Shown here: positions 1-64,000 of the stretch, piece by piece
Position numbering within the stretch: the stretch's first letter is position 1
How the letters are laid out: each line of letters opens with the position of its first letter
Sequence record: PZ496580.1
Length of the DNA stretch: 64,000 nt
Direction: 5' to 3' (one strand)
From: a phage
Translations under genes and position numbers: made by a program
Notes under the pieces: generated by a model
Databases searched by the model: none
Told to the model about the DNA's origin: nothing
Seen by the model: the letters and a program-made list of their open reading frames with translations, nothing else

Positions 1-392
1 GATATCTCGTCGGTCATGTCTTCTTCCCCTAAGAGAGCACCATTTACCCATTCGTATTGTTCAGACACATAATCACAGATTGCATTATATTCTGCTGGGG
101 TTATGTTGTTATGTTTGTAATGTTTGAATACATTATCTCCAAAGTCTTCGGAGTGTACTTCATACATCACATTAATGATTTTCTTGACAAATCCATAATC
201 TTGCGTCTCACGCTCAAGGAAGCGAATAACCTTCACGTAATCATCAAAGTTAATCTGATCGCTGATCATCTCAGTGATCATGTAACCATTAATCCCCTCA
301 ATGCCATATGTTTCGATGTAATTATCCATACGTTCCATCATTGATTCGCGTGATTCTTCTGAAAGACGAAAATCCTGTAATTGTTTGAACAT
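1..392 (-). CDS. hypothetical protein, 5' part only (gene continues past window start)
   Basis: ATG at 392 preceded by GGGAGGT SD; frame open to position 1 (MFKQLQDFRLSEE...); absent from ORF track because no stop in window. Confidence 0.4.
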   Translation of the reverse strand, partial: MFKQLQDFRLSEESRESMMERMDNYIETYGIEGINGYMITEMISDQINFDDYVKVIRFLERETQDYGFVKKIINVMYEVHSEDFGDNVFKHYKHNNITPAEYNAICDYVSEQYEWVNGALLGEEDMTDEI

Positions 393-414
393 TTTAAACC
401 TCCCATATAACAGA

Positions 415-446
415 AAACGGGGCTAGTATAAAACTAGTCCCCGTTT
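415..446 (-). terminator. intrinsic terminator downstream of alt
   Basis: approx coords; GC-rich inverted repeat AAACGGGG..CCCCGTTT with 5-nt loop, followed on minus strand by U-rich run. Confidence 0.5.
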
Positions 447-470
447 GAGTCAACCATTATTTCTTAAAAA

Positions 471-2522
471 TTACATTTTAAATTTATCTGGCATTGCGTC
501 TACAGATACCAGATCAGCGATAAGCTGACGTAGAGTTGCCTTATCTGCTTTCTTACGTTCGGTTTTAGCTTCGGTAATGAAGCTGGAGAAAGAAAGGTCA
601 GAAGCAGGTTTAACAACACCTTCACGGATGAATGCATCACCGTCCGCGATCATCTCGCCAGATTCTTGTAATGCTGCCAGTTCATTTTTGTTCATAATAT
701 GTGCCTCAATGTAATAAGTTTCTTGTGAATCCGTTGATGCCGTAGCACGAGTTACCGTATCAAAGGATAACACAACACCGCGAGGAAGTAAAATCTCGCA
801 TTCTTTGTAAGCAAATGCCTTGTTACCTACTGGCAATACAGGGATGTTTTCCGCGCCAGCGATAGAGAAAGCAACATTAGCGCCACCTTCACCGCGAGAT
901 CCCGCCATAGAATCAACACCAGCAACGGCACTAGCCACGTTTGCATTCCACCCACCAAAAATATTAGGTGCAAGGGAAGTGCTCACATAGTTTTTAAAGT
1001 AAAACGCTTTTTGCTTACGTGCAGTTTCCCACATTTGAGACCGGAAGTCCATACCACGATACAGAATAGTACCAGGATCAAGTTTAACGCCATAGTTAGA
1101 GAAGGCATTATCCAGTGCATCACACATCTTGACCAATTCTTCTGGGTCTGCGATGCCATCAAACTCTTCCAGCTTACGATCGGTTAGGAAGTTGTTCATA
1201 TTGATGTATGCTGCATCGGCATATTCGCTCAACACAAAACCTTCCGCGCCAGGCAGGTCAAGATCAATATCTGCCATCATTTCACCCATGTTGCTAGCAA
1301 TTGCTTCAAACATACCGGAAGCAACATTACGCAGGGCATCGGTTTTAATCTGCGTGATGTGACTACGAAGCATTTCAGCTTTTACATCTGCTGGCATAGA
1401 CTGGTCTACTCGATCCATTGCTAAGGCAGTGATCTTGTTTTCGAATACTTCCTCGTTCATGATTTCTTTTAAGCGTTTGATTGATGCTGCGATAACTTCC
1501 GCAGACAACGGATCATATTGATCCTGAACTTTTACCAGTTCGCTTACTGCGTATTTTGCATCGGCCTCGCTTTCAAAAATAGTACGCATGAAACCATAGC
1601 GAGTGATAATATCACTTGTCCAATCATTCAGAGAACGCGCGGTTGAACGTTCTAAGGCTTGACGGTCAATCAGAGTATTAAACTGTTTCTTAGGTTCGGC
1701 TTCGGTGATATCTTCTTCCGGTTTAAGATTAATTTTTTCTGGATGATTCACATAGTCGCTGTTATAGGTCGCTTGAGTTTTCAGCATTTCTTCTTTAGTC
1801 AAACGAGATTTAGCCGCTACGCGTTGTTCTGCTTCCGCGTTTCGTTCTTCTTCTGACACAAGACTAGCCGCATACGCTTCATCTTTAGTCAGAGATTCGC
1901 CAGTAGCCTTAGATACCCAGCGATCACCTAAATCACTTTCTACTTTAGTGAACAAGGATTCATCAAGTTTAATCCCTTTAATCTTATCAATCGCCATCCC
2001 GCGACGTTTGACAACAACTAAAGCGATCTTTTTGCTGGTCATTACTTCCTGCTGGAATACTTCAAACTTCGGTGTACGACGCACCAAACGCTCTATAACG
2101 CGCTTAACCAGTTCGGTCTTACCTTTCATGCGGGATACGTTAAAACGGAACATAACAGCGTCTAATTGCGCTTTACGGGCTGTTTCCATAACCACATCAA
2201 AAGCACTTGCCATAACTGCAATCGGGTTATCGCCTAGACCATTTTTAAGCTGTACAATACGACCGCTTTTGTTCATTTCGCACAGTACAACATGTGCGGT
2301 CTTGTCACCCATACGAATGATTTTAGGTGTTTTGTTGGTGAAGTTACAAAGACGGACAATCACATCTTTATCGCGTGTCTGTACTGCAAAAAGCTGTTTA
2401 GGATTCTGCTTAGGCTTTAAGCACTGTACCGGGGCAATACTGCCAAAGTTTTCTTCCTCTTCTGTCAACAGCCATTTCTCGAAAGATTCAATCATTAGAT
2501 CGTCGATTTCTAAGTTAAACAT
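471..2522 (-). CDS. alt: Alt-like ADP-ribosyltransferase (virion-packaged RNAP-modifying enzyme)
   Basis: 683 aa (T4 Alt ~682 aa); C-terminal region has R (LYRGM), STS (YVSTSL) and ExE (KECEI) ART signature; sits after gene 30 as in T4. Confidence 0.7.
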   Translation of the reverse strand: MFNLEIDDLMIESFEKWLLTEEEENFGSIAPVQCLKPKQNPKQLFAVQTRDKDVIVRLCNFTNKTPKIIRMGDKTAHVVLCEMNKSGRIVQLKNGLGDNPIAVMASAFDVVMETARKAQLDAVMFRFNVSRMKGKTELVKRVIERLVRRTPKFEVFQQEVMTSKKIALVVVKRRGMAIDKIKGIKLDESLFTKVESDLGDRWVSKATGESLTKDEAYAASLVSEEERNAEAEQRVAAKSRLTKEEMLKTQATYNSDYVNHPEKINLKPEEDITEAEPKKQFNTLIDRQALERSTARSLNDWTSDIITRYGFMRTIFESEADAKYAVSELVKVQDQYDPLSAEVIAASIKRLKEIMNEEVFENKITALAMDRVDQSMPADVKAEMLRSHITQIKTDALRNVASGMFEAIASNMGEMMADIDLDLPGAEGFVLSEYADAAYINMNNFLTDRKLEEFDGIADPEELVKMCDALDNAFSNYGVKLDPGTILYRGMDFRSQMWETARKQKAFYFKNYVSTSLAPNIFGGWNANVASAVAGVDSMAGSRGEGGANVAFSIAGAENIPVLPVGNKAFAYKECEILLPRGVVLSFDTVTRATASTDSQETYYIEAHIMNKNELAALQESGEMIADGDAFIREGVVKPASDLSFSSFITEAKTERKKADKATLRQLIADLVSVDAMPDKFKM

Positions 2523-2563
2523 TTTATATCCTCTAGTTGATAACCTATAAACCTATATTTATG

Positions 2564-2588
2564 AAAAAGGGGCTTAACGCCCCTTTTA
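2564..2588. terminator. bidirectional hairpin terminator
   Basis: approx; AAAAGGGGC-loop-GCCCCTTTT with A-tract on one side and T-tract on the other. Confidence 0.45.
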
Positions 2589-2801
2589 TTATAATGCACC
2601 ATCAAGCAATTGCTCTAAGGTGTATCCTGAATAGTCTTTTTCAATCAGGATATATTTTCCTACTCGTTTAATCCAACCGCGCATTTCAACGTATTCTGCG
2701 TAGTTGATGGTACGAGTTGTTCCATCTTCCAGTAATGCAGTACCGATTTCGTTGATGCGGTCATAAGTTACGTCGGTAATGATGATTTCGATGTTAGCCA
2801 T
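2589..2801 (-). CDS. hypothetical small protein (70 aa)
   Basis: track ORF 2589..2852 trimmed to internal ATG (MANIEII...) because the upstream part overlaps the promoter -10; TAAGGAG SD. Confidence 0.5.
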   Translation of the reverse strand: MANIEIIITDVTYDRINEIGTALLEDGTTRTINYAEYVEMRGWIKRVGKYILIEKDYSGYTLEQLLDGAL

Positions 2802-2837
2802 TTGATACTCCTTAGTAGTTCGTTTCGGTATGTGTGC

Positions 2838-2866
2838 ATTATAGGGGATCACCGATCCCCTGTCAA
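2838..2866 (-). promoter_or_regulatory. sigma70-type early promoter cassette (PeSL-like)
   Basis: approx; TTGACA-17-TATAAT with palindromic spacer GGGGATCGGTGATCCCC, then conserved leader and SD. Confidence 0.6.
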
Positions 2867-2874
2867 CAACTTTT

Positions 2875-3393
2875 TTAGTTATTTTTTAATTGCTCATCTT
2901 GCAATAGGGCAATCACATGCTGGCGATGTTCTTCCGATTGAGGCACACCGAAAAAGTTTGTTTTGTAGAAATACTCTAATCGGTCTTCTCGTGTGCTCTC
3001 TTCCATCATGATCGCTGGTAGACCAAGATTGCGGAAACGTCGCTTTTCTGCTGGCGTAAAATCGCTGTAATACAGCATAGAATCATCATTACCAGCAATG
3101 CTAAACTCATCCTTCATGAAGGAGAATATTGCGTTTAAACGCTGTTTACCGTCCACGATTTCGATCTCATAGCGAGAGCCATCATCAATCTTAGCCATTG
3201 CGATAGCGCCTACCGGAAAATCATTAATCAGGTTTTCGATAAACATACGTTTGTTTTCTGTGTCCCATACCAAAGGACGCTGATAATCTGGGTTCATGTT
3301 GATATAGCCATCTTCTAACCATGCTTCGTAAACAGAGATGACAAAGTTTTTAGTATTGGTATAGTAACGGCGTTTAGGCGTTAAACGGTTCAT
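2875..3393 (-). CDS. DUF262 / ParB-Srx-like nuclease-NTPase domain protein
   Basis: 172 aa; DYQRPLVW ... DGKQRL motifs match the DUF262 N-terminal signature; ATGA overlap with upstream small ORF. Confidence 0.5.
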   Translation of the reverse strand: MNRLTPKRRYYTNTKNFVISVYEAWLEDGYINMNPDYQRPLVWDTENKRMFIENLINDFPVGAIAMAKIDDGSRYEIEIVDGKQRLNAIFSFMKDEFSIAGNDDSMLYYSDFTPAEKRRFRNLGLPAIMMEESTREDRLEYFYKTNFFGVPQSEEHRQHVIALLQDEQLKNN

Positions 3394-3569
3394 AATGTGC
3401 TTACCTTTTCAATATATGCGTCCGCATACTGGCGAATGCTCATTTCTTCTCGTACTGCTGCTACAAATTCTTTCATGGATTCAAACCATTTGTAGGTGTC
3501 GCGATACATGACCAACTCTTCCCAAGTAAGATCGCAAATCTCTTTACCGTGTAGTTGTGGTGTTATCAT
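3390..3569 (-). CDS. hypothetical small protein (59 aa, below ORF-track cutoff)
   Basis: ATG overlaps stop of zinc-ribbon gene (ATGA) and its stop overlaps the DUF262 ATG (ATGA); AGGAGAA SD. Confidence 0.4.
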   Translation of the reverse strand: MITPQLHGKEICDLTWEELVMYRDTYKWFESMKEFVAAVREEMSIRQYADAYIEKVSTL

Positions 3570-3901
3570 AATATAGTTCTCCTGAATGGATCATCACGTA
3601 AATCAATATCTTTTAAGAACTCATCCCATGAATGGCGGATATTGTTCTTAATTCTCCAGATAAGCGCAGGGATTGAACGCTCACCCATCTGGAAGTAAGG
3701 ATCATATGATCCGTATGCCCAATATGCTACTACAATTCCACAATCAGCGCAATAGTATTCTATCTCGCTTGCTGGCGACCAAAGTCCATCAATATGATCG
3801 GTGATCTTGCTTTCAATGTTATGACTATGGCAATTAGGGCAACGTATGCAATGACCTTGTTTATCGTAATTTGACGTTAGAGAATACTTAAACAATCTCA
3901 T
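3566..3901 (-). CDS. zinc-ribbon protein (CxxC..CxxC)
   Basis: 111 aa with CIRCPNCH and CADCG cysteine pairs; translationally coupled to the upstream methyltransferase-like gene. Confidence 0.45.
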   Translation of the reverse strand: MRLFKYSLTSNYDKQGHCIRCPNCHSHNIESKITDHIDGLWSPASEIEYYCADCGIVVAYWAYGSYDPYFQMGERSIPALIWRIKNNIRHSWDEFLKDIDLRDDPFRRTIL

Positions 3902-4617
3902 TATAGATCCTTATTGGCTTCAAATACTGCCTTTGCGAATCCTCGCGGGGTAAGTGACCTGATAGTCTTTGTTCTGGTTCCTTTCCCGCCTAGCTTAGAA
4001 TGCTGTTTGCTGTACCCTTTATTAATCGGCAACGGTTTCTTTTCTGGCATTATAAAGCCTTGTCCGGTCCACAAGCAAGTCTTTTTCGGGTACATATCAC
4101 GGGAGGCAATATACTCAGGAAACGTAGGATGTATATCATCTTCCGGCAAATAACCGCCATATTCCCACGGATGGAACATGTAATCAGGCTTACGCCACAT
4201 GCTAGAGATAACGCTTACAGGATTCTCTATCATGTAGGGAACTCCTAGCCATTCACCCAAATAAGCGGTTATTTTAGCTGCCCTTACATCATGAATTTGA
4301 ATTAATGGTCCTTGCTCTCGTTTCTTTCGTTCAAAGTGTGCAGCGCCACTAACAGCTAAATTGGTGCATGGTGGGAATGCAAATATAATATCCGGTTTCC
4401 CCCATTCAAGGTCCATTGCTCTTTCCAGCCAGTTCAAATCAATCCATGTGTTTACATAGGTAATGTTTGGATGTTCAAATCGGGTATTATATTTTTTGTA
4501 TGTACCGTGGTCGCCATCGTCAGCATTAAAGCAGATCACCTTATGACCTGCTTTAGCCCATTCTAGCCCCATTATCCCCGATCCGTCAAAGTTGCAGAAT
4601 ATTAATTTTTGTTTCAT
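3901..4617 (-). CDS. minimal C5-cytosine methyltransferase-like protein (no target-recognition domain)
   Basis: 238 aa; motif I-like FCNFDGSG, motif IV-like FPPCT (Pro-Cys nucleophile), motif VI-like ENP; much shorter than canonical DNA C5-MTases. Confidence 0.4.
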   Translation of the reverse strand: MKQKLIFCNFDGSGIMGLEWAKAGHKVICFNADDGDHGTYKKYNTRFEHPNITYVNTWIDLNWLERAMDLEWGKPDIIFAFPPCTNLAVSGAAHFERKKREQGPLIQIHDVRAAKITAYLGEWLGVPYMIENPVSVISSMWRKPDYMFHPWEYGGYLPEDDIHPTFPEYIASRDMYPKKTCLWTGQGFIMPEKKPLPINKGYSKQHSKLGGKGTRTKTIRSLTPRGFAKAVFEANKDL

Positions 4618-4859
4618 ATACGCCCCTTTAACCCAACACAGATTTTAGAAGGTTCTTTACCGTGCCACATTAAGTAAAGTCCGTTAGTGCGGCCTTGTTT
4701 TGTATATGATTCTTTTCTAATCTTCTTATAGTGTCGTGCTTCCTCAACCGATTGTTTAGAATACCAATCATAAAGGAAGATGAACAAAGGCCAACCATTA
4801 GCGGCCTTAATGCAGTTATTAAGAAATTCCTTATTGCGTTTAATTAATTTTCTTTTCAC
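4614..4859 (-). CDS. hypothetical protein (81 aa, basic)
   Basis: ORF track; overlaps neighbours by 4 nt at both ends (coupled). Confidence 0.4.
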   Translation of the reverse strand: MKRKLIKRNKEFLNNCIKAANGWPLFIFLYDWYSKQSVEEARHYKKIRKESYTKQGRTNGLYLMWHGKEPSKICVGLKGRI

Positions 4860-5107
4860 GCTGCCCCCGTTGGTTTGATAGTAACAGAATCTAAAAGACC
4901 TTTGTTAGCCAGTTCGCGGCAAGTTTTCAGATCCGCAACTTCCCAGCCAGCCGCAATCAGGTTATCAATCAGGCTGTTAGCAACTTCTTCGCTCATGAAA
5001 GAGCACTGTTTGCCGATGGTGTAGCGTACACGCTGTAATTTCAGTTTACGGAAGCCTTTAACGTTCAGGTCTTTAGCGATTTTCTTTGCGGTTTCGATGT
5101 TAGCCAT
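4856..5107 (-). CDS. hypothetical protein (83 aa)
   Basis: ORF track; ATG follows conserved leader and AGGAGAATC SD downstream of promoter cassette. Confidence 0.5.
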   Translation of the reverse strand: MANIETAKKIAKDLNVKGFRKLKLQRVRYTIGKQCSFMSEEVANSLIDNLIAAGWEVADLKTCRELANKGLLDSVTIKPTGAA

Positions 5108-5147
5108 TGTTTGATTCTCCTAAGTAGTATCTCGTCTTGATGTGTGT

Positions 5148-5176
5148 ATTATAGGGGATGGTGTCTCCCCTGTCAA
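5148..5176 (-). promoter_or_regulatory. sigma70-type early promoter cassette
   Basis: approx; TTGACA-17-TATAAT, GGGGA..TCCCC palindromic spacer. Confidence 0.55.
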
Positions 5177-5190
5177 CACTTTTTATAAAA

Positions 5191-5358
5191 TTATTTGTTA
5201 ATTTCCGGTGCGTTGCTCGGATAGTAACCTTCTTTAACTCCGAGGTATTTCGCAACCATCCCTACAATCTTCTGTGCTACTACAATGTCAAATTTCAGAT
5301 AATCTTCGCCGTGGGTTTCAATGATATATGCTTCACATGCTGCTTTAGTCTCGAACAT
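5191..5358 (-). CDS. hypothetical small protein (55 aa), copy 1 of duplicated gene
   Basis: MFETKAACEAYI...YYPSNAPEINK; about 90 percent nt identity to second copy at 8945..9112; follows conserved leader and SD. Confidence 0.45.
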   Translation of the reverse strand: MFETKAACEAYIIETHGEDYLKFDIVVAQKIVGMVAKYLGVKEGYYPSNAPEINK

Positions 5359-5391
5359 TTTGATTCTCCTATTTCGTTTCGGTATGTGTGT

Positions 5392-5420
5392 ATTATAGGG
5401 GATCTCCCGATCCCCGTCAA
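5392..5420 (-). promoter_or_regulatory. sigma70-type early promoter cassette
   Basis: approx; TTGACG-17-TATAAT. Confidence 0.5.
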
Positions 5421-5434
5421 CAACTTTTTTAAAA

Positions 5435-5716
5435 TTATTCGTGATTAGTTTCGATATTGTACATTTTGCACCAGTTCAGCCAATCGCCCAGATCTTGATA
5501 GTTGATGCTTTTATCTGCTGCCATAGTTTTTGTCTTGATACCCATATGTGCGTTATGAGTAAGCATTTTTACAGTGAACTCGATTTTATCGCCTTTAGCT
5601 TTAACATCAACCAGTTTGGTCCACTGGCTACCAGCGCCGCGAATGTTCATACCAACGATGTTTCCGATGTATGCTTCTTTGTTTTTCAGGATTTCGGTTG
5701 CTTTGATGAATTTCAT
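5435..5716 (-). CDS. hypothetical protein (93 aa)
   Basis: ORF track; conserved leader and SD upstream. Confidence 0.5.
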   Translation of the reverse strand: MKFIKATEILKNKEAYIGNIVGMNIRGAGSQWTKLVDVKAKGDKIEFTVKMLTHNAHMGIKTKTMAADKSINYQDLGDWLNWCKMYNIETNHE

Positions 5717-5749
5717 TTTTGATTCTCCAGTTCGTTTCGGTATGTGTGT

Positions 5750-5778
5750 ATTATGCTATGTTCTTACTTTGGTGTCAA
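5750..5778 (-). promoter_or_regulatory. sigma70-type early promoter cassette
   Basis: approx; TTGACA-17-CATAAT. Confidence 0.5.
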
Positions 5779-5786
5779 CAACTTTT

Positions 5787-6056
5787 TTAGATATTTTCAG
5801 AAATAAATTTTAAAACTTGACGTAAATGTTTCTCATCTTTGATAGTCGCCGGAAGTTCTTCTTTTACTTCCTGTGCAAGATAGATATTTCCGTTCCAAGT
5901 GAAAGATCCGTCTTCGTTTACGCGATAGCTGAACATCCACTCGCAATCATTTTCGATTTCATATACACACAGAAGGGTGTAATCATTAAAGCTGTTGATT
6001 TCAAGGTCGAGGCCGTGACGTTTTGCAAAGTTGGTAGTGGTTTTAGTCAATGCCAT
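5787..6056 (-). CDS. hypothetical protein (89 aa)
   Basis: ORF track; conserved leader and SD. Confidence 0.5.
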   Translation of the reverse strand: MALTKTTTNFAKRHGLDLEINSFNDYTLLCVYEIENDCEWMFSYRVNEDGSFTWNGNIYLAQEVKEELPATIKDEKHLRQVLKFISENI

Positions 6057-6096
6057 TGTTTGATTCTCCTAAGTGGTATCTCGTTTCGATAGGTGT

Positions 6097-6125
6097 ATTA
6101 TGATATAGGCGTGATCTGGTGTCAA
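6097..6125 (-). promoter_or_regulatory. sigma70-type early promoter cassette
   Basis: approx; TTGACA-17-CATAAT. Confidence 0.5.
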
Positions 6126-6146
6126 CAACTTTTTTAAAATTTAGGC

Positions 6147-6172
6147 AATAAAAAGCCGACACTAAGGTCGGC
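6147..6172 (-). terminator. intrinsic terminator (copy 1 of duplicated module)
   Basis: approx; GCCGAC-loop-GTCGGC followed on minus strand by TTTTTATTGCC; near-identical copy at ~6655..6680. Confidence 0.5.
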
Positions 6173-6177
6173 ACATT

Positions 6178-6495
6178 TTAAAAATTCTTGCTATATATGC
6201 AAGCCTCATAATCTAGAGGATGACCGCCAATCCTACCAGGCTTAATATTCCAACCGCATCGATATTTGCTGACCATGCTAACCGTTTCGGTTCTTAGAGC
6301 ATTTCTTTGCAAATCATACCCCCTAAATTCTTGTCTATAAGGACAGTCCGCTTTGCAAGTTGGCGGTTCTACGTCATTTAGCGGGTCAGAAGCAGTTGGC
6401 TTTATTATCAATTCTTTGTTTGCAATAATCATAAGCACATCCCATTGAAGGCAATTTAACATCTTCGCAATAAGTGTTGAATCCGTCAAATACAA
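6178..6495 (-). CDS. hypothetical Cys-containing protein (start uncertain)
   Basis: ORF track 105 aa; overlaps 6386..6565 in another frame; likely internal start (MIIANKEL...). Confidence 0.3.
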   Translation of the reverse strand: MYLTDSTLIAKMLNCLQWDVLMIIANKELIIKPTASDPLNDVEPPTCKADCPYRQEFRGYDLQRNALRTETVSMVSKYRCGWNIKPGRIGGHPLDYEACIYSKNF

Positions 6496-6565
6496 TCACT
6501 TCGTATTTGACTCCATCGGCGATAGCTTTTACTTTATACCATCCATGCTTGTATAAAATCTTCAT
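6386..6565 (-). CDS. hypothetical small protein (~59 aa)
   Basis: track ORF trimmed to ATG after GAGGGA SD in conserved leader. Confidence 0.35.
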   Translation of the reverse strand: MKILYKHGWYKVKAIADGVKYEVIVFDGFNTYCEDVKLPSMGCAYDYCKQRIDNKANCF

Positions 6566-6599
6566 CTTTATTTCCCTCAATCTCGTTTCGATGGGTGTA

Positions 6600-6628
6600 T
6601 TATGCTATAGGCGTGATCTGGTGTCAAT
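6600..6628 (-). promoter_or_regulatory. sigma70-type early promoter cassette
   Basis: approx; TTGACA-17-CATAAT. Confidence 0.5.
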
Positions 6629-6654
6629 GCCTTTTTTTTTAAAAATTTTATGCA

Positions 6655-6680
6655 ATAAAAAGCCGACACTAAGGTCGGCT
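6655..6680 (-). terminator. intrinsic terminator (copy 2 of duplicated module)
   Basis: approx; same GCCGACACTAAGGTCGGC hairpin plus T-tract as at ~6147..6172. Confidence 0.5.
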
Positions 6681-6687
6681 AATAAAA

Positions 6688-6996
6688 TCATTTAGACAAA
6701 TAATCATTCTGTGCAATCCGGTCGGCGTATGCTGGTGTTATGTCAATCGCCAGCACTTTAACGCGTGCTTTCTTGCGACCTGAGTTTTCTCGTAACCAGT
6801 GCTCATGACCGTGAACATTTTTATACTTTGATGCTGTTTCGAAAGTACGGATCGGACCTGGGTAATCAGCGTAAAGGATCTCTAGGTCTTCGGTGATGTA
6901 AAAATATACATCATAATTACTGTTCTCTAGTTTAAGCAGAGAGTTGCGTAATTGTGGTAAATTCTCGCGGGTAAATTCAACTACAAGATTTTTCAT
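6688..6996 (-). CDS. paralog family member A (HxHW / VLAxDV motif family)
   Basis: track ORF trimmed to ATG with GAGGAT SD; shares YFYI..D, H.HW and VLAIDI motifs with five neighbouring ORFs. Confidence 0.5.
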   Translation of the reverse strand: MKNLVVEFTRENLPQLRNSLLKLENSNYDVYFYITEDLEILYADYPGPIRTFETASKYKNVHGHEHWLRENSGRKKARVKVLAIDITPAYADRIAQNDYLSK

Positions 6997-7021
6997 AGTG
7001 ATATCCTCATTCAGATAGATT

Positions 7022-7040
7022 AAAAGGGGCTTAACGCCCC
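7022..7040 (-). terminator. hairpin terminator
   Basis: approx; GGGGC-TTAA-GCCCC with flanking A/T runs. Confidence 0.4.
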
Positions 7041-7045
7041 ATATA

Positions 7046-7333
7046 TTAAAACAGTCCTTCCTGTACACCGTAGTAGAGTTCATCGCTGATAATTTCATTA
7101 ATGCGACGGTGTGCATATTCCTGATTTGCGAAGTTGTCAGCAAGTTCTACTTTAGTTTCGCCGTCATGAGTCCATTTAGTGATAACTTTACCATCTGCAA
7201 ATTTGAAGTTGAACTCTTTAGCTACTGCATCGCGTACCAGACGTGCAAACTTGTTGTTACGGATTGCATTATCGGTCTCGTGTGCAGCGTGAGCAAATTT
7301 GTTAACTTTCAGCGTGATAGTGATGTATGCCAT
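7046..7333 (-). CDS. hypothetical protein (95 aa)
   Basis: ORF track; conserved leader and SD. Confidence 0.5.
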   Translation of the reverse strand: MAYITITLKVNKFAHAAHETDNAIRNNKFARLVRDAVAKEFNFKFADGKVITKWTHDGETKVELADNFANQEYAHRRINEIISDELYYGVQEGLF

Positions 7334-7373
7334 TGTTTGATTCTCCTAAGTGGTATCTCGTTTCGATGGGTGT

Positions 7374-7402
7374 ATTATGCTATACACCCGATCTTATGTC
7401 AA
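7374..7402 (-). promoter_or_regulatory. sigma70-type early promoter cassette
   Basis: approx; TTGACA-17-CATAAT. Confidence 0.5.
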
Positions 7403-7407
7403 CACTT

Positions 7408-7686
7408 TTATAAAATAATTTTTTGATATTTTTCTATGATGTTTGAGTAGGTCACATCAACCGCTAGCACCGTTGCTTCGAATCCACCGTCTAGCCAATG
7501 GCTATGGTCATGATCGTGAAAGAAACCAAGACCAGTACGAAGACCTTCTTTATATTCGGCGCGTACATTCAGTTTGTCGTCGATAAACAGATAAAACCAT
7601 GAATTTTTACTAGGATTGATGATACAACCTTTCAGATTAGGGAGAATATCACGACTAAGAATAAACTTATCACCTACTTTGAACAT
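7408..7686 (-). CDS. paralog family member B
   Basis: trimmed to MFKVGD start with GTGAGGA SD; motifs WFYLFIDD, HDHSHWL, VLAVDV. Confidence 0.5.
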   Translation of the reverse strand: MFKVGDKFILSRDILPNLKGCIINPSKNSWFYLFIDDKLNVRAEYKEGLRTGLGFFHDHDHSHWLDGGFEATVLAVDVTYSNIIEKYQKIIL

Positions 7687-7709
7687 AATATTGTCCTCAC
7701 TTATAAAGT

Positions 7710-8009
7710 TTAACTGTTGTTTTTCTCGTAATGCTGCATACGTGCTTGATCTGCTTCCGCTGGTGATAGATTCCATGCGATCACTACAACTTCTGACGCA
7801 TCATGATCATTATCACTTACCCAATGATTATGATTCATACAATTGTTTGCTATCGCGTGAGCAAATGATCTCATTACAGGAGACGTATAATCATAGTAAC
7901 GGATTTTCAGATTTTCATCAACGTACAAATAGATCGTATAAGGTTTATATTCAGTAACCAGTAACAGACAGTTACGCAATTCTGGGAAAATCTTTTTAGT
8001 TAATTTCAT
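7710..8009 (-). CDS. paralog family member C
   Basis: ORF track; motifs IYLYVDE, NHNHW, VVVIAWN. Confidence 0.45.
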   Translation of the reverse strand: MKLTKKIFPELRNCLLLVTEYKPYTIYLYVDENLKIRYYDYTSPVMRSFAHAIANNCMNHNHWVSDNDHDASEVVVIAWNLSPAEADQARMQHYEKNNS

Positions 8010-8211
8010 ATTCTAGTTCTCCGTAATACACGGTAATCCATTTTTCTTCATACTTTGTATCTTTCCAGCACACAATCCCGTTTACTGCGCAATCTTTGGA
8101 ATTGACGAATGATTCATATTGTTCTGCATCTTCCATCATTGCATGAGCGGTCTTTTCATCGAATATATCGCAGATCGCTTTATATGCTCGATAATCTTTA
8201 AATTTGCTCAT
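7996..8211 (-). CDS. hypothetical protein, MSKFKDY tandem duplicate 1
   Basis: trimmed to MSKFKDYRAY; paralogous to adjacent 8214..8423 (shared MSKFKDY..AY...MMEDA..W(K)(D/E)T.Y). Confidence 0.4.
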   Translation of the reverse strand: MSKFKDYRAYKAICDIFDEKTAHAMMEDAEQYESFVNSKDCAVNGIVCWKDTKYEEKWITVYYGELEYEIN

Positions 8212-8213
8212 AA

Positions 8214-8423
8214 TTAACACCATTCAAGAGTTTTTGAAAACACGTCTATCCATTGTTGAGTGTAGCATGTTTCTTTCCATGATACAATACGAGTAGAATA
8301 ATGGTTTTTGTTTCCAGAAAAGGACGGGCATTTTGATGCATCTTCCATCATCTTTTCGGCGAACTCTGGTTCGTATACCCGCAGGATCTGTTGATATGCT
8401 TTATAATCTTTAAATTTGCTCAT
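8214..8423 (-). CDS. hypothetical protein, MSKFKDY tandem duplicate 2
   Basis: ORF track; same N-terminal nucleotide motif as neighbour. Confidence 0.45.
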   Translation of the reverse strand: MSKFKDYKAYQQILRVYEPEFAEKMMEDASKCPSFSGNKNHYSTRIVSWKETCYTQQWIDVFSKTLEWC

Positions 8424-8688
8424 AATTGTTAACTACCTTATCAGCTTCTTTTATTGTTTTTACATCAACTGCGATAATCCGTAAAGGTTCGTCGAAGGTC
8501 CACCAATGATCGTGAATATCAGCTTGTGATTTATCACCAAAGGAATCACGAATATCATTTTTACATTTATAGCTAATATGGCCTTCATAGTCAACATAAA
8601 GGTAATTATCGAAAATCGGCGTTTTTAAGATCATACCGAAAAATCTTTCTTTGTGTGTCTTATCCAGCGTTGCAGTAATTCGCATCAT
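8410..8688 (-). CDS. paralog family member D
   Basis: ORF track; motifs NYLYVDYEG, HDHWW, IIAVDV; GAGGAA SD. Confidence 0.5.
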   Translation of the reverse strand: MMRITATLDKTHKERFFGMILKTPIFDNYLYVDYEGHISYKCKNDIRDSFGDKSQADIHDHWWTFDEPLRIIAVDVKTIKEADKVVNNYEQI

Positions 8689-8700
8689 AATATATTCCTC

Positions 8701-8880
8701 TTAGAAAGGGATGGTCATTTCTTGAGCTTGTACATTCTCATTAGGATTAAACTTCATCCAGCCGATATTGTCTACCAGCATATGCACATTTTTATCATAT
8801 CCTACGTGGGTAGTCAATACTGTATGTGCTTTACCTTCAATTATGAGTTCCATGTACTTCTGAACTTCGATAGCTTTCAT
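8701..8880 (-). CDS. hypothetical small protein (59 aa, below ORF-track cutoff)
   Basis: ATG directly after conserved leader and SD (cat tttgattctcc on plus strand); MKAIEVQKYMELIIEGKAH... Confidence 0.4.
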   Translation of the reverse strand: MKAIEVQKYMELIIEGKAHTVLTTHVGYDKNVHMLVDNIGWMKFNPNENVQAQEMTIPF

Positions 8881-8912
8881 TTTGATTCTCCGTTTGTTGT
8901 CTTGATGGGAGT

Positions 8913-8941
8913 ATCTTACTACTCCCTTTAATCATTGTCAA
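8913..8941 (-). promoter_or_regulatory. sigma70-type early promoter cassette
   Basis: approx; TTGACA-17-TAAGAT; -10 embedded in GGGAGTAGTAAGATACTCCC palindrome. Confidence 0.45.
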
Positions 8942-8944
8942 CTA

Positions 8945-9112
8945 TTATTTGTTAATTTCTGGTGCGTTGCTCGGATAGTAACCTTCTTTAACACCCAGAT
9001 ATTTTGCAACCATTCCGGTGATCTTCTGTGCTACTACGATATCGAATTTCAGGTAGTCTTCACCGTGGTTTGCTACAATGTATGCTTCGCATTCTGCTTT
9101 AGTCTGGAACAT
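8945..9112 (-). CDS. hypothetical small protein (55 aa), copy 2 of duplicated gene
   Basis: MFQTKAECEAYIVANHGEDYLKFDIVVAQK...; near-identical to 5191..5358. Confidence 0.45.
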   Translation of the reverse strand: MFQTKAECEAYIVANHGEDYLKFDIVVAQKITGMVAKYLGVKEGYYPSNAPEINK

Positions 9113-9147
9113 TTTTTGATTCTCCTATATCTCGTTGGTATGTGTGC

Positions 9148-9176
9148 ATTATAGGGGATCACCGATCCCCTGTCAA
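9148..9176 (-). promoter_or_regulatory. sigma70-type early promoter cassette
   Basis: approx; TTGACA-17-TATAAT, spacer GGGGATCGGTGATCCCC identical to cassette at 2838..2866. Confidence 0.6.
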
Positions 9177-9181
9177 CAACT

Positions 9182-9475
9182 TTATAATGCTTTATATGCG
9201 TATTTCATAAATTTGTCTGCCACTTCATTGGCATGTTCAGCTTCTACGCCTGATTCGAGAACAATAGCTAGGTCGGTTTCGTCATTCCCGCCGTACCAAT
9301 GATTTGATGTTCGATTTTTTTCAATTGGAAATTGGTCACTTTTATCTGTGCGACAAAATACATCTAAATGCTCGTCGATGTAAAAGATCCAATCTTCATA
9401 AAGAATAACGGTATTAGCCAGATTTTTATTGCCTTCAACGAAAGGTTCGGCTACAAACAAATTAGTATGTTCCAT
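9182..9475 (-). CDS. paralog family member E (divergent)
   Basis: trimmed to MEHTNLF start with GAGGAA SD; motifs IFYIDEHLDV, SNHW, AIVLESG. Confidence 0.4.
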   Translation of the reverse strand: MEHTNLFVAEPFVEGNKNLANTVILYEDWIFYIDEHLDVFCRTDKSDQFPIEKNRTSNHWYGGNDETDLAIVLESGVEAEHANEVADKFMKYAYKAL

Positions 9476-9491
9476 AACAATTTCCTCAAAA

Positions 9492-9683
9492 TTATACAAC
9501 TTCGTAAACTTCCCAATGTTCAGCGCCAGCACGCTTAACGAAAAGGTTTTCTTTGATGTTATTCATAAACGTATGAATGGATTTAATGCGGTTGGAAGGT
9601 TTCCAGTCTTCGTTAGCATTGCGGCGATACATTATAACATTACCAGATCGCTTATATTCAGCAACCATTTTAAGACCACACAT
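9492..9683 (-). CDS. hypothetical protein (63 aa)
   Basis: ORF track; GAGGAT SD. Confidence 0.4.
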   Translation of the reverse strand: MCGLKMVAEYKRSGNVIMYRRNANEDWKPSNRIKSIHTFMNNIKENLFVKRAGAEHWEVYEVV

Positions 9684-9732
9684 AATATTATCCTCAATTT
9701 GTGGGAGAGTATTACCCCTCCCGATGTTTGTT

Positions 9733-9761
9733 ATATTACATTACACAAAATGGCGTGTCAA
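9733..9761 (-). promoter_or_regulatory. sigma70-type early promoter
   Basis: approx; TTGACA-17-TAATAT, -35 lies inside 3' end of upstream ORF. Confidence 0.4.
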
Positions 9762-10061
9762 TGCTTCTTTTGCTGTTCCGCTAAGACTTTCGATCTCGCC
9801 TGGCATAACATCAACTGCCAGAACTTCTACAACATCCTCGGACCCTAACCAGTGAGTATGACCTTTGTAGAACTTGATGACCAGACTACCTTCCTCGTCC
9901 CATTTAACGCTATCGCTAGCCCACCACACATCACCGTCGATAAAGTTGATGTAAAGCACACTACGCCACATTGAATTAATTACTTTCAATACTGCGCCTT
10001 TCATCTCTTCCACGGTATGGTCTTCCATTTTGAAGACCTCACCTACCTGAACTTTTGCCAT
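9741..10061 (-). CDS. paralog family member F
   Basis: ORF track; motifs LYINFIDGD, GHTHWL, VLAVDVM; GAGAGG SD. Confidence 0.5.
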   Translation of the reverse strand: MAKVQVGEVFKMEDHTVEEMKGAVLKVINSMWRSVLYINFIDGDVWWASDSVKWDEEGSLVIKFYKGHTHWLGSEDVVEVLAVDVMPGEIESLSGTAKEALTRHFV

Positions 10062-10081
10062 TTAGTTTTACCTCTCGTTAA

Positions 10082-10261
10082 TTACATTACGATCACGCCA
10101 GCCGTTGAAAGTTGATGTTTCAACTGAGCATTTTCTGCTACCGTCAAATCAATGATTTCTTGTGACGCTGCAATCATATAGCCATTGGTGATATTGTTTT
10201 GCATCAGTTCAATGGTTTCTTCGTTGTAGCGGATTTTAGCGATGATTTCGTTGAAGTTCAT
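10082..10261 (-). CDS. hypothetical small protein (59 aa)
   Basis: track ORF 10082..10327 trimmed to MNFNEII start; upstream part is the promoter/leader itself. Confidence 0.45.
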   Translation of the reverse strand: MNFNEIIAKIRYNEETIELMQNNITNGYMIAASQEIIDLTVAENAQLKHQLSTAGVIVM

Positions 10262-10295
10262 AATTGATTCTCCTAGTTCGTTTCGGTATGTGTGT

Positions 10296-10324
10296 AGTAT
10301 AGGGGATCGGTGATCCCCTGTCAA
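10296..10324 (-). promoter_or_regulatory. sigma70-type early promoter cassette
   Basis: approx; TTGACA-17-TATACT; GGGGATCACCGATCCCC spacer. Confidence 0.5.
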
Positions 10325-10337
10325 CAACTTTTTTGAA

Positions 10338-10814
10338 TTATTTTTCTTGATGCTCGCGCTCGTACTTTTCGAAATAAAATTCTACTGGCTGGTCGTGGAT
10401 TGAAAGCAAGCCAAAGCGTTTAGCCGCTCGTAATCCCATATTGCGCTGAATGTACTTCTGGAAGTTCTCGCGTATACACTTACGCCAGTATTCTAAGCCC
10501 ATACAGCTTTTATAAAGATTGCATTGCACACATGCCGGATTCATGTTATCAAGTATATCATGCTCCGGTTTATGCATTCCTACAACCTTATACTTCCACG
10601 ATCCATCATCGTTACGGGAAATGCGCCCATTTTCATCATAGACTACTTTTGAGCGTCGTAATACTGGTTTGATATGATCCGCGTGCCAGCGTTCTCCTAG
10701 TACCTCTCCGCAATAGGCACAACGTCCACCGTATTTCATTTTCAGGATCTGGCGTTGCTCTTTCTTTGACAATTTTTTAGGTTTAGGGGCTTTCGCCCCT
10801 TCATTATCACACAT
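10338..10814 (-). CDS. HNH endonuclease (free-standing, candidate homing endonuclease)
   Basis: 158 aa; CAYCGEV...HADHIKP...C..CN motif typical of HNH; start overlaps 3' end of ligase gene by 8 nt. Confidence 0.6.
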   Translation of the reverse strand: MCDNEGAKAPKPKKLSKKEQRQILKMKYGGRCAYCGEVLGERWHADHIKPVLRRSKVVYDENGRISRNDDGSWKYKVVGMHKPEHDILDNMNPACVQCNLYKSCMGLEYWRKCIRENFQKYIQRNMGLRAAKRFGLLSIHDQPVEFYFEKYEREHQEK

Positions 10815-12303
10815 CGAATACCTCTTTTACTGTATTTGCAGTGGTCTTGTCGTAGCGAATACGTTTGATGATCGGGAGAAATAAAGAGAACTCCGGTTCA
10901 TCTTCTTTACGTGATTTGCTGCGGATATACCCGTTGCATGTCATCTCAATGACTTTTCCGATCAGGTTATGACGGTCAGCCCATAACATTTCTCGGTCAA
11001 GTTCATTTCGACGATCGAACGGAATTACACGTTCAATACCATCATCACCTTTTTCGGTTGTGGTGTCGGTCAATCCCGATCCGGTGTTAGTCATCATTCG
11101 TCCGCACGCACTACGGACAGTAAAACCGCCTACCTTATTAGGATCTTTACTATGCGGATATACATCAACAATTTCCGCGTCGAAGTCAATCACTTCTTTA
11201 AATTTAACCTGATCTTTACTGCGACGATCTTCAAATACACCATGTAAATTTTTAAGGATAATACCTTCTAAGCCCATGTTTACATAGCGATGATATACTT
11301 CGCGAGCTTCATCTATATTGTTAACTACAGTGTTTTCGATTATCTGAACACGAGGATCGTTAAGTTCTTCAACAATCTGTTTTAGTTCTTCGAATCGATC
11401 TTTATATTGCTTCGTTGCTTTCTCGTTTCCGTAATACACATCACGGTCGATAACATCCCAGACAGTGTAAACAATACATTGGGCTTCTTCTTTTGGAATA
11501 GTTCCTTTCAGTGATTTGTTGAGGATGCCATTTCCGGTCTGACGATCTGCAACAACGGATTCTTTCACTGCTTCCGCTACTGGCGTTAATGGCATTTCCT
11601 CTTCTTCAAATATCCATGACAGAGTACCGTCATAAACGCTCTCAACGAAGTTCTGCGCTGGTGTTTGCGAAAGGGTAGGCATATATACCAATTCGCCATC
11701 TAGAACAATTCCACGTCCTCGTAGACGCTCTAAAACCGCAAACAAATCATCAAGCCCCTGATAGGTATTACCTGAACGGGTATAGATTGCTAATGTTTCC
11801 CCGTCAATATCAGCCATACCACGAGCGCCATCGCTTTTAAGTTGTGCATATGCAGGATATTTGATATTAGCAATGGCCTTATCAGAATATGACGATGCAA
11901 GGTGGCACGGTTGCTGGGGGATCAGTTTCTTCCATACCTTGTTTGCAGTGGTAGCGGAACAACCGCATTCCAGGTCACGATTCAGGACCATCATTGCAAC
12001 TTTAGCATCATCTTCTGACAAGCAAGTCAGAGTATCGGTAACTAGCTGTAATGCTGCATTGCCAGTTACTTGACGTGTGGCAAGTTTATTTTTAAAGACT
12101 TGTAATGCACCGGATAAAGACAATACAGACGAATATCGCGATGGTTTATCGTATTTCTTTACGCCAAACGTAACCTGTTTGCAATATGCCAGATAAAAGC
12201 ATTCTTTCAGAGTGTCATTGCTTGCTGATTCTTTCAGGATCTTTTCTTTCAGCGATGTTTTGTCTGTTGCTGCAAGCTGATTAATGATATTAAGAATTGA
12301 CAT
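10807..12303 (-). CDS. 30: ATP-dependent DNA ligase
   Basis: ~498 aa; collinear with T4 gp30 from memory (KADGARC-type adenylation Lys region LKSDGARG, GLEGIILKN, C-terminal IKRIRYDKT); track start is GTG, likely true ATG 6 nt downstream. Confidence 0.85.
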   Translation of the reverse strand: MSILNIINQLAATDKTSLKEKILKESASNDTLKECFYLAYCKQVTFGVKKYDKPSRYSSVLSLSGALQVFKNKLATRQVTGNAALQLVTDTLTCLSEDDAKVAMMVLNRDLECGCSATTANKVWKKLIPQQPCHLASSYSDKAIANIKYPAYAQLKSDGARGMADIDGETLAIYTRSGNTYQGLDDLFAVLERLRGRGIVLDGELVYMPTLSQTPAQNFVESVYDGTLSWIFEEEEMPLTPVAEAVKESVVADRQTGNGILNKSLKGTIPKEEAQCIVYTVWDVIDRDVYYGNEKATKQYKDRFEELKQIVEELNDPRVQIIENTVVNNIDEAREVYHRYVNMGLEGIILKNLHGVFEDRRSKDQVKFKEVIDFDAEIVDVYPHSKDPNKVGGFTVRSACGRMMTNTGSGLTDTTTEKGDDGIERVIPFDRRNELDREMLWADRHNLIGKVIEMTCNGYIRSKSRKEDEPEFSLFLPIIKRIRYDKTTANTVKEVFDV

Positions 12304-12769
12304 TTTCACCTCGTTTTGTTAAACGTTCACGAATATCATTGAGGATACTACAAAATTCTGATTCGGTCAATATGGTCTTTAACGGATCAGTTCCACCTAT
12401 GCTATGACGTAATTTCTTATTTCCGGTAGCGAGTAACGCTTTACAAAATTCCGGGTTATTCCTTGCCATCGTAACAAATGCCAGATGTACCAGTCTGTAA
12501 TAATGCTCACTCATTCGATGAATCGGGCGACCCTGAAAATATAACATGTGATTCTCTATCTTTTCAGTCCTTCCGGTTCTTTTTGCTTTGCCACCGTACA
12601 TCAAAAAGATTTCTCTTTGTCTCTGAGGGTTCTTAAATCTTAGCCCCTGTAAAAATCCTTCTGTGCTGTTAATATCGCAACCAAATAGACGGAATGGTCT
12701 TTTATTGAAATTACTCAATTCACCAGATGGATAAGGTCCACCCGCATAGATATCAATTTCAGAAGTCAT
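12290..12769 (-). CDS. NADAR (YbiA/DUF1768)-like protein, candidate ADP-ribose-processing glycohydrolase
   Basis: 159 aa; GELSNF, STEGFLQGLRF and KALLATGNKKL motifs resemble NADAR family signatures. Confidence 0.5.
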   Translation of the reverse strand: MTSEIDIYAGGPYPSGELSNFNKRPFRLFGCDINSTEGFLQGLRFKNPQRQREIFLMYGGKAKRTGRTEKIENHMLYFQGRPIHRMSEHYYRLVHLAFVTMARNNPEFCKALLATGNKKLRHSIGGTDPLKTILTESEFCSILNDIRERLTKRGENVNS

Positions 12770-12923
12770 TGAAACTAATCTCGCTAATCAGAGAGAACGG
12801 ATCATAATCGTCATGAGGAATATCGATAGTAATCGAATGAGGATTTACCCATACACCAAACTGGTCTTCTTCGGTGAATACTTCGGTATGGATTTCGTGG
12901 ATGTTTACATTCATAGTTTTCAT
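12759..12923 (-). CDS. hypothetical small protein (54 aa, below cutoff)
   Basis: stop overlaps ATG of NADAR gene; weak AAGGAA SD. Confidence 0.3.
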   Translation of the reverse strand: MKTMNVNIHEIHTEVFTEEDQFGVWVNPHSITIDIPHDDYDPFSLISEISFNDF

Positions 12924-12977
12924 AATAAAAATTCCTTAATAATCAATAACTTACAAAATCATATAGCCAAAATATAG

Positions 12978-12998
12978 GCGGGATTATTACCCGCCGTT
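12978..12998 (-). terminator. intrinsic terminator after gene 31
   Basis: approx; GGCGGG-loop-CCCGCC then U-rich tail on minus strand. Confidence 0.45.
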
Positions 12999-13006
12999 TA
13001 AAATCA

Positions 13007-13330
13007 TTAACCGTAAACTACCACAATATTCTGTTTGTGCGTTACAGTCCATTTCAGGTCGATCTCTTCTTCCTTCTTAACGCCGTTAATAACGTCTGGA
13101 TGAGGAACTTTATTCATCTTTCCATGTGGCAGTAGAACAGTTTTACCCAGCAATTCTTTATCTACCGTTTCACCAATATCAATAATCTTACCTACCAGCG
13201 GAATCTCGCCCATAGTGCGCTTTTGCTCAATAATGATCCCCATAGAGCTTTTTACTTCGGTCCCTGCGCTTTCTGCTTTAGCTTCGATAATTACATAATC
13301 ACCAAGTGCTTTAGGAGTTTTAACGGTCAT
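13007..13330 (-). CDS. 31: GroES-like co-chaperonin
   Basis: 107 aa; position between cd and 30 and weak similarity to T4 gp31 (GxYV...E...G.I). Confidence 0.5.
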   Translation of the reverse strand: MTVKTPKALGDYVIIEAKAESAGTEVKSSMGIIIEQKRTMGEIPLVGKIIDIGETVDKELLGKTVLLPHGKMNKVPHPDVINGVKKEEEIDLKWTVTHKQNIVVVYG

Positions 13331-13371
13331 AATTTTATTACCTCTTCAAATCAATACAGTTTAATGATGAA

Positions 13372-13692
13372 TTATTTATAAATTTCGACGATCTGCGCTG
13401 GCGTCAATCCGTCTACATGAATCAGGCTATCAAGACCAAAACTACGAAAACCTTCAACTGCAATTTCATATACTGGCAAAGATGTTTCTGATTCTTTACG
13501 CGGTTTTTCAACATTCGGAACTAACCATTTTTCGTATGTTTCGAAAGGCATCAGTGCCGGATCTCGCGTGGCGATCATCTCGCGGACAGTACCATCTTTC
13601 TTAGTAAACTGCAAAGAGTGAGTACCGACCGAAAACATTTTCTTTAGTGCTTCACGAAGTGCGATATTATCAATTTGTTCAGTCATTATCAA
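13372..13692 (-). CDS. hypothetical protein (106 aa)
   Basis: ORF track; overlaps cd by 14 nt. Confidence 0.4.
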   Translation of the reverse strand: MIMTEQIDNIALREALKKMFSVGTHSLQFTKKDGTVREMIATRDPALMPFETYEKWLVPNVEKPRKESETSLPVYEIAVEGFRSFGLDSLIHVDGLTPAQIVEIYK

Positions 13693-14185
13693 TACCCTTC
13701 AAATCAGTCAATAATGCTTTTGGAATACGCGTGATCGTAATATCTGCATTATTCAGAATATCAGCCCAATCACGCCCACCATTTCGATCATATGTGTCGC
13801 AATAGTATAGATGTTTAATTCCACTGTTTGCAATTGCTTTAGCGCAATCTGGACACGGTGAAGCAGTACACCACATACTAGCGCCTTCAATCGATACACC
13901 GCTACGGGCAGCAAACAAAATAGCATTTAATTCAGCATGGATCTCGTTTTTCTGTGACCATGCACTATGTTCTGGTCGTTTTTCTGGGATCATTTTGCCG
14001 TCATCATCCAGCCAACCGCTTTTATGTGCATGACAGCTACAATTTACTTGCCCTGCTGGAGTGCCGTTAAATCCAGTAGAAATGATTCGCCCGTCTTTTT
14101 CAATTAGTGCGCCTACCTTCCACGAAACGCATTTAGAGTTCTTTGCGATTAGATAGGCGATCTGCATGTAAGTTTGTGACAACAT
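13679..14185 (-). CDS. cd: dCMP deaminase
   Basis: 168 aa; zinc-binding HAELNAI and PCPDCA motifs of the cytidine/dCMP deaminase family. Confidence 0.8.
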   Translation of the reverse strand: MLSQTYMQIAYLIAKNSKCVSWKVGALIEKDGRIISTGFNGTPAGQVNCSCHAHKSGWLDDDGKMIPEKRPEHSAWSQKNEIHAELNAILFAARSGVSIEGASMWCTASPCPDCAKAIANSGIKHLYYCDTYDRNGGRDWADILNNADITITRIPKALLTDLKGIDND

Positions 14186-14206
14186 AATATAATCCTCACA
14201 TATTAA

Positions 14207-14410
14207 TTAACCGTATACGCGAAAGTATTCTACCGATCCGTCGCTATACTGTTTTACATTGAATGTATTCACACCATGATCATTGCTCATAATGACATAT
14301 ACACTGCGACGCTCATCACCAAACGGGTTAACTGGTGCGGGTTCAATTTCAACATTAAAACCACGTTTAGCAAGTGCTTCGCCTAATTGCTTGAGTTTAT
14401 CGGTAAACAT
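14207..14410 (-). CDS. hypothetical protein (67 aa)
   Basis: ORF track; immediately downstream of pseT. Confidence 0.4.
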   Translation of the reverse strand: MFTDKLKQLGEALAKRGFNVEIEPAPVNPFGDERRSVYVIMSNDHGVNTFNVKQYSDGSVEYFRVYG

Positions 14411-15288
14411 TAAAAGTCTCCGTAGTTAACCTGAAAACATTCTACACCAATTGAGCGGTACATGTCAACCACTTGATCACGGTCATCTACTGCCAAAACA
14501 ACATGATAACGCGGTGCAATTTCAGAGAAGAAAATCTCTTTCTTTACTTCATGATCAGGACGACGATCATTAGTTTCACGCTGGAAGTGATCGCTAGGTT
14601 CAATACCCTGTTCACGCAGCCATTGCAGAGTATCTTCTTCGCAAACATCCTCACGCCCTGAGCATGTAATGATACGATAACCATTATCACGATACAGTTT
14701 AAGCATTTCGATCACTTGCGGACGCGGTTTATCTTCTTTGACCTTTGTCCAGTCAAACGGATGACGACCGCCCTTATCCGCTAATGTACCATCAATATCA
14801 AAGATCACTGCCTTTGGCAGCATGGTATTAGGTTTGTATACTTCTTGACCCATATATTCCTGCATCAGATAAAATTGGTTACGCAAATGAGATAGCGGAA
14901 TTGCTTTCTCTCCGCGATAGAAATTACGTTTCTTTAGTGTCTCAAACGGTTCATTGAACACTTGTTCAGTATACACCGCGTTAAATTCTTTTGCAAGTTC
15001 TTTGTAGAATACACGATGTTTTTCTTTCAGGTTGGTATCAGAGATAATGATACTCAATCCGCGTGATAGAGTCTCACGAGCAATCATTCTCTGAATAGAC
15101 TCTACCAGCTTTTCTTTTTCCTTAGTATACTTGTATTTCAAAAGTGAGTCAACACCAAACAACATAAGACGAAGATCATCACGATTCACATTACGATAAT
15201 TACTAAACCGTTTACATGTTTCCATAGCCCATGTAGTTTTACCGGACCCAGAACAACCAACGGTTAAAATCACTTCACATTTCGGCAT
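14410..15288 (-). CDS. pseT: polynucleotide 5'-kinase / 3'-phosphatase
   Basis: trimmed to MPKCEV start (GAAGGAGA SD); Walker A GCSGSGKTT, HAD motif DIDGT, C-terminal WQV..GDF as in T4 Pnk. Confidence 0.85.
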   Translation of the reverse strand: MPKCEVILTVGCSGSGKTTWAMETCKRFSNYRNVNRDDLRLMLFGVDSLLKYKYTKEKEKLVESIQRMIARETLSRGLSIIISDTNLKEKHRVFYKELAKEFNAVYTEQVFNEPFETLKKRNFYRGEKAIPLSHLRNQFYLMQEYMGQEVYKPNTMLPKAVIFDIDGTLADKGGRHPFDWTKVKEDKPRPQVIEMLKLYRDNGYRIITCSGREDVCEEDTLQWLREQGIEPSDHFQRETNDRRPDHEVKKEIFFSEIAPRYHVVLAVDDRDQVVDMYRSIGVECFQVNYGDF

Positions 15289-15740
15289 TATTTCTCCTTC
15301 GGTTTGCACCTTTCCTCATTAAGTTCTTTGCGATAATAACACATGATCATCTTACTTTCAAGTGTATATCTCTTAATATCCGCAAGCCAGACTCTGAATT
15401 TTTGGGAGTCCTCCCACGACATAGAAACTCTAGGTTTACCGTCTATTGTATCCACTTTCAGGTCAATGTCAACTTTTTCTATTGGTGCTGGTAGTGGTGG
15501 ATGTAATTTCGGTTCCTGTGAATAATGGTCCATTGTACACGAAGAAAGAGCAAATACAATAGGTACAGCGAAGACATGGATTATGGCGGTCTGAAAATTC
15601 TTATGTGCTTTCTTAAACATCCAGTGTATCACGAAAATTGAAAACACCATCAGGATAATAATGCTTGCACCTATCCCCAGATAATCAACCAGATTAAAAT
15701 TGCTTATCTGCTCTTGCGTAGGCAATATTTCTATGCTCAT
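15288..15740 (-). CDS. membrane protein, possible o-spanin (internal lipobox LSSC)
   Basis: 150 aa; ATG overlaps i-spanin stop (ATGA) with AAAGGAGG SD; N-terminal TM, second hydrophobic segment ending in LSSC, Pro-rich Cys-containing tail. Confidence 0.35.
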   Translation of the reverse strand: MSIEILPTQEQISNFNLVDYLGIGASIIILMVFSIFVIHWMFKKAHKNFQTAIIHVFAVPIVFALSSCTMDHYSQEPKLHPPLPAPIEKVDIDLKVDTIDGKPRVSMSWEDSQKFRVWLADIKRYTLESKMIMCYYRKELNEERCKPKEK

Positions 15741-16060
15741 TTAGTCGCCTCCTTTAATTCTTCGGTAAACTCCTTAAATGAATCATTAAGCTGTTTCTCT
15801 ACCAACTTGGGTTTTTGTGCTACTACATAGCCTCGTGTAGCGTCTTTCATTGCTTTGTTTTGTTCTTCTGCAAACTTAGTTCTTATTCCGTACATCTCCT
15901 TTTGCAGCGAGTCTACAATCTTCATCTTCTCATCTGTCTTTTTCTTATATTCTGTAAATTCCTGATTCAGTCGATCTACCTCCTTTTTATTTTCCCACCA
16001 CATATTGCCACCTACCCCCAGCAACACAGATATGATAACAATGTATATCAGCTTTGACAT
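15737..16060 (-). CDS. i-spanin-like protein (N-terminal TM plus coiled coil)
   Basis: track ORF (TTG start) trimmed to MSKLIYIVII; single N-terminal TM then charged helical region; next to pseT where T4 spanins lie. Confidence 0.45.
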   Translation of the reverse strand: MSKLIYIVIISVLLGVGGNMWWENKKEVDRLNQEFTEYKKKTDEKMKIVDSLQKEMYGIRTKFAEEQNKAMKDATRGYVVAQKPKLVEKQLNDSFKEFTEELKEATK

Positions 16061-16075
16061 ATTACCCCCAACGAC

Positions 16076-16098
16076 AAAAGGCGGGGAACTAGCCCCGC
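16076..16098 (-). terminator. intrinsic terminator after rnlA
   Basis: approx; GCGGGG-loop-CCCCGC followed by TTTTGT on minus strand. Confidence 0.4.
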
Positions 16099-16104
16099 TT
16101 ATTA

Positions 16105-17274
16105 TTACCAATCAATCTTATCAGCCGGAATCAGTTTCTTATAATTCCGTAGATAGTAAGTTTTCATTGAAGCCAGAATACGGTCATAATCAAGACCATC
16201 AAATGCAATCATCAGACACATGAAAATATATGCTTGTGCATCACCATGTTTACGTGATTCGATAGTCGCATTGGATGCATATGTCTTTCTGTCTTCTCCC
16301 GCGTGCGCGTTATAAAATTCTGTTGCTGTCGTAAAGGCATTGCGAAGAATGGACCTGAATGCTTCCTCGAATAGCTCGATTCGTTCCAGTGCTTCCGGTT
16401 CGCCTTCATATGCAGCACGCAAATCATCGGTTTCACTTTCTACGACATAGTAGATCAGGTTATTAGGAAACATCGATGTGTTTTTAATGTTATGCACACC
16501 AATATACCATTCACTCTTCACCTTGAACATTTGACCGTCTTTAGTGCGTGCAACAATTCCTTCGATACCTTCTGCGGTCCGAACTTCATCAAGAATATTG
16601 CTAAACCGCGCTGAATCAACCTGTAACGCGTTTACCAGATGAGGACGTAGGATTGCATCGGCGAATAGCATTTGATGCGGTACATACTCTCCTGTGACGT
16701 TATGGCGTACATTCAGAAGTGTTAGCGACGGTTCAGAATATTCTACAACAATTCGGTTGCTGGGTGCTGTATATTCAAAGTTGAAAGTATAATCAGATCC
16801 AATATCGGCGATCTTAGCGCGTAGATCCGCATACTTCTCGGAATACAGAAGACCGTTTGCTCTCTCTGCCTGGCTTGAGTACAAGGCCGCTTTAGACTTC
16901 AACTGAACATAGCCGTTATCAATGTATGTGCTTACTAGACTACCGTCCATTTTGTCCATGACCATTTCCACATCTTCCGGCTTAAAGCGAGCGCGATCAT
17001 TCTCACCTAAATTAAAAAACTTCTCCATAGGACGAGATGCAATGCGGACAGGTCGGTCTTTATCATCGATTTCAAACATGATCCCTCGACACTCTAACGC
17101 GTCTGGTTTATTCCACATTTCCGGTTTGCTCAAGTACAGATAACTAAAAATGCGCATACGGGTTTGCATCGCCGTAATTTCATCTTTGTAATAGAACGTA
17201 TCAGATCCGTTACATAGTGCCATCAGATTTTTGAACAATGCTAAAACTTTTTTGTTGTTTTCTTTTGTTGACAT
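16105..17274 (-). CDS. rnlA: RNA ligase 1
   Basis: 389 aa; ALECRGIMFE...PVRIASRPMEKFFNL...KMDGSLVSTY matches T4 Rnl1 including the catalytic Lys motif. Confidence 0.85.
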   Translation of the reverse strand: MSTKENNKKVLALFKNLMALCNGSDTFYYKDEITAMQTRMRIFSYLYLSKPEMWNKPDALECRGIMFEIDDKDRPVRIASRPMEKFFNLGENDRARFKPEDVEMVMDKMDGSLVSTYIDNGYVQLKSKAALYSSQAERANGLLYSEKYADLRAKIADIGSDYTFNFEYTAPSNRIVVEYSEPSLTLLNVRHNVTGEYVPHQMLFADAILRPHLVNALQVDSARFSNILDEVRTAEGIEGIVARTKDGQMFKVKSEWYIGVHNIKNTSMFPNNLIYYVVESETDDLRAAYEGEPEALERIELFEEAFRSILRNAFTTATEFYNAHAGEDRKTYASNATIESRKHGDAQAYIFMCLMIAFDGLDYDRILASMKTYYLRNYKKLIPADKIDW

Positions 17275-17671
17275 AATTTGTGTTCCATTCTGGTTTAAAT
17301 TTGGTGATCAAAACAGGTTCTTCGATATCGGCAGTGCTTATAATATCCTTACCCGTTGGATTCTCGATGTACAACTCAAAGCACTGGCGGTAATAGAATG
17401 TTACTGTCTTACCTTCCTCTAGCGCCTTATGAATATTCTTACTCTTGCGAGTATCCGCCGTTGGTGTTTGTCTGTTAATGCTAGTCCGGTAATAATTGAT
17501 CCGCTTTCTGAGATTAACAGTCTGACCAATGTATACCAGTTCATCATCAACCGCAATAGCGTAAAGAACATTTAAACGGTTCTTCTGAGGCGGTAGAATC
17601 ACATCACCATCTTTACACTCTAAACATGAATATTTAACGAATCCATAGTTTTCTATTAGCTCATTAATCAT
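17210..17671 (-). CDS. denA: GIY-YIG endonuclease II
   Basis: 153 aa; NVLYAIAVDDELVYIGQT..NLRKRINYYRT matches T4 DenA GIY-YIG core; C-terminus overlaps rnlA start. Confidence 0.7.
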   Translation of the reverse strand: MINELIENYGFVKYSCLECKDGDVILPPQKNRLNVLYAIAVDDELVYIGQTVNLRKRINYYRTSINRQTPTADTRKSKNIHKALEEGKTVTFYYRQCFELYIENPTGKDIISTADIEEPVLITKFKPEWNTNYVNKRKQQKSFSIVQKSDGTM

Positions 17672-17696
17672 TATCCTTTCCTCACGTCACAACAAA

Positions 17697-17716
17697 GGCG
17701 GGATTTCTCCCGCCCG
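17697..17716 (-). terminator. intrinsic terminator
   Basis: approx; GGCGGGA-loop-TCCCGCC then TTTGTTGT on minus strand. Confidence 0.4.
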
Positions 17717-17721
17717 CCTTA

Positions 17722-18120
17722 TTAACTTTCCAGAATATCTCGAGCTTCGTTACGCTCCTTGATGATTTTCAGGACAAATTCCAGTTTTTCTTTGTTCAGT
17801 GTTCCGTTTTCCATTGCTTCTTTGACGGTAAACACTCCGCCACCTTGCCCGTATACAGTGACAGTGATTTCACCTAACATCGTGGTATGAAAACCGCCAA
17901 TTTTCGGTGATTCGAAAGAAACAATTACCTCGCGGACAGTATTACCGTCGTTGATTTCTGAGAGGGTAATGTCGTTTTTGTAGGCGGTTGCTTTAACCAT
18001 ACGGATCAGCATAGTCTGATCTGGGGAGATGGTCATTTTGTCCATTGCATGTTGCAATGCAGCGTAACCGAAAACTTTAACGAAGTCCAGAACGTCTTTG
18101 CGAGTTTGAAATTTAATCAT
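17722..18120 (-). CDS. hypothetical protein (132 aa)
   Basis: ORF track; TAAGGAG SD. Confidence 0.45.
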   Translation of the reverse strand: MIKFQTRKDVLDFVKVFGYAALQHAMDKMTISPDQTMLIRMVKATAYKNDITLSEINDGNTVREVIVSFESPKIGGFHTTMLGEITVTVYGQGGGVFTVKEAMENGTLNKEKLEFVLKIIKERNEARDILES

Positions 18121-18161
18121 CTTGATACTCCTTAGTAAGTGTGTTTCGTTTCGATGGGGGT

Positions 18162-18190
18162 ATATTACTACCCCCGTTTCATGCTGTCAA
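18162..18190 (-). promoter_or_regulatory. sigma70-type early promoter cassette
   Basis: approx; TTGACA-17-TAATAT with GGGGGTAGTAATATACCCCC palindrome over -10. Confidence 0.45.
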
Positions 18191-18409
18191 CTACTTTTTA
18201 ATGACAAGTTCGAATTTTGCTACCTTACGTCCTCGTTTATTGAAAGCAACCCACGGACGGTTTTCAATGTAGAACAATTCTTCACCAATAATGAATACTG
18301 GCTGATTGTAAAGGCGACCCATCAGGTCACGCTGGCGAATGGTAGTAGATTCGTATACTTCGCCTACTACAAAGTGTTTGCTGATAGAGTCGGTGCAGAT
18401 AAATTTCAT
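18191..18409 (-). CDS. hypothetical protein, MK..C small-protein family
   Basis: 72 aa MKFICTDSI...; related ORFs at 20787..20954 and 45516..45722. Confidence 0.45.
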   Translation of the reverse strand: MKFICTDSISKHFVVGEVYESTTIRQRDLMGRLYNQPVFIIGEELFYIENRPWVAFNKRGRKVAKFELVIKK

Positions 18410-18442
18410 TTTGATTCTCCTTTGTTTCGTTTCGATGGGAGT

Positions 18443-18471
18443 ATCTTACTACCCCCGTTATTCAGTGTCAA
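18443..18471 (-). promoter_or_regulatory. sigma70-type early promoter cassette
   Basis: approx; TTGACA-17-TAAGAT. Confidence 0.45.
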
Positions 18472-18478
18472 CTACTTT

Positions 18479-18697
18479 TTACTTGTTGTATTCATTCCAC
18501 CATTGGGTTAACTTATCAATTATTTTTGTGTTTCTATCCAACTTATCCCACCGTTTTCGAGGGTTTATCAACCGGAATAGGTAAGGTGTACTTGTTAAGT
18601 GAACTCGGTCAATATAGTGATTGATGTACTGCTTTTCGATTCTAAGTTTCATCTTTTTACGATGAAAATATGCAATGACTTGTTCTTCTGTTTCCAT
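18479..18697 (-). CDS. hypothetical protein (72 aa)
   Basis: ORF track; GGAGG SD. Confidence 0.4.
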   Translation of the reverse strand: METEEQVIAYFHRKKMKLRIEKQYINHYIDRVHLTSTPYLFRLINPRKRWDKLDRNTKIIDKLTQWWNEYNK

Positions 18698-18721
18698 ATG
18701 TTCCTCCGTTTCGATGTGCGT

Positions 18722-18750
18722 ATTATGCTATGGCAAGATCCGATTGTCAA
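18722..18750 (-). promoter_or_regulatory. sigma70-type early promoter cassette
   Basis: approx; TTGACA-17-CATAAT. Confidence 0.45.
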
Positions 18751-18797
18751 CACCCAATAACAAAAAAGTCGCCACTATGGGCGACTTTGAACAAACA

Positions 18798-19274
18798 TTA
18801 ATCATGACCGTGATTTGCAATATCCGCTCGCGTCTTATCTTTGTGATTTCCTACGTCAAAGACACGATAACCATTTTCACGCAAAACTTTAATCACTTCT
18901 GGGTTATCCTCAAAGACTCCCACCACTTCATCTTTATCAAAGGATTTAATTACCTCTAATTTGATGTGATAGTCTTTACGAGAATCGGTACGGCCTCTCA
19001 TAAAGATTTTATCAAAACACACCCCGTTAGAAATTAACCAATCAATTGTTTCCATGTAAGCATGTGAACTTCGTCCGGTGAGGATGTAAATCAAATGCCC
19101 GTTGTCGGAAAGAGCATTAATAACACGAATTACATCGTAAATGGGGGAATCTCCCCCACATGCCTTGTTATATTCGATCCATGACTCGACTTTATCAAGA
19201 TTTTCGGTTGGCATCTTTGCTAGTCGATGTGTTGGATCTGTGATCGTAAAATCTAAATCGACAAAATATATCAT
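18798..19274 (-). CDS. HAD-superfamily phosphatase
   Basis: 158 aa; N-terminal DLDFT (DxDxT) motif and GNHKD-type downstream motifs. Confidence 0.5.
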   Translation of the reverse strand: MIYFVDLDFTITDPTHRLAKMPTENLDKVESWIEYNKACGGDSPIYDVIRVINALSDNGHLIYILTGRSSHAYMETIDWLISNGVCFDKIFMRGRTDSRKDYHIKLEVIKSFDKDEVVGVFEDNPEVIKVLRENGYRVFDVGNHKDKTRADIANHGHD

Positions 19275-20431
19275 AGATATTTCCCGAATCGGTTGTAGTC
19301 ATCGTCTGTTAAATCGGTATTAACCTGAGATACCAGATACATGATCTCTACTTCTTGCGCCGCGTTTTGAACTTCGTCAGAGTTTAACCACTTACGCATC
19401 CACGGTAAAGGATGACGACGAACACTAAACGGGCTTTTCAGTCCGGCAGCACGCATACGGGAATCTGCCAAATATTCTACATAGGTTTTCAGAATTTCCG
19501 GTGATAGGTTAGGAATTGCCCCCATTGCGAATAGGTGGTCTACCCATTCTTTTTCTTGCTCGACAACATCCAGAAAGATTTTCGTTGCTTCGTCTTCAAG
19601 TTCTTCCGCAATCTGTTTCCACTCATCACCATCAGCCCCCGTTTGCCATTGACGAATAATGTATTGTGTGCCTTTTAAGTGAAGTTGTTCATCACGCGCA
19701 ATAAATTTCATGATCTTCGCGTTACCTTCCAGTAAACCACGTTCGGCAAAGCTGAAAGTACATGCAAAGGACACATAAAAACGGATTGCTTCCAGTGCAT
19801 TAACGCAGTGTGCACACAGATAAATCGAAGCCATCAGATCTCGTTTTGTATCTTCAAAAAATCTTCTTGCATCATCTAATGCTGTCTGGTCGTCTCGTTC
19901 TTCCCAATAGCGGAGATCTTCTTTTGCATTCTCATACTTACGAATCCAATAGAGAACATCATCATAATATTGCCCGATAGATTCCGCTCGCTTCATGATA
20001 GCAGGGTTATCGATGATCTGGTCAAACTCACTAGCCGGATCAATGAAACAGTTACGCATGATGTGTGTATAGCTTCGGCTATGAATCGTTTCGCTGAATG
20101 TCCATGTTTGCAACCATGTATCAAGAGTTGGATCAGATACAATTGGACCAAATGCTGCGGACGGTGCGCGACCTTGAATAGAATCAAGTAATGTCTGATA
20201 CTTCAAGTTTTCTGTAAAGAAACGTTTTTCAACATCGCCCATATTCAGATATTGAATGCGGTCGGTTGCAAGTGAAATCTCTTCTGGACGCCAGAAAAAT
20301 GACAATTGCTTTTCGATCAGTTCTTCAAATACTTGATGACGCTGAATATCATAGCGAGCGATACCCAACCCACTACCCAGAAACATCGGTTCGTTCATAA
20401 TATCAACATGTTCGCGGTTAAATACGCTCAT
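19271..20431 (-). CDS. nrdB: ribonucleotide reductase beta subunit
   Basis: 386 aa (T4 NrdB ~388); ferritin-like fold motifs; ORF uninterrupted (no intron). Confidence 0.85.
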   Translation of the reverse strand: MSVFNREHVDIMNEPMFLGSGLGIARYDIQRHQVFEELIEKQLSFFWRPEEISLATDRIQYLNMGDVEKRFFTENLKYQTLLDSIQGRAPSAAFGPIVSDPTLDTWLQTWTFSETIHSRSYTHIMRNCFIDPASEFDQIIDNPAIMKRAESIGQYYDDVLYWIRKYENAKEDLRYWEERDDQTALDDARRFFEDTKRDLMASIYLCAHCVNALEAIRFYVSFACTFSFAERGLLEGNAKIMKFIARDEQLHLKGTQYIIRQWQTGADGDEWKQIAEELEDEATKIFLDVVEQEKEWVDHLFAMGAIPNLSPEILKTYVEYLADSRMRAAGLKSPFSVRRHPLPWMRKWLNSDEVQNAAQEVEIMYLVSQVNTDLTDDDYNRFGKYL

Positions 20432-20446
20432 TAATTCACCTCACTA

Positions 20447-20614
20447 TCACTTTTTAACACAAAAGAACTTAGTATTTCTGTTTATTTCGTTATCCTGTTG
20501 CAATTCCTGCACGGCTTCAAAACAACTTTGATGTGATGAAAACTCCACGCTGGTAACAGTTCCTTTATTATATGATCCTACGCTAACGGAAAGCAATAAC
20601 CATATTGTAGCCAT
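20447..20614 (-). CDS. hypothetical small hydrophobic-N-terminus protein (55 aa)
   Basis: MATIWLLLSVSVGSYNKG...; TAATG coupling to upstream paralog; below ORF-track cutoff. Confidence 0.35.
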   Translation of the reverse strand: MATIWLLLSVSVGSYNKGTVTSVEFSSHQSCFEAVQELQQDNEINRNTKFFCVKK

Positions 20615-20787
20615 TAGTTCACCTTCTGCTTTTCAATGCAATACAGATTCATAAAGCGTTTATTGTCTTCGCGGATAATCTCGCGAGCTTTAACGCAATC
20701 CTGCTTTGTTGCAAATTCAATGCTTGACATATTTCCGTAATTATACATTGAATTGCTTATTGCAATCAATAACCATACAGTAGCCAT
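20614..20787 (-). CDS. hypothetical small hydrophobic-N-terminus protein (57 aa)
   Basis: MATVWLLIAISNSMYNYG...; TAATG coupling with gene above; paralog of 20447..20614. Confidence 0.35.
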   Translation of the reverse strand: MATVWLLIAISNSMYNYGNMSSIEFATKQDCVKAREIIREDNKRFMNLYCIEKQKVN

Positions 20788-20954
20788 TATCCGACAACCT
20801 CAAAACATTTATCATCAGGAAGAATAGCCCATTCTACGCCGTATTCATCCTCAACGTAGTAGCAAGTCCCATCATGTCGAGCATCATATACATCACCGAC
20901 AACAAAGCTATCAGCTAGTTCAAAATCTACAGCAACACATTTTAATTTGGTCAT
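20787..20954 (-). CDS. hypothetical protein, MK..C small-protein family
   Basis: track ORF trimmed to MTKLKCVAVDF (promoter sits in the discarded part). Confidence 0.4.
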   Translation of the reverse strand: MTKLKCVAVDFELADSFVVGDVYDARHDGTCYYVEDEYGVEWAILPDDKCFEVVG

Positions 20955-20985
20955 AATAAAATCCTCACTTGTTTTTGATGGTTGA

Positions 20986-21014
20986 ATTATAGCGGGGATT
21001 TCTCCCCGCGTCAA
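20986..21014 (-). promoter_or_regulatory. sigma70-type early promoter with hairpin in spacer
   Basis: approx; TTGACG-17-TATAAT, spacer GCGGGGAGAAATCCCCGC doubles as terminator-like hairpin after nrdA. Confidence 0.5.
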
Positions 21015-21022
21015 CACTTATT

Positions 21023-23266
21023 TTACAGTTTACAAGATGAACATTCACTAGAGTCTTCCGTACCATCAGCACCATCACGCACGTTAGCGTAATACAGTGT
21101 CTTGAGGCCGTAATATTGAGCAAACAACATATCATCTAATACATCAGCAATATCGACTTTACCAGTCTTATAAGTGCTTGGATCATAGGATGTGTTGGAA
21201 CTAATCGCCTGATCTACAAACTTCTGCATGATCGCTGCCAGTGTCAGATAAGGCTTGTTACCTTTCTTGATCAGTGTCCAAAGCAGGTCAATAACATCAG
21301 CATTATTCTCTACGTTCGGAATAACCTGATTAAATTGCCCTTCTTTCGATCCTTTAACCGATACAATCCCGCGAGGCGGTTCAATACCGTTTGTGCTGTT
21401 AGATACCTGAGAAGACGACTCACAAGGCATCAGAGCCGAAAGCGTACTGTTACGAATGCCATATTTTTTCAGGTCTTCGCGCAGTTCCTCCCAATCCATC
21501 TCATACACCGGATCAACCAGTTCATCTACTGTCTTTTTGTACCAGTCGATAGGAAGTTCACCGCGACCATAACGTGTTTCGTGCATCAGTTCGCAAGCAC
21601 CCTTCTCTTTAGCCAGTTGCACACTAGCCTTAATCAGAGCATATTGCAAGCGTTCAAACGTTTTATGCGTAAACTCGTTAGCGTCTTCATATGTGAAGAA
21701 ATTATCCGCGAGATACGATGCAAAGTTAGTCACACCAACACCCAGAGATCGACGTTTTTTGGCTGTCAGAGCTTGTTCTACAGGATAATCCTGGTAATCT
21801 AACAAGTTGTCAAGTGCACGCACCATAACCATAGCAATGCGTTCTACTTCTTCCATATTTTCGATATCGAAATTACCTAAAACATATGCTGCCAAAGTAC
21901 ATAGGCTGATCTCTGAATCATCACGACCCATCGGTTTAGTAGGCAGTGCAATTTCACAACACAGGTTAGATTGTTTAATCGGTGCTACATTACGAATAAA
22001 CGCCCCGTGATTGTTCATGTTGTCTGTGAACGCTGGATAGATTCGACCAGTGTTAAAACGTTCAATTGCCACCGCTAAAAACAGGTCTTCGGCTTTAACA
22101 CGAGTTTTACGAACACTCGGATCTTTTTCCAGTTTTTCGTAAAGCTGGCGGAAACCTTCCTCATCTCGGAAGTACAGATCCCACAACAAGCCACCTGCAA
22201 CATCTGGACTAAACAGAGTAATGTAATCCCGTTTAAGGAATCGCTCTACCATCAGGTTATTAATCTGTACGCCGTAATCAAGATGGCGAATGCGGTTATC
22301 TTCTACCCCTTTGTTGTTCTTCAACACAATAAGACTTTCAAACTCTAAATGCCACATTGGGTAATAGAGAGTCGCCGCCCCGCCACGAATACCGCCTTGT
22401 GAGCATGACTTAACGGCAGTCTGAAAATGTTTCCAGAATGGGATAACGCCAGTATGACGAACTTCACCATGCCCGATCTTAGATCCTTCCGCGCGAATCA
22501 TGCCAGCGTTGATACCGATGCCAGCACGCTTACTAATATACTTGATGATTGCATTTGCTGTTTCGTTGATGCCCTGCAATGAGTCATCAGATTCGATCAC
22601 CACACACGAACTAAATTGGCGTGTTGGAGTACGCACACCAGCCATAATCGGAGTAGGAAGAGAAATTTGCTTATTAGCAACAGCATTATAAAAATCAATC
22701 ACATGTTCAAGTCGATTTTCTGTCTCTTCTTGATGTAAACACATACCGATCAGCATATACGCAAATTGCGGTGTTTCGATGATTTTCTTAGTGCTGCGAT
22801 CCTGAACAAGATATTTCTCTTTTAATTGCATCGCACCAGCATAGGTCATTTTAAAATCAAGTTTATGATCGATGAATTTCTCCAGATATTCCACTTCTTC
22901 ACGGGAATACTTTTGCAGAATTTCACGATCATATTTTCCGGTTGCAATATTACGCTCAATGTGGCTATAAAAATCAATAGGTTGGAATTGACCGTATACT
23001 GATTTACGAAGCGCGAACATTGCAAGGTTACTTGCTACATATTGATAATCTGGTGTTTCTACAGTAATGTTATCTGCTGCGACCTTAATCAATACTTTCT
23101 GGATATCATTGGTAGACATACCTTCTGTCAGAAGTGGTTCAACCATATCAAACAATTCATATGGATCAACGTTATGACCTTCGGCTGCCGCTTCCAGAAT
23201 TTTCATTACTTTTTCTTTTTCAAACGGAACAGTCAGACCGGAAGACTTAACAACATTTTTAATCAT
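21023..23266 (-). CDS. nrdA: ribonucleotide reductase alpha subunit
   Basis: 747 aa (T4 NrdA ~754); ATP-cone N-terminus, catalytic NLCCEI and C-terminal CSSCKL-type tail. Confidence 0.9.
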   Translation of the reverse strand: MIKNVVKSSGLTVPFEKEKVMKILEAAAEGHNVDPYELFDMVEPLLTEGMSTNDIQKVLIKVAADNITVETPDYQYVASNLAMFALRKSVYGQFQPIDFYSHIERNIATGKYDREILQKYSREEVEYLEKFIDHKLDFKMTYAGAMQLKEKYLVQDRSTKKIIETPQFAYMLIGMCLHQEETENRLEHVIDFYNAVANKQISLPTPIMAGVRTPTRQFSSCVVIESDDSLQGINETANAIIKYISKRAGIGINAGMIRAEGSKIGHGEVRHTGVIPFWKHFQTAVKSCSQGGIRGGAATLYYPMWHLEFESLIVLKNNKGVEDNRIRHLDYGVQINNLMVERFLKRDYITLFSPDVAGGLLWDLYFRDEEGFRQLYEKLEKDPSVRKTRVKAEDLFLAVAIERFNTGRIYPAFTDNMNNHGAFIRNVAPIKQSNLCCEIALPTKPMGRDDSEISLCTLAAYVLGNFDIENMEEVERIAMVMVRALDNLLDYQDYPVEQALTAKKRRSLGVGVTNFASYLADNFFTYEDANEFTHKTFERLQYALIKASVQLAKEKGACELMHETRYGRGELPIDWYKKTVDELVDPVYEMDWEELREDLKKYGIRNSTLSALMPCESSSQVSNSTNGIEPPRGIVSVKGSKEGQFNQVIPNVENNADVIDLLWTLIKKGNKPYLTLAAIMQKFVDQAISSNTSYDPSTYKTGKVDIADVLDDMLFAQYYGLKTLYYANVRDGADGTEDSSECSSCKL

Positions 23267-23313
23267 ATTACCTCACTTCATATTTTAGCAGGAACAAGTT
23301 TATCCTCCATAAC

Positions 23314-23330
23314 GGGGGCTTTCGCCCCCT
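23314..23330 (-). other. GC-rich hairpin in td-nrdA spacer
   Basis: approx; GGGGGC-TTTC-GCCCCC, no clear U-tract on minus strand. Confidence 0.3.
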
Positions 23331-23334
23331 TTGT

Positions 23335-24567
23335 TTATACTGCCATTTGAGCGGTGATTGCTGGATGGCTTTGATAGTTGTGAATTTTAAAGTCTTTCGG
23401 AGTCTTTGTCAATACCTCATCTAAAGATTTAAATTCCGGCAACTCGATTGTTGGTTTATCAAACGGAACACGGCTTAACTGTTCCATAACTTGATCAAAA
23501 TGGTTTTTGTAAATGTGAGTATCTCCACCAGAGAAAATCAGTTCTCCTACCTCAAGATCACACATTTTCGCTATGATGTGAGTTAACAGCGCATAGCTGG
23601 CAACATTAAAGGGCAAGCCCAAAAAGCTGTCTACGCTTCGCTGAAACCACATACAAGACAGTTTACCTTCATTGACATAGAATTGTACGAACGGATGACA
23701 TACACCCAATACAGCATTATGTGTTCCTTGTACGTTCCATGAGTCAATGATGATACGTCGATCCGTTGGATTGTTTTTAATTTGTTCAATCACGTTTTGT
23801 AACTGGTCTTCCCAAATCTTCGGGCGATAGACATATTCTTCATCGTCTTTAGTGCTCGATGTGTCTACGTCCATACTAGCAAAGATCGTGGTATCTGGCG
23901 CTAAAATATCCCCGCCCAGATAATCACTATCAAGCAGATAACCGAAATAACCATCATCTACCCATTCCTGGAATCCCCACAAGCAATATGCATCATTAAC
24001 AAAATTAGATTGAGTCTTCCAGTGGTCTGCTACTAAGAATAGATTATATTCAGAATCAAACTCTTCATAACGCATACCACGCCAGATAGCACATAAACGG
24101 TCTTCTGTTTCATTGGTTGGCGTAAAGTCTTCTACCCACGGGTGCTTAAATGTATGTGTATATTTGCTCTTAACGCGCTTAATTTTGATTTCACCGTGTG
24201 GATGAATCGGTTTGCGTCGCCACGCCATACCATACATATTGCCGACATTATAACCATTGAATCGCAAAGGATTCTTTTCTTTCATATCAAGACAGTTGCC
24301 GCGCCAAATGTCGAAGGCTTCTTCGTCAAACTGACCGCGTGTAATTTCCTGTAAGCGACGGCGGTCAAGTGATCCCTCCATAAACCATAGCAACTCGCCA
24401 ATTACAGAGGCTGTAGCCATCTTTTTAGTGGTCAGTAATGGGAAACCCTTGTTTAAATCGATTCGCATCTCTGCGCCGAATTTAGAGAGCGTACCTACCC
24501 CCGTGCGGTCTTCACGAGGCCAGCCATTATCAAGAACATCACGCAACAGTTTCAAATATTCTTTCAT
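23335..24567 (-). CDS. td: thymidylate synthase with large internal insertion
   Basis: 410 aa; ThyA motifs (DRTGVGT, CHPFVQFYV, GLPFNVASYALL, GGDTHIYKNH) flank a ~130-aa in-frame insert after the YGMAWR segment. Confidence 0.8.
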   Translation of the reverse strand: MKEYLKLLRDVLDNGWPREDRTGVGTLSKFGAEMRIDLNKGFPLLTTKKMATASVIGELLWFMEGSLDRRRLQEITRGQFDEEAFDIWRGNCLDMKEKNPLRFNGYNVGNMYGMAWRRKPIHPHGEIKIKRVKSKYTHTFKHPWVEDFTPTNETEDRLCAIWRGMRYEEFDSEYNLFLVADHWKTQSNFVNDAYCLWGFQEWVDDGYFGYLLDSDYLGGDILAPDTTIFASMDVDTSSTKDDEEYVYRPKIWEDQLQNVIEQIKNNPTDRRIIIDSWNVQGTHNAVLGVCHPFVQFYVNEGKLSCMWFQRSVDSFLGLPFNVASYALLTHIIAKMCDLEVGELIFSGGDTHIYKNHFDQVMEQLSRVPFDKPTIELPEFKSLDEVLTKTPKDFKIHNYQSHPAITAQMAV

Positions 24568-24835
24568 CCCACATCACCTTTTTCTTGTTGATTGCTTTCT
24601 TACGCAGTTTTGCTACTGTCTCGTCAATATTGATAAAGACAACGCCCGGATCGAATACAGTAACAGGTCTTGAAATATCGCTATTTTCCTGTACTGGAAG
24701 CCATGATGCTTTAGCTTCATCATAGAGATATTGTAAACCGTAATAATCTACGGCTACTGCGTAGTTTTCACTGGTAGCTGACCATAATTGAATAATGGTT
24801 ATTTTCATTATTGTTCCCGTCCACAATGTAAACAC
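24539..24835 (-). CDS. hypothetical protein (start uncertain)
   Basis: ORF track; overlaps td start; likely internal start MKITIIQ. Confidence 0.35.
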   Translation of the reverse strand: MFTLWTGTIMKITIIQLWSATSENYAVAVDYYGLQYLYDEAKASWLPVQENSDISRPVTVFDPGVVFINIDETVAKLRKKAINKKKVMWDERIFETVA

Positions 24836-24901
24836 CGACTACCAGCAAACATCAAAGATTCACCACAATGTTTGCACTCATAATCTGTCAGAATTTTCAT
24901 G

Positions 24902-25471
24902 TTACGCCTTCTTACGTTCCAAAATTTGCTCACTGATCAGGTAATCATCAAGGAAGTAATTATGTTCTTCTTTTGTTGCAAAGTCAAAATATAATTCCTG
25001 AATCATTTCCTTAGAGATACCAACATCATATTCGAACGGATCGTTGATTCCTGAACGTTGAACATACGTTAACACAATACGGTCCGCAAAGTCAACCGCT
25101 TTTTCAATCAGGGAAGGTCCGCCGATAACACTTACCAAACCTTGCGTTTTCTCTAGGGCTTTTAACAGATCCTTCAATTCAATTCCAGTGTACACATCTG
25201 GTTGGTCGCCGTTTTTTGTTTTCGGTTCTGGCTTGCTGGTATCGGTACTAACAACCACATTCAAACGTCCCCAAAGTGCTTTAGGCAGACTTTCAAAGGT
25301 ATTACGTCCCATTACTACCGCAGCAAAATCAACCTCGCCAATAGTGCGAATTTTAAAGTTTTCCATATCCTTTTTGATTGGACGACCCCACGGTAAACCG
25401 CCTTTAAAACCAAACGCCCAATTTTCATCTGACATTTTAGTGTCACCAATCGCAAATACACATTGAATCAT
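24902..25471 (-). CDS. frd: dihydrofolate reductase
   Basis: 189 aa; MIQCVFAIG...GLPW...MGRNTFESLP matches DHFR fold motifs and T4 Frd start. Confidence 0.8.
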   Translation of the reverse strand: MIQCVFAIGDTKMSDENWAFGFKGGLPWGRPIKKDMENFKIRTIGEVDFAAVVMGRNTFESLPKALWGRLNVVVSTDTSKPEPKTKNGDQPDVYTGIELKDLLKALEKTQGLVSVIGGPSLIEKAVDFADRIVLTYVQRSGINDPFEYDVGISKEMIQELYFDFATKEEHNYFLDDYLISEQILERKKA

Positions 25472-25485
25472 AATATAATCTCCTA

Positions 25486-25815
25486 TTAAATCAGTTTAAA
25501 GAAGTTTTCGTTTACATTTTCTTCGGTGATTGCTGTCTTAAATTCTTGACCGTTATCCGGTGTGATGAAATAACGGTCAGAATAATCACGAAAACGTTTT
25601 AAGTGAGATACTCCAACATTAACACCATTTTCCCAGAAACGAAAGGTAATCATTTTTGGTTCATATCGATAGTCGCTGGTTAACACAGTACCATCACCGC
25701 GACGGGCTTCATAAACCGTAATACACTCACGATTAGCGGCTTTAAGGCATTCTTCAATAGTGCCGCACGAGATAATACTTACTGTTTCATCTACGATTTG
25801 TTCTACTGTCCACAT
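25486..25815 (-). CDS. hypothetical protein (109 aa)
   Basis: ORF track; frd-32 spacer as T4 frd.x genes. Confidence 0.45.
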   Translation of the reverse strand: MWTVEQIVDETVSIISCGTIEECLKAANRECITVYEARRGDGTVLTSDYRYEPKMITFRFWENGVNVGVSHLKRFRDYSDRYFITPDNGQEFKTAITEENVNENFFKLI

Positions 25816-25846
25816 AATATAATCCTCTCTTTGTTTCGATGTTTGT

Positions 25847-25874
25847 ATTATACATCATCTGTATTCGGTGTCAA
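25847..25874 (-). promoter_or_regulatory. sigma70-type early promoter cassette
   Basis: approx; TTGACA-16-TATAAT. Confidence 0.45.
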
Positions 25875-26200
25875 CCTTTTTGTTCCATGAAAAGCGGTGC
25901 TGTTTCTTCTTTCAGTTTGATAACTAGCGCGGAAACTTCATCAAGAAAATCTTTTTCCATATGAGCAAGCATTGATTTAGAATCTTTGATGACTTTCAAA
26001 GAATATTCACTTAGATTTCCTTTTCCTAACAATAATGCGGGATACACACTATGTGGGATCTCGATTTCGTGATATTCGCTCATAGTATAATATTTGTGAA
26101 TTTTTAAATCTATATTTCTTCGTTGTACGTCTACATCAGCAATGACATACAGAAGTTCGATTTTATCACTTTTCTGGGAAAGGGTAGCATTCAAAAACAT
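25871..26200 (-). CDS. hypothetical protein (109 aa)
   Basis: ORF track. Confidence 0.45.
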   Translation of the reverse strand: MFLNATLSQKSDKIELLYVIADVDVQRRNIDLKIHKYYTMSEYHEIEIPHSVYPALLLGKGNLSEYSLKVIKDSKSMLAHMEKDFLDEVSALVIKLKEETAPLFMEQKG

Positions 26201-26229
26201 TGTTAATCCTCCGTTGTTTCGATGCTTGT

Positions 26230-26258
26230 ATTATACAACCTCATCTCAGCATGTCAAT
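26230..26258 (-). promoter_or_regulatory. sigma70-type early promoter cassette
   Basis: approx; TTGACA-17-TATAAT. Confidence 0.45.
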
Positions 26259-26283
26259 ATCTTTTTCATAAAATTTTAGGCAA

Positions 26284-26308
26284 TAAAAAAGCCTCCCCGA
26301 AGGGAGGC
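26284..26308 (-). terminator. intrinsic terminator after gene 32
   Basis: approx; GCCTCCC-CGAA-GGGAGGC followed on minus strand by TTTTTTATTGCC. Confidence 0.6.
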
Positions 26309-26319
26309 TGTAAAATTCA

Positions 26320-27288
26320 TTACATCGCTAACAGAGAGTCCAGGTCATCCAGATCAGAAGCGGAGGAAGTACCGCCACCCAGATCCAGTGATGCCATCAG
26401 GTCATCAGCGGAAGAATCTGACGCCGTGCTAGCTGCGTTAATACCAACTACAGTGCTAGCTGCGGTAATACCAGAATCGAATGCATTTAAAGCAGCGTCA
26501 AAATCGTCAAGCTGGCTGTTAATCGCTGCCGCAGCACTGGAAGCCGCAGCACCAGCTACCATAGAAACACCCATAGTTTTCTTAAATTTGGTTTCCAGTT
26601 CGTCAAACGGTTTAAACTGGCTAGGCGCTACAATCTCGCCCAGATCAACCATGTTTTCCATCAGATATTTCTGATATGCTTCGTCTTCAATTTTCGGAAG
26701 CTGTGATTGCTGCATGAAACGAGAATCATCATAGTTCTGGTGTTTATCAACTTTCTTAGCTTTCAGGAGGAAGTTAGAACCGGAGAACACACAAGTTACA
26801 TCTACCGGAACTTCGCCCATGTCGGTATTCACGTTCACCATTGCAACGATCTTATCATAAATTTTCTGACCGAAGCGGAATTTGAATACCTTACCTTCAT
26901 TTTCTGGTGCTTGAGGATCTTTCAGTACCAGAATATTTGCGTAGTAAGACGCTTTACGCTTAATCAGTTGCCATTCGGTTTTATCGGTATTGTACAGGTC
27001 TTTTTCGTTAATATATTTGCACACAGGGCAAGAATCAAAATCACCGTGGGTGCTGGAGCAGTTTTCCCAATACCATTTACCATTAACTTTGAAGGAATGG
27101 TTTACCAGTTTCACAATCGGCAGACCGTCTTCTGTCTTAGACGGCAGGAAGCGAATCAGGGCTTCACCGTTACCCGCTGCATCAGTCTTAATCTTCCACT
27201 CTTTCGGATCTTCTTTGGAGAAACCGTTGCCACCTTTCAGTGCGGCCAGTTGAGCTTGCAGTTTGGAAGAATCTTGGCGTTTAAACAT
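26320..27288 (-). CDS. 32: single-stranded DNA-binding protein
   Basis: track ORF trimmed to MFKRQ; collinear with T4 gp32 incl. zinc site [14 protein letters not shown] and acidic Ser/Asp-rich C-terminus. Confidence 0.9.
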
Positions 27289-27348
27289 ATTCACTATTCC
27301 TTCTTTTGATTAATTTACTAGACTATTATACAGATTTAAATTTACTTG

Positions 27349-28029
27349 TCAACTATTTGTTTCGGCTTTTAATTGAGATATTTCTTTACACTCTTTAACT
27401 ACTTTAACAAATAATGCTCTTGCTTTTGCGGCGTCAATAACAAGTAGTTTCTTGTACGCCTTCATTTTAACACTATAAGTTTGCCAAATCAAGTCTTTGG
27501 CTACCTTGTCGTGTTCGTCGATTATATTTAGAAAGCTATCTAACAACATAAACGACTCAAACGATATAATCCGATTTTGCAGTAGTTTAAAGATACCGCT
27601 AGTTTCGGTTGCGGGATTGTATGTAATTAGCTCTTTAAGAGTAACCCCGCGTTTCTCGGAGAAGTATACCAGACTTTTAATGTCATCGTCAAATCTTGTT
27701 GCTGCATCGGTTATCTTTCCTATGTATTCCATATAAAAGCCGTATGCGTCAACATCAGTGATTTCACCTACCCATGCATCGGTATTAGCTACCAGATTGC
27801 TTAGGAATAGGAAGTATAATTCTCTTAGATTGTACTTTTCCGCTAATTTCGCGAAATAATACTTATCTCTGCGTTTATTGAATGCGGCATCAGACAACCG
27901 CATCCTCCAATTGTATTTTACGCAATCATAACGCCCGTTCATATGAGCTTTCATCATGCAATATAACATATACACAGATTTAGCATTAATTCGCATATCT
28001 GGATCTGGAGGAAGACGGTTTCTGATCAT
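27349..28029 (-). CDS. 59: helicase loader
   Basis: 226 aa; KSVY.LY.M.K.HMNG.YD..KYNW.MR.SDAA..KRRDKY.F.KL matches T4 gp59. Confidence 0.85.
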   Translation of the reverse strand: MIRNRLPPDPDMRINAKSVYMLYCMMKAHMNGRYDCVKYNWRMRLSDAAFNKRRDKYYFAKLAEKYNLRELYFLFLSNLVANTDAWVGEITDVDAYGFYMEYIGKITDAATRFDDDIKSLVYFSEKRGVTLKELITYNPATETSGIFKLLQNRIISFESFMLLDSFLNIIDEHDKVAKDLIWQTYSVKMKAYKKLLVIDAAKARALFVKVVKECKEISQLKAETNS

Positions 28030-28038
28030 ACATACCCC

Positions 28039-28308
28039 TTAAATATCGAGAGTGTTGGTCGGTTCGTCGATCACTCCCTTCCTGAGCGTTCTATTTACTA
28101 TACATTCTTGTGTGATCTTGTCAATAATGGACACCGGAATATACTTCTGATAGTGACCATATTCGATAGAGTTTTCCTCTACAAACTGCGTTGTCGCTTC
28201 AAGATAAGTCAATCCCTCTTCAACAACCAGTTTTTCGATTGCAAGACCGTTTGCTGTTTTGTTCGCGGCTTTTACCGCATGTTCATTAAGCATTGAACAC
28301 CCGATCAT
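28039..28308 (-). CDS. 33: late-transcription accessory protein
   Basis: 89 aa; YLEATTQFVEENSI matches T4 gp33 core; true start may be the internal MLNEH. Confidence 0.65.
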   Translation of the reverse strand: MIGCSMLNEHAVKAANKTANGLAIEKLVVEEGLTYLEATTQFVEENSIEYGHYQKYIPVSIIDKITQECIVNRTLRKGVIDEPTNTLDI

Positions 28309-28561
28309 AGAGTTCTACTGCCTCGTCGCGTTCTGCTTCGAAAGTTTCGCGCTGTTGTTGGTGATACAGTTTAAACAGAATGCCCCACATTTTACCGTCT
28401 ACGCCTAATTCTTCTTTAGCACGCTGCTTGATCTCTTTGATCTTATCGCCATATGCTTCTTGAATGGTTTTCTGATCGCTGGCTTCTTTAATCAGTTGTG
28501 CCAGGGTATTTCCGTGCACTGCTTCGTCAAATACTACTTTTTCTTTTTTCTGTTCAGTCAT
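28286..28561 (-). CDS. hypothetical protein at dsbA position
   Basis: 91 aa charged protein between 33 and rnh side; assignment by position only. Confidence 0.35.
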   Translation of the reverse strand: MTEQKKEKVVFDEAVHGNTLAQLIKEASDQKTIQEAYGDKIKEIKQRAKEELGVDGKMWGILFKLYHQQQRETFEAERDEAVELYDRVFNA

Positions 28562-28565
28562 AATA

Positions 28566-29165
28566 TTAACCCTCTTTAGTCATTAATTGAAAACCACGTT
28601 CAGCTTTTGAGATTTCGCTAGGACTTAAATCGTCACCCACATATTCTAGCATCATTTCTCGGATAATGTCAAGTGCTTTTTCATCACCTGATTTTAACTC
28701 GAACTCAAGTTCATAGTGAGCAACATCACCAATTGATTCACCAAATTTGCCATAGTAGAACGTGTCTTTGCACATTTCAACTATACCACATCCCATATCT
28801 AGAGTCAATGCCTTGCGATATGTCAATACTTGCAATCGAGGAATGACATGGTCTGAGTTTACGCCTAGACTATCAACATAATGATCAAAATCATCCCATT
28901 TTGAAAATGTCATCTCCTCTCGGTTGAATAGCCCAGATTCAGCACTTCCTACTTTGACCATGACCAATGATCTGTTAAAGTCAAGTCGTGCATAAATTCC
29001 TTTTTGACGTAACGCATGATCTTCGGTATCATAATAAAATTCGTGTTTTAATATGTTATCTCGGTCTACGAGATTGTACCCGTCATACATTGCTACCCAC
29101 AAATCACAGATGGTTTCGACGCCAATTTGTGAGTGTGCATAGTATTTTAATTCAAGTTCTTTCAT
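28566..29165 (-). CDS. CYTH-domain (triphosphate tunnel metalloenzyme) protein
   Basis: 199 aa; N-terminal ELELKY (ExExK), FYYDTEDHALRQKG.YARL and C-terminal YELEFELK acidic strand motifs typical of CYTH. Confidence 0.5.
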   Translation of the reverse strand: MKELELKYYAHSQIGVETICDLWVAMYDGYNLVDRDNILKHEFYYDTEDHALRQKGIYARLDFNRSLVMVKVGSAESGLFNREEMTFSKWDDFDHYVDSLGVNSDHVIPRLQVLTYRKALTLDMGCGIVEMCKDTFYYGKFGESIGDVAHYELEFELKSGDEKALDIIREMMLEYVGDDLSPSEISKAERGFQLMTKEG

Positions 29166-29175
29166 ATGTCAACCC

Positions 29176-30123
29176 TTAGAACTCACCAATTTTCTGCAAC
29201 ATTTTAACTAACGCATTTGTTACAAAATAGTTATAAATTTTACCGCGTGGTGCTGGTTTAGATTTTTCCCATGCTAACAAAATTTCATATTCGATGTTAT
29301 CGGGAATAAATTCAAAATCAATAAGTTCGCGGTTTTCGTCAAAACGTCGTGCTTCTTCCTCTGTCATCAAAGACTTTGGATCTTCGGCATCGAAAATTTG
29401 CTCTAACCATTTGGTTGCAATTGGTTTAGCTCGTTCCCCTTCCAGTCGTGAGATAATGAAATCACTACGGCACTTGATAGAAGCTACACCGTCTTTTGCG
29501 TCACCCTTAACACATTTTACCATAAGGTCTTTGTAAGGGCTACCATATTTGCATTTCTTCCATGCTTTCTGTACTGGCGCCCACTGTTTCACGTTTTTGT
29601 ATTTGTGCAACTGTGTGTAGTCACCATCGCCGGAGTTGATCAGCACCTGACGACCTTCTACAGAAAACTTTTTAGTTAGCACAGCGATTATATCATCCGC
29701 TTCAACTTTGTCAACCTTAATAACGTGATAAGGCATGTTCTCTTTAAACTCTTCGGTGATCTTATTGATCGCAGCAAAGATCATCTCCCAATCACGCGGA
29801 TCTGCGTCTCGTTTTTCCTTACGGTTGCGTTTATAGTAAGGTGCGATATCACGTCGCCAGTAACCTTTGCTTGAATCAAAAGCAAGTACAGTAATCGGGT
29901 ATTGCTCTTTGAATTTTGTCATATTATAACGCATGGTGTCAAGAATAAGATGACGGATCATGCCTTCACTAATAGGATCTTCCGGTTTAAAGGTATGAGA
30001 GATAGTAGCAATCATAAGTTGAGACATATCAATCAAATGCACACCTTCCGGTAGTTTATCTTCTGGATCATCAAAAAAATCATTAAGTGTAGCGGTAGTT
30101 TTTGTAAACGGGTTATACGTCAT
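29176..30123 (-). CDS. rnh: RNase H / 5'-3' flap exonuclease
   Basis: 315 aa; FEN-family acidic clusters (VLAFDS, EADDIIAVL, SGDGDYTQL); position before tail-fibre genes as in T4. Confidence 0.8.
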   Translation of the reverse strand: MTYNPFTKTTATLNDFFDDPEDKLPEGVHLIDMSQLMIATISHTFKPEDPISEGMIRHLILDTMRYNMTKFKEQYPITVLAFDSSKGYWRRDIAPYYKRNRKEKRDADPRDWEMIFAAINKITEEFKENMPYHVIKVDKVEADDIIAVLTKKFSVEGRQVLINSGDGDYTQLHKYKNVKQWAPVQKAWKKCKYGSPYKDLMVKCVKGDAKDGVASIKCRSDFIISRLEGERAKPIATKWLEQIFDAEDPKSLMTEEEARRFDENRELIDFEFIPDNIEYEILLAWEKSKPAPRGKIYNYFVTNALVKMLQKIGEF

Positions 30124-30125
30124 AA

Positions 30126-30311
30126 TTAAGTTCTCTCCACTCTCACAACAACATATTCGCCAAACGAGTTAGATACTTCACGATCATACCCGTATTTCTC
30201 CATAACTCGCAGAATTGCATTGTTTAATTCGGCACGGAAATAATTGTAATCCTTATCTGGGATTCTGTCAACTATCCATTTTGCACCGTCTGACAAATCA
30301 ACTTTAACCAT
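30126..30311 (-). CDS. hypothetical protein (61 aa)
   Basis: ORF track. Confidence 0.35.
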   Translation of the reverse strand: MVKVDLSDGAKWIVDRIPDKDYNYFRAELNNAILRVMEKYGYDREVSNSFGEYVVVRVERT

Positions 30312-30350
30312 AATATATCATCCTCTTTTGTTTCTATCAAGCCTTATTTT

Positions 30351-30358
30351 ATAAATAT
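30351..30358 (+). promoter_or_regulatory. T4-type late promoter
   Basis: exact TATAAATA about 28 nt upstream of gp34 ATG. Confidence 0.7.
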
Positions 30359-30385
30359 GAACATACTATAAAAGGAGACCCAATA

Positions 30386-33300
30386 ATGGCAGATTTTTCT
30401 CAACATTTCAAGGCCACATTTGGCTTTGACGCTGGTAATGAAAAGGTCGTCAATGTAGCATTGGCTGATAAGAATGTCAACACCGATGCGGTCAACGTTG
30501 AATTTTTCAATTACCATAATGGTATTACTCAGTATGACACAACTCGCGGTTATGATCAATACGGAACTACAATCTATCAAAACCGCCCGTATTATGCAAA
30601 AGAAGATATCACAAAGCCAGCAGGTGATTTTGACCCGACTAAATGGCAAGCACTGCGCACGGACCCACGTTGGGATTATATTGCAGCAACTTCCGGTGAT
30701 ACTCCTTTAAAGTCTGGTGATTATATCGCAGCAGATGGTCAATTTGCAAACTTGACTTTCTCTATGCCAAATAAACCAGCAGAGGGAGACACTATAACAG
30801 TAAAAGATATCGGTGGCAAGTGTGGTGTTAACGAATTATCGTTCTTGAGTTCAGGACATGAGTTTTACCATAACGGTAATGTGTATAACCGCAAATGGTA
30901 TTGCACTACCCCGTATGCAATGAACTATTTCATCTTTGTTCGTAATCGTTGGCATGTTTATCAGACGGGAACAGAGCCACGCGGTGTGTACGCACAACCA
31001 GCGATTGATGCTATTCAAATGCAGAATGGTGATCAGGTATTTCGTCGTAGTTCGTTGGGTAATATTACCTTAGTGCTTCCTAAGTTTGCCAACAATGGCG
31101 ACATGATCCAAACTACAGATCTTGACGGGTTAACCGCAACCAACCACGTTACGGTTAAAGTTCATGAGCACGCAGAAGAACAATCAATTGGCACGTTCGG
31201 TCTAAAAGAGATTATCGGTAAGCGTAGCGGTCATGGTGTATTCATCTTTGACAAGCCGGAAAACTTATGGCGTGTGTGGGATGGTGATCAGTCTGTTCGT
31301 CTTAAACCGATCATCGATGACACTCGCTTGCAACCTAATAGCTATGTTGCTGTATTTGGTGATCATGATGTTACTCTGACGCTGCCGACCAATGTCGAGC
31401 CGGGTGATCGTATTCAAGTTTCTATGCAGTATATGCACGGAAACCAGAATTGCCGTATTATCACCGCCGCAGAGGATACAAAAATCCTTATGCAGAAAAA
31501 TATGGTTCAGTTTCCTAAGCGTAGCGAGTACCCATTCAACGGGACCGAGACATGGAAGGAAGTGTCTGAATTGTCGTTCAATGCGGCTAGTGATTATGTA
31601 CCTTATCTGGAGTTCTCTTATTCAGAAGGTGATGATGGTAAGAAACATTGGCTGGTAGCACACTCTCATCCGATCGTCGAACGAGTAGACCCTACTCGTA
31701 AAGAGCGTGTTGGTGTAATTGCACTGGCTACCCAGACTGAAACGAATAAAAACCATGAAGAGAATCCTAGCGACGAAGTTGCAGTAACACCAAAAATGCT
31801 GGCTAATAAAACCGCCAACGAAACTCGACGCGGTATTGCTCGTATTGCTACTCAGGCGGAAACGCATCAAGATACTGGTTCCAGCTTCCTGGATGATGTT
31901 ATCGTTACACCTAAAAAGTTAAATGACTGTGTTGCTACCGAAGCCCGTCGTGGTGTGATGGAAATTGCAACCCAGCACGAAACCAATGAAGGTTTAGATG
32001 ATACCCGCGCTATTACTCCTAAGAAATTAGAAGAACGTCGAGCGTCCGAGGATCTTGCTGGTATTGCTGAAATTGTTCAGGTTGGCGGTCGTGCTGCCGC
32101 TCGACGTGGCGAAGCTGGTACAGGGATCTATAACATCAACGACCATGCTAAAATTGTTACGCCACAAAACATCAACGAAGTTAAGGCGACAGAAACTTCC
32201 CGTGGTGTTGGCTATCTGGCAACTGACGCGGAAGTGCAAGGGGCTACAGAATCAACCCCGCAAGATGCTTTACTAATCACGACTCGCACGCTAACGAAAC
32301 GTACTGCTACCGAATCGCGTACTGGTATCGCTGAAATTGCAACTCAGGAAGAAACAAACTTAGGTCAAAGTGATAACCATATCATCACGCCTAAAAAGCT
32401 GCATACTCGCCGCGCAACGGAAACTTTACACGGTTTAGCAGAAATTGCAACTCAGCCGGAATTTGACGCAGGTCGTGACGATGCTCGCATTTCTACCCCA
32501 TTGAAGATTAAAACCTTCTTTGAGAATGCACAGCGCTTGAAAGTAGATCCGACTCAGGGGCTTAACCTTACTGGTGATTTGTGGCAAGGTATCATGATCA
32601 GCGGTCTGGATGCAACCGAAGACACAAAAGGTGTCGCTAAAGTTGCTACTACTCAGCTTACGGATGCTGGTCAAGATGATACTACAATCATTACTCCTAA
32701 AAAGCTGCAAGGCAAAAAGGCAACCGAAGGTAAAGAAGGTATTATCCGAGTTGGTACTCAAGCCGAAACCGTGGCTGGTACACTGGCTAATGTAGCAATT
32801 TCTCCGAAGAACTTCAAATATGTTGTTCAGACAGAGGATACATGGAAAGCAACCGAAGCGCGTCGTGGTTTCTTGAAAGTTGCTACTCAGGAAAACTGTT
32901 TTGTTGGTGACAATCTGCAAGGTTCTACTCAAGAACTAGTAAACTACCCGCATGACGGAATTGCTGTTACCCCGAAAGGATTAAACTATGCACTTGCTAA
33001 TTTCTTACCTAAGATGGCAACCGCTCAGAATAGTTTGAAATTGGGTAACGTAGAGGCCGCTAAATGGGCGCGTAGAGACATTGACCAGACCATTGAGAGC
33101 AATTACACGTTTAATAAAAACGTTAACGTGAAGGGCGATTTAGAGTGCTTAAAATCAGGTTCCTTTGAAACTCTGTATGTGACTAAGAACTCTACTGATG
33201 ATCCGAGTAATGGTCATCTGGTGTTGGGTGAGCGTGGAGTTGACGGTCACACCGGAATTACTCTGCATGGCACAACAGAATCGGAAGGTATGGAAAACTC

Positions 33301-34126
33301 ATGGTCTATTATCGTTGGTGGTACTGGTACGGCGCAAGTAGTTGATGGTGATGCGATCGCTTTCGGTAAAATTAATGATGGTGGATTCGTCGAGCATTAC
33401 GCCTTTGCTATGGAACACAATGGCGACGCGGCAGCATATCGAGACTTTATTGCAGGTCGTAACCTGTATGCGAAACAAGGCGGTTTATACATTGTTGACC
33501 AGTCTAATCCGGCAATGACTCGTTCCCCGGATGGTATGCTGAATATCGGTCACGGTGGAAGTGTTAACATCAAGGCAGGTTATCAAACGTTAACTACAGA
33601 GATCGCCGGACAGAAATATCAGATCGTACACGCAGGAAACGCTGACGAAGTTCTTAACCGTCAGTTTGTTAAGAATGCTGGCGATACAATGGTCGGTAAG
33701 CTGATTATGGATAATGCGCCTATTGTTTCTGTTAAGCATGAAGCTAGCGCAGCAACCGCTCCGGCAATCGGTAACATCGGTTTCTGGAATATGCGCGTTA
33801 CTACCCAGAACATCAAAGAAACTTATCCAGAGAAGAAAAACGGTACTCTGATGCAATGGGGTACTGACGAGGACGGGCTTACCCAGCTTTGGTCCCCTGA
33901 TGGTACTCATAAACATTATATCCGTTCCGGTACTGGTGGTCAATGGACCGCATGGGGTGAAATTTACACCAAACAGAATAAGCCTACCGCTCAGGAAATC
34001 GGGGCAGTAGTTGCAGAAGGTGGTTTAATGAACTCTATGACGGTTCGTGATTGGATCAAAGTTGGTAATGTTAAAATCATCGCCAATAATCTGACTCGTA
34101 CCGTAGACTTTATCTGGGAAGACTAA
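30386..34126 (+). CDS. 34: long tail fibre proximal subunit
   Basis: 1246 aa; strong collinearity with T4 gp34 incl. repeated ATE.RRG.A.IATQ.E...ITPKKL units and C-terminal NVKIIAN...DFIWED. Confidence 0.9.
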   Translation: MADFSQHFKATFGFDAGNEKVVNVALADKNVNTDAVNVEFFNYHNGITQYDTTRGYDQYGTTIYQNRPYYAKEDITKPAGDFDPTKWQALRTDPRWDYIAATSGDTPLKSGDYIAADGQFANLTFSMPNKPAEGDTITVKDIGGKCGVNELSFLSSGHEFYHNGNVYNRKWYCTTPYAMNYFIFVRNRWHVYQTGTEPRGVYAQPAIDAIQMQNGDQVFRRSSLGNITLVLPKFANNGDMIQTTDLDGLTATNHVTVKVHEHAEEQSIGTFGLKEIIGKRSGHGVFIFDKPENLWRVWDGDQSVRLKPIIDDTRLQPNSYVAVFGDHDVTLTLPTNVEPGDRIQVSMQYMHGNQNCRIITAAEDTKILMQKNMVQFPKRSEYPFNGTETWKEVSELSFNAASDYVPYLEFSYSEGDDGKKHWLVAHSHPIVERVDPTRKERVGVIALATQTETNKNHEENPSDEVAVTPKMLANKTANETRRGIARIATQAETHQDTGSSFLDDVIVTPKKLNDCVATEARRGVMEIATQHETNEGLDDTRAITPKKLEERRASEDLAGIAEIVQVGGRAAARRGEAGTGIYNINDHAKIVTPQNINEVKATETSRGVGYLATDAEVQGATESTPQDALLITTRTLTKRTATESRTGIAEIATQEETNLGQSDNHIITPKKLHTRRATETLHGLAEIATQPEFDAGRDDARISTPLKIKTFFENAQRLKVDPTQGLNLTGDLWQGIMISGLDATEDTKGVAKVATTQLTDAGQDDTTIITPKKLQGKKATEGKEGIIRVGTQAETVAGTLANVAISPKNFKYVVQTEDTWKATEARRGFLKVATQENCFVGDNLQGSTQELVNYPHDGIAVTPKGLNYALANFLPKMATAQNSLKLGNVEAAKWARRDIDQTIESNYTFNKNVNVKGDLECLKSGSFETLYVTKNSTDDPSNGHLVLGERGVDGHTGITLHGTTESEGMENSWSIIVGGTGTAQVVDGDAIAFGKINDGGFVEHYAFAMEHNGDAAAYRDFIAGRNLYAKQGGLYIVDQSNPAMTRSPDGMLNIGHGGSVNIKAGYQTLTTEIAGQKYQIVHAGNADEVLNRQFVKNAGDTMVGKLIMDNAPIVSVKHEASAATAPAIGNIGFWNMRVTTQNIKETYPEKKNGTLMQWGTDEDGLTQLWSPDGTHKHYIRSGTGGQWTAWGEIYTKQNKPTAQEIGAVVAEGGLMNSMTVRDWIKVGNVKIIANNLTRTVDFIWED

Positions 34127-34129
34127 TTA

Positions 34130-34150
34130 AAGGGGGGCGAAAGCCCCCTA
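34130..34150 (+). other. GC-rich hairpin between genes 34 and 35
   Basis: approx; GGGGGGC-GAAA-GCCCCCC, no T-tract; possible attenuator or processing site. Confidence 0.3.
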
Positions 34151-34160
34151 TGGGGTTATT

Positions 34161-35300
34161 ATGACACAAGAGATAGAATTACGCAATACTGGAATTAAGT
34201 TTGCGCATTTCGATGAGGACTCCGCGACATTTACCAGCATTTCAGAAAATAACTCTGTAATGTATAAACTTGAGGTTAGAGGATCTAATGCGGATTCTAC
34301 CAAACCAGCAAGGATTAGATTTAATGGAGTGGAGATCGTTGGCACTGGTTATGAAAATGGCCTAAATTTTAAAGTTCTTACTCCAACTGGACAATTACAC
34401 GAAGAAAAGGTATTCTATGGTCGAGGTGCTGTTTTGGCAATGCGTGATTATCTTTCTTTGCTGAAAGGTGATTATATCATTGCGATGGCAACGCATGGAG
34501 AATTGTTTGCAGATCCGGTAAGTGATGATGTATTTTCTAAGCTGGGATCGGTATCATTCCCGAATCACATTTTGCTACAGCAAATGCCTCGTGTATCATA
34601 TGCAGCAATTTATTCTACGAAAATGGGTAAAATTGTTTGTGAAGGTATGCAAGCGACCCACGGGGAAGGACAAGATTCATCTATACAAATTGAGAAGGTT
34701 TATGATACTATAGATGATCTTGCTATAACAGGAACACCACAACGATTTTTAGATTATCCGGTTGAATATGTTAGCGAAGATGCCGAACATTTCGAGCTAG
34801 TACAATGGCCTCATGATGAGATCAGCGCACCACTTGAATATTTTAACATAAAGGCAGGTGACAAACTATCAATATCTTTTGAATTGTTCCGTGATAGTGC
34901 CGCAGCCGCAGCCAACGTAACAGCGCGTTTCTATCACAACTACTTCACCGATGGACAATATAAAACTGGTGTTCGATACAATGCCAGCAAAAAAGATCAA
35001 TGGGAAAAGTTTGAAGCCGTCTATACCGTACCGGAAGGAGTTGATAGTGTAGTAACTGGTTGCGTTAGATATCCAACCAACTCCAATGAAGGTATTGTTA
35101 AAGTTAGAAACATACTAATAACGCCGATCAGTGGAGTCGTCAAAACTACTGGTCCTACTTCATTTGGTGTTAATGGTGTTAGAACAACTCATATTCAGGA
35201 TAACGGTGATTTTACTAACCCTGTAATGAGTCTTCTTAAACTACCCAGAGACAATAAACATATCACATCCAACAACTTTAAAGAGTTCGATGTTGATTAA
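34161..35300 (+). CDS. 35: long tail fibre hinge connector
   Basis: 379 aa (T4 gp35 ~372) located between 34 and 36. Confidence 0.7.
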   Translation: MTQEIELRNTGIKFAHFDEDSATFTSISENNSVMYKLEVRGSNADSTKPARIRFNGVEIVGTGYENGLNFKVLTPTGQLHEEKVFYGRGAVLAMRDYLSLLKGDYIIAMATHGELFADPVSDDVFSKLGSVSFPNHILLQQMPRVSYAAIYSTKMGKIVCEGMQATHGEGQDSSIQIEKVYDTIDDLAITGTPQRFLDYPVEYVSEDAEHFELVQWPHDEISAPLEYFNIKAGDKLSISFELFRDSAAAAANVTARFYHNYFTDGQYKTGVRYNASKKDQWEKFEAVYTVPEGVDSVVTGCVRYPTNSNEGIVKVRNILITPISGVVKTTGPTSFGVNGVRTTHIQDNGDFTNPVMSLLKLPRDNKHITSNNFKEFDVD

Positions 35301-35310
35301 CATTTTTAAC

Positions 35311-35340
35311 AAGCCGATCCATGTGGTCGGCTTTATTTTT
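35311..35340 (+). terminator. intrinsic terminator after gene 35
   Basis: approx; AAGCCGA-loop-TCGGCTT followed by TTTATTTTT. Confidence 0.6.
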
Positions 35341-35461
35341 ATACAGTTGGTTAAATTATAACCAAAACGAAGAAAGATCTTTAGAATATAGAAAAGTTTG
35401 TTTCGGTTAAAAATTAGTCAGTGCCTACGGCACGTCGCGAAGCGATATTTTGTTAACATTC

Positions 35462-35469
35462 TATAAATA
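35462..35469 (+). promoter_or_regulatory. T4-type late promoter
   Basis: exact TATAAATA ~34 nt upstream of gp36 ATG. Confidence 0.7.
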
Positions 35470-35502
35470 CTCGGAACTATAACTAATTTTTGAGGTTACT
35501 TT

Positions 35503-36993
35503 ATGGCAGATTTGAAACATGGATCTACTGTAGGCGGATCTCCCATTTGGACGCAAGGAAACTTGACGATCCAGCCAGCGGGAGATCAGCTTTTCTACAA
35601 AGGTCATAAAATCTATACCGCTTTTGATAGACCTTCGGCTACCGATTTTGATGCTGTTAGTGCATCCGAAGGTGGCACATTTCAAAAGCAAGTTCATTTC
35701 GAGGAAGGTTTAAGCGTAGGTAGCGCATCGGCTGGAGAAACCAAAAAGAATGGTATCTTTAAAGGCCAGAGTGATGCTGCTAATTTTGACGGCGTAAGCT
35801 GGGGTTTGCATTCATGGAAGTCAATCGGCTTTGTTAATGCCCGTGATGGCGTTATCATGGCGTATATTGACACCACAACGGGCGAATTTAAGTCTAAAGG
35901 GACTATCGAAGGGACAACCATTAAAGACACAGGTCAACGCGTCTACAGCCCTGTTAATAAACCGACGAATAATGATTTGGATTTGGTTTCCCGTCGCGGT
36001 GATACTCTCACAGGAACATATAATTTAAACACTGTCACTGTTAAACTATCGGTTGATTCGAAATTAATTGCAAGGGAACGTGATTTAATTAATTTTGATG
36101 CGACTAAGATCTATTATGGTAACGTTCTTGATACGTTGGTCTTCCGAAGTAAAGATGAGCCTACCATTTTTGTTAATGGCAAAGAAGGTCGTTTTTATCA
36201 CACCAACAATAAACCAACTAAAGCCGATGTTGGACTAGGCAATGTCACCAATGATGCACAGGTTAAACGTGCTGGTGATATTATGGAAGGTAACTTGCAA
36301 GCGCCTAGAATGTTGGCGACAAACGATCCTGCTGGTCCTAATGAATTGGTTCGTTTGAGCTACTTTGAGAAAAAATCAATGGTAGCAAATCCAACCATCA
36401 TTGGAAACGTTGATTGGAACACTCTTATTAATCGCGGTATCTATCGTGTGGAAAATGCTGGGTCAGGTACTAACAAACCGTCTGATAGCTATTATAACGG
36501 CGTTTTGATGGTATATCGCCCAGAAGATGCGGTCGGTACTCGTCGAATTGTTCAGGTTTATTATCCTGAATCTATTGACCATCCGATGTGCTGGCGTTCT
36601 TGTTCTAATGAATCATGGACTGCATGGAACTATGTAGATCACCGTAAATTAGCCGATATTCGCTATGTTAACGTAACTGGCGATACCATGACAGGACAGT
36701 TAACTGTTCCGGCTGCAAATGGCGTTAAAACGGCTAGAGGTGCATATAATGGTGATAACTACTATGCTGGGTTAAATAGTGCTGATGGCACGGCTATGAT
36801 TCACCGTATCAGCGATATTAAAGCCACCGAAAAATTGGGTATTACGCACGATTCTAAAGCTGTTTTCATTAAAGCGCGTGGAAATACTCAAGACACAGAC
36901 CGCTATGAACTTTACCACGAAGGCCATAAACCGACACCCGCAGAGGTTGGCGCGGTTCCACTTAATGCGGTGATTGATTTTGGTACTTTCTAA
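35503..36993 (+). CDS. 36: long tail fibre distal connector (enlarged)
   Basis: 496 aa; N-terminus MADLKHGSTVGGSPIW matches T4 gp36 (MADLKVGSTTGGSVIW) but protein is >2x longer. Confidence 0.8.
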   Translation: MADLKHGSTVGGSPIWTQGNLTIQPAGDQLFYKGHKIYTAFDRPSATDFDAVSASEGGTFQKQVHFEEGLSVGSASAGETKKNGIFKGQSDAANFDGVSWGLHSWKSIGFVNARDGVIMAYIDTTTGEFKSKGTIEGTTIKDTGQRVYSPVNKPTNNDLDLVSRRGDTLTGTYNLNTVTVKLSVDSKLIARERDLINFDATKIYYGNVLDTLVFRSKDEPTIFVNGKEGRFYHTNNKPTKADVGLGNVTNDAQVKRAGDIMEGNLQAPRMLATNDPAGPNELVRLSYFEKKSMVANPTIIGNVDWNTLINRGIYRVENAGSGTNKPSDSYYNGVLMVYRPEDAVGTRRIVQVYYPESIDHPMCWRSCSNESWTAWNYVDHRKLADIRYVNVTGDTMTGQLTVPAANGVKTARGAYNGDNYYAGLNSADGTAMIHRISDIKATEKLGITHDSKAVFIKARGNTQDTDRYELYHEGHKPTPAEVGAVPLNAVIDFGTF

Positions 36994-36997
36994 TTTT

Positions 36998-37024
36998 AGC
37001 GGGGAGATAATCCCCGCTTTTCTA
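36998..37024 (+). terminator. intrinsic terminator after gene 36
   Basis: approx; AGCGGGGA-GATAA-TCCCCGCT followed by TTTTCT. Confidence 0.5.
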
Positions 37025-37028
37025 AATA
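37021..37028 (+). promoter_or_regulatory. possible late promoter variant
   Basis: approx; TCTAAATA (one mismatch to TATAAATA) ~36 nt upstream of gp37 ATG. Confidence 0.25.
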
Positions 37029-37063
37029 ATATTATTCTAATAACCGTTTAAGGATTTTATAAA

Positions 37064-39976
37064 ATGGCAGATTTAAGCAGAATCCAATTTAAACGCACTA
37101 GCACTAAAGGTCGTCGACCTGATGCTGGTACGATGAATCCGGGGGAATTGGCAATCAACCTTGCGGATCAATATCTTCTTACTAAAAATGATTCCGGTGC
37201 TATTATCAATTTAAGTTGTCCTCCGGTTTATGACCGCGATGTTACAATGGCTGGTAAAGTTAAAGGTAATAATTATATCTTAAGTAAAACCGCTAACTAT
37301 TTGGAAGACCAGACAGCGAGAGACCTTAACTACTTTGGTGCTTTCCGTACCAATGGTCTTGATGGCTTTCTCGAACTCACGCTAAACGTTCCTCATTCTT
37401 CTGGTGTTCAGCATGGTCGAGGATTTACTTTCCAGTATGGACACACTGGATCACGAGTAGAAACCTATGGCTATAATAGAGAAGGTCAAAAAGCATTTAG
37501 CTATAAAATGTATCACGAAGGTGATAAACCAACTCCTGGAGAATTGAACGTTTACAGCAAACAAGAAGTTGACCGTATGTTTGTTAAAAACGTTAAACTT
37601 GCTACAGTTCCTGTTGATACCGTTGAAGGCTATTTTAAATTAGCAACTGCAATGATTCCACAAAACGGTCGTAGCGTATTTTTCCGTATTCATGGCGGCA
37701 ACGGATATAATGTTACTGCATACGATCAAGTTGATATTGTAGAAATTGTTATTCGCAGTGGAAATAATCGCCCTAAAAGTGTTAACGTTATTGCATATCG
37801 CCGAAATACAAACAAATCATTTGATGTTTTGGCTGTTAATACTTCTGGTGATAACTATGATATCTATGTGAAATATCAGCGTTACACTGATAACGTTATT
37901 GTTGAATTTGGTAAAAGTGTTGATGTTAATCTGGTAGTTCATGACGTTCCAGACTTTGTTGCTGACCGTCCTGCTGGCGATAATGTTATTGGCGGTCGCG
38001 CGGTAACTCTTTTCAACACCGAAAACAAACGCGGTGTATTGAGTTTTGACGATAACACACAAAATAGTTATGATATTGTTCACTTGAGTAATGATAAAGG
38101 TACTGGACGAAAATATATTCGTAAATTCCGTAGCAACTATAACGAAATGATCTGGCATGAGACTGTTCAAGGTAATACATATCGATTGGCAACCGGAACG
38201 ACTGATGCATCGGAAGTTTTTAGAATTACTAGTCGCACCATGTTTACTGGTAAAGGTGTATTTGATGCCGGACAAAACGTTCTTAGATTAGAGCGTCCTA
38301 GTAACCAATCAAACTATATTGAATGGCAAGATCGCCGAAATGGTGCTGATGCTCGTCAAGGTTGGATCGGTTTTGGTAGTGCTGAAACAAATAACTTCCA
38401 ATGGTATAGCGATCACGGAAAAAACTCATTCCAGTTGGATGCTAATGGTCAATGCTCTATTACTACTGGTGCGACCAAAATTGTATATACCAACGGACAA
38501 TATTATTCCGCTAACTCTGATGCATATCGTATGATCTATGGCAATTACGGTGCATTCTGGCGCAATGACGGGACTAAAGTTTATCTTCTTTCCACCAAAG
38601 AAAATGACCGTTTTGGTGGATGGAACGGCAACCGACCATTCATTTACGATTTGACGACTGGTAAAGTTACTTTAGGTGGTGACGGTAACGAAGGTGCATT
38701 AGTTCTTGAAAGAGATAGCCGTGCGGCTAGATTTGCTGGCGACATTTACGTTGGCAAAGGGATGTTAACATTTGATGCCGGACGATTAAATTCTCGTGAT
38801 TACTTCCGGTTTAACCATTGGGGCGATAGCAATAACGCGCGTGATAACATCCTACAGCTTGACGATAGCAAAGGTGCACACTTCACCACTGAACGTACTT
38901 TAGCAACTGGTGCGATTAAAACTAAATTCTTCGGTGATTTGGAATCTGCTGGTCAGATTAAATGGGGTAAAGGGACCGCCACATCTACGTTTACTATACG
39001 TGTTTGGGGTGCTGATGCTCGTAAACAAATATTTGAATGCGGCGATGAAAGCGGGTGGCATTGGTATACACAGCGTGCTGGTGGACCGGGAACTCCCGCA
39101 ATTGATTTTAGTATTAACGGTACTGTAAGGCCGCAAACTATGGATTGTGGCGGTAATATCACCCTTCGTGGTGCTGATATTGAATTTAAACGAAGCGGTA
39201 ACAAGCATTTATGGTTTAGAGATCCAAACGGATTAGAATTGGGTTTGATTTATTGTGATGATGCTGGTGTTATTCGTGTCCGTGGTGAGAAGTCGACCGA
39301 AGTATGGAAATTCTCGGCAAAACAGATTCATTTAGAAACGGGTACTGCCGGAAATGGTGTAGGCTTGCTTCGTGGTGCTGTAGGTGGTGGCGCATGGACT
39401 CAATGGAGAGATCGTGGTACTGGTTTGCAGGTTGACTGTCAGCAATCAGAAAACTCAGCACACAACATATGGCGAGCGACTCATCAAGGCAAATACCATC
39501 TTGCAGCAATGGGTGTTCATGCATCCGGTGGTAGTGTTGCTAATACCGTTGTTAGATTACATGTCCATGACTCAAACTATGATTTCACTGCGGTTGGTGA
39601 CTTCACCGCAGGTCGTAACGGTTCGTTTAACGATGTGTACATTCGTTCTGATGCTCGCCTTAAAATCAACAAGGAAGAGTATAAGGAGAATGCCACCGAT
39701 AAAGTTAATCGCTTGACGGTATATACCTATGACAAGGTTAAATCTTTAACCGACCGTACTGTCATTGCTCATGAAGTTGGTATTATTGCTCAGGATCTTG
39801 AGAAAGAATTGCCAGAAGCAGTAACAACCTCGAAGATCGGCGACGGTGATACACCAGAAGAGATCTTAACAATTTCTAACTCTGCTGTCAACGCTCTTTT
39901 AATTAAGGCGTTTCAGGAAATGAGCGAAGAATTGAAAGCCGTTAAAGCTGAACTAGCGGAACTTAAAAAGAATTAA
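37064..39976 (+). CDS. 37: long tail fibre distal subunit with C-terminal intramolecular chaperone domain
   Basis: 970 aa; N-terminus MADLSRIQFKRTSTKGRRP..GELAINL matches T4 gp37; C-terminal ~110 aa has SDARLK...GIIAQDL...coiled coil typical of S74-type auto-cleaving chaperone. Confidence 0.85.
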   Translation: MADLSRIQFKRTSTKGRRPDAGTMNPGELAINLADQYLLTKNDSGAIINLSCPPVYDRDVTMAGKVKGNNYILSKTANYLEDQTARDLNYFGAFRTNGLDGFLELTLNVPHSSGVQHGRGFTFQYGHTGSRVETYGYNREGQKAFSYKMYHEGDKPTPGELNVYSKQEVDRMFVKNVKLATVPVDTVEGYFKLATAMIPQNGRSVFFRIHGGNGYNVTAYDQVDIVEIVIRSGNNRPKSVNVIAYRRNTNKSFDVLAVNTSGDNYDIYVKYQRYTDNVIVEFGKSVDVNLVVHDVPDFVADRPAGDNVIGGRAVTLFNTENKRGVLSFDDNTQNSYDIVHLSNDKGTGRKYIRKFRSNYNEMIWHETVQGNTYRLATGTTDASEVFRITSRTMFTGKGVFDAGQNVLRLERPSNQSNYIEWQDRRNGADARQGWIGFGSAETNNFQWYSDHGKNSFQLDANGQCSITTGATKIVYTNGQYYSANSDAYRMIYGNYGAFWRNDGTKVYLLSTKENDRFGGWNGNRPFIYDLTTGKVTLGGDGNEGALVLERDSRAARFAGDIYVGKGMLTFDAGRLNSRDYFRFNHWGDSNNARDNILQLDDSKGAHFTTERTLATGAIKTKFFGDLESAGQIKWGKGTATSTFTIRVWGADARKQIFECGDESGWHWYTQRAGGPGTPAIDFSINGTVRPQTMDCGGNITLRGADIEFKRSGNKHLWFRDPNGLELGLIYCDDAGVIRVRGEKSTEVWKFSAKQIHLETGTAGNGVGLLRGAVGGGAWTQWRDRGTGLQVDCQQSENSAHNIWRATHQGKYHLAAMGVHASGGSVANTVVRLHVHDSNYDFTAVGDFTAGRNGSFNDVYIRSDARLKINKEEYKENATDKVNRLTVYTYDKVKSLTDRTVIAHEVGIIAQDLEKELPEAVTTSKIGDGDTPEEILTISNSAVNALLIKAFQEMSEELKAVKAELAELKKN

Positions 39977-40018
39977 GGAAAACTCCCAGGGAAGGGAAAC
40001 TACTAAGGAGAAACGGCT

Positions 40019-40258
40019 ATGGTCTATAATATCGTCATTGGTGCTTTGTCTAGTTTCGGAATGAAACTATTGTCAAAGTTAATTAGTGAAAAGATGCTCA
40101 CTAAAATTTTCTTCTATTGCGCTCGTCGTCTTGCGGCTTATACCAATACGCCAATTGATGATCGTTTTGTGGAAGAACTTTATAAGGAGTTTAATAAAGA
40201 TCAGTCAGAAGATAGTAACGAGCAAGATAAACCTAGTGATAGTCAACTACCTAAATAA
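40019..40258 (+). CDS. hypothetical small membrane-associated protein
   Basis: 79 aa; hydrophobic N-terminus; AAGGAGA SD; occupies the slot where gp38 would be expected but is unrelated in size. Confidence 0.45.
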   Translation: MVYNIVIGALSSFGMKLLSKLISEKMLTKIFFYCARRLAAYTNTPIDDRFVEELYKEFNKDQSEDSNEQDKPSDSQLPK

Positions 40259-40291
40259 GAGTACACTGTCATAGTTATCTTAGGGCATTAT

Positions 40292-40948
40292 ATGCAAGTT
40301 TCTGAAAAAGAGAAAGACTTTGCTATCTCAAATGTCCTGCGCGCTATTTTCACAACTAAAAGCACGGAGTTGCTCGTACTTCGTGTTTTTGCTGCCGTCG
40401 TGTTGTCCATATTAGCATTTGTCGTTTATAGTAAAAACGAGTTATTTGCGCTTTATAAAGAGACTCGTTATGAGACTTATGCTCACGTTCTCCAGGTAGA
40501 GAAAGACCGCAATTTTGATAATGCAGCACAGGAGCAGTTACAGATAGTTCATGTGTCGGCTGATGCCGATTTTTCTGCTGTTTTTAGTTTTCGTCCGAAA
40601 AACCTAAACTATTTTGTTGATTTGGTGGCATATGAAGGAAAGCTACCGCATACGATCGATGAAAAGAATTTAGGCGGATTCCCTATCAATAAAACGAGTG
40701 AAGAATATCGTAGGCATCTTTTAGGTAAATCCTATTTTACTGATAAAGATTTCCAGTATATTCCATCGAGGGAGAAAAAATTAGAGAATATCGATATAGG
40801 ATTCATGTATTCTTGTCCTATATTCAATCTCGATAATGTCTATTCTGGTAGTATCGCCATTGCATGGAAGAATAAACCGGATATTGACATTGAGAATTTA
40901 GATACTCTTTGCAATCAATCTGCCAGAATCCTCGGAAGGATTAGATAA
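40292..40948 (+). CDS. t: holin
   Basis: 218 aa; collinear with T4 holin T (LEQLQIVH.S.EADFSAVYSFRPKNLNYFVD..AYEGKLP...ARILGR). Confidence 0.9.
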   Translation: MQVSEKEKDFAISNVLRAIFTTKSTELLVLRVFAAVVLSILAFVVYSKNELFALYKETRYETYAHVLQVEKDRNFDNAAQEQLQIVHVSADADFSAVFSFRPKNLNYFVDLVAYEGKLPHTIDEKNLGGFPINKTSEEYRRHLLGKSYFTDKDFQYIPSREKKLENIDIGFMYSCPIFNLDNVYSGSIAIAWKNKPDIDIENLDTLCNQSARILGRIR

Positions 40949-40951
40949 CTT

Positions 40952-40988
40952 AAAGGGGAAGCCTTTCGGCCTCCCCTTCTTTTTTATT
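40952..40988. terminator. bidirectional intrinsic terminator between t and convergent minus-strand genes
   Basis: approx; GGGGAAGCC-TTTC-GGCCTCCCC followed by TTCTTTTTTATT. Confidence 0.6.
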
Positions 40989-41232
40989 GGTGCATAGAAG
41001 CCCCTGAATCACATTTTGACGCTGTATGATGAAAACAGGTAGCGTACCAGTCATCGGCTTGTTTGTCTTCGTCAGAAAACGCGTAATTTCGTTGTATACC
41101 GTTTTCTACTTTGACCAGTGCAATAGCTGTTTCTGGAAGATCAATCAATCGAACAAAATCACCATCTTCCCACTCTACACGAGCAATATCATAGCCCATC
41201 TCAAAATAAACAATCGCTTGTTCTAATTTCAT
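40984..41232 (-). CDS. hypothetical protein (82 aa)
   Basis: ORF track. Confidence 0.4.
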   Translation of the reverse strand: MKLEQAIVYFEMGYDIARVEWEDGDFVRLIDLPETAIALVKVENGIQRNYAFSDEDKQADDWYATCFHHTASKCDSGASMHQ

Positions 41233-41576
41233 TCTGGAAACTTCCCGTAAATGTTCTCTGCCAGCTTACGTGCATCGCTAATAATATCTTTCATGTGATG
41301 GTCGTATTGCTTTGCCATAATAAGAATACAATCAATGAAGAATGAATAACGTCTAGAATTTACTAAAAAGTTTTTACCTAGTGAATCAAACGGATCTAGA
41401 TCATCAAGTTCGATAGATTCTCTAACTTTAGACAATTCTTTCATTACAAGGTTTACATCGTTTATAATATCTTTTGATTTATATGCGCCTTTCTTTAACA
41501 ATATGGCGGTCAATTCTGACGCAGTTTCTTGAAATTCTTTCTGATAAGCTGAGTTTACATCATCGATATTAAACAT
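41229..41576 (-). CDS. hypothetical protein, tandem paralog 1 (MFN..D ... ENIYG)
   Basis: 115 aa; shares N- and C-terminal motifs with 41586..41918. Confidence 0.45.
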   Translation of the reverse strand: MFNIDDVNSAYQKEFQETASELTAILLKKGAYKSKDIINDVNLVMKELSKVRESIELDDLDPFDSLGKNFLVNSRRYSFFIDCILIMAKQYDHHMKDIISDARKLAENIYGKFPE

Positions 41577-41585
41577 AATCGCCTC

Positions 41586-41918
41586 TCAAATATTGCCGTA
41601 AATGTTTTCAGTCATGGTTCTTGCTTCTTCCAGCATTTTGGTCATGCTCATGGTGTAGTTGTTATCTCGTACAGACTTAATAACGACAAGCAAGGAATCT
41701 AGGAAAACTTTATATACTCTCCATTTTACGCTATTGTTGAATAGTTTTATATCTTCTACTTTATCGATCAGATAACCTAAAACAGATAGCGCCTCGTTCA
41801 CTTCTTCCGTTACTTTACTGCCACTAAACCAGATGGGGTAAAGCTGGATTGACAGCGACCGTGCTGCCTCTTTCAGTTCGGTCGCCTTCCATGATTCATA
41901 TTGATCAAAGTTAAACAT
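41586..41918 (-). CDS. hypothetical protein, tandem paralog 2
   Basis: 110 aa; MFNFDQYESW...TENIYGNI. Confidence 0.45.
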   Translation of the reverse strand: MFNFDQYESWKATELKEAARSLSIQLYPIWFSGSKVTEEVNEALSVLGYLIDKVEDIKLFNNSVKWRVYKVFLDSLLVVIKSVRDNNYTMSMTKMLEEARTMTENIYGNI

Positions 41919-41930
41919 TATAGAATACCC

Positions 41931-42263
41931 TTACAGATGAAAACCTGTTACGATCACCGCGTCGATCATACCGCTAGGGATAAACGGTTCACCCTCTTTT
42001 ATCTCAACTTTGAATTGATGCCATTTCGCTAATACTTCTTCCGGTACACCCAGCGATTCGGCATCTGCTTTAGTTTCATCCATAATCCAACTAGGCTGCA
42101 TGAGAGCATAGTTTACATAGTCCATTTCTGGGGTCATGTCATCAATGTTAATATATTTGCAGTTGACGCGTTTCAGAATTTCAAATTCTTTATCATCAAC
42201 CTGTACCATGTACAATTCGGTAGTTTCTGGAATCAGTTCCCATACAATCAGTACATTTTTCAT
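41931..42263 (-). CDS. hypothetical protein (110 aa)
   Basis: ORF track. Confidence 0.4.
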   Translation of the reverse strand: MKNVLIVWELIPETTELYMVQVDDKEFEILKRVNCKYINIDDMTPEMDYVNYALMQPSWIMDETKADAESLGVPEEVLAKWHQFKVEIKEGEPFIPSGMIDAVIVTGFHL

Positions 42264-42271
42264 AGGTCACC

Positions 42272-42640
42272 TCACTTAACAAAGATTTTCTTTAATGCTT
42301 TCAGGATCGTTGCTTCCGGCGCTTCTTCCGGTGGAGGAAGCAATTCTACCACTTCCTCTTCCAACTCGATATAGTCTACCAGATATTCTACATAGAATGC
42401 AAGTGCTTCCATGAAATTAAATGCTACATCCGATTCACCACACGCTCCTACATGCATTGTATAAACATCACTGCGATCAAGTTTGTGGATACTGCCTAGA
42501 TAGTTCCGGTTATACCAGACTTCCCACACTTTCAGCTTTCCGGTTTTGGTTGCTGTTTTATAATCGGTTTCGTAGTGGTGCAATTGACGTTGCAGATCAT
42601 TGATAATAACACATTTTTCGTAATTGTTTTGAATTTCCAT
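42272..42640 (-). CDS. hypothetical protein (122 aa)
   Basis: ORF track. Confidence 0.4.
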   Translation of the reverse strand: MEIQNNYEKCVIINDLQRQLHHYETDYKTATKTGKLKVWEVWYNRNYLGSIHKLDRSDVYTMHVGACGESDVAFNFMEALAFYVEYLVDYIELEEEVVELLPPPEEAPEATILKALKKIFVK

Positions 42641-42650
42641 GATGTAATCC

Positions 42651-42842
42651 TCACTTATCGTTAAGAAGTTCTAAAACTTTCTGTCGTACTTTGTCAATAT
42701 TAGTTGATTCAAAAACTGTACGGTATCCCCAGCTTTGACCGTATGACCGCGAGCAATCCCCATATCCCCATTGTTCAACCTGATAGTATTCAAGGAATGG
42801 ATGTTGCCGAACTATTATACCATCGCGATTAAAAATTACCAT
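42651..42842 (-). CDS. hypothetical protein (63 aa)
   Basis: ORF track. Confidence 0.35.
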   Translation of the reverse strand: MVIFNRDGIIVRQHPFLEYYQVEQWGYGDCSRSYGQSWGYRTVFESTNIDKVRQKVLELLNDK

Positions 42843-42864
42843 AATATAATCCTCACGTCAAAAC

Positions 42865-43164
42865 TTATTTTCGGTTGTGGTCACGATATGTTTTAAAATA
42901 TCCCTCGTACCACGGTAAAACATCTGGATTTTTACCACTATACAGACTTTTAACCATCATGTCAATAAGACCGTCCGGTGTTTGATAATTACCAGCTTTT
43001 ATAAGCTCTCTGATTAAAATCTCTCTGTATATGTCTTTAGGATCTTCGTAATCAACTTGTATTGTGGTTGTTGTCTCGCTTAATTTGGTTTCTGGGGTAT
43101 CTTGCATCGCCTTCCACCAATCTTTTGTAATCTTCATGCTGTTGAATTTCATAATTATCTGCAC
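42865..43164 (-). CDS. hypothetical protein (99 aa)
   Basis: ORF track; overlaps upstream gene by 10 nt. Confidence 0.4.
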   Translation of the reverse strand: MQIIMKFNSMKITKDWWKAMQDTPETKLSETTTTIQVDYEDPKDIYREILIRELIKAGNYQTPDGLIDMMVKSLYSGKNPDVLPWYEGYFKTYRDHNRK

Positions 43165-43925
43165 CCGTACTGGTCAACATAGATTTTAGAGTATCCTTGT
43201 TCGCGGACTTCTAAGCGAATGATATCGCTATCCTGTTCACGCCACACATAATACTTTTTATTTTCTTTCCAGCCGCTAAAAACGATCATTCCGTTGTCAT
43301 CAACTACTCGTTTTGTGTTTGCCTTATGCACATCATTATTGTCGATGTATGTAAAATGGATAATCTGACCATCTTTTACTTTCAGAGTCAATTCACCTGG
43401 ATTGTACTCTTTATAAAATGGCTGTGCTTTCGGCTTAGTGTTTGCTCCGTCGATATTTTTCCATTTAAAGTGAGATTCACATTGCAAGGTAAACTCGCTG
43501 GTTTGTGGTTTCTTTTCTTTCTTCGGTTGCTCTACCACTTTTTCTTCCTGTTTCGGTTGTTGTTCTTCGTCAACCTTAACGGAAGTCTCTGAATCGCTTT
43601 CTGACGCGGTTTCTTCTTTAGGTAATACATTCATCAAGTTTTGAATTTGAGCGTTATATACAGCCTCCAGTGGCTGAATCTGCCCGATATTGATCATAGT
43701 ATCACGAACAGTTTTATTCCAGTTGCGTTGCTCTTGTTTCAGAGACGGATCAATCTTAACAGCCTTAACATACACCTCATGAAGTTTCGAATCCAGTGCG
43801 GAGATTGACTCATTAGCACAAATAAACTTCTCTGATTTGGTAGTAGCTTTAGCGCAATCAAAGGACGCAGCATTGGCACCGAAAGCAGTAGCGGAAAGAA
43901 CGATAGCAGCGATAATGTTTTTCAT
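43155..43925 (-). CDS. secreted protein with LprI/DUF1311-like N-terminal domain
   Basis: 256 aa; signal peptide MKNIIAAIVLSATAFGANA; FDCAKATT.EK.IC....ALD..L...Y......EQRNWNK.VRD resembles lysozyme-inhibitor LprI family; Lys/Glu-rich linker. Confidence 0.45.
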   Translation of the reverse strand: MKNIIAAIVLSATAFGANAASFDCAKATTKSEKFICANESISALDSKLHEVYVKAVKIDPSLKQEQRNWNKTVRDTMINIGQIQPLEAVYNAQIQNLMNVLPKEETASESDSETSVKVDEEQQPKQEEKVVEQPKKEKKPQTSEFTLQCESHFKWKNIDGANTKPKAQPFYKEYNPGELTLKVKDGQIIHFTYIDNNDVHKANTKRVVDDNGMIVFSGWKENKKYYVWREQDSDIIRLEVREQGYSKIYVDQYGCR

Positions 43926-43959
43926 AATATATTCCTCAATGTTTTGTCTTGATGGGAGT

Positions 43960-43988
43960 ATCTTACTACTCCCTTAATCCGGTGTCAA
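43960..43988 (-). promoter_or_regulatory. sigma70-type early promoter cassette
   Basis: approx; TTGACA-17-TAAGAT. Confidence 0.45.
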
Positions 43989-43995
43989 CTACTTT

Positions 43996-44151
43996 TTAAA
44001 TTTCTTCTACAGTAAAGTCTTCAATGTTGTTGTGCTCTGCGAACGTTGCCAGACCAGCATCCCACGCATCATCCTCAGAGAAGAATACACCGTAACGTTC
44101 ATATCCTTTAGCGCCTTCAAATTTAACCATTAATTTGTGAGTATGTTTCAT
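43996..44151 (-). CDS. hypothetical small protein (51 aa)
   Basis: track ORF trimmed to MKHTHKL (upstream part is promoter/leader). Confidence 0.4.
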   Translation of the reverse strand: MKHTHKLMVKFEGAKGYERYGVFFSEDDAWDAGLATFAEHNNIEDFTVEEI

Positions 44152-44182
44152 TTTGATTCTCCTTCGTTGTCTTGATGAGTTC

Positions 44183-44211
44183 ATTATAGGGGATCTGCGA
44201 TCCCCTGTCAA
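44183..44211 (-). promoter_or_regulatory. sigma70-type early promoter cassette
   Basis: approx; TTGACA-17-TATAAT, GGGGATCGCAGATCCCC spacer. Confidence 0.55.
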
Positions 44212-44220
44212 TAACTATTT

Positions 44221-44433
44221 TTAATTTTTACCCGCTCGTGCATTAATACGCATTTTCTGCATAGCCATGATCTGGCTTACTGCTTCTTCTTTACGTTCTT
44301 GCGTGATAACGTGACCAGATTCCGCAAACTCTCCCGCAACTTCTTCTACGATCTCGCGAACTTGAGAACGTCCAAAGATGCGGTTTCCTTCGTAGCTCAT
44401 AAACTCTGTTACTACTTGCTCGATAGATTTCAT
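44221..44433 (-). CDS. hypothetical protein (70 aa)
   Basis: ORF track; leader and SD. Confidence 0.45.
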   Translation of the reverse strand: MKSIEQVVTEFMSYEGNRIFGRSQVREIVEEVAGEFAESGHVITQERKEEAVSQIMAMQKMRINARAGKN

Positions 44434-44462
44434 GTGATTCTCCTTTTGTTTGGTATGGGAGT

Positions 44463-44491
44463 ATGTTACTACTCCCTTATCTTTACGTCAA
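44463..44491 (-). promoter_or_regulatory. sigma70-type early promoter cassette
   Basis: approx; TTGACG-17-TAACAT. Confidence 0.4.
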
Positions 44492-44498
44492 CTAGTTT

Positions 44499-44741
44499 TT
44501 AGAAATTTTTCGCTTCTTCTTCGGTCATCATAACCGCGCATTCGTGCATAACTTTGAAAACCGGATCAATCATGTCGAATGCTTCGCGAGACAATTTACG
44601 AGAAGCGATTTTGATTGCTTCATCGTCTTCGACTACAGGAACAAAAACAGTTTTCAGTTCATCGAGAATGGCAGCTTCTTTTTCATTCAGGAAGATACCA
44701 GCGTCATACAGTGCAACTTCGATAACATTAACTTTAACCAT
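44499..44741 (-). CDS. hypothetical acidic protein (80 aa)
   Basis: ORF track. Confidence 0.45.
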   Translation of the reverse strand: MVKVNVIEVALYDAGIFLNEKEAAILDELKTVFVPVVEDDEAIKIASRKLSREAFDMIDPVFKVMHECAVMMTEEEAKNF

Positions 44742-44774
44742 TTTAATTCCTCCAGTTCGTTTCGGTATGGGAGT

Positions 44775-44803
44775 ATAATACTACCGATGACCTTTGGCGT
44801 CAA
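44775..44803 (-). promoter_or_regulatory. sigma70-type early promoter cassette
   Basis: approx; TTGACG-17-TATTAT. Confidence 0.4.
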
Positions 44804-45005
44804 CTGCTTTTTTATTATTTTCGTGAAAATTTTTCGTCGCCTCATGTGCTTTTCGCTGGGCTTCTTGTTGTGCTTGCTGGCGTGCTGCCTCTTGCGATGC
44901 CATAACAGACGCATTTGCAGCAGTTACAGCCGCGACCATCGCTGCGGTATTGGCATTTACAGTACATGCGCTCGCCAACAAAGCAATCGCAATCATTTTC
45001 TTCAT
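44781..45005 (-). CDS. small secreted protein (signal peptide, Ala/Gln-rich)
   Basis: 74 aa; MKKMIAIALLASACTVNA signal-like N-terminus. Confidence 0.4.
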   Translation of the reverse strand: MKKMIAIALLASACTVNANTAAMVAAVTAANASVMASQEAARQQAQQEAQRKAHEATKNFHENNKKAVDAKGHR

Positions 45006-45172
45006 AGTTTCCCCTTTATGTTATCTTCGACCTTCATCCATTCCGCGTATTCTTGCGCGGCTACTTTCGGATTTAGTCCGTCTTCGTACATTGCTTCAAG
45101 TAATTCTTCGTCGGTGGGCTTATACCCTAGATAAGCCTCCACCTGATTTTTCCAAATTTTATACCAGTTCAT
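45002..45172 (-). CDS. hypothetical protein
   Basis: track ORF trimmed to MNWYKIW. Confidence 0.35.
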   Translation of the reverse strand: MNWYKIWKNQVEAYLGYKPTDEELLEAMYEDGLNPKVAAQEYAEWMKVEDNIKGKL

Positions 45173-45176
45173 ATTA

Positions 45177-45449
45177 TCACCAGTCAAGAGCGCGTGTCTC
45201 TGCGTCTTCCCATGCTTGATCCATAACAGCCTTAAAAACATATTCTAAGGTATCATCTTTCGAGAATCCGAAGACCTTAGACGGAATATCTTCAATTGCT
45301 ACTCCAGCAACTTCCGCATTACGAGCCTGACAATAATGCAACTCTAAGTTATCGAGATAGCGACCGCCTAATTTCTCCATATCATCCCAACATTTCCAGT
45401 AACCTACTTTATCGGCAATTGCTAACACTTTGCTGTTTTCGTTGCTCAT
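45177..45449 (-). CDS. hypothetical protein
   Basis: track ORF trimmed to MSNENSKVL below the promoter. Confidence 0.4.
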   Translation of the reverse strand: MSNENSKVLAIADKVGYWKCWDDMEKLGGRYLDNLELHYCQARNAEVAGVAIEDIPSKVFGFSKDDTLEYVFKAVMDQAWEDAETRALDW

Positions 45450-45480
45450 CTTTGATTCTCCTTTCGTTTGGTGTGGGAGT

Positions 45481-45510
45481 ATGTTACTACTCCCATTATT
45501 CAGTGTCAAT
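45481..45510 (-). promoter_or_regulatory. sigma70-type early promoter cassette
   Basis: approx; TTGACA-18-TAACAT. Confidence 0.35.
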
Positions 45511-45515
45511 AGATT

Positions 45516-45722
45516 TTATTCGATTATTTCAAATTTTGCTACCGGATCACCGTTTCGTTTGGTTGCGGTAAGTTGTTGTTTGTCAAAGTAAAACCAAATA
45601 TAGTCACCATGAACTACATCAAATGTGTTTCCGTTATTGTTCGTGAATACATCAACATCATAATCACACCCGACACTAAAGCTATAATTGATGTGATCGG
45701 TTTCAATGCAACGTACTTTCAT
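45516..45722 (-). CDS. hypothetical protein, MK..C small-protein family
   Basis: trimmed to MKVRCIETDHI. Confidence 0.4.
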   Translation of the reverse strand: MKVRCIETDHINYSFSVGCDYDVDVFTNNNGNTFDVVHGDYIWFYFDKQQLTATKRNGDPVAKFEIIE

Positions 45723-45753
45723 TTTTGAATCTCCTTTTTGTTTCACTGTGTGT

Positions 45754-45782
45754 ATTATGCGGTGCTGGATTATGGAAGTCAA
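45754..45782 (-). promoter_or_regulatory. sigma70-type early promoter cassette
   Basis: approx; TTGACT-17-CATAAT. Confidence 0.4.
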
Positions 45783-45792
45783 CAACTTTTTA

Positions 45793-45823
45793 AAATAAAA
45801 AAGCCGACCACAAGGATCGGCTT
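45793..45823 (-). terminator. intrinsic terminator
   Basis: approx; AAGCCGA-loop-TCGGCTT followed by TTTTTTATTTT on minus strand. Confidence 0.5.
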
Positions 45824-45832
45824 AATAATCAG

Positions 45833-46228
45833 TTACTTACTAAATTTCTTTTTGGCTTCGTCTACTGCATGAGATGCCAGTACCGCCGCCGCATGTGCAT
45901 TTTTATCTGTGTTGCAGAGAACACCCAGATAAACATCACGCCAAAGTTTAATCATCTCGTAGATCATATCAATATCATTTTCTTGTTTGTTGGCGATGCT
46001 ATTCGTCGTTATCTGGTAAGGTAACGGCTTGATCTGTACTGGTTCCGCCATCGGGCTAATAGGTTTCGGATCGGTCATAATAGGTGCTGTTGTCGGTGAT
46101 GTTTTCCATACGTCATTATTCCACGGTTTAACGGTTGTACCGTATATTTTATAAGGATTTTTGTCTGGATCAACCATCCATGTATGATGAATACCTAAAC
46201 CATTTGAAGTAATGCGTCGCTCAGTCAT
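45833..46228 (-). CDS. hypothetical protein (131 aa)
   Basis: ORF track. Confidence 0.45.
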   Translation of the reverse strand: MTERRITSNGLGIHHTWMVDPDKNPYKIYGTTVKPWNNDVWKTSPTTAPIMTDPKPISPMAEPVQIKPLPYQITTNSIANKQENDIDMIYEMIKLWRDVYLGVLCNTDKNAHAAAVLASHAVDEAKKKFSK

Positions 46229-46433
46229 GTTTTACCCCCTCTGATAATTCTTTCATCCAATAATCTATCGTTGCTCTGTGTTCTGGTGTGTTTGTTATCC
46301 CTGCGAACTTGTTCAGAGATTCAATATTGATCCGGTTGGCTTCTTCCATAGTCTCAACGACCATTGGTACAATCTTTTCATTGTTGTACACGAAAGCCAC
46401 ATAACCACCTACGGGATATTCTTTCATAATCAA
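46221..46433 (-). CDS. hypothetical protein (70 aa)
   Basis: ORF track; coupled overlaps with both neighbours. Confidence 0.4.
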   Translation of the reverse strand: MIMKEYPVGGYVAFVYNNEKIVPMVVETMEEANRINIESLNKFAGITNTPEHRATIDYWMKELSEGVKHD

Positions 46434-47791
46434 CCCTTCTTAAGTTCTTTAAGATCCTTCTTATATTCCTTCATTGCGGTCGTCTTTGTCCAATACTCAT
46501 ATTCACTATGATGTTTATCGGCATCTTTGACCAGTCGATCATACTCTTCTTGAGTAACGCTATACAATGGCATAGAAACGAGCTTATCGGCGTATGAACG
46601 CAGTTTTTCATGTCCATTGATGGATTGCATTACCTCGGCCTTTTTCTTTCCCTGTAGCTCGATTTCGCCCTTAATTACGCGATCGATAAATTCGGCTTTA
46701 GCCATTGCATAATTGTATGCTTCCAGCGTTTCCGCTTGCATCAATTCAATGCGTTTATCGACATACCATAAGCGGATTTCGACGAATCGACGAATCAGGT
46801 CGCTAGCTTTCTCGAATACTTCAACTAAACCACGTTCATTAACCACTACGATATTCTGGGCTACTAACTGCGTTAGTTTAAAATCCTTCATGATTTGCTC
46901 ATGTCGAGCGGATTCATCTTCGCTTTTGAAATAATCGCGTTTCAGTGTTACTTCAAATCTAAATCCATCCTTAGAGCAACGGTCATTATATGAGACAATC
47001 AGATCTTTTTCTTCCAGTGCATCCAGTACCGCTACATATTCTTCACGGTCGAACTTATAAGGAACTTCTGATATTGTCAGTTTAGTCTTGCCGTTTAGTT
47101 CATATGTACCCTCAAGAATGACACCATCGCGGTCATCACGCGGGATAACTTTACCGGTGAATTTTGGGAATTGAACACTAGGTTCTTTATCCAGTTTTCC
47201 GGCAAGTGCTAGCTCTGTGCATTCAATGAGGCTTTCCAGTGAATGCGGTAAAATGTCAGTTTTATACCCTGTAGCAATACCACTAATACCATTAGCCAAT
47301 ACCATTGGCACAACTGGCAAGTAGAACGCTGGCGGGATGTGTTCCAGATCTTCGTGCTTAGGTGCGCAATTCATATCTTTATAGATTTTAAAGAAGTTTT
47401 CATGCACACGAGCAAAGATATAACGTGCCGCGCCTGCTTTCTGGACTAAACGCGAACCGAAGTTACCTTGACCGTCAAGCAGTGGAGTATTATTGCTCCA
47501 TGTATTCGCCATGAGTGATCCGGCTTCTACGGCATTAGTTTCGCCGTGGTGATACCCCAATTCAGCAACACCAGATCCAATATCTGCCATCTTACGGAAT
47601 TTCTTACGGTCGCCTTTACTCTTTTGCAAAGCACATTCCATAACAAAGCGTTGCACTGGTTTAAGCCCATCCACTAATTGAGGAATCCCGCGTTCCTCGG
47701 CAGAATAGATCGCATATTCCTTAGCTTCATTATGTACAATGCTTTCAAGGCTGCGGTAAGTAACTGATTTATTCATCTTCACCTCATACAC
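46430..47791 (-). CDS. 52: DNA topoisomerase II medium subunit
   Basis: 453 aa; GyrA-like DGLKPVQR motif and catalytic Tyr region. Confidence 0.85.
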   Translation of the reverse strand: MYEVKMNKSVTYRSLESIVHNEAKEYAIYSAEERGIPQLVDGLKPVQRFVMECALQKSKGDRKKFRKMADIGSGVAELGYHHGETNAVEAGSLMANTWSNNTPLLDGQGNFGSRLVQKAGAARYIFARVHENFFKIYKDMNCAPKHEDLEHIPPAFYLPVVPMVLANGISGIATGYKTDILPHSLESLIECTELALAGKLDKEPSVQFPKFTGKVIPRDDRDGVILEGTYELNGKTKLTISEVPYKFDREEYVAVLDALEEKDLIVSYNDRCSKDGFRFEVTLKRDYFKSEDESARHEQIMKDFKLTQLVAQNIVVVNERGLVEVFEKASDLIRRFVEIRLWYVDKRIELMQAETLEAYNYAMAKAEFIDRVIKGEIELQGKKKAEVMQSINGHEKLRSYADKLVSMPLYSVTQEEYDRLVKDADKHHSEYEYWTKTTAMKEYKKDLKELKKG

Positions 47792-48146
47792 GCTTACAAA
47801 TCACATTCTTTACTTTATCAGATTTATCAGCCCAATCCAATAGCCATTTTAACGGAAGGATTGAAACAATAAACGGGGTAGCAATCAAAGCAAACATGAT
47901 ACACCGGATAATCAGGAAAGCGCAAGTAACAAAGCTAGCGATAGCGATCCCGACAAAACAAAATACCATAGAAAACAGAGTAATGATATAGAAAGGCCAA
48001 AATACCCACTCCCGCATCTTAACGCCTTTGTATTCTCTGAATTGCTTAAAATCTACAAACAACTCTCGGATAGACGCGTACAGGACCGAAAAATCATCTT
48101 TCATTGCTCTGAATGAGCAATCTTCTATTTTAGAATGACCTAGCAT
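47784..48146 (-). CDS. hypothetical integral membrane protein
   Basis: 120 aa with 2-3 predicted TM helices. Confidence 0.45.
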   Translation of the reverse strand: MLGHSKIEDCSFRAMKDDFSVLYASIRELFVDFKQFREYKGVKMREWVFWPFYIITLFSMVFCFVGIAIASFVTCAFLIIRCIMFALIATPFIVSILPLKWLLDWADKSDKVKNVICKRV

Positions 48147-48148
48147 TA

Positions 48149-48442
48149 TTAACCGCCTTTCATCATTGATACTGGAATTGTTTTCTGATTTGTGTATAAT
48201 TGGCCTACTTCAATTTTTTCTTGAATCACCACAACGTTACAATAACCACTGTCTTTAAGTTTTCTGATAATGACTCTCTTTTGTTCGTCGGTGATAGGAT
48301 TGACTGTTCTCACCAATTCACCGCAAATAATAGCACCATCTTTACAATTACCAGTAACTTTCATGCTACGACCGTGAACAACAACCACATCACCGTAAAT
48401 CACATTTTCGTCGTCGTATTTGGTAATAATCGTGACCGTCAT
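48149..48442 (-). CDS. hypothetical protein (97 aa)
   Basis: ORF track. Confidence 0.4.
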   Translation of the reverse strand: MTVTIITKYDDENVIYGDVVVVHGRSMKVTGNCKDGAIICGELVRTVNPITDEQKRVIIRKLKDSGYCNVVVIQEKIEVGQLYTNQKTIPVSMMKGG

Positions 48443-48487
48443 AATGTATTCCCTCTAAGAAAGGCCGCGCAAAGCGGCCTATGTTGA

Positions 48488-48814
48488 TTATTGTTCTACA
48501 GTATAACCGTTGTTTTCAAGCCATGCAATAACAATCTTTTCGCCAATTTCATCGAGCATTTCATCAGAGCCATATTCTTTGATGAAAATCGATGGGTCAT
48601 TATTGCTTACTACGTGCTGGATCACAACATGTTCAGGAATTGCGTCTAGCAGTTCGCTATGATCATACTCATTAACGATATCTTCAACACTAACATTATT
48701 AACCAAATCAACATCATCCATAGTCACAGTAACGCGACCGGACGGACGCAATGAATATTGGCTACTTTCAACTTCAACATGTGCACTTTCGCAAGTAACT
48801 TTCATATCAACCAT
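48488..48814 (-). CDS. hypothetical acidic protein (108 aa)
   Basis: ORF track. Confidence 0.4.
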   Translation of the reverse strand: MVDMKVTCESAHVEVESSQYSLRPSGRVTVTMDDVDLVNNVSVEDIVNEYDHSELLDAIPEHVVIQHVVSNNDPSIFIKEYGSDEMLDEIGEKIVIAWLENNGYTVEQ

Positions 48815-48828
48815 AATTAATTCCTCTG

Positions 48829-49830
48829 TTAGTAATGGCTAAAACCTTCGGTTACATCTTCAACCACATAGTAACGATGACAGCGCATTTTGGCATTCGC
48901 ATAATCTTTCGGGATACTTACAACGTGACGCGGATCAACTTTACATTTAATGATTCGGCCTCGTCCACCGCCATAGTGCGGAATATAGTGTTTCGCTGCA
49001 ACGTGGAGGCCATTAGAGCAAGTACGGTCATCATCGGGGTCCACGTCTTTACGCTTCATTTTAACCGTGCGCCCTGGGCTATTATCAAACGTATGCGTAA
49101 AGAAATCTTTATAATCAACATCAACACGTTTCCATGCATAGAAACAACCATCTTCCCCGATCTCAATGTCGTTGTGCTCTAAGAAGTCAAACAGACGATC
49201 TACCGCCTTACGGCTAGGGTTTTTCTTGCACTTCTCAAAGAAGTTCAGATAGTGCGTATATGGCTTATTCTCTTTAATCGACTCCACAACTCGACGAGTC
49301 AGATTATTATCAAGAACAATATTATGATAATACACAATACCATTTTCGATACGGAAAGCGCCGTGATAATATACTTCAACCGCTTTCTTAATGTCAATCA
49401 GCGTAATTGCTTTAATGAAATCATTCTGCTTAACTGCCTCCAGTGCTTCATTAAAGTTAACATGCGACGGATCAGCAGTATAAACAATGTCACCACATGT
49501 AATAGTAATAAATTTAGATGAGGCTATTGCTACGATTTTTGAGGAAGTAGTCACGGGCTTTTTTGCGCGTTCACCGCCTTTTCCTTTACTGGTTTTACGT
49601 CGTGCTTTACGTTTTTCTAGTGCCTTGCGACCTTCCGCTACTGCGTCTTTCTGAATCAGTAATACACGGGAGGCAGTACGACGAGATACACCAAATGCTG
49701 CCGCAAGTGCTTCGCGGGTAGTAAACTTACCCTCACCCCACTGTTTAGCCAGTTTGATTTGTTTTGCAGAGTCCAGACATTGAACGTTACGGTCAGAGAC
49801 GGTGATTTTTGCTTTAGTCATAGTATTCAT
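48829..49830 (-). CDS. rIIB: rIIB protein
   Basis: 333 aa; C-terminal two-thirds collinear with T4 rIIB as recalled (NPS.KAV.RLFDFL..NDIEI.EDG.FYAWK, TFDNSPG..VKM.R..V..DD...CS.GLHV, PRDVVSIP.DY.DAKMR). Confidence 0.85.
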   Translation of the reverse strand: MNTMTKAKITVSDRNVQCLDSAKQIKLAKQWGEGKFTTREALAAAFGVSRRTASRVLLIQKDAVAEGRKALEKRKARRKTSKGKGGERAKKPVTTSSKIVAIASSKFITITCGDIVYTADPSHVNFNEALEAVKQNDFIKAITLIDIKKAVEVYYHGAFRIENGIVYYHNIVLDNNLTRRVVESIKENKPYTHYLNFFEKCKKNPSRKAVDRLFDFLEHNDIEIGEDGCFYAWKRVDVDYKDFFTHTFDNSPGRTVKMKRKDVDPDDDRTCSNGLHVAAKHYIPHYGGGRGRIIKCKVDPRHVVSIPKDYANAKMRCHRYYVVEDVTEGFSHY

Positions 49831-49882
49831 TCCTCTATTAGTGGGCGACTCTCGCCGCCCGATTCACATCATTATACCAGAA

Positions 49883-50014
49883 TTATTTTGCTTCTACAAC
49901 CTTGCGGATTGTGCGGTCTGATACATTATAGATTCGTGCCAGTTCGCCTTTAGTCAAGCCGCGAGCGTATTGTTTACGGATGGTTTCTTTCTGGATAGCG
50001 GTCAGTTTAGTCAT
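49883..50014 (-). CDS. HTH mini-protein (43 aa) resembling rIIB N-terminus
   Basis: MTKLTAIQKETIRKQYARGLTKGELARIYNVSDRTIRKVVEAK; GAGGTGA SD; fills rIIA-rIIB spacer; below ORF-track cutoff. Confidence 0.45.
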   Translation of the reverse strand: MTKLTAIQKETIRKQYARGLTKGELARIYNVSDRTIRKVVEAK

Positions 50015-50025
50015 AATATCACCTC

Positions 50026-52134
50026 TTAAAATTTAACATTCTTAACCAGTTTCATAAAGTCTTGTGCGCGTTTGTCGTTATGCAGAATACGATACCAGTT
50101 ATCTACAATATCATACAGTAACGGGCTATTCTCTTTAAACTTCGCACAAACTGCTTTAATTCGTTCGTTTGCTGCCGTGAATTTTTCGTCACAGATCTTT
50201 TTAGTTTCTTCGTCCATAATCCAACGAGTACGAAGGAGTAACTTGGAAACCTCTTTATTATAATGACGACCGTACAGTCTGTCAACAAATTCTGGAATAC
50301 AGCGTTCTAATTCATCGTCATGATACAACATAGTGATCACACCCAGATATTCGCCATACCCCAGATGATTGGTCTTAACCTTCTTAGCCAGACCAGCCAG
50401 CTTACCGCGAACAAATTCTAGCGCACATTCCAATTGTTCGTCAACGAGATATTTTTGTGTCTCATTACGGGTAATAATATACTTTGTTACCCCGAAGTAG
50501 TCAAGCGCCGTGTGTAATGTATTTTCATTATAGATCGATTGACGGCTACGGCTTTCGAATGCATCACCCACGCGGAACATGTGCAAGCCTGATAACTCGC
50601 GAATCTCTGCCGCTTTCATGTGATGGCTGGTTTTATGCCAACTGTCACCAATCTTTTCCATAATATACACGTTAGGTAGCTTAGGAGTCGCTTCACGCTG
50701 TGTACGTTCGGTCTTCTCCGGTTTAACTGCTTTAGCACGCAGATCATCGGCCTCAGATACCTTAATCACGGTCATTTCAGATTCATCATAATACTGTTTG
50801 ATGTACTCGAAAGTCTCCATATGTTTTTCGTTGCGCTGACGGAACACCAGTACCTTTTTATTGATGCCGTATTCCTGGACCATGCCGTTAAGAGTCAGTG
50901 CACGCAGTTTCGGTTTATCGGTATCATCAATAAGACACGTAATATCTTCTTTATGCATCCATACAAAATGCGTAATGTTGTATTGACTGCTAACGAAAGC
51001 AGGGCGCAATTTACTGATTGTGTGTCGAGTACGATACAGAGTATACACTTGACCTTCTACGTCATTAGGCGAATCTTTACCAGCATTAACAAACTTATTA
51101 TAGATTTCTACCGGATCATCCCATTGTCCGATCTTACCCATCTTGCTAATAATATTGCGTTGAGTCGATGAATACTCGCTCATAAATTGCGCAAGTTTAC
51201 GCTCTGTTTTAATGTTGGCGATCTTCTCTTTGACCTTTTCCAACATCATTTCATTGATTTCTGCAATACGTTTTTCGATGTTCGCTTTAGTCTCAATTGA
51301 CAAGTGAACTTCTTCACGCGATGGCATCAGGTCCAGATCACCCAAATCAAAATTAATGTAAATGGTCTGGTGCTGACGGTTTACAGCTTCTAACCATGTT
51401 CCGCGAACGTATTCATACGGGATCGGATACTGGATCTTACCCATGATTGCATATACTACATAGGAATCGTTATCACGCCCATTACAAACATAATAATTAT
51501 CAAAGCTAGGGAAATAATTAATTTCGATTGCATTGATATTAGGTTTGTGTTCCCCAAAATGACGCAGTACAAATTGTGCTTCTCTATGCCATGTCTGAAT
51601 ATCTTTCTCTTTCACTGGAATAGTGATTTTCAGACCATTGTCTTCATAGGTCGGTTCGTCGAAAATCTGCACCATTTTCGGCATAGAGTTTTGCACAAAT
51701 GCCGTAAAGCCATAAGCGCGACCATTGTAATAGTTTACGATTGTAAAGGTGTCGGTATAGCTATAAGCAGACTTCGCACCCAAACCAAAAGATCCGATAT
51801 AATCATTAGTTTGGTCTTTTGTTGATTCAAAGTAAACCGTAAACAGTTGTTCTAATTCTTTCTTAGACGGAATACCAGTACCATAATCACGCACAGAAAA
51901 ATACGGTTCGATTGCAGTCGGTAAATGAATATCAAACGGACGATCTAAGGTTCCGGCTTCTTTGTGGGTGTCGGTAGCATTACATGAATACTCACGGACG
52001 CAAGCACGCTCACAATATTGATAAGTGTTCTTAGAAAGCACCATAAAAGCCTTGCTACTTGCTTTCAGAGAAAAATCAACCGCACCGCTCAAGTCACTGC
52101 CAAATACTTCTTCATTATCAATATGCATTTTCAT
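50026..52134 (-). CDS. rIIA: rIIA protein
   Basis: 702 aa (T4 rIIA ~725); GHKL-ATPase-like GSFGLGAKSAYSYTDTF region; directly upstream of rIIB. Confidence 0.8.
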   Translation of the reverse strand: MKMHIDNEEVFGSDLSGAVDFSLKASSKAFMVLSKNTYQYCERACVREYSCNATDTHKEAGTLDRPFDIHLPTAIEPYFSVRDYGTGIPSKKELEQLFTVYFESTKDQTNDYIGSFGLGAKSAYSYTDTFTIVNYYNGRAYGFTAFVQNSMPKMVQIFDEPTYEDNGLKITIPVKEKDIQTWHREAQFVLRHFGEHKPNINAIEINYFPSFDNYYVCNGRDNDSYVVYAIMGKIQYPIPYEYVRGTWLEAVNRQHQTIYINFDLGDLDLMPSREEVHLSIETKANIEKRIAEINEMMLEKVKEKIANIKTERKLAQFMSEYSSTQRNIISKMGKIGQWDDPVEIYNKFVNAGKDSPNDVEGQVYTLYRTRHTISKLRPAFVSSQYNITHFVWMHKEDITCLIDDTDKPKLRALTLNGMVQEYGINKKVLVFRQRNEKHMETFEYIKQYYDESEMTVIKVSEADDLRAKAVKPEKTERTQREATPKLPNVYIMEKIGDSWHKTSHHMKAAEIRELSGLHMFRVGDAFESRSRQSIYNENTLHTALDYFGVTKYIITRNETQKYLVDEQLECALEFVRGKLAGLAKKVKTNHLGYGEYLGVITMLYHDDELERCIPEFVDRLYGRHYNKEVSKLLLRTRWIMDEETKKICDEKFTAANERIKAVCAKFKENSPLLYDIVDNWYRILHNDKRAQDFMKLVKNVKF

Positions 52135-52148
52135 AATATAATCCTCAC

Positions 52149-52406
52149 TTAATTAAAATCTTCTTTTTCCATCTCTGCGTAGATTACATCCCACGCCCAT
52201 AAATCAATAAACGCATTATATGTTATGGTGCAATCGTTATCAATCACTTCTTTCGCATATTTCTTGATGTTTTCGTAGGAAACTTGCGGATTAATTTTGT
52301 TCTTCCGAAGGTGCGCATATTCATACCTCAAACATTTCATAAACAGGTCCATCGATTTCTTTTCTCGATGACACTTGGCGATCATAAAATCAAAACTTCG
52401 ACTCAT
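52149..52406 (-). CDS. hypothetical protein (85 aa)
   Basis: ORF track. Confidence 0.4.
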   Translation of the reverse strand: MSRSFDFMIAKCHREKKSMDLFMKCLRYEYAHLRKNKINPQVSYENIKKYAKEVIDNDCTITYNAFIDLWAWDVIYAEMEKEDFN

Positions 52407-52417
52407 TTTTCTACTCC

Positions 52418-52612
52418 TTATACATTTTCAATTACCCATTGCAGATGGGCTTCTGCGTCAACCAGTTCAGCGCGGCTTTTCTCTAAGCACTTGCTGTATT
52501 CTTTACGTTCCCAATCAGCAATTTCGTTTTTCAGGACTTCTTCATAGTAAGCAATTACGCCTTTCAGGTCTGAAACTTTACGGCTTGCCAATTCGATGTA
52601 ATGGTTACGCAT
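52418..52612 (-). CDS. hypothetical protein (64 aa)
   Basis: ORF track; leader and SD. Confidence 0.4.
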   Translation of the reverse strand: MRNHYIELASRKVSDLKGVIAYYEEVLKNEIADWERKEYSKCLEKSRAELVDAEAHLQWVIENV

Positions 52613-52650
52613 TTTGATTCTCCTAAGTGGTATCTCGTTTCGATGGGGAC

Positions 52651-52679
52651 ATTATGATATATCCCCGATCCAGTGTCAA
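52651..52679 (-). promoter_or_regulatory. sigma70-type early promoter cassette
   Basis: approx; TTGACA-17-CATAAT. Confidence 0.45.
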
Positions 52680-52687
52680 CAACTTTT

Positions 52688-52987
52688 TTAATCTTTTTTC
52701 AGTGCGTCCATTACTCGCTCTGCGATCAGTTCTCGTAAGCACTGATAACCATGATATTTGATGGCAATGTCACGCAGATCATTAACCAGTTCCCGTACTT
52801 CATGGTCTTTCAGATCGTCTCTGTATTTCGATTTAATCGTATCTTTAGGTTGATTGCGGATAACCTGAAAACCTTGTTCTGCAATCACTGCGGCTTCTCG
52901 CTGGCGTTCATGCTGTACTGTATTTTTGATCAGGTTTGCTTCCATGAACTTTGCCATACTCATCATCATGTTATTCTTTTTGCTCAT
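52688..52987 (-). CDS. hypothetical protein (99 aa)
   Basis: ORF track. Confidence 0.4.
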   Translation of the reverse strand: MSKKNNMMMSMAKFMEANLIKNTVQHERQREAAVIAEQGFQVIRNQPKDTIKSKYRDDLKDHEVRELVNDLRDIAIKYHGYQCLRELIAERVMDALKKD

Positions 52988-53053
52988 CGTTAAATCCTCA
53001 TAAAAAGAAAAGGGAGACTCCCATTATAGAGAATCTCCCTTGTATGTCAAGTG

Positions 53054-54877
53054 TTATGATTGCATCCAAATTTTGCGTTGATCTGCATCTTCACTATAGA
53101 GCAAATCGAATAGCTCTTTATAGTTTTCCGGCAACGTGATGATCTCCATTACAGGATCGTTGATCACGCGATGATAGTCTGATTCTGTGAGCGATGCTAA
53201 ACCTTTGATATATCGAATGTTGTAACCTTTGATATTATCGCGATCGTTCTCAAAATCTTCTAGGTCATAATACCATCGAACATCATCACCTTTCTTTGGT
53301 TCCGCAATGATAATAGGTGTTTTGATAAACCGGATTCGACCATCTTCGAACAATTCAGGCCAACGTGCAAAGAAAGAGATCAGACTAGGCTTAATAGACC
53401 CGATCCCGTCAGTATCAGCGTCTGTCATAATCGCAATATTTTTGTATTGCATAACTTCCAATGCATCAACACCAAATTGCAAGCCAGTGATCGCCATGAT
53501 GTTAAAAATTTCGGCGTTCTTAACGATCTTTGCCTCCGGTTGTTCCCACGTTGTAAGAGTTTTGCCTCGCAACGGGAAACCGCCATGTAAATCTTGATCA
53601 CGTACAGAGATCAGATAGTTGATCGCGGAATCACCTTCCGTCAAAAACAGGGTAGTTTCTGCGTCAGTTCCAATAAGGTTAGCTTTAACGTGCTTTGCTA
53701 CCTTAGCCCGTTTTGCTGCCTTTGCTGCCTTAGTCGCTGCCGCTTTATCTGCTGCCTCTTTGCGTGCCAGGACTACAGCAATAATAGGCATGATAATGTT
53801 TTCTTTCTTCGCAATGATTTTAGCCAGTTTTTTAAAATCCAGATCAATGTGTCGCTTGATATCACCAGTTGGATTAGTCAAGCGTTCTTTTGTCTGTGAA
53901 TCAAAACGAAGGTTAGGCAATTCACGAACAATAAGAATACAGGTCAATCCAGACTTAACCGCAGCTTTAGTAACATCAACCTTATATTCTTTCTTGATTC
54001 GTTTTACAATCTCTTCACAAAGATCATCTGTCACGTAGTCTACGTGTGTTCCCCCGTTTTTGGTAAACAGACCATTAGCAAAGGATACTGATTTAAAACC
54101 TTCTCCCTCGACCGCAGGAACTAGGGCAAGTGAAAAGTTTTTATCTTCAATGACAAACGGATCATCATTGTATAGTTTAGCATAATCCTTGAACTTACTA
54201 ACAATACGTTTACCATTAAACTTAAACGTGATCTTAGGAAAGATTACGCTCAATGATTGCAGACGATCATGAACAATATCTAAAACAGAGTTGTCCATCA
54301 TATAACCTTCGAAGTGGTCGAAGTCTGGGCAAAATGTAACCTTTGTTCCCTTCAATTTTGATGGTTTCGATGACCATGTGATATTTTCAGCACCATTTGT
54401 ACACTGTACGGTCATTTCTGTTTCACCGTCACATGTCACACCAGTAAACCAATCGCTAAAGAAATTTGACAACGACGACCCTACACCGTTCATCCCTTGC
54501 GTTAATCGATTGGTATCATCAAAGTTAGACCCTGCTTTTGTTCGTGTCCATGCGGCTACAGGTTGCGGAATCTGCGTACCCTCTGGGGTAGTGACCATAT
54601 GTTGAGGAATACCGCGACCATTGTCTGTTACCGTAACAATATTGTTTTGGATATCGACGCTAATCACATTGGCAAATTCAAAATTAGTGCGAATCGCCTC
54701 GTCTACAGAGTTGTCGATGATCTCATCAATGATTTTAACCAGTCCGGGAACGTATGAAATTTTTGTCCACTTACCGAACAGGAAACGTTGATGTTCTTCG
54801 TATGTAGTTGACCCTATGTACATCCCAGCACGCTTAAGGACATGTTCACGATCAGATAAAATGCGGAACTCACTCAT
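53054..54877 (-). CDS. 39: DNA topoisomerase II large (ATPase) subunit, unsplit
   Basis: 607 aa; GyrB-like ATPase N-terminus (VDEAI, DNGRGIP) continuous through the region that is split into genes 39 and 60 in T4. Confidence 0.85.
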   Translation of the reverse strand: MSEFRILSDREHVLKRAGMYIGSTTYEEHQRFLFGKWTKISYVPGLVKIIDEIIDNSVDEAIRTNFEFANVISVDIQNNIVTVTDNGRGIPQHMVTTPEGTQIPQPVAAWTRTKAGSNFDDTNRLTQGMNGVGSSLSNFFSDWFTGVTCDGETEMTVQCTNGAENITWSSKPSKLKGTKVTFCPDFDHFEGYMMDNSVLDIVHDRLQSLSVIFPKITFKFNGKRIVSKFKDYAKLYNDDPFVIEDKNFSLALVPAVEGEGFKSVSFANGLFTKNGGTHVDYVTDDLCEEIVKRIKKEYKVDVTKAAVKSGLTCILIVRELPNLRFDSQTKERLTNPTGDIKRHIDLDFKKLAKIIAKKENIIMPIIAVVLARKEAADKAAATKAAKAAKRAKVAKHVKANLIGTDAETTLFLTEGDSAINYLISVRDQDLHGGFPLRGKTLTTWEQPEAKIVKNAEIFNIMAITGLQFGVDALEVMQYKNIAIMTDADTDGIGSIKPSLISFFARWPELFEDGRIRFIKTPIIIAEPKKGDDVRWYYDLEDFENDRDNIKGYNIRYIKGLASLTESDYHRVINDPVMEIITLPENYKELFDLLYSEDADQRKIWMQS

Positions 54878-54980
54878 TATTAAACCTCTTCATAACATAA
54901 CCATAACTTACTGCAACCGCCACAAAGACGGCTGCAACAATCATATTAAAAATTGAGTGATTGTCAAGTATATGACTCAT
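54870..54980 (-). CDS. hypothetical single-TM peptide (36 aa)
   Basis: ATGA overlap with upstream zinc-ribbon gene and 8-nt overlap with gene 39 start; hydrophobic core MIVAAVFVAVAV. Confidence 0.3.
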   Translation of the reverse strand: MSHILDNHSIFNMIVAAVFVAVAVSYGYVMKRFNNE

Positions 54981-55150
54981 GACACGCGCACATTTTTATC
55001 GTAATACCCGCCATTAATCCCGCGCGGGGCAGTCAATCCCTGTTTGCATTCTTTACCACATTCAGGGCATTCTGCCTTTTCACGCTCGGAAATTTTGCGG
55101 ATTTTCTGAAATTGACCGTGTTCTTCACAAGAATAATCATATAATGGCAT
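54977..55150 (-). CDS. FmdB-family zinc-ribbon protein
   Basis: track ORF trimmed to MPLYDYSCEEHG...CPECG (characteristic FmdB N-terminus and CxxC pairs). Confidence 0.5.
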   Translation of the reverse strand: MPLYDYSCEEHGQFQKIRKISEREKAECPECGKECKQGLTAPRGINGGYYDKNVRVS

Positions 55151-55151
55151 A

Positions 55152-55820
55152 TTATCCCCTTTGTTTCTTAACTGAATTTGGATCTGGATTTTCTGGCAAG
55201 TCTTCCAGACCCATAGCATAACGTTGTGCATAGATTAGCATAAGAATATCGCGAGCGCAATCATGAATTGCATCATGCGCGATAAATCCGTCTAGCGTAC
55301 CCATTGGTAACGGGCATTCACACATACCACGATGCATCAATGTACGCTCAATGGCGGTGCGAACATCTCGGATGTTCCAGAATCGCACAGGTTCAAGGCT
55401 GAACGTCTCTCGTGTATTGTGTGCACGTCGAATCATATCAACTAGTAACGGAATATCAAACGCATTACCGCGTGACCACATTACGGATTTAACCGGATCT
55501 ACTCCTACGGATTCACAGAATGCGTTAAAACGCGCTAAACCTTCTTTAGTTGATACTTCCGTACCATTTGTGATTAATTGCTTTCTCATGCCTTCTGAGG
55601 CGGTATTCTTCCACCATTCAACCACACCATGATCAAACACTCTTACACCTTTCTGGGAAGGAATATCAAATTTTACCAGAAAGGAATTGTCAACCAGTTC
55701 TTTAAATGTAGGTGGATTGTGCGGATCTTCTTTAAATCCGATTGCCGCCATATTGATAACCGCCCCATCAGGCGGATAACCTAAACTTTCAAAGTCAATC
55801 ATTAAATCCACTGGAAGCAT
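55152..55820 (-). CDS. dexA: 3'-5' exonuclease A
   Basis: track ORF trimmed to MLPVDLMIDFESLG; DnaQ-like exo motifs and C-terminal GTLDGF.AHD.IHDCA.DILM..YA.RYAMGLED as in T4 DexA. Confidence 0.8.
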   Translation of the reverse strand: MLPVDLMIDFESLGYPPDGAVINMAAIGFKEDPHNPPTFKELVDNSFLVKFDIPSQKGVRVFDHGVVEWWKNTASEGMRKQLITNGTEVSTKEGLARFNAFCESVGVDPVKSVMWSRGNAFDIPLLVDMIRRAHNTRETFSLEPVRFWNIRDVRTAIERTLMHRGMCECPLPMGTLDGFIAHDAIHDCARDILMLIYAQRYAMGLEDLPENPDPNSVKKQRG

Positions 55821-55821
55821 T

Positions 55822-56064
55822 TTAAATATCCTCCGCGATATGCCGGAACAACTCCAGATCGTTTTTATCCAGAATGAAACCGCTACAATCAATAATCCCT
55901 TTACCGTAATTATCGGTTAACAGTCGGTCCGTTGCCATGTATGCGCGTACTTTGTTGTTAAAATTCATTACATGTTGTGCATAGTCACAATGAATCTTTT
56001 GACGGTTCCACGCGACAATTGATTGTAGATGTATTACATTAGCCATATCATTAATAACAACCAT
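55822..56064 (-). CDS. hypothetical protein (80 aa)
   Basis: ORF track. Confidence 0.4.
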   Translation of the reverse strand: MVVINDMANVIHLQSIVAWNRQKIHCDYAQHVMNFNNKVRAYMATDRLLTDNYGKGIIDCSGFILDKNDLELFRHIAEDI

Positions 56065-56243
56065 ATCAAAACCCTCGCTTAGTGAAATGCTCGATCATTT
56101 TATTGATACATGCAGCTTCACTATCGCCGGACACATTCCAGCCATATAGACCCCATCTAAAACACATGGTAACAGTTCCATTGTGACGGCTTACCGTCAC
56201 ATCATTAAATTCTGGGATACTTCGCATAATCATAATAATTTCC

Positions 56244-57635
56244 TCAAATATAGTCTACTCGATACCGCGCACGGGTAACACCCACATATAATAACTGCAT
56301 TGCCAATTCAAAGTCAACATTGTCTGTACACATGCAAGGAGTATACAGGAACACGCGGTCTACGCTGATCCCTTGTGACTTATGAATGGTGCAAGCTGGT
56401 AATGCTTTTACATTCAAGAACATACGTTTCATCGTCCAGAAGGAATCCCAATCTGGTTTAAATTTTGGATTCTCTTTCTTCATTTCGCGATATTGTCCGG
56501 CGACCGTATTCAGATAGATAGAGAAAATGTTCTTCTGACGTTGTTCTGTCAGAATGTTGATTTCTACTAAATCCGGTTTATCTGTAGTGATTCCGACTGC
56601 ATCTAAACCAACTTTCTGATTTAGGATTTCTTTGTCTTCGTCATCATCGACGCTTTCCACTTTCAGAGTATAGCCTAAAACTGGTTGCGGATCTACCCCC
56701 GTGCAACGTAATGTAAATTCACGCGGGATGACCTCTTTAACTCGGATCATCTCACCATTGTTAAAAATAACATTGGGAATCTTCTTCCCGCGTTCATCTC
56801 GCAGATATTCGATCAATGGTTCCTGAGTAACCAGAATTTCATCTATAATCACTGGTTCATCGGTGTTATAAACGCGCTTACGTACAATTTCATTGAGTTT
56901 TTCGACGCTCTTGTTAGTGTAGGCCAGAATACGGTTTTCTAGAAGGTCTTCCGGCGTTTTAACGGTTTCGAAATAATGCTTCATAAACTCCGGCAGAGTT
57001 GAGCTATGGAATACACCCTCGTTACCGCACTGCTTTTCGAATACCCATTTACCATTACGAACAGCGGTCGCCACATCAATGATCGGTGCATTAGATCGTT
57101 TAATTTCTGTCAACTCCACGTTTTGAAAATTTTCATCCGTGAAGAAAGGAGAAATTGACGTTGCACCACTCGGATCAACTGGTCGTAACTGGTGCGGATC
57201 GCCAACTGCAATAACAACAATTCGACCGTTGATACTCTTCATGAGAATATCAAATAGTTTCTTATCGACCATACTCGCTTCATCAACAATGATGATCTGA
57301 ACATCATCTAGTTTAGGAGTATCTTTTTGCTCAAATACTTGAGTATCTTCATAGTTGGTCGGGTTAAGACGCAATAAAGCATGTAAAGTAAATGCTTGAC
57401 GACCTACCGCTTTACTCAAAACTTTTTTAGCCTGGTGGGTAGGCGTTGCCAAAACCACACCAGTCACACCCCGGCGGACCATTTCCTGAACAATGAATTT
57501 CATCATTGCGGTTTTACCAGTACCAGCCGCACCACGGACAGTTGTATGCTTCTTTTGTTCAATGCGTTTCATTAGAACATCAAAAGCATGTTTTTGTCCG
57601 TCTGTCAACATATCGAAAGTTAATACTCTGCTCAT
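56244..57635 (-). CDS. dda: Dda 5'-3' DNA helicase (SF1B)
   Basis: 463 aa; LT.GQK.AF..VMK.I..KKH....G.AGTGKT and AAPTH.AKK.L, C-terminal LYVGVTR.RY.V collinear with T4 Dda. Confidence 0.9.
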   Translation of the reverse strand: MSRVLTFDMLTDGQKHAFDVLMKRIEQKKHTTVRGAAGTGKTAMMKFIVQEMVRRGVTGVVLATPTHQAKKVLSKAVGRQAFTLHALLRLNPTNYEDTQVFEQKDTPKLDDVQIIIVDEASMVDKKLFDILMKSINGRIVVIAVGDPHQLRPVDPSGATSISPFFTDENFQNVELTEIKRSNAPIIDVATAVRNGKWVFEKQCGNEGVFHSSTLPEFMKHYFETVKTPEDLLENRILAYTNKSVEKLNEIVRKRVYNTDEPVIIDEILVTQEPLIEYLRDERGKKIPNVIFNNGEMIRVKEVIPREFTLRCTGVDPQPVLGYTLKVESVDDDEDKEILNQKVGLDAVGITTDKPDLVEINILTEQRQKNIFSIYLNTVAGQYREMKKENPKFKPDWDSFWTMKRMFLNVKALPACTIHKSQGISVDRVFLYTPCMCTDNVDFELAMQLLYVGVTRARYRVDYI

Positions 57636-57949
57636 TATCCTAAAATCCTCACCTTGCGAACACAGATAGTATTGAGTTCTCGCCGTACCCGTTCTTTTTC
57701 ATATTCAGGAATTTTGTATTCTATACCATCCCGAACAATTTCAGAAGATCGGATTATACCAAATTTTCGTTTAGGCACAACCTTGTATTTCGGTTCACCT
57801 GCCAATAGACTCTCACAATAATCTATCTGATCACACATTGACGCTAACGCTGCATCATGTGTTTCGCAAGTTAGGACGCGACCCTTCGCGTCCACTGAGT
57901 ATTGAAAGAATCCGTCTTTATCACGATAACATACAGCAAATACATGCAT
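57635..57949 (-). CDS. hypothetical protein (104 aa)
   Basis: ORF track; coupled to dda start. Confidence 0.4.
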   Translation of the reverse strand: MHVFAVCYRDKDGFFQYSVDAKGRVLTCETHDAALASMCDQIDYCESLLAGEPKYKVVPKRKFGIIRSSEIVRDGIEYKIPEYEKERVRRELNTICVRKVRILG

Positions 57950-58704
57950 TATAAACCTACCTTCGCTTTCATCAATTCAATCCACGACGCATCAATCGGA
58001 AGCCCGTATTTCACGCGTTCTTTTTGTGCTGGCGTTAAGTTCTCATACTTAGAAAGAGATTCAATCAAAACGCTGGTATATTTTAGCACGATTTCGGTAT
58101 TGTTTGCAATAGCCTTAAGTTTTTCTTCTTTCTTGTTGATTTCGCTAAGGGCTTGCTTGAGATCTGCAATTTTCTGATAACGTTCTTCCATACGGAAGAG
58201 AGTATTTTTAATCGCTCGCTCGGCTGCCTCTGCTTTCTCCGGTTCGTTGTGCTTTTTGTGGCGCTCGATTGCTAATTTCTTTTCTTCGATTGCCATTTCC
58301 TGATTTTTGATGCGATTCTCGTTAAGTTCGATCCACTCGATGTACTTCGCACGTAGGGCAATTTCATCATCAGAAAGTTTACCGTTAGTTCCTAGTTCCT
58401 GGATCTCTTTAAGAGATTCGATAGTGTGATTGCCACGGAAAGAATTGTATTTCAGTTTAACCGGAATTACATTGCCATCAACATATCCCAGATTGCAATC
58501 AATGCGCTCTAAGGAGAGTCCGTCATCACCTTCACCGAAAGCCTCACCTGAATAGGCGCAATGAGTCTGACGGTAAATGTTACGCACAGTGACTAAGCTC
58601 ATAGAGAAGTCTTTGTTGCGACGTGAAGCGCCAGCCATGATAGAGTTCAGACGGAAAACAACCAGCGCCAATTCTTCGTTAGATTTAAAAGCAAACAGTT
58701 TCAT
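57949..58704 (-). CDS. hypothetical protein with degenerate HNH-like segment and C-terminal coiled coil (srd position)
   Basis: 251 aa; CAYSGE...LSLERID.N.GYVDGNV resembles an HNH-type motif; rest Lys/Glu-rich helical. Confidence 0.35.
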   Translation of the reverse strand: MKLFAFKSNEELALVVFRLNSIMAGASRRNKDFSMSLVTVRNIYRQTHCAYSGEAFGEGDDGLSLERIDCNLGYVDGNVIPVKLKYNSFRGNHTIESLKEIQELGTNGKLSDDEIALRAKYIEWIELNENRIKNQEMAIEEKKLAIERHKKHNEPEKAEAAERAIKNTLFRMEERYQKIADLKQALSEINKKEEKLKAIANNTEIVLKYTSVLIESLSKYENLTPAQKERVKYGLPIDASWIELMKAKVGL

Positions 58705-58733
58705 AATTGATTCTCCTTAGTTGGTATGTGTGT

Positions 58734-58762
58734 ATTATTGTCTATCTGGTTTGTGCTGTCAA
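58734..58762 (-). promoter_or_regulatory. sigma70-type early promoter cassette
   Basis: approx; TTGACA-17-AATAAT. Confidence 0.35.
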
Positions 58763-58765
58763 CAC

Positions 58766-59269
58766 TTAAATTAAAGAAAATTTGTAAATCTCTATCAGAT
58801 CGCCGTTACATGCGTAAACTTCCTCGATCTCATCAAGGATCATGGTCGTCCCTGTCTTGTATATGCACTCGCGCTCATCCGCCAACATAGCATACAAAGA
58901 CAGTCGAGTAGTCGGATTGTCATACTCTTTAGACACCACTCGATCAATAGCATGTTCGTAATAATTCATGCAAGGCTTGGTAGGTTTTATTGCAATAATC
59001 TTTCCTGTTGCATAAACATCGGTTGCAAAGTCCTCTGCTGTTGATTGCAGTGGCGTAAAGCTCATAGGACGCTCTACAACGAAAGAATCACCTACAATTA
59101 AGGTATCCAGCTTACGGCCTTCTCTTTTGCTCACACCGCGATACAAGGCTTCATGATGCACTAACCGTTCAGTCTTTTCAATCAATCCATTAAGGATCGA
59201 CATATCGATATTTTCTTTAGAGTTCATCACTTCATCAATGATGTTAAGTTCTTCTGGTGTAAATTGCAT
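58766..59269 (-). CDS. ModA/ModB-like ADP-ribosyltransferase
   Basis: 167 aa; ordered R (ALYRG), ST (QSTAED) and ExE (DERECI) motifs with spacing typical of R-S-E ARTs; lies between dda side and gene 56 as T4 mod genes do. Confidence 0.5.
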   Translation of the reverse strand: MQFTPEELNIIDEVMNSKENIDMSILNGLIEKTERLVHHEALYRGVSKREGRKLDTLIVGDSFVVERPMSFTPLQSTAEDFATDVYATGKIIAIKPTKPCMNYYEHAIDRVVSKEYDNPTTRLSLYAMLADERECIYKTGTTMILDEIEEVYACNGDLIEIYKFSLI

Positions 59270-59272
59270 AAT

Positions 59273-59302
59273 AAAAAAGCCTCCAATCTTTCGACGGGAG
59301 GC
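59273..59302 (-). terminator. hairpin plus U-tract that also sequesters the downstream SD
   Basis: approx; GCCTCC-12nt loop-GGAGGC followed by TTTTTTATT ATG; 3' arm contains the GGAGG SD of the ART-like gene. Confidence 0.45.
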
Positions 59303-59331
59303 ATAATAAAACCATTATAGAGTAGTGTCAA
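59303..59331 (-). promoter_or_regulatory. sigma70-type early promoter overlapping hairpin
   Basis: approx; TTGACA-17-TATTAT; predicted start site falls inside hairpin 5' arm. Confidence 0.4.
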
Positions 59332-59338
59332 CTAATTT

Positions 59339-59863
59339 TTAGTAGCCGCGTTCTTGACGGGCGAAGTTTTCAGCATTTTTCAGATAGTACAGCTTGAAGA
59401 TATCCTTAGCGGTTAAACCTAAGCCCAGCATTTTAATCAGCACAAAATGCCAGATATCGATCAATTCCATCGCAATTTCGGTTTTATCGTCATCTGACAG
59501 ATCAGCAAATTTACGCGCTCGTGCTTCGCCGTGGTTCTTCTTCCACACTTTAGTAATTGCGCTTGCATCTTTGCCATTTGACATGCCACCCAGGGCAACA
59601 TAAAGTTCTCGTGTCTCGTCGTCGATTGCGTCATCCCACAACTTCATCCAGTCAAGGATCTCCCCGCAAGTTTCCAGCTTATCAGGATGCGGCACCCACT
59701 CAAATTTATCAGCTAGTGCGACCTGTAAGCCTTTTTGCATATCTAACATTACTTGCAGCGGATCTTTGCCGCTAGTGATTGCCTCGGAATACGCAATACC
59801 AGCTTTAGACATAGTTTCGTCGCTAACCAGACCAGCACAAGAATTAAATTCTGACATATTCAC
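59339..59863 (-). CDS. 56: dCTP pyrophosphatase-like NTP pyrophosphohydrolase
   Basis: 174 aa (T4 gp56 ~171) all-alpha MazG-like features (ELIDIWHFVL), position between mod region and gene 61. Confidence 0.45.
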   Translation of the reverse strand: MNMSEFNSCAGLVSDETMSKAGIAYSEAITSGKDPLQVMLDMQKGLQVALADKFEWVPHPDKLETCGEILDWMKLWDDAIDDETRELYVALGGMSNGKDASAITKVWKKNHGEARARKFADLSDDDKTEIAMELIDIWHFVLIKMLGLGLTAKDIFKLYYLKNAENFARQERGY

Positions 59864-59871
59864 CTCATTAA

Positions 59872-60900
59872 TTAAAATTTACAATATTTCATAAACCGCA
59901 TTTTAGCCATCAGACCTTGTACGGTGTTCTCTTTGATGTATTCCATGATCTGGTCGCGTGTAGCGCCCTCGTCCTGAATCATGGCGTTAACGTCTTTAGA
60001 ATGCCACGGGCAACGATCCCACAAAACAATCTTTTCCCCTGCATTGATAAACTTTTCCAGTCGGTGCATTGTATCGGCTGACCGTGGTTCCGCATCAAGT
60101 ACAAACACTCGCTGGTCTGGGAAAGGGATTTCATCTAATCCCAAAGTACCGCCAGTAATTGCACACCCGTTATCAATAAACAATGAATCGATCGGACCTT
60201 CTAAGAAATACACTGGCTTACTCGGATCGGCGCGTTCAAGACCATAGACCTTACTCGCTAACTCATGAGTTTTAATCGTCATATATTTGGTCTTTCCGTA
60301 ATCCTTTCTCAATGCTCTCCCCTGAATGGATTCTATCTTGTTCTCGCGGTTAAAGATAGGAATCACTAAACGCGGTTCAGGTTGTGGATTCTTGAAAGTA
60401 TCAGCTTTAATATGATTTGCTACCTTTTGCCATTCTCTCGTGAAATACAGAAGATCCCATTTATCGTGGGGAATGCAACGATCACTGACATACTTTATTA
60501 TAGGATGATTAGCCGGAAGAGTATCTAATCTCTCGCAGAAAGGCAATGTTTGCACTTTCTTAATCTCCGGCTTTTCTACCTTTTTCAGTGGCTTGAACGT
60601 GGTGTTCTTGTGGTCGCCTTGTTCCTTCCGTCGTTCCATAAGCCATTCCCTGAATAGGTCCGGCTTATATTGTTTAAGAAATTCACCTAACGGCTGATTG
60701 TAGTTACAGTTGAAACACCCGGCTCGCAAACTATCCTTATAGGTATAGATACGGAATCGCGCTTGAGTATGATTTTTCTTTGAGTCACCGCAGATCGGAC
60801 AACTACAGACCAGCGTAAATGAGCTAGTATGCAACCGTTTAAAATTTCGTTCGCCGTATATGGCTTTTTCCGCTATTTCATAATCTGCGTAGTAAATCAT
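59872..60900 (-). CDS. 61: DNA primase
   Basis: 342 aa (same as T4 gp61); N-terminal zinc ribbon CSCPICGD...CFNC and TOPRIM-like acidic core. Confidence 0.85.
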   Translation of the reverse strand: MIYYADYEIAEKAIYGERNFKRLHTSSFTLVCSCPICGDSKKNHTQARFRIYTYKDSLRAGCFNCNYNQPLGEFLKQYKPDLFREWLMERRKEQGDHKNTTFKPLKKVEKPEIKKVQTLPFCERLDTLPANHPIIKYVSDRCIPHDKWDLLYFTREWQKVANHIKADTFKNPQPEPRLVIPIFNRENKIESIQGRALRKDYGKTKYMTIKTHELASKVYGLERADPSKPVYFLEGPIDSLFIDNGCAITGGTLGLDEIPFPDQRVFVLDAEPRSADTMHRLEKFINAGEKIVLWDRCPWHSKDVNAMIQDEGATRDQIMEYIKENTVQGLMAKMRFMKYCKF

Positions 60901-60909
60901 AATAACCTC

Positions 60910-61113
60910 TTATATCTCAAATTTCATGAAAGTTCCTACACTTTCATTTTCATTCTCTCCGTTCTCATCTAAGCCAAATTTGTAGACACTACCATCTGGC
61001 GATGTGTAAGAGAATACACGAAAACGGCCTACCGGGTCAAGTTCTGTAAATTCATATTCTTTTCCGGCTTCAAACAGTGCATATGTGCTTTTAAGACATT
61101 TCATCGTAATCAT
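60910..61113 (-). CDS. hypothetical protein (67 aa)
   Basis: ORF track. Confidence 0.4.
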   Translation of the reverse strand: MITMKCLKSTYALFEAGKEYEFTELDPVGRFRVFSYTSPDGSVYKFGLDENGENENESVGTFMKFEI

Positions 61114-61268
61114 TTAAGCGCCACCGACAACAGAATGAGAACTACACCAACATACATTGTGATCTCGGATAACTTTTCTGTTTTTGTTTTGTGTCCAGAT
61201 AATCCGAAAACAACAACACCGATAATAGCGGACAGCAAGCCAACGATAAACATGATGATACTAAGCAC
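61110..61268 (-). CDS. hypothetical two-TM peptide (52 aa, GTG start)
   Basis: AGGAGA SD 6 nt before GTG; stop overlaps next ATG (ATGA); below cutoff. Confidence 0.3.
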   Translation of the reverse strand: MLSIIMFIVGLLSAIIGVVVFGLSGHKTKTEKLSEITMYVGVVLILLSVALK

Positions 61269-61437
61269 CGTCTTTCTCCTTTTTGCGTTTTTCTTTACCC
61301 GCTACACTAGGTCCACGATTGGTAATAGATCCGCTCGTTTCACCTGCTGCGATCTTCTCAGGATTGCCGCCAGCATCGCCAGCGGTCATATCTTCTTTGA
61401 GTTTATTTTCTTCAACAAACTGTTTAAAGCCAATCAT
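61261..61437 (-). CDS. hypothetical small protein (58 aa)
   Basis: ATG overlaps stop of 61434..61808 (ATGA); Gly/Lys-rich tail. Confidence 0.35.
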   Translation of the reverse strand: MIGFKQFVEENKLKEDMTAGDAGGNPEKIAAGETSGSITNRGPSVAGKEKRKKEKDGA

Positions 61438-61808
61438 AGAATAATCTCTTTCAGTAAGTCAACAATCTGGTCTTTCGTCAGTTTATCCTGATTCTCTACA
61501 ATCTTGATAACACAAGCGTTAACATCTTTTCGAGTCACGCGGGAGATCGTTTTAATACGGTTAAACGGTTCGTAGAAATACACTGCTTCATTATAGAGAG
61601 CGGATACTTTACGACGCATTTGATCTTTATCTGACAAGAAAACAAGTGCTGTTTTATGATCTACACCCGCCACGTTATATAGTTCAGCAACACCCCAGCG
61701 ACCTTCCGGTTCAATCATTCCGGCGTGTTTACCGTCGATAAAAATAAGAATATCTCCGTTGAATGCGGTTTTGAATGCTACATCTTCCGGCGTAATCATA
61801 TTTTTCAT
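61434..61808 (-). CDS. hypothetical protein (124 aa)
   Basis: ORF track. Confidence 0.45.
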   Translation of the reverse strand: MKNMITPEDVAFKTAFNGDILIFIDGKHAGMIEPEGRWGVAELYNVAGVDHKTALVFLSDKDQMRRKVSALYNEAVYFYEPFNRIKTISRVTRKDVNACVIKIVENQDKLTKDQIVDLLKEIIL

Positions 61809-61838
61809 AATATAGTCTCCTTAGAGTTTCAATATAGG

Positions 61839-62474
61839 TCAGGCGAACGTAGAAAGCAAATGTTTCGTTTCTTTCAGTTGTCGTTCAAGATCTTTTCGTT
61901 TCTCTTTAAGTTGCATTTTAGCATTATTTCGCTGTTTTTCAACATCTTTATCAATATGCTTAGTCCAATTATCAATATCAGAATAAGTTGGCATACCCAA
62001 TTCTAGACCTAATGCGGTTGGATACAGGGTAACAGTCCATAGACCGCTAATCTTCTTAAACAGGTCTGGGTTTAGTGTACTACCTACATCTTCCGGTGTC
62101 AACTCTTTTTCTTCTTTCAGTGGTGGGATCTCGTCATATGGTTCCAGTGCATTTACTTTAATATCAGATACCTCATCAAAGAATCCGCGTACATCCGCAG
62201 GAAATACACAAGCAATTTCCCAACCGTGATCACGCAGAGAAGTAATATTTTTCACTCCCCCACCATGTGTGATGATTGATGTGACATTGCCATCAAGGTC
62301 CACCGAATTTACGAGAAATGGCTTATCGTCTGTCAGATCATTATAAAACTGTGCTTCGGCTGTAGTCATCTCCAGAAACAGATCTCGGATCGGACGACCA
62401 TCAGGTGCGTTACCTTCCTTGAGAGTATAAAAACGACTTACGATCCATTTTGGCGGTAAAGCATTAGCGATCAT
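61839..62474 (-). CDS. hypothetical protein (211 aa)
   Basis: ORF track; between genes 41 and 61. Confidence 0.45.
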   Translation of the reverse strand: MIANALPPKWIVSRFYTLKEGNAPDGRPIRDLFLEMTTAEAQFYNDLTDDKPFLVNSVDLDGNVTSIITHGGGVKNITSLRDHGWEIACVFPADVRGFFDEVSDIKVNALEPYDEIPPLKEEKELTPEDVGSTLNPDLFKKISGLWTVTLYPTALGLELGMPTYSDIDNWTKHIDKDVEKQRNNAKMQLKEKRKDLERQLKETKHLLSTFA

Positions 62475-62524
62475 GTTATATCTCCTATCAAATCATTCAC
62501 CAGCGCCCCGCAGGGCGCATTTTA

Positions 62525-63937
62525 TTAGAAAGTCATGTTATTTGCTAGCTCGTCGAGTTTTTCTCGTTTCTCGGCTTGCTGTGCGCTTTGTGGTTTAACT
62601 TGTGCATTCTCCTGATCTGCGATCTGGTTTGGTACTTCATACCAACGCTGATTGCCTTTCTTCACACCAACGTTAAACCGTGAATAATAGTTCTTATCAC
62701 CGTAACGAGACTTGATCTGCTTCATGAGTTGAACGCCCATTTTAGCAAGGTCTTCGGTCTCGATAACACCCAACATAAAATCGGCTGTAGCCGGAAGACC
62801 TGCTGATTCAGCGGTATCACTCATGTTAAGGTCTGACGCATCCCAACCCGCGCGGGTAGTCTGTGCCGCAGTCCAACCAACAACATCCCACTTAACAAAA
62901 AAACCTCGCAGTTCTTCCGCAATCGCCTTAACTAGTGTGTAACTATTTTCAGAGTATACACGCAAGCGAGACGATGCGCAAATCCCCAGATAGTCAACAA
63001 TCACAACATCAGGTTTAAACTGTTTCTTGAGTCGCAATTCATTCATTAACGCCTCAAAGTGATTGGAGTTCGCGCCACCAGTCGGATACTGCTTGATCAT
63101 CAATTTTCCAACCGGACGATCTCCGATCTTCTTATTCTTAACACGCTTCATACGTGCGGAATATTCCGCAAAAGAAACATTACCATTATCCAATTCATCT
63201 AATGTAATGTCAAGCAAGTTTGCGTCGATACGTTTGGCTACGACATGCTCTGCCATCTCCATTGAGATATACAATACATCATAACCACATTCCATATAAT
63301 CCGCAGCAAGAGAACACAATCCAAGCGATTTACCAACATTTACACCAGCAAGCAACACATTTAGCGTTTTTCTTTCCGCACCTCCTTTCGTGATTTTATT
63401 CAACATCGGCAGCTTAAACGGGATCTTATTCGCCTTAGTCTGATATAGCAAGAATCGTTTTTCAAAGTCATTAAACCAGTCATGACCTACATCAGAATCA
63501 AACGTAATGGATAGTGCTTCCTGCATGATCTCAGGAATAGCTCCCTCGCCAGGCAATTTCTTATTCTGTTTCTCTTTTGGTAGTTGTGCGTTCGCCTGAA
63601 TCTCTAGCGCCCGTGACATTGCGTTATACATGGCACGGTCACGAATAAATTTTTCGGTTTCCTTCATTAACCAATCAAGGTCTTCCGGTGTATTCTCCAG
63701 CGAATCGAGAAGAGTTTTAGCCCCTTCATATGTTGTCTGATTGCCTCTCTCCTTGTCTAAAGCAATCTGTAATGCAGTTGGCGTAGGAATGTTGGAATAT
63801 TCGTCTACGTGCTTTTTAATCAGCTTATAAATCAGTTTTTCTTCGTCTTCGGTGAAGTAGTCCGCTTTAAGGTGAGGCCATACATTCGTAAAGAATGCGC
63901 CATTGTAAATCAACTGTGAAAAGATAGTTTTAATCAT
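62525..63937 (-). CDS. 41: replicative DnaB-like helicase
   Basis: 470 aa (T4 gp41 ~475); Walker A GVNVGKS and RecA-like core. Confidence 0.9.
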   Translation of the reverse strand: MIKTIFSQLIYNGAFFTNVWPHLKADYFTEDEEKLIYKLIKKHVDEYSNIPTPTALQIALDKERGNQTTYEGAKTLLDSLENTPEDLDWLMKETEKFIRDRAMYNAMSRALEIQANAQLPKEKQNKKLPGEGAIPEIMQEALSITFDSDVGHDWFNDFEKRFLLYQTKANKIPFKLPMLNKITKGGAERKTLNVLLAGVNVGKSLGLCSLAADYMECGYDVLYISMEMAEHVVAKRIDANLLDITLDELDNGNVSFAEYSARMKRVKNKKIGDRPVGKLMIKQYPTGGANSNHFEALMNELRLKKQFKPDVVIVDYLGICASSRLRVYSENSYTLVKAIAEELRGFFVKWDVVGWTAAQTTRAGWDASDLNMSDTAESAGLPATADFMLGVIETEDLAKMGVQLMKQIKSRYGDKNYYSRFNVGVKKGNQRWYEVPNQIADQENAQVKPQSAQQAEKREKLDELANNMTF

Positions 63938-64000
63938 ACATAGCCCCCAACTACACGCATAACAAAGGTCTTGAGTTTATACCAGAAAGTTTCTTTTTTC
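63936..64000 (-). CDS. 3' end of upstream gene (partial)
   Basis: open frame entering from window end, stop TGA overlaps gene 41 ATG (ATGA). Confidence 0.3.

Follow-up and report, generated by a model that had tools for sequence, protein, structure and literature searches.

The genes for RIIA and RIIB are among the oldest of molecular genetics, and classical work established that rIIB function on K(lambda) survives removal or scrambling of the beginning of the gene. The T4 deletion r1589 is said to have lost this start segment, with rIIA fused to rIIB, and the N-terminal part of rIIB known as the B1 segment of Crick et al. (Crick-Brenner) was reportedly dispensable. This dispensability points to the RIIB N-terminal part as a separable unit. 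T4 RIIB carries at its N-terminus a three-helix helix-turn-helix (HTH) module (residues ~1-50; phrog_609/PF26926), and this domain is the ground on which Iyer et al. 2021 (PMC7824862) treat RIIB as a specific transcription factor. RIIB has also come back into focus recently as an anti-RexAB factor, which defeats RexAB, and as a trigger of bacterial gasdermin/CARD defence systems (PMC10312443).

Here we describe a 43-codon gene between rIIA and rIIB, hereafter the mini gene, whose product is the same three-helix module as the T4 RIIB N-terminal HTH. The first-pass annotation had called it unannotated, which proved wrong for the public records, where the CDS is RB49p274 (NP_891845.1) in RB49 and is labelled 'hypothetical protein' in the RB49, GoldenSnicker, KFS-EC and GEC-3S records. 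It matched phrog_15481 ('unknown function') over its full length (residues 1-43 on profile positions 1-43 of 43, E 3e-34). RB49p274 and phrog_15481 belong to the same family as the mini gene with no sequence difference, the identical gene being present in RB49 and 58 other records, and the phrog_15481 annotation carries neither a function nor a stated link with rIIB. In the literature on the RIIB HTH, r1589 and the RB49 rII genes, we found no description of the mini ORF, of its link with rIIB or of the role of the RIIB N-domain. The novelty lies not in the gene, which had been catalogued before, but in recognising it as a free-standing RIIB N-terminal module, in showing that its position corresponds to that of the rIIB start in many other genera, and in the evidence of module multiplication in this clade.

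The rIIA-rIIB junction

The stretch of phage DNA analysed (the window) comprises 64,000 nucleotides of a Krischvirus, and the ~1.6 kb surrounding the mini gene showed 97-98% identity to 59 Escherichia/Shigella phages of the genus Krischvirus (RB49-like Straboviridae, T4 relatives). The features of the locus are as follows:

50026..52134, minus strand: rIIA (702 aa), upstream neighbour of the mini gene (phrog_612, E 2.5e-188)
50015..50025, minus strand: 11-nt spacer from rIIA to the mini gene, holding the Shine-Dalgarno sequence GAGGTGAT (50018-50025), as read in the sequence
49883..50014, minus strand: mini gene (43 aa, 5.0 kDa, pI 10.4), from the ORF listing; orthologue of RB49p274 and member of phrog_15481
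49871..49899, minus strand: promoter-like site for rIIB, TTGTAG - 17 nt - TGgTATAAT, read from the sequence
49843..49860, minus strand: GC-rich hairpin GGGCGGC-GAGA-GUCGCCC, obtained by folding, lying after the promoter-like site and before the ribosome-binding site of rIIB
48829..49821, minus strand: rIIB (330 aa from the second ATG; other in-frame start at 49830) (phrog_609, E 3.1e-106)
49654..49794, minus strand: resident, more diverged HTH in rIIB (~residues 10-56), from the RIIB-N profile (41.1 bits) and the AF2 model

The mini ORF consists of 43 codons followed by TAA, on the minus strand, and its translation reads MTKLTAIQKETIRKQYARGLTKGELARIYNVSDRTIRKVVEAK. It was found between rIIA and rIIB at the position given by the first-pass annotation, with the peptide quoted there contained exactly, and PHROG scans confirmed the identity of both flanking genes (phrog_612 and phrog_609, E-values as listed). 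The good Shine-Dalgarno that had been claimed for it is also present, GAGGTGAT standing 3 nt 5' of the ATG, which itself lies 11 nt past the rIIA stop. The present start of rIIB is in a different frame from the mini gene and ~190 nt downstream. We also considered whether the mini gene might be joined to rIIA or rIIB by read-through or frameshifting; this was rejected, as each of the three ORFs uses a different frame and stops separate them. RIIA itself gave weak GHKL ATPase matches in Pfam.

The rIIB gene begins with two in-frame ATGs three codons apart (MNTMTK...; 49819-49830, minus strand), preceded by its own AGAGGA ribosome-binding site, which follows the promoter-like site and the hairpin and lies 1 nt from the first ATG and 9 nt from the second. 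The 9-nt spacing makes the second ATG, which gives the 330-aa product annotated in relatives, the likely start of rIIB. Counted from that codon, the mini gene and rIIB both begin with ATGACTAAA (M-T-K) in Krischvirus proper.

To place the mini gene relative to the usual beginning of rIIB, we surveyed the junction in 25 other Straboviridae loci with upstream sequence and without a mini gene. Relative to the rIIA stop, rIIB began at -20 to +12 nt in about 19 of these 25 loci and at +27 to +59 nt in the rest. The T4-type junction reads TAA-TAAGGAAAATT-ATG, with an 11-nt gap, and that of locus L031 reads TAA-TAGAGGTGAATA-ATG. At the junction in the window, TAA-GAGGTGATATT-ATG, the slot is held by the mini gene and the gap is again 11 nt, equal to that of T4. 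As judged from these junction sequences, the mini gene occupies the slot where rIIB begins in T4 and many of its relatives.

A departure of another kind was observed in locus L010:1248-4397 (IMGVR_UViG_638276010_000001, 180,500 bp), where rIIA and rIIB form a single 1049-aa ORF that resembles the classical r1589 fusion. Its junction sequence matches that of relatives with separate rIIA and rIIB, which implies a frame change further up rIIA. The phrog_609 profile, with 1055 positions, suggests that fused rIIA-rIIB entries are present in databases.

The window and five other loci (L006, L087, L090, L091 and L092) share one arrangement, with rIIA followed by a mini gene of 43-45 aa, a hairpin and rIIB, giving six lineages; of the five further contigs, one was located via rIIB and four via relatives of the mini gene. 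The promoter-like site for rIIB has its -35 element within the last mini-gene codons, and the mini-gene stop falls within its spacer. It was not listed by a consensus promoter scan because its -35 element matches at only 3 of 6 positions. We kept it as promoter-like on account of its extended -10, of the annotation of the same site as promoter, -35 and -10 in phage GEC-3S, and of the full TTGACA-17/18-TA(C/T)AAT sites found at the same place in L087 and L090. Upstream, a perfect TTGACA-17-TATAAT is located at 50257-50285 (minus strand), inside the 3' part of rIIA and ~240 nt from the mini gene. An identical perfect site (TTGACA/17 nt/TATAAT) occupies the same position in L092 and is absent from L006, L087, L090 and L091. 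Such a promoter inside rIIA could make the mini-gene transcript independent of the rIIA promoter.

A GC-rich hairpin of 7-10 bp, of different sequence in each case, was found in the same spacer in 6 out of 6 lineages. None of the six has a U-tract after it, and the intergenic hairpin gave no Rfam match; it may act in RNA processing or stability, or as an attenuator. The -10 hexamer lies within the hairpin loop in L087 and L090. Similar rIIA-rIIB hairpins were seen in L017 and L093, both of which have no mini gene.

Likeness of the mini gene to the RIIB N-terminus

A total of 80 rIIB loci were collected from IMG/VR, and a profile (RIIB-N) was built from the N-terminal HTH of 31 distinct non-Krischvirus RIIBs, with no Krischvirus-clade sequence inside. 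The mini gene of the window scored 49.5 bits on this profile and three of its relatives 46.6-51.4 bits. The window's own rIIB HTH reached 41.1 bits and that of L091 29.8 bits. The claim of the first-pass annotation that rIIB retains its own, more diverged N-terminal copy was therefore borne out (41.1 vs 49.5 bits). This divergence is visible in the third helix of the resident HTH, which reads SRRTASRVL against the family-typical S.DTIRRV. When the whole 64-kb window was scanned in six frames with the RIIB-N profile, just the mini gene (49.3 bits) and rIIB (37.1) were detected, the next match scoring 6.5. The presence of only these two matches, combined with the purifying selection described below, indicated that the likeness is more than chance.

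Residues 4-41 of the mini gene aligned by BLASTP with residues 7-45 of T4 RIIB (NC_000866) at 41% identity (pairwise E 5e-4), so that the first-pass statement that the mini ORF 'closely follows' the T4 rIIB N-terminus was right in kind, the word 'closely' being an overstatement at this level of identity. The closest foreign module was that of a Klebsiella phage RIIB, with identities of up to 51-52.5%. Against its own rIIB copy the mini gene showed 32% identity (26-34% across the fused copies in the same genomes), and BLASTP of one against the other returned nothing significant (E 26), their relationship being visible through profiles only. By comparison, rIIB of the window is 44% identical to T4 RIIB, the alignment of its N-terminal HTH with T4 beginning at residue 3.

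A tblastn search of 50,697 phage genomes with the mini gene recovered the 59 orthologues first. The next-best matches listed were RIIB N-termini, from phages of Klebsiella, Serratia and Enterobacter (identity up to 52.5%, E 0.04), with actinophage HTH proteins ranking lower. In the reverse search, the N-terminus of a Klebsiella phage RIIB matched RIIB N-termini family-wide, and the top match in the three listed Krischvirus records was the mini gene, not rIIB. The best matches thus agreed in both directions, with marginal E-values (0.04-0.08).

The RIIB N-terminus and the mini gene have a common motif layout, L-x3-Q/E-K-x2-I-x3-Y-x2-G-x-T/S-x2-E-L-A-x3-V-S-x2-T-I-R-R/K-V. Unlike T4 RIIB, the mini gene stops after 43 codons, is not joined to the RIIB body and coexists with a second, fused copy; it also lacks the short 'N-I-K-C-L' lead-in that precedes helix 1 in the RIIB N-terminus. 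There is no covalent connection to the conserved RIIB C-terminal domains (TAA after codon 43; rIIB in another frame), so that the mini gene is related to a single RIIB domain and is not itself an RIIB. Profile scores, reciprocal tblastn, position and relatives all support the earlier proposal that it is a stand-alone copy of the RIIB N-terminal HTH.

The HTH class to which both belong is nevertheless much broader than RIIB. A mini-gene profile run against 1.84 billion representative proteins gave 304 matches at E<=0.001, in which some single non-rIIB modules scored 45-49 bits (up to 48.8) and the best RIIB N-terminus 37.7. The top matches outside its own family (P0126-P0135) were proteins of 220-720 aa made of 4-7 tandem HTH copies of the same kind; they share the HTH class and a head-to-tail multiplication also seen in one rIIB of this clade (see below). 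Unlike rIIB, the fifteen tandem-repeat proteins that were checked by eye showed no RIIB C-terminal domain motifs. A PHROG scan of the mini gene likewise ranked generic DNA-binding families (phrog_664, 1.5e-5) above phrog_609 (0.009). With the RIIB-N profile, the maximum among the 149 most mini-like proteins of the 1.84 billion was 44.7 bits, so that none reached the 49.5 bits of the mini gene. We also prepared a control 'generic' HTH profile from the best protein-library matches, on which the mini gene scored 76-80 bits, and discarded it as circular because its sequences had been selected for mini-gene likeness. By sequence, the mini gene is a very good RIIB-N-type module. Since non-rIIB modules outscore RIIB N-termini on the mini-gene profile, sequence alone is no proof of descent from rIIB, and the ancestry of the mini gene rests on position as well as sequence.

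The best Pfam family was CENP-B_N (PF04218), with 26.0 bits against a gathering cut-off of 21.2; this match shows only that the HTH is of the psq/CENP-B type, and its score is far below that on the RIIB-N profile. Sigma-70 region 4 (PF04545) stayed at 21.1 bits, below its gathering cut-off of 24.1. NCBIfam gave no informative match, and PADLOC assigned no defence-related family, just 16.8 bits to a generic HTH model.

The AF2 model of the mini protein (pLDDT 90.7) consists of helices 6-18, 22-28 and 33-41, and the same three helices are found in the model of rIIB. The protein is strongly basic (pI 10.4, net charge +7). Its Foldseek neighbours were the DNA-binding HTHs of IstA, gamma-delta resolvase/Hin, CENP-B and NarL (TM ~0.8), with E-values that are non-significant at 43 residues. 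The HTHs of Hin/gamma-delta resolvase, the IstA transposase, the CENP-B N-terminal domain and NarL/LuxR match the mini protein in size and three-helix topology (TM 0.7-0.83); they differ from it in being parts of larger proteins with catalytic or dimerisation parts, and their identity is 17-40% over ~40 residues. No recombinase or transposase was found near the mini gene. Searches of solved structures returned no RIIB structure, and their HTH matches for the mini gene were insignificant. The rIIB model (pLDDT 87.8) places the HTH helices at 18-29, 36-43 and 47-56; after these come a long helix, a linker that is basic and disordered, and the conserved C-terminal domains. This predicted layout would suit a loosely tethered HTH able to act equally when untethered.

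Conservation of the mini gene and multiplication of the module

A search of 5.8 billion proteins revealed four further 43-aa relatives with 69-86% identity, and the mini proteins of L006, L087, L090, L091 and L092 were 69-86% identical to that of the window. Among five lineages, dN/dS ranged from 0.02 to 0.33 in 9 out of 10 pairs, the tenth having a saturated dS. Synonymous differences were near saturation (pS 0.47-0.78), and the protein remained 69-98% identical over its whole length among the compared pairs. Such dN/dS values at near-saturated synonymous sites indicated selection on the protein and not on the DNA. The length, the start codon and the strong ribosome-binding site were kept in the six lineages, and the gene was intact in 59 out of 59 cultured Krischvirus records (>=95% identity). 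As to whether other phages carry the split form, the answer is positive for five diverged lineages besides that of the window and for all 59 cultured Krischvirus records. The substitution pattern identifies the mini gene as a real gene under strong purifying selection. The gp52 encoded by L006 showed 67.5% identity to its best cultured match (an Escherichia phage) and no more than ~55% to other T4-like genera, a divergence indicating that the rIIA-mini gene-rIIB arrangement predates the genus Krischvirus.

The same uncultured Krischvirus relative (L006:4685-6064; ENA ERZ27260015, contig k141_60519) has an rIIB of 459 aa with three in-frame HTH copies (residues 1-48, 55-104 and 141-189), in addition to a free mini gene upstream. 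Copies two and three are 66% identical. When the fused N-terminal modules were counted in 120 RIIB clusters, 113 had exactly one, 6 had none that could be recognised and one had three, L006 being the sole cluster with more than one. The three-HTH rIIB shows directly that the module multiplies head-to-tail in this clade.

A split rIIB was also observed in L040:1-1000 (IMGVR_UViG_2700989062_000001), where one extra T relative to the 95%-identical L030 divides the gene into a 92-aa ORF with the HTH and linker and a separate C-terminal ORF. This reflects either a frameshift that arose spontaneously in rIIB of the sequenced stock or an error in the sequence, and not a conserved split form.

Origin and role of the free-standing module

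We consider it moderately probable that the mini gene is an early gene for a free-standing paralogue of the RIIB N-terminal HTH, which arose by duplication of the module followed by its separation and would act in trans. In an ancestor shared by Krischvirus and its uncultured relatives, the HTH-coding 5' end of rIIB would have been duplicated. Of the two copies, the one upstream would then have become a separate cistron, still coupled to rIIA and near the family consensus (SDRTIRKVV), and the downstream copy would have stayed fused to the RIIB body, free to drift towards its present SRRTASRVL. The mini protein would be translated from the rIIA transcript and would supply in trans the function that the N-domain of RIIB has in cis, its fold and charge suggesting that it most likely binds DNA, or else the RIIB N-domain's own partner. 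Profiles, reciprocal tblastn, position and relatives support the idea, already put forward in the first-pass annotation, that the module had been duplicated or split off. The 26-34% identity between copies within a genome implies that the duplication is old or that the copies are of different sources; instead of an old event, one copy may have been acquired by recombination from another T4-like phage. The intermediate that the scheme predicts, an in-frame two-HTH rIIB abutting rIIA with no mini gene, was not found among the loci examined.

An origin outside rIIB has to be weighed against this reading, namely that a small HTH gene of separate ancestry, coming for example from another phage or a mobile element, entered the gap between rIIA and rIIB, its likeness to RIIB reflecting membership of the same broad class and not descent. 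The very large size of the class (304 library matches at E<=0.001), in which single modules reach 45-49 bits against the RIIB maximum of 37.7, would fit such an event, as would the matches of generic PHROG and Pfam HTH families to the mini gene and its identity of just 32% to the adjacent rIIB copy. We nevertheless regard the insertion as rather unlikely: on the RIIB-N profile the mini gene (49.5) exceeds all 149 competitors (maximum 44.7) as well as the resident copy, its best non-self matches listed among phage genomes are RIIB N-termini in both search directions, and landing in the rIIB slot behind an rIIB-type ribosome-binding site would need a coincidence. It can scarcely be credited, on the other hand, that the mini gene is what remains of the 5' part of an older rIIB after gene replacement or partial duplication, now decaying and conserved only through its overlap with the rIIB promoter. 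A stump of this kind is the expected first product of a partial tandem duplication, and the last mini-gene codons do overlap the -35 element, with the stop in the promoter spacer. That overlap is however confined to the last few of 43 codons, whereas the protein is 69-98% identical at near-saturated synonymous sites with dN/dS down to 0.02, its length, start codon and ribosome-binding site are kept in six lineages, and the gene is intact in 59/59 cultured genomes.

With regard to function, a version of the preferred duplication-and-separation reading would have the mini protein regulate transcription from the neighbouring rIIB promoter or from other early promoters, linking rIIB output to rIIA expression. 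The mini gene ends inside the rIIB promoter-like site, a juxtaposition kept in all lineages, its fold resembles DNA-binding HTHs, and RIIB is already treated as a transcription factor (Iyer et al. 2021, PMC7824862). Against this, no repeated or palindromic operator was identified, 43 residues leave no dimerisation surface, and the promoter sequences vary widely across lineages while the recognition helix SDRTIRKVV is invariant, which is a poor fit with a local operator; we therefore judge this version to be unlikely. Action at the protein level is distinctly improbable in our view. The mini protein would in that case be a partner or competitor of whatever binds the RIIB N-domain (RIIA, RIIB or a host factor), or a decoy for RIIB-sensing defences. 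The roles of RIIB against RexAB and as a gasdermin/CARD trigger (PMC10312443) would put selective pressure on how RIIB is presented, and the mini gene is tightly coupled to rIIA. This case is, however, built on inference throughout, the HTH fold and a net charge of +7 suggest nucleic acid as the target, and there was no match to a defence-related family (PADLOC, 16.8 bits to a generic HTH model).

The Krischvirus arrangement can be seen as a natural separation of the N-terminal unit that is dispensable in T4 rIIB. The segment reportedly lost in r1589 is kept twice in Krischvirus, one copy being free and the other fused. That the module has been kept as a separate, strongly conserved 43-residue protein indicates that it has value on its own. 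Krischvirus and its relatives might even represent a natural domain-fission experiment on RIIB, in which the HTH has an independent job in trans that is tied to rIIA and not to rIIB, the fused copy having a different specificity, although we hold this broader interpretation to be possible but doubtful. For a gene that is 'hypothetical' in at least 59 phage genomes, we offer the name 'RIIB N-terminal-domain-like HTH protein'. Being small and synthesisable, the mini protein could serve as a reagent for probing the binding of the RIIB N-module. If the domain-fission interpretation is true, this 5-kDa protein would be a simple handle on what the RIIB HTH binds, and it could reveal how RIIB is seen by, or hidden from, the RexAB and gasdermin/CARD defences.

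Follow-up and report, generated by a model that had tools for sequence, protein, structure and literature searches.

The PeSLs (promoter-early stem-loop cassettes) of phages RB49 and phi1 are described, in the two papers devoted to them, as a set of around 50 composite cassettes (Arbiol et al., 2010, PMC2839356; Comeau et al., 2014, PMC4122927). They are composed of an A/T-rich tract, a consensus sigma-70 promoter, a stem-loop, a Shine-Dalgarno (SD) sequence and an ATG. The stem-loop falls into five position subclasses, one of which lies downstream of the -10 hexamer, and has been proposed to terminate or attenuate transcription coming from upstream; for a few PeSLs, activity of the promoter and of the terminator was demonstrated (PMC2839356). 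In addition, the cassettes were put forward as agents of modular shuffling, indels and mini-circle formation (PMC2839356, PMC4122927). Neither translation nor masking of the SD is mentioned in the two papers (PMC2839356, PMC4122927).

Another related arrangement is that of the T4 genes e, soc, 49 and I-TevI. According to Uzan and Miller (2010, PMC3014915; McPheeters, 1986, as cited there), long transcripts of these genes sequester the SD and/or the AUG in a helix, while a promoter situated in the DNA of the 5' strand of that helix yields transcripts which lack the strand and are translated (PMC3014915). Here we describe a spacer upstream of a modB-like gene which shares features with both systems. 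Predictions of its separate parts date from 2006, and the class of cassette has been known since 2010; what appears to be undescribed in the searchable literature is the predicted SD-gating layer, together with its repeated occurrence at Mod ADP-ribosyltransferase (ART) genes of T4-type phages.

Organization of the spacer between gene 56 and modB

The window, i.e., the whole stretch of 64,000 nt of phage DNA that was analyzed (record PZ496580.1), originates from a Krischvirus (RB49-like), and the region considered here is 98–99% identical to RB49, GEC-3S, MIZ, Makalu, phi1 and JSE. The minus-strand gene order is 41 (helicase), 61 (primase), 56 (dCTPase), the gene for a 167-aa ART, srd, a Y01A-family gene and dda. 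Gene 56 and the ModB-like ART gene are separated by a minus-strand spacer of 69 nt, which, with the flanking stop and start codons, reads in the 5' to 3' direction TAA aaattag TTGACA ctactctataatggttt TATTAT GCCTCC c gtc gaaa gat t GGAGGC TTTTTT att ATG. The coordinates of its elements are collected in Table 1. All the elements that the first-pass annotation had placed at 59273–59331 are present there, on the minus strand, as judged from the sequence, the promoter scan and the fold.

Table 1. Elements of the gene 56-modB region, in window coordinates.
Feature	Position	Strand	Basis
Gene 56 (dCTPase/dUTPase-like)	59339..59863	-	ORF list; Pfam dUTPase_2 match; dCTP pyrophosphatase annotation in relatives
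Gene 56 stop codon TAA	59341-59339	-	sequence
A/T-rich UP-element-like tract AAAAATTAG, abuts -35 and overlaps the gene 56 stop	59332..59340 (A-tract 59340-59336)	-	sequence
-35 hexamer TTGACA	59326..59331	-	promoter scan; identical in 8/8 aligned variants
-10 hexamer TATTAT, 17-nt spacer from -35	59303..59308	-	promoter scan
Hairpin 5' arm GCCTCC (anti-SD), which is the promoter discriminator, -6 to -1/+1	59297..59302	-	sequence, fold
Predicted transcription start, C (7th nt past -10) or G (8th nt, pyrimidine-purine context)	59296 (C) or 59295 (G)	-	inferred from usual sigma-70 spacing
Inner hairpin: C/U 1x1 internal loop, 3-bp GUC/GAU stem, GAAA (GNRA) tetraloop	59285..59296	-	fold
Hairpin 3' arm GGAGGC, with SD GGAGG at 59284-59280	59279..59284	-	sequence, fold
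U-tract TTTTTTATT, both terminator tail and SD-to-AUG spacer	59270..59278 (T6 59278-59273, then ATT)	-	sequence
ModB-like ADP-ribosyltransferase gene, 167 aa, ATG at 59269	58766..59269	-	ORF list, homology

The spacer resembles the PeSLs in several respects. It runs from the TAA of gene 56 through AAAAATTAG and TTGACA to the ATG in the same layout as its siblings in the window, it contains a consensus sigma-70-like early promoter and a stable stem-loop with U6 (both predicted), and it ends in GGAGG-N10-ATG. The SD-to-AUG distance of 10 nt is rather long. Moreover, the modB cassette of JSE coincides with a recombination junction. The A-tract, the two hexamers, a C-rich discriminator and a TCGAAA motif in the leader are common to it and its siblings, and its leader motif GTCGAAAG resembles the ATCGAAAC of many window cassettes; where the modB cassette has its A/T tract, the siblings carry aaaaagttg or aaaaagtag.

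The stem, in turn, sets it apart. Typical PeSL stems consist of a G-run followed by a C-run, lie between -35 and -10 or across -10, and leave the SD free; in the window they are of the type GGGGATC..GATCCCC or GGGAGTAG..ACTCCC. In such ordinary cassettes the C-rich discriminator pairs backwards, so both arms are located upstream of the start and the SD stays open. The modB promoter spacer has no G-run, and its discriminator GCCTCC pairs forwards with the SD. The resulting stem is C-rich on the 5' side and G-rich on the 3' side (GCCTCC/GGAGGC) and thus departs from the GN-loop-CN form of PeSL stems; it starts after the -10, spans the predicted start, ends in the SD and is directly followed by a full U-tract. 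This placement fits the "downstream of -10" subclass of PeSLs only loosely.

Some minor features of the region should be mentioned. The ATG at 59304 opens a small upstream ORF, which is out of frame and has no SD. An 11-nt direct repeat TTTTATTATGC (59311–59301 and 59276–59266) was considered as a mark of insertion or duplication and rejected, as it is missing in a diverged relative (L011, see below); it arises from the likeness of "-10 plus G" to "U-tract plus ATG". A scan of positions 58600–60000 against Rfam, with E values up to 1, gave no family match.

The hairpin as a predicted terminator

The 24-nt hairpin, with an outer stem of 6 bp and an inner stem of 3 bp, has a folding energy of -13.8 kcal/mol. 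Placed in its 52-nt context it reaches -15.0 kcal/mol (z = -3.5), a stability equaled by one of 200 shuffled sequences. A preset terminator scan, which limits loops to 8 nt and disallows internal loops, for that reason did not list it. Using a dedicated scan of the minus strand of the window, we found 12 hairpin-plus-U-tract sites, five of them at -13 kcal/mol or stronger. In 40 first-order Markov random sequences the mean number of hairpins with a U-tract at or above this strength was 0.15, which rules out chance as the source of a hairpin this strong in a 69-nt spacer.

The GC-rich hairpin passing directly into a U-tract has the sequence hallmarks of a predicted Rho-independent terminator, and the resemblance to canonical members extends to the GC-rich stem (6 + 3 bp), the GNRA loop and the U6 tail. 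Unlike in canonical terminators, however, the modB hairpin lies downstream, not upstream, of the next promoter; its 3' arm contains the SD of the following gene, and its tail serves as the SD-to-AUG spacer. The window also holds a near-twin, GCCTCCCTTCGGGGAGGCTTTTTTAT at 26308–26291, which occupies the usual place upstream of the promoter of another cassette and does not involve the SD. We also considered a bidirectional terminator and rejected it, since the plus-strand sequence downstream of the stem is ATAATAAAAC, which is no T-run.

Terminator predictions for this site exist in related genomes. Over the hairpin, the records of the Makalu phages and of TB34 carry a terminator annotation. In RB49, TransTerm lists a terminator "modB<--56" at 9430–9453, of 10 bp and with confidence 100 (Nolan et al., 2006, supplements, PMC1524935); on conversion of the coordinates (window = RB49 + 49849) it falls exactly on 59279–59302 of the window.

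The early promoter and its predicted start site

In the promoter scan, TTGACA-17-TATTAT scored 11 out of 12 against the consensus, and the same site is annotated as a promoter, with -35 and -10 marked, in GEC-3S. For RB49 an early promoter, Pe:9496, spanning 9446–9496, was reported with an HMM score of 11.3, which is modest next to the 28.9 of the adjacent promoter Pe:8927 (Nolan et al., 2006, supplements, PMC1524935). An A-rich region at -40 to -44 is typical of the promoters of these phages (Nolan, 2006, PMC1524935), and a C-rich discriminator is general among RB49 early promoters (PMC1524935). The late-promoter motif TATAAATA was not found in the spacer; the promoter is of the sigma-70 early type.

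With the usual spacing, transcription would start at 59296 or 59295, 7–8 nt past the -10, thereby excluding the whole 5' arm and beginning one base beyond it. The 3' end of the Pe:9496 model (9446) converts to window position 59295, and in L011 and L012, two of the diverged relatives, the 7th nucleotide after the -10 is an A.

Thus, the terminator-type hairpin with U-tract proposed at first pass is backed by the Makalu annotation and the RB49 TransTerm prediction, and the TTGACA-17-TATTAT promoter by the scan, by its retention in JSE and L011, by the GEC-3S annotation and by RB49 Pe:9496. The proposal that transcripts begin inside the 5' arm has to be amended, for the predicted start sits immediately past the arm.

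Accessibility of the SD in the two kinds of transcript

Partition function calculations put the cost of opening the SD GGAGG at 10.8–11.2 kcal/mol in read-through RNA and at 2.4 kcal/mol in RNA starting at 59295/6; for a hypothetical start at 59300 it is 7.3 kcal/mol. In read-through RNA the SD bases are at least 99.8% paired according to the thermodynamic prediction. In the model, the contrast of ~11 versus 2.4 kcal/mol agrees with the earlier suggestion that the SD is masked in read-through transcripts and free in promoter-proximal ones.

We surveyed the minus strand of the window for promoter-SD-ATG cassettes and applied the same calculation to the SD-to-AUG region of all 39. The modB cassette came out on top: its read-through value exceeded the proximal one by 9.8 kcal/mol, the median difference being 0.3 (sd 2.1). 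The runner-up was the cassette at 6627/6565 with a difference of 6.1, in which a CCC discriminator pairs weakly with GAGGG. The rank of the modB cassette implies that SD gating is special to it and not a property of PeSLs.

The downstream ADP-ribosyltransferase gene

T4 ModB is under active study with respect to RNAylation and the modification of S1 and EF-Tu. ARTs of the ModA/ModB type are host-takeover enzymes that are lethal if over-expressed, with toxicity documented for T4 ModA and ModB only (PMC3014915, PMC2988021).

The 167-aa protein carries PF26816 (Mod_ADP_RT) in precomputed tables, although a fresh Pfam scan of the protein gave no match, and it matches phrog_832, "RNA polymerase ADP-ribosylase" (E = 1e-20). 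It is 33% identical to T4 ModB over 113 aa (BLASTP 8e-11) and 23% identical to T4 ModA over 159 aa (BLASTP 2e-6). An LYRG motif aligns, and DERECIY aligns with DEQEVM of T4 ModA. By its homology to T4 ModA/ModB and its R-S-E type catalytic motif, the product is a predicted enzyme of the Mod ART type, in agreement with the modB annotation in RB49. The initial label "ModA-like" was therefore right as to the ART family and not as to the closer kin, which is ModB (33% vs 23%).

Conservation among Krischvirus relatives

The spacer was present in 59 phage records, all at least 98% identical. A metagenome scan returned near-identical loci only, and a degenerate-pattern scan of IMG/VR gave two true sites, the rest being chance matches. 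Diverged variants were obtained through contigs representing two protein clusters (63% and 74% identity) and through one IMG/VR contig; the relatives concerned are L007 (IMG/VR contig, 75% aa identity), L012 (ENA contig, 74%) and L011 (Logan contig, 63%).

All the relatives at 63–75% protein identity retain the promoter, its spacing and the stem. The spacer is 93% identical in L007 and 99% in L012, against 50–72% at third codon positions of the flanking genes, and in L011 it is 75% identical against 48% at third codon positions. This high conservation could also reflect homogenization of the cassettes by PeSL-mediated recombination (PMC2839356). Variation is seen in only three places: the promoter spacer, the U-run (5–7 residues) and the 1x1 internal loop, where C is replaced by U or by A (the latter creating an A-U pair) and U by C. 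L011 has TTGACA-17-TATGAT, a GCCCCC/GGGGGC stem and a GAGA loop. The change of a stem U-A to C-G in this relative weakens the SD (GGGGG) and keeps the pairing. In the alignment of eight sequences this is the one compensated pair, found in one sequence, and is insignificant by itself, as 64 of 500 shuffles reach it.

The -35 TTGACA is invariant in all eight variants, including JSE and L011 with their differing flanks. In the metagenomic relative L006 the -10 reads TATTGT; the A at position 2 and the T at position 6 are kept there as well as in the TATGAT of L011. JSE and G37-3 carry an inserted homing-endonuclease gene upstream, and the break in homology falls inside the promoter spacer; despite the insertion, TTGACA, the -10 at its distance of 17 nt and the hairpin are intact.

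Mod ART leaders in other T4-type phages

The most informative comparison was with phages outside the Krischvirus group. We found that in nine of ten other T4-type phages, i.e., T4, RB69, IME08, Salmonella STP4-a, Klebsiella MY02, Serratia X20, Erwinia Gravdalen, Edwardsiella PEi26 and Enterobacter Q7622, the stretch that immediately follows the -10 hexamer in the early promoter of modB faces the SD/AUG in a hairpin of 13–19 bp; PHB12 was the one of the ten without such a hairpin. These hairpins (-17 to -23 kcal/mol) covary, lack a U-tract and are not homologous to the Krischvirus spacer. The modB leader of T4 folds at -20.7 kcal/mol (z = -5.6) and that of RB69 at -22.8 kcal/mol (z = -6.5), the 5' arm being formed in both by the -10 hexamer and discriminator of their own early promoter and the 3' arm by GGAGG and the AUG. 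Opening of the TIR costs 10.6–19.1 kcal/mol in read-through RNA versus 2.4–5.2 kcal/mol in proximal RNA, excluding IME08, for which the calculation (3.8 and 0.1) had used a misannotated start codon.

The T4 and RB69 leaders thus resemble the Krischvirus cassette in the gene they precede, which is orthologous or analogous (the first Mod ART gene, upstream of srd), and in the use of an early-promoter segment as a 5' arm opposite an SD-bearing 3' arm. The T4-type helix differs in that it is longer, takes in the -10 hexamer and the AUG, has no U-tract and is unrelated in sequence.

The helices were compared by per-sequence folds indexed to the -10 and the ATG. Variants of the -10 are matched near the AUG (TATGAT with ATCATG, TAGTAT with ATACTA, TATAGT with ACTAT), the first discriminator positions each occur as three pair types (A-U, G-C, C-G), and the helix is kept across register shifts. 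MAFFT/RNAalifold alignments of the same leaders are out of structural register and underestimate the helix; they still contain three compensated pairs.

As a control we ranked 85 genes of the first 50 kb of T4 by TIR masking. modB is among the top four, at 14.7 kcal/mol against a median of 4.9, and the ranking recovers known masked genes, with 49 beside modB and soc also high. When only the 12 T4 genes with an early promoter nearby are considered, read-through and proximal RNA differ by far the most for modB (11.9; the next is 5.8). The one published hint that we came across is a passing remark that T4 modB RNA can adopt a stable fold which blocks RegB in vitro (Durand, 2006, PMC1702504). Since the RNA is still cut by RegB in vivo (PMC1702504), co-transcriptional kinetics may weaken the masking. 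A description of the T4 modB hairpin as a promoter-bypassed translational gate was not found in the searchable literature.

Proposed mechanism and alternative explanations

We propose that the spacer is a PeSL-type cassette in which one hairpin would do two jobs for RNA derived from gene 56. Read-through RNA from gene 56 would fold the hairpin and mostly terminate in the U-tract, and in RNA that passes the terminator the 3' arm would lock the ART SD against the anti-SD. RNA initiated at about 59295/6 from the own promoter would lack the anti-SD, because this is located in the discriminator, at positions -6 to -1; such RNA would form no hairpin, escape termination and be translated. The net effect would be to bind synthesis of the ModB-like ART to one early promoter and to insulate it from upstream transcription. 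A combined terminator and promoter-bypassed SD lock is, in our opinion, the probable explanation of the modB cassette. Each step that could be checked computationally (promoter, terminator, start, SD access, specificity, ART link) is consistent, at the level of the models, with the gating interpretation of the first-pass annotation.

The logic would match that of the T4 genes e, soc, 49 and I-TevI, except that the internal promoter is early and not late and that the lock is fused to a terminator within a PeSL. As in the T4 genes, the SD is predicted to be base-paired in upstream-initiated RNA. The start would lie past the 5' strand of the helix, to judge from the -10 spacing and the end of the RB49 promoter model. 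In the T4 genes, however, the internal promoter is late (gp55, TATAAATA) and brings about an early-to-late switch, whereas the modB cassette has an early sigma-70 promoter. The effect would therefore be insulation from early or prolonged transcription from upstream, and the hairpin additionally has the U-tract of a terminator. The likely purpose is to make a dangerous enzyme depend on a class of promoters turned off within minutes, so that a toxic product would be limited to a brief early pulse. RB49 has no middle promoters of the MotA type (PMC1524935).

Alternatively, the hairpin may be an ordinary terminator of the 41-61-56 unit placed next to an independent early promoter, the SD having come to lie in the 3' arm through compaction and through the pairing of a G-rich SD with C-rich sequence, with masking unselected. 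This would accord with the TransTerm call in RB49 and with the near-identical terminator at 26308–26291, which has no SD role, as well as with the generic presence of promoter/terminator cassettes in an RB49-like phage and of C-rich discriminators in RB49 early promoters. Yet, among the 39 cassettes only that of modB, and weakly also 6627, masks its SD, and in L011 the SD itself mutates with the pairing kept. The strongest objection is provided by the T4-type Mod ART leaders, which mask the SD/AUG without a U-tract; masking, not termination, is thus the conserved feature, and we regard an ordinary terminator with incidental masking as unlikely.

That the cassette persists chiefly for its role as DNA, serving as a PeSL linker for recombination in modular shuffling, its RNA effects being secondary, seems to us quite improbable as the main account, although it is compatible with the terminator and SD-lock explanation rather than exclusive of it. 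PeSLs have been proposed to mediate indels and mini-circles, homology breaks off in the promoter spacer beside the homing-endonuclease gene of JSE and G37-3, and the spacer is more conserved than adjacent synonymous sites. Nevertheless, a linker leaves unexplained the SD as the stem partner, the compensation in L011 and the non-homologous T4-type hairpins, and the stem, being C-rich and then G-rich, is the reverse of the proposed GN-loop-CN recombination target. Less probable still is a weak or inactive promoter, with the ART made only from read-through RNA and the hairpin acting as a constitutive attenuator of a toxic enzyme. GC-rich discriminators can destabilize sigma-70 open complexes. The GC-rich discriminator of the modB promoter, its low HMM score in RB49 (11.3) and the existence of the TATTGT variant are all in line with weak initiation. 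Against this, the -35, the spacing and the -10 are kept across diverged spacers and an insertion junction, the consensus match is 11/12 with an upstream A-tract in addition, and all the homologous T4-type loci hold a consensus early promoter in the same position. Furthermore, with ~11 kcal/mol of masking and a strong terminator, read-through would yield almost no protein.

Turning back to the terminator combined with an SD lock, a wider version of it can be put forward tentatively. Throughout the T4-type phages, Tevenvirinae to Krischvirus, a discriminator-encoded anti-SD may guard the first Mod ART gene against upstream RNA, with translation restricted to promoter-proximal RNA of an immediate-early promoter and hence to a short pulse; in Krischvirus the gate would be fused with a terminator. 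We hold this to be possible, at slightly less than an even chance. If true, it would represent a conserved and previously undescribed control on a host-takeover toxin. The recurrence of such structures in T4, in RB69 and in seven further genera points to a general rule for the gene rather than the quirk of one phage.

At the level of the single locus, the element is a concrete and easily mutated RNA switch that would confine ART synthesis to one early promoter. It also indicates that PeSL cassettes, so far viewed as promoter/terminator and recombination modules, can bear a translational layer. For annotation and engineering, it offers a compact 60-nt insulator that joins a terminator, a promoter and a conditional ribosome-binding site. 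The two kinds of transcript might differ in their exposure to RegB as well, as the exposed GGAG of the short RNA would be open to the enzyme and the masked GGAG would not.

Leader hairpins of Mod ADP-ribosyltransferase genes in T4-type phages

We found that the first gene for a Mod ADP-ribosyltransferase (ART) is preceded by a hairpin of 13-19 bp (-17 to -23 kcal/mol) in nine of the ten other T4-type phages checked. In these nine, the 5' arm is formed by the -10 hexamer and discriminator of an early promoter, the SD and AUG of the ART gene lie within the 3' arm, the stems contain covarying pairs, and the hairpins lack a U-tract. No account of this hairpin as a regulatory element was found in the searchable literature. 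In the IME08 genome (L023, NC_014260.1; locus 941), the modB start is annotated as ATC; the true start is most likely the ATG located 15 nt downstream, which is preceded by GGAGG.

Strong predicted masking of translation initiation regions (TIRs) in long transcripts also characterizes the T4 genes 55, motB.2, 39.1, 62, I-TevII and 55.6 (9.5-15.7 kcal/mol; NC_000866.4, gene set L029), equaling in strength the known cases of genes 49 and soc. Early-promoter-like sites are likewise present 27-30 nt upstream of motB.2 and 55.6.

Coordinates of hairpins, terminators, cassettes, repeats and insertions
Feature	Location	Strand	Remark
Mod ART leader hairpin, T4	NC_000866.4 13131-13200 (L021 1632-1700)	minus
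Mod ART leader hairpin, RB69	NC_004928.1 about 13397-13460 (L022)
Mod ART leader hairpin, other phages	L023-L028 and L030		upstream of ART gene
Direct repeat TTTTATTATGC	window 59311-59301, 59276-59266	minus	11 nt
Terminator GCCTCCCTTCGGGGAGGC+TTTTTTAT	window 26308-26291	minus
Terminator GCCGACCTTAGTGTCGGC+TTTTTATT, in two identical copies	window 6679-6662 and 6172-6155	minus
Cassette of 59-aa ORFan	window 6627-6565	minus
srd cassette, TTGACA-17-AATAAT	window 58762-58734	minus	upstream of srd; RB49 Pe:8927, score 28.9
Homing-endonuclease gene, JSE	L004 524-1500
HNH homing-endonuclease gene, AV108	L003 647-1210

Other terminators and cassettes in the window

The arms and tail of the GCCTCCCTTCGGGGAGGC+TTTTTTAT terminator are almost the same as those of the modB hairpin, and its position is conventional, with the -35 of the following cassette (26257) located about 30 nt downstream of it. 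The two GCCGACCTTAGTGTCGGC+TTTTTATT terminators, separated by about 500 bp and each followed by a near-identical cassette, are tandemly repeated units of the promoter-early stem-loop (PeSL) kind proposed to form mini-circles. As for the direct repeat flanking the modB hairpin at a 35-nt spacing, it is not kept in a diverged contig relative (L011) and thus probably arose by chance, '-10 plus G' happening to match 'U-tract plus ATG'.

The cassette of the 59-aa ORFan ranks second for SD gating, with a difference in opening cost between read-through and promoter-proximal RNA of 6.1 kcal/mol. The G-run is gone from its spacer (cacgcctatag), the CCC discriminator pairs with the SD GAGGG of the ORFan, and the local hairpin reaches only about -5.7 kcal/mol; this cassette may represent an intermediate version of the arrangement at modB. 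The srd cassette, which is the next after modB, wholly lacks a stem-loop, and its SD is accessible in read-through and promoter-proximal RNA alike (difference, 0.9).

Homing-endonuclease insertions near modB

In phages JSE and G37-3 (H45/H157), an inserted homing-endonuclease gene on the opposite strand separates gene 56 from the modB cassette. Homology with the window stops between TTGACA and AATGG, inside the promoter spacer. This pattern fits PeSL-type recombination at the modB cassette. Some Krischviruses, namely AV108 and seven similar records (H9-H16), carry a different HNH homing-endonuclease gene in the interval separating gene 61 from gene 56; this gene, absent from the window, adds about 577 bp.
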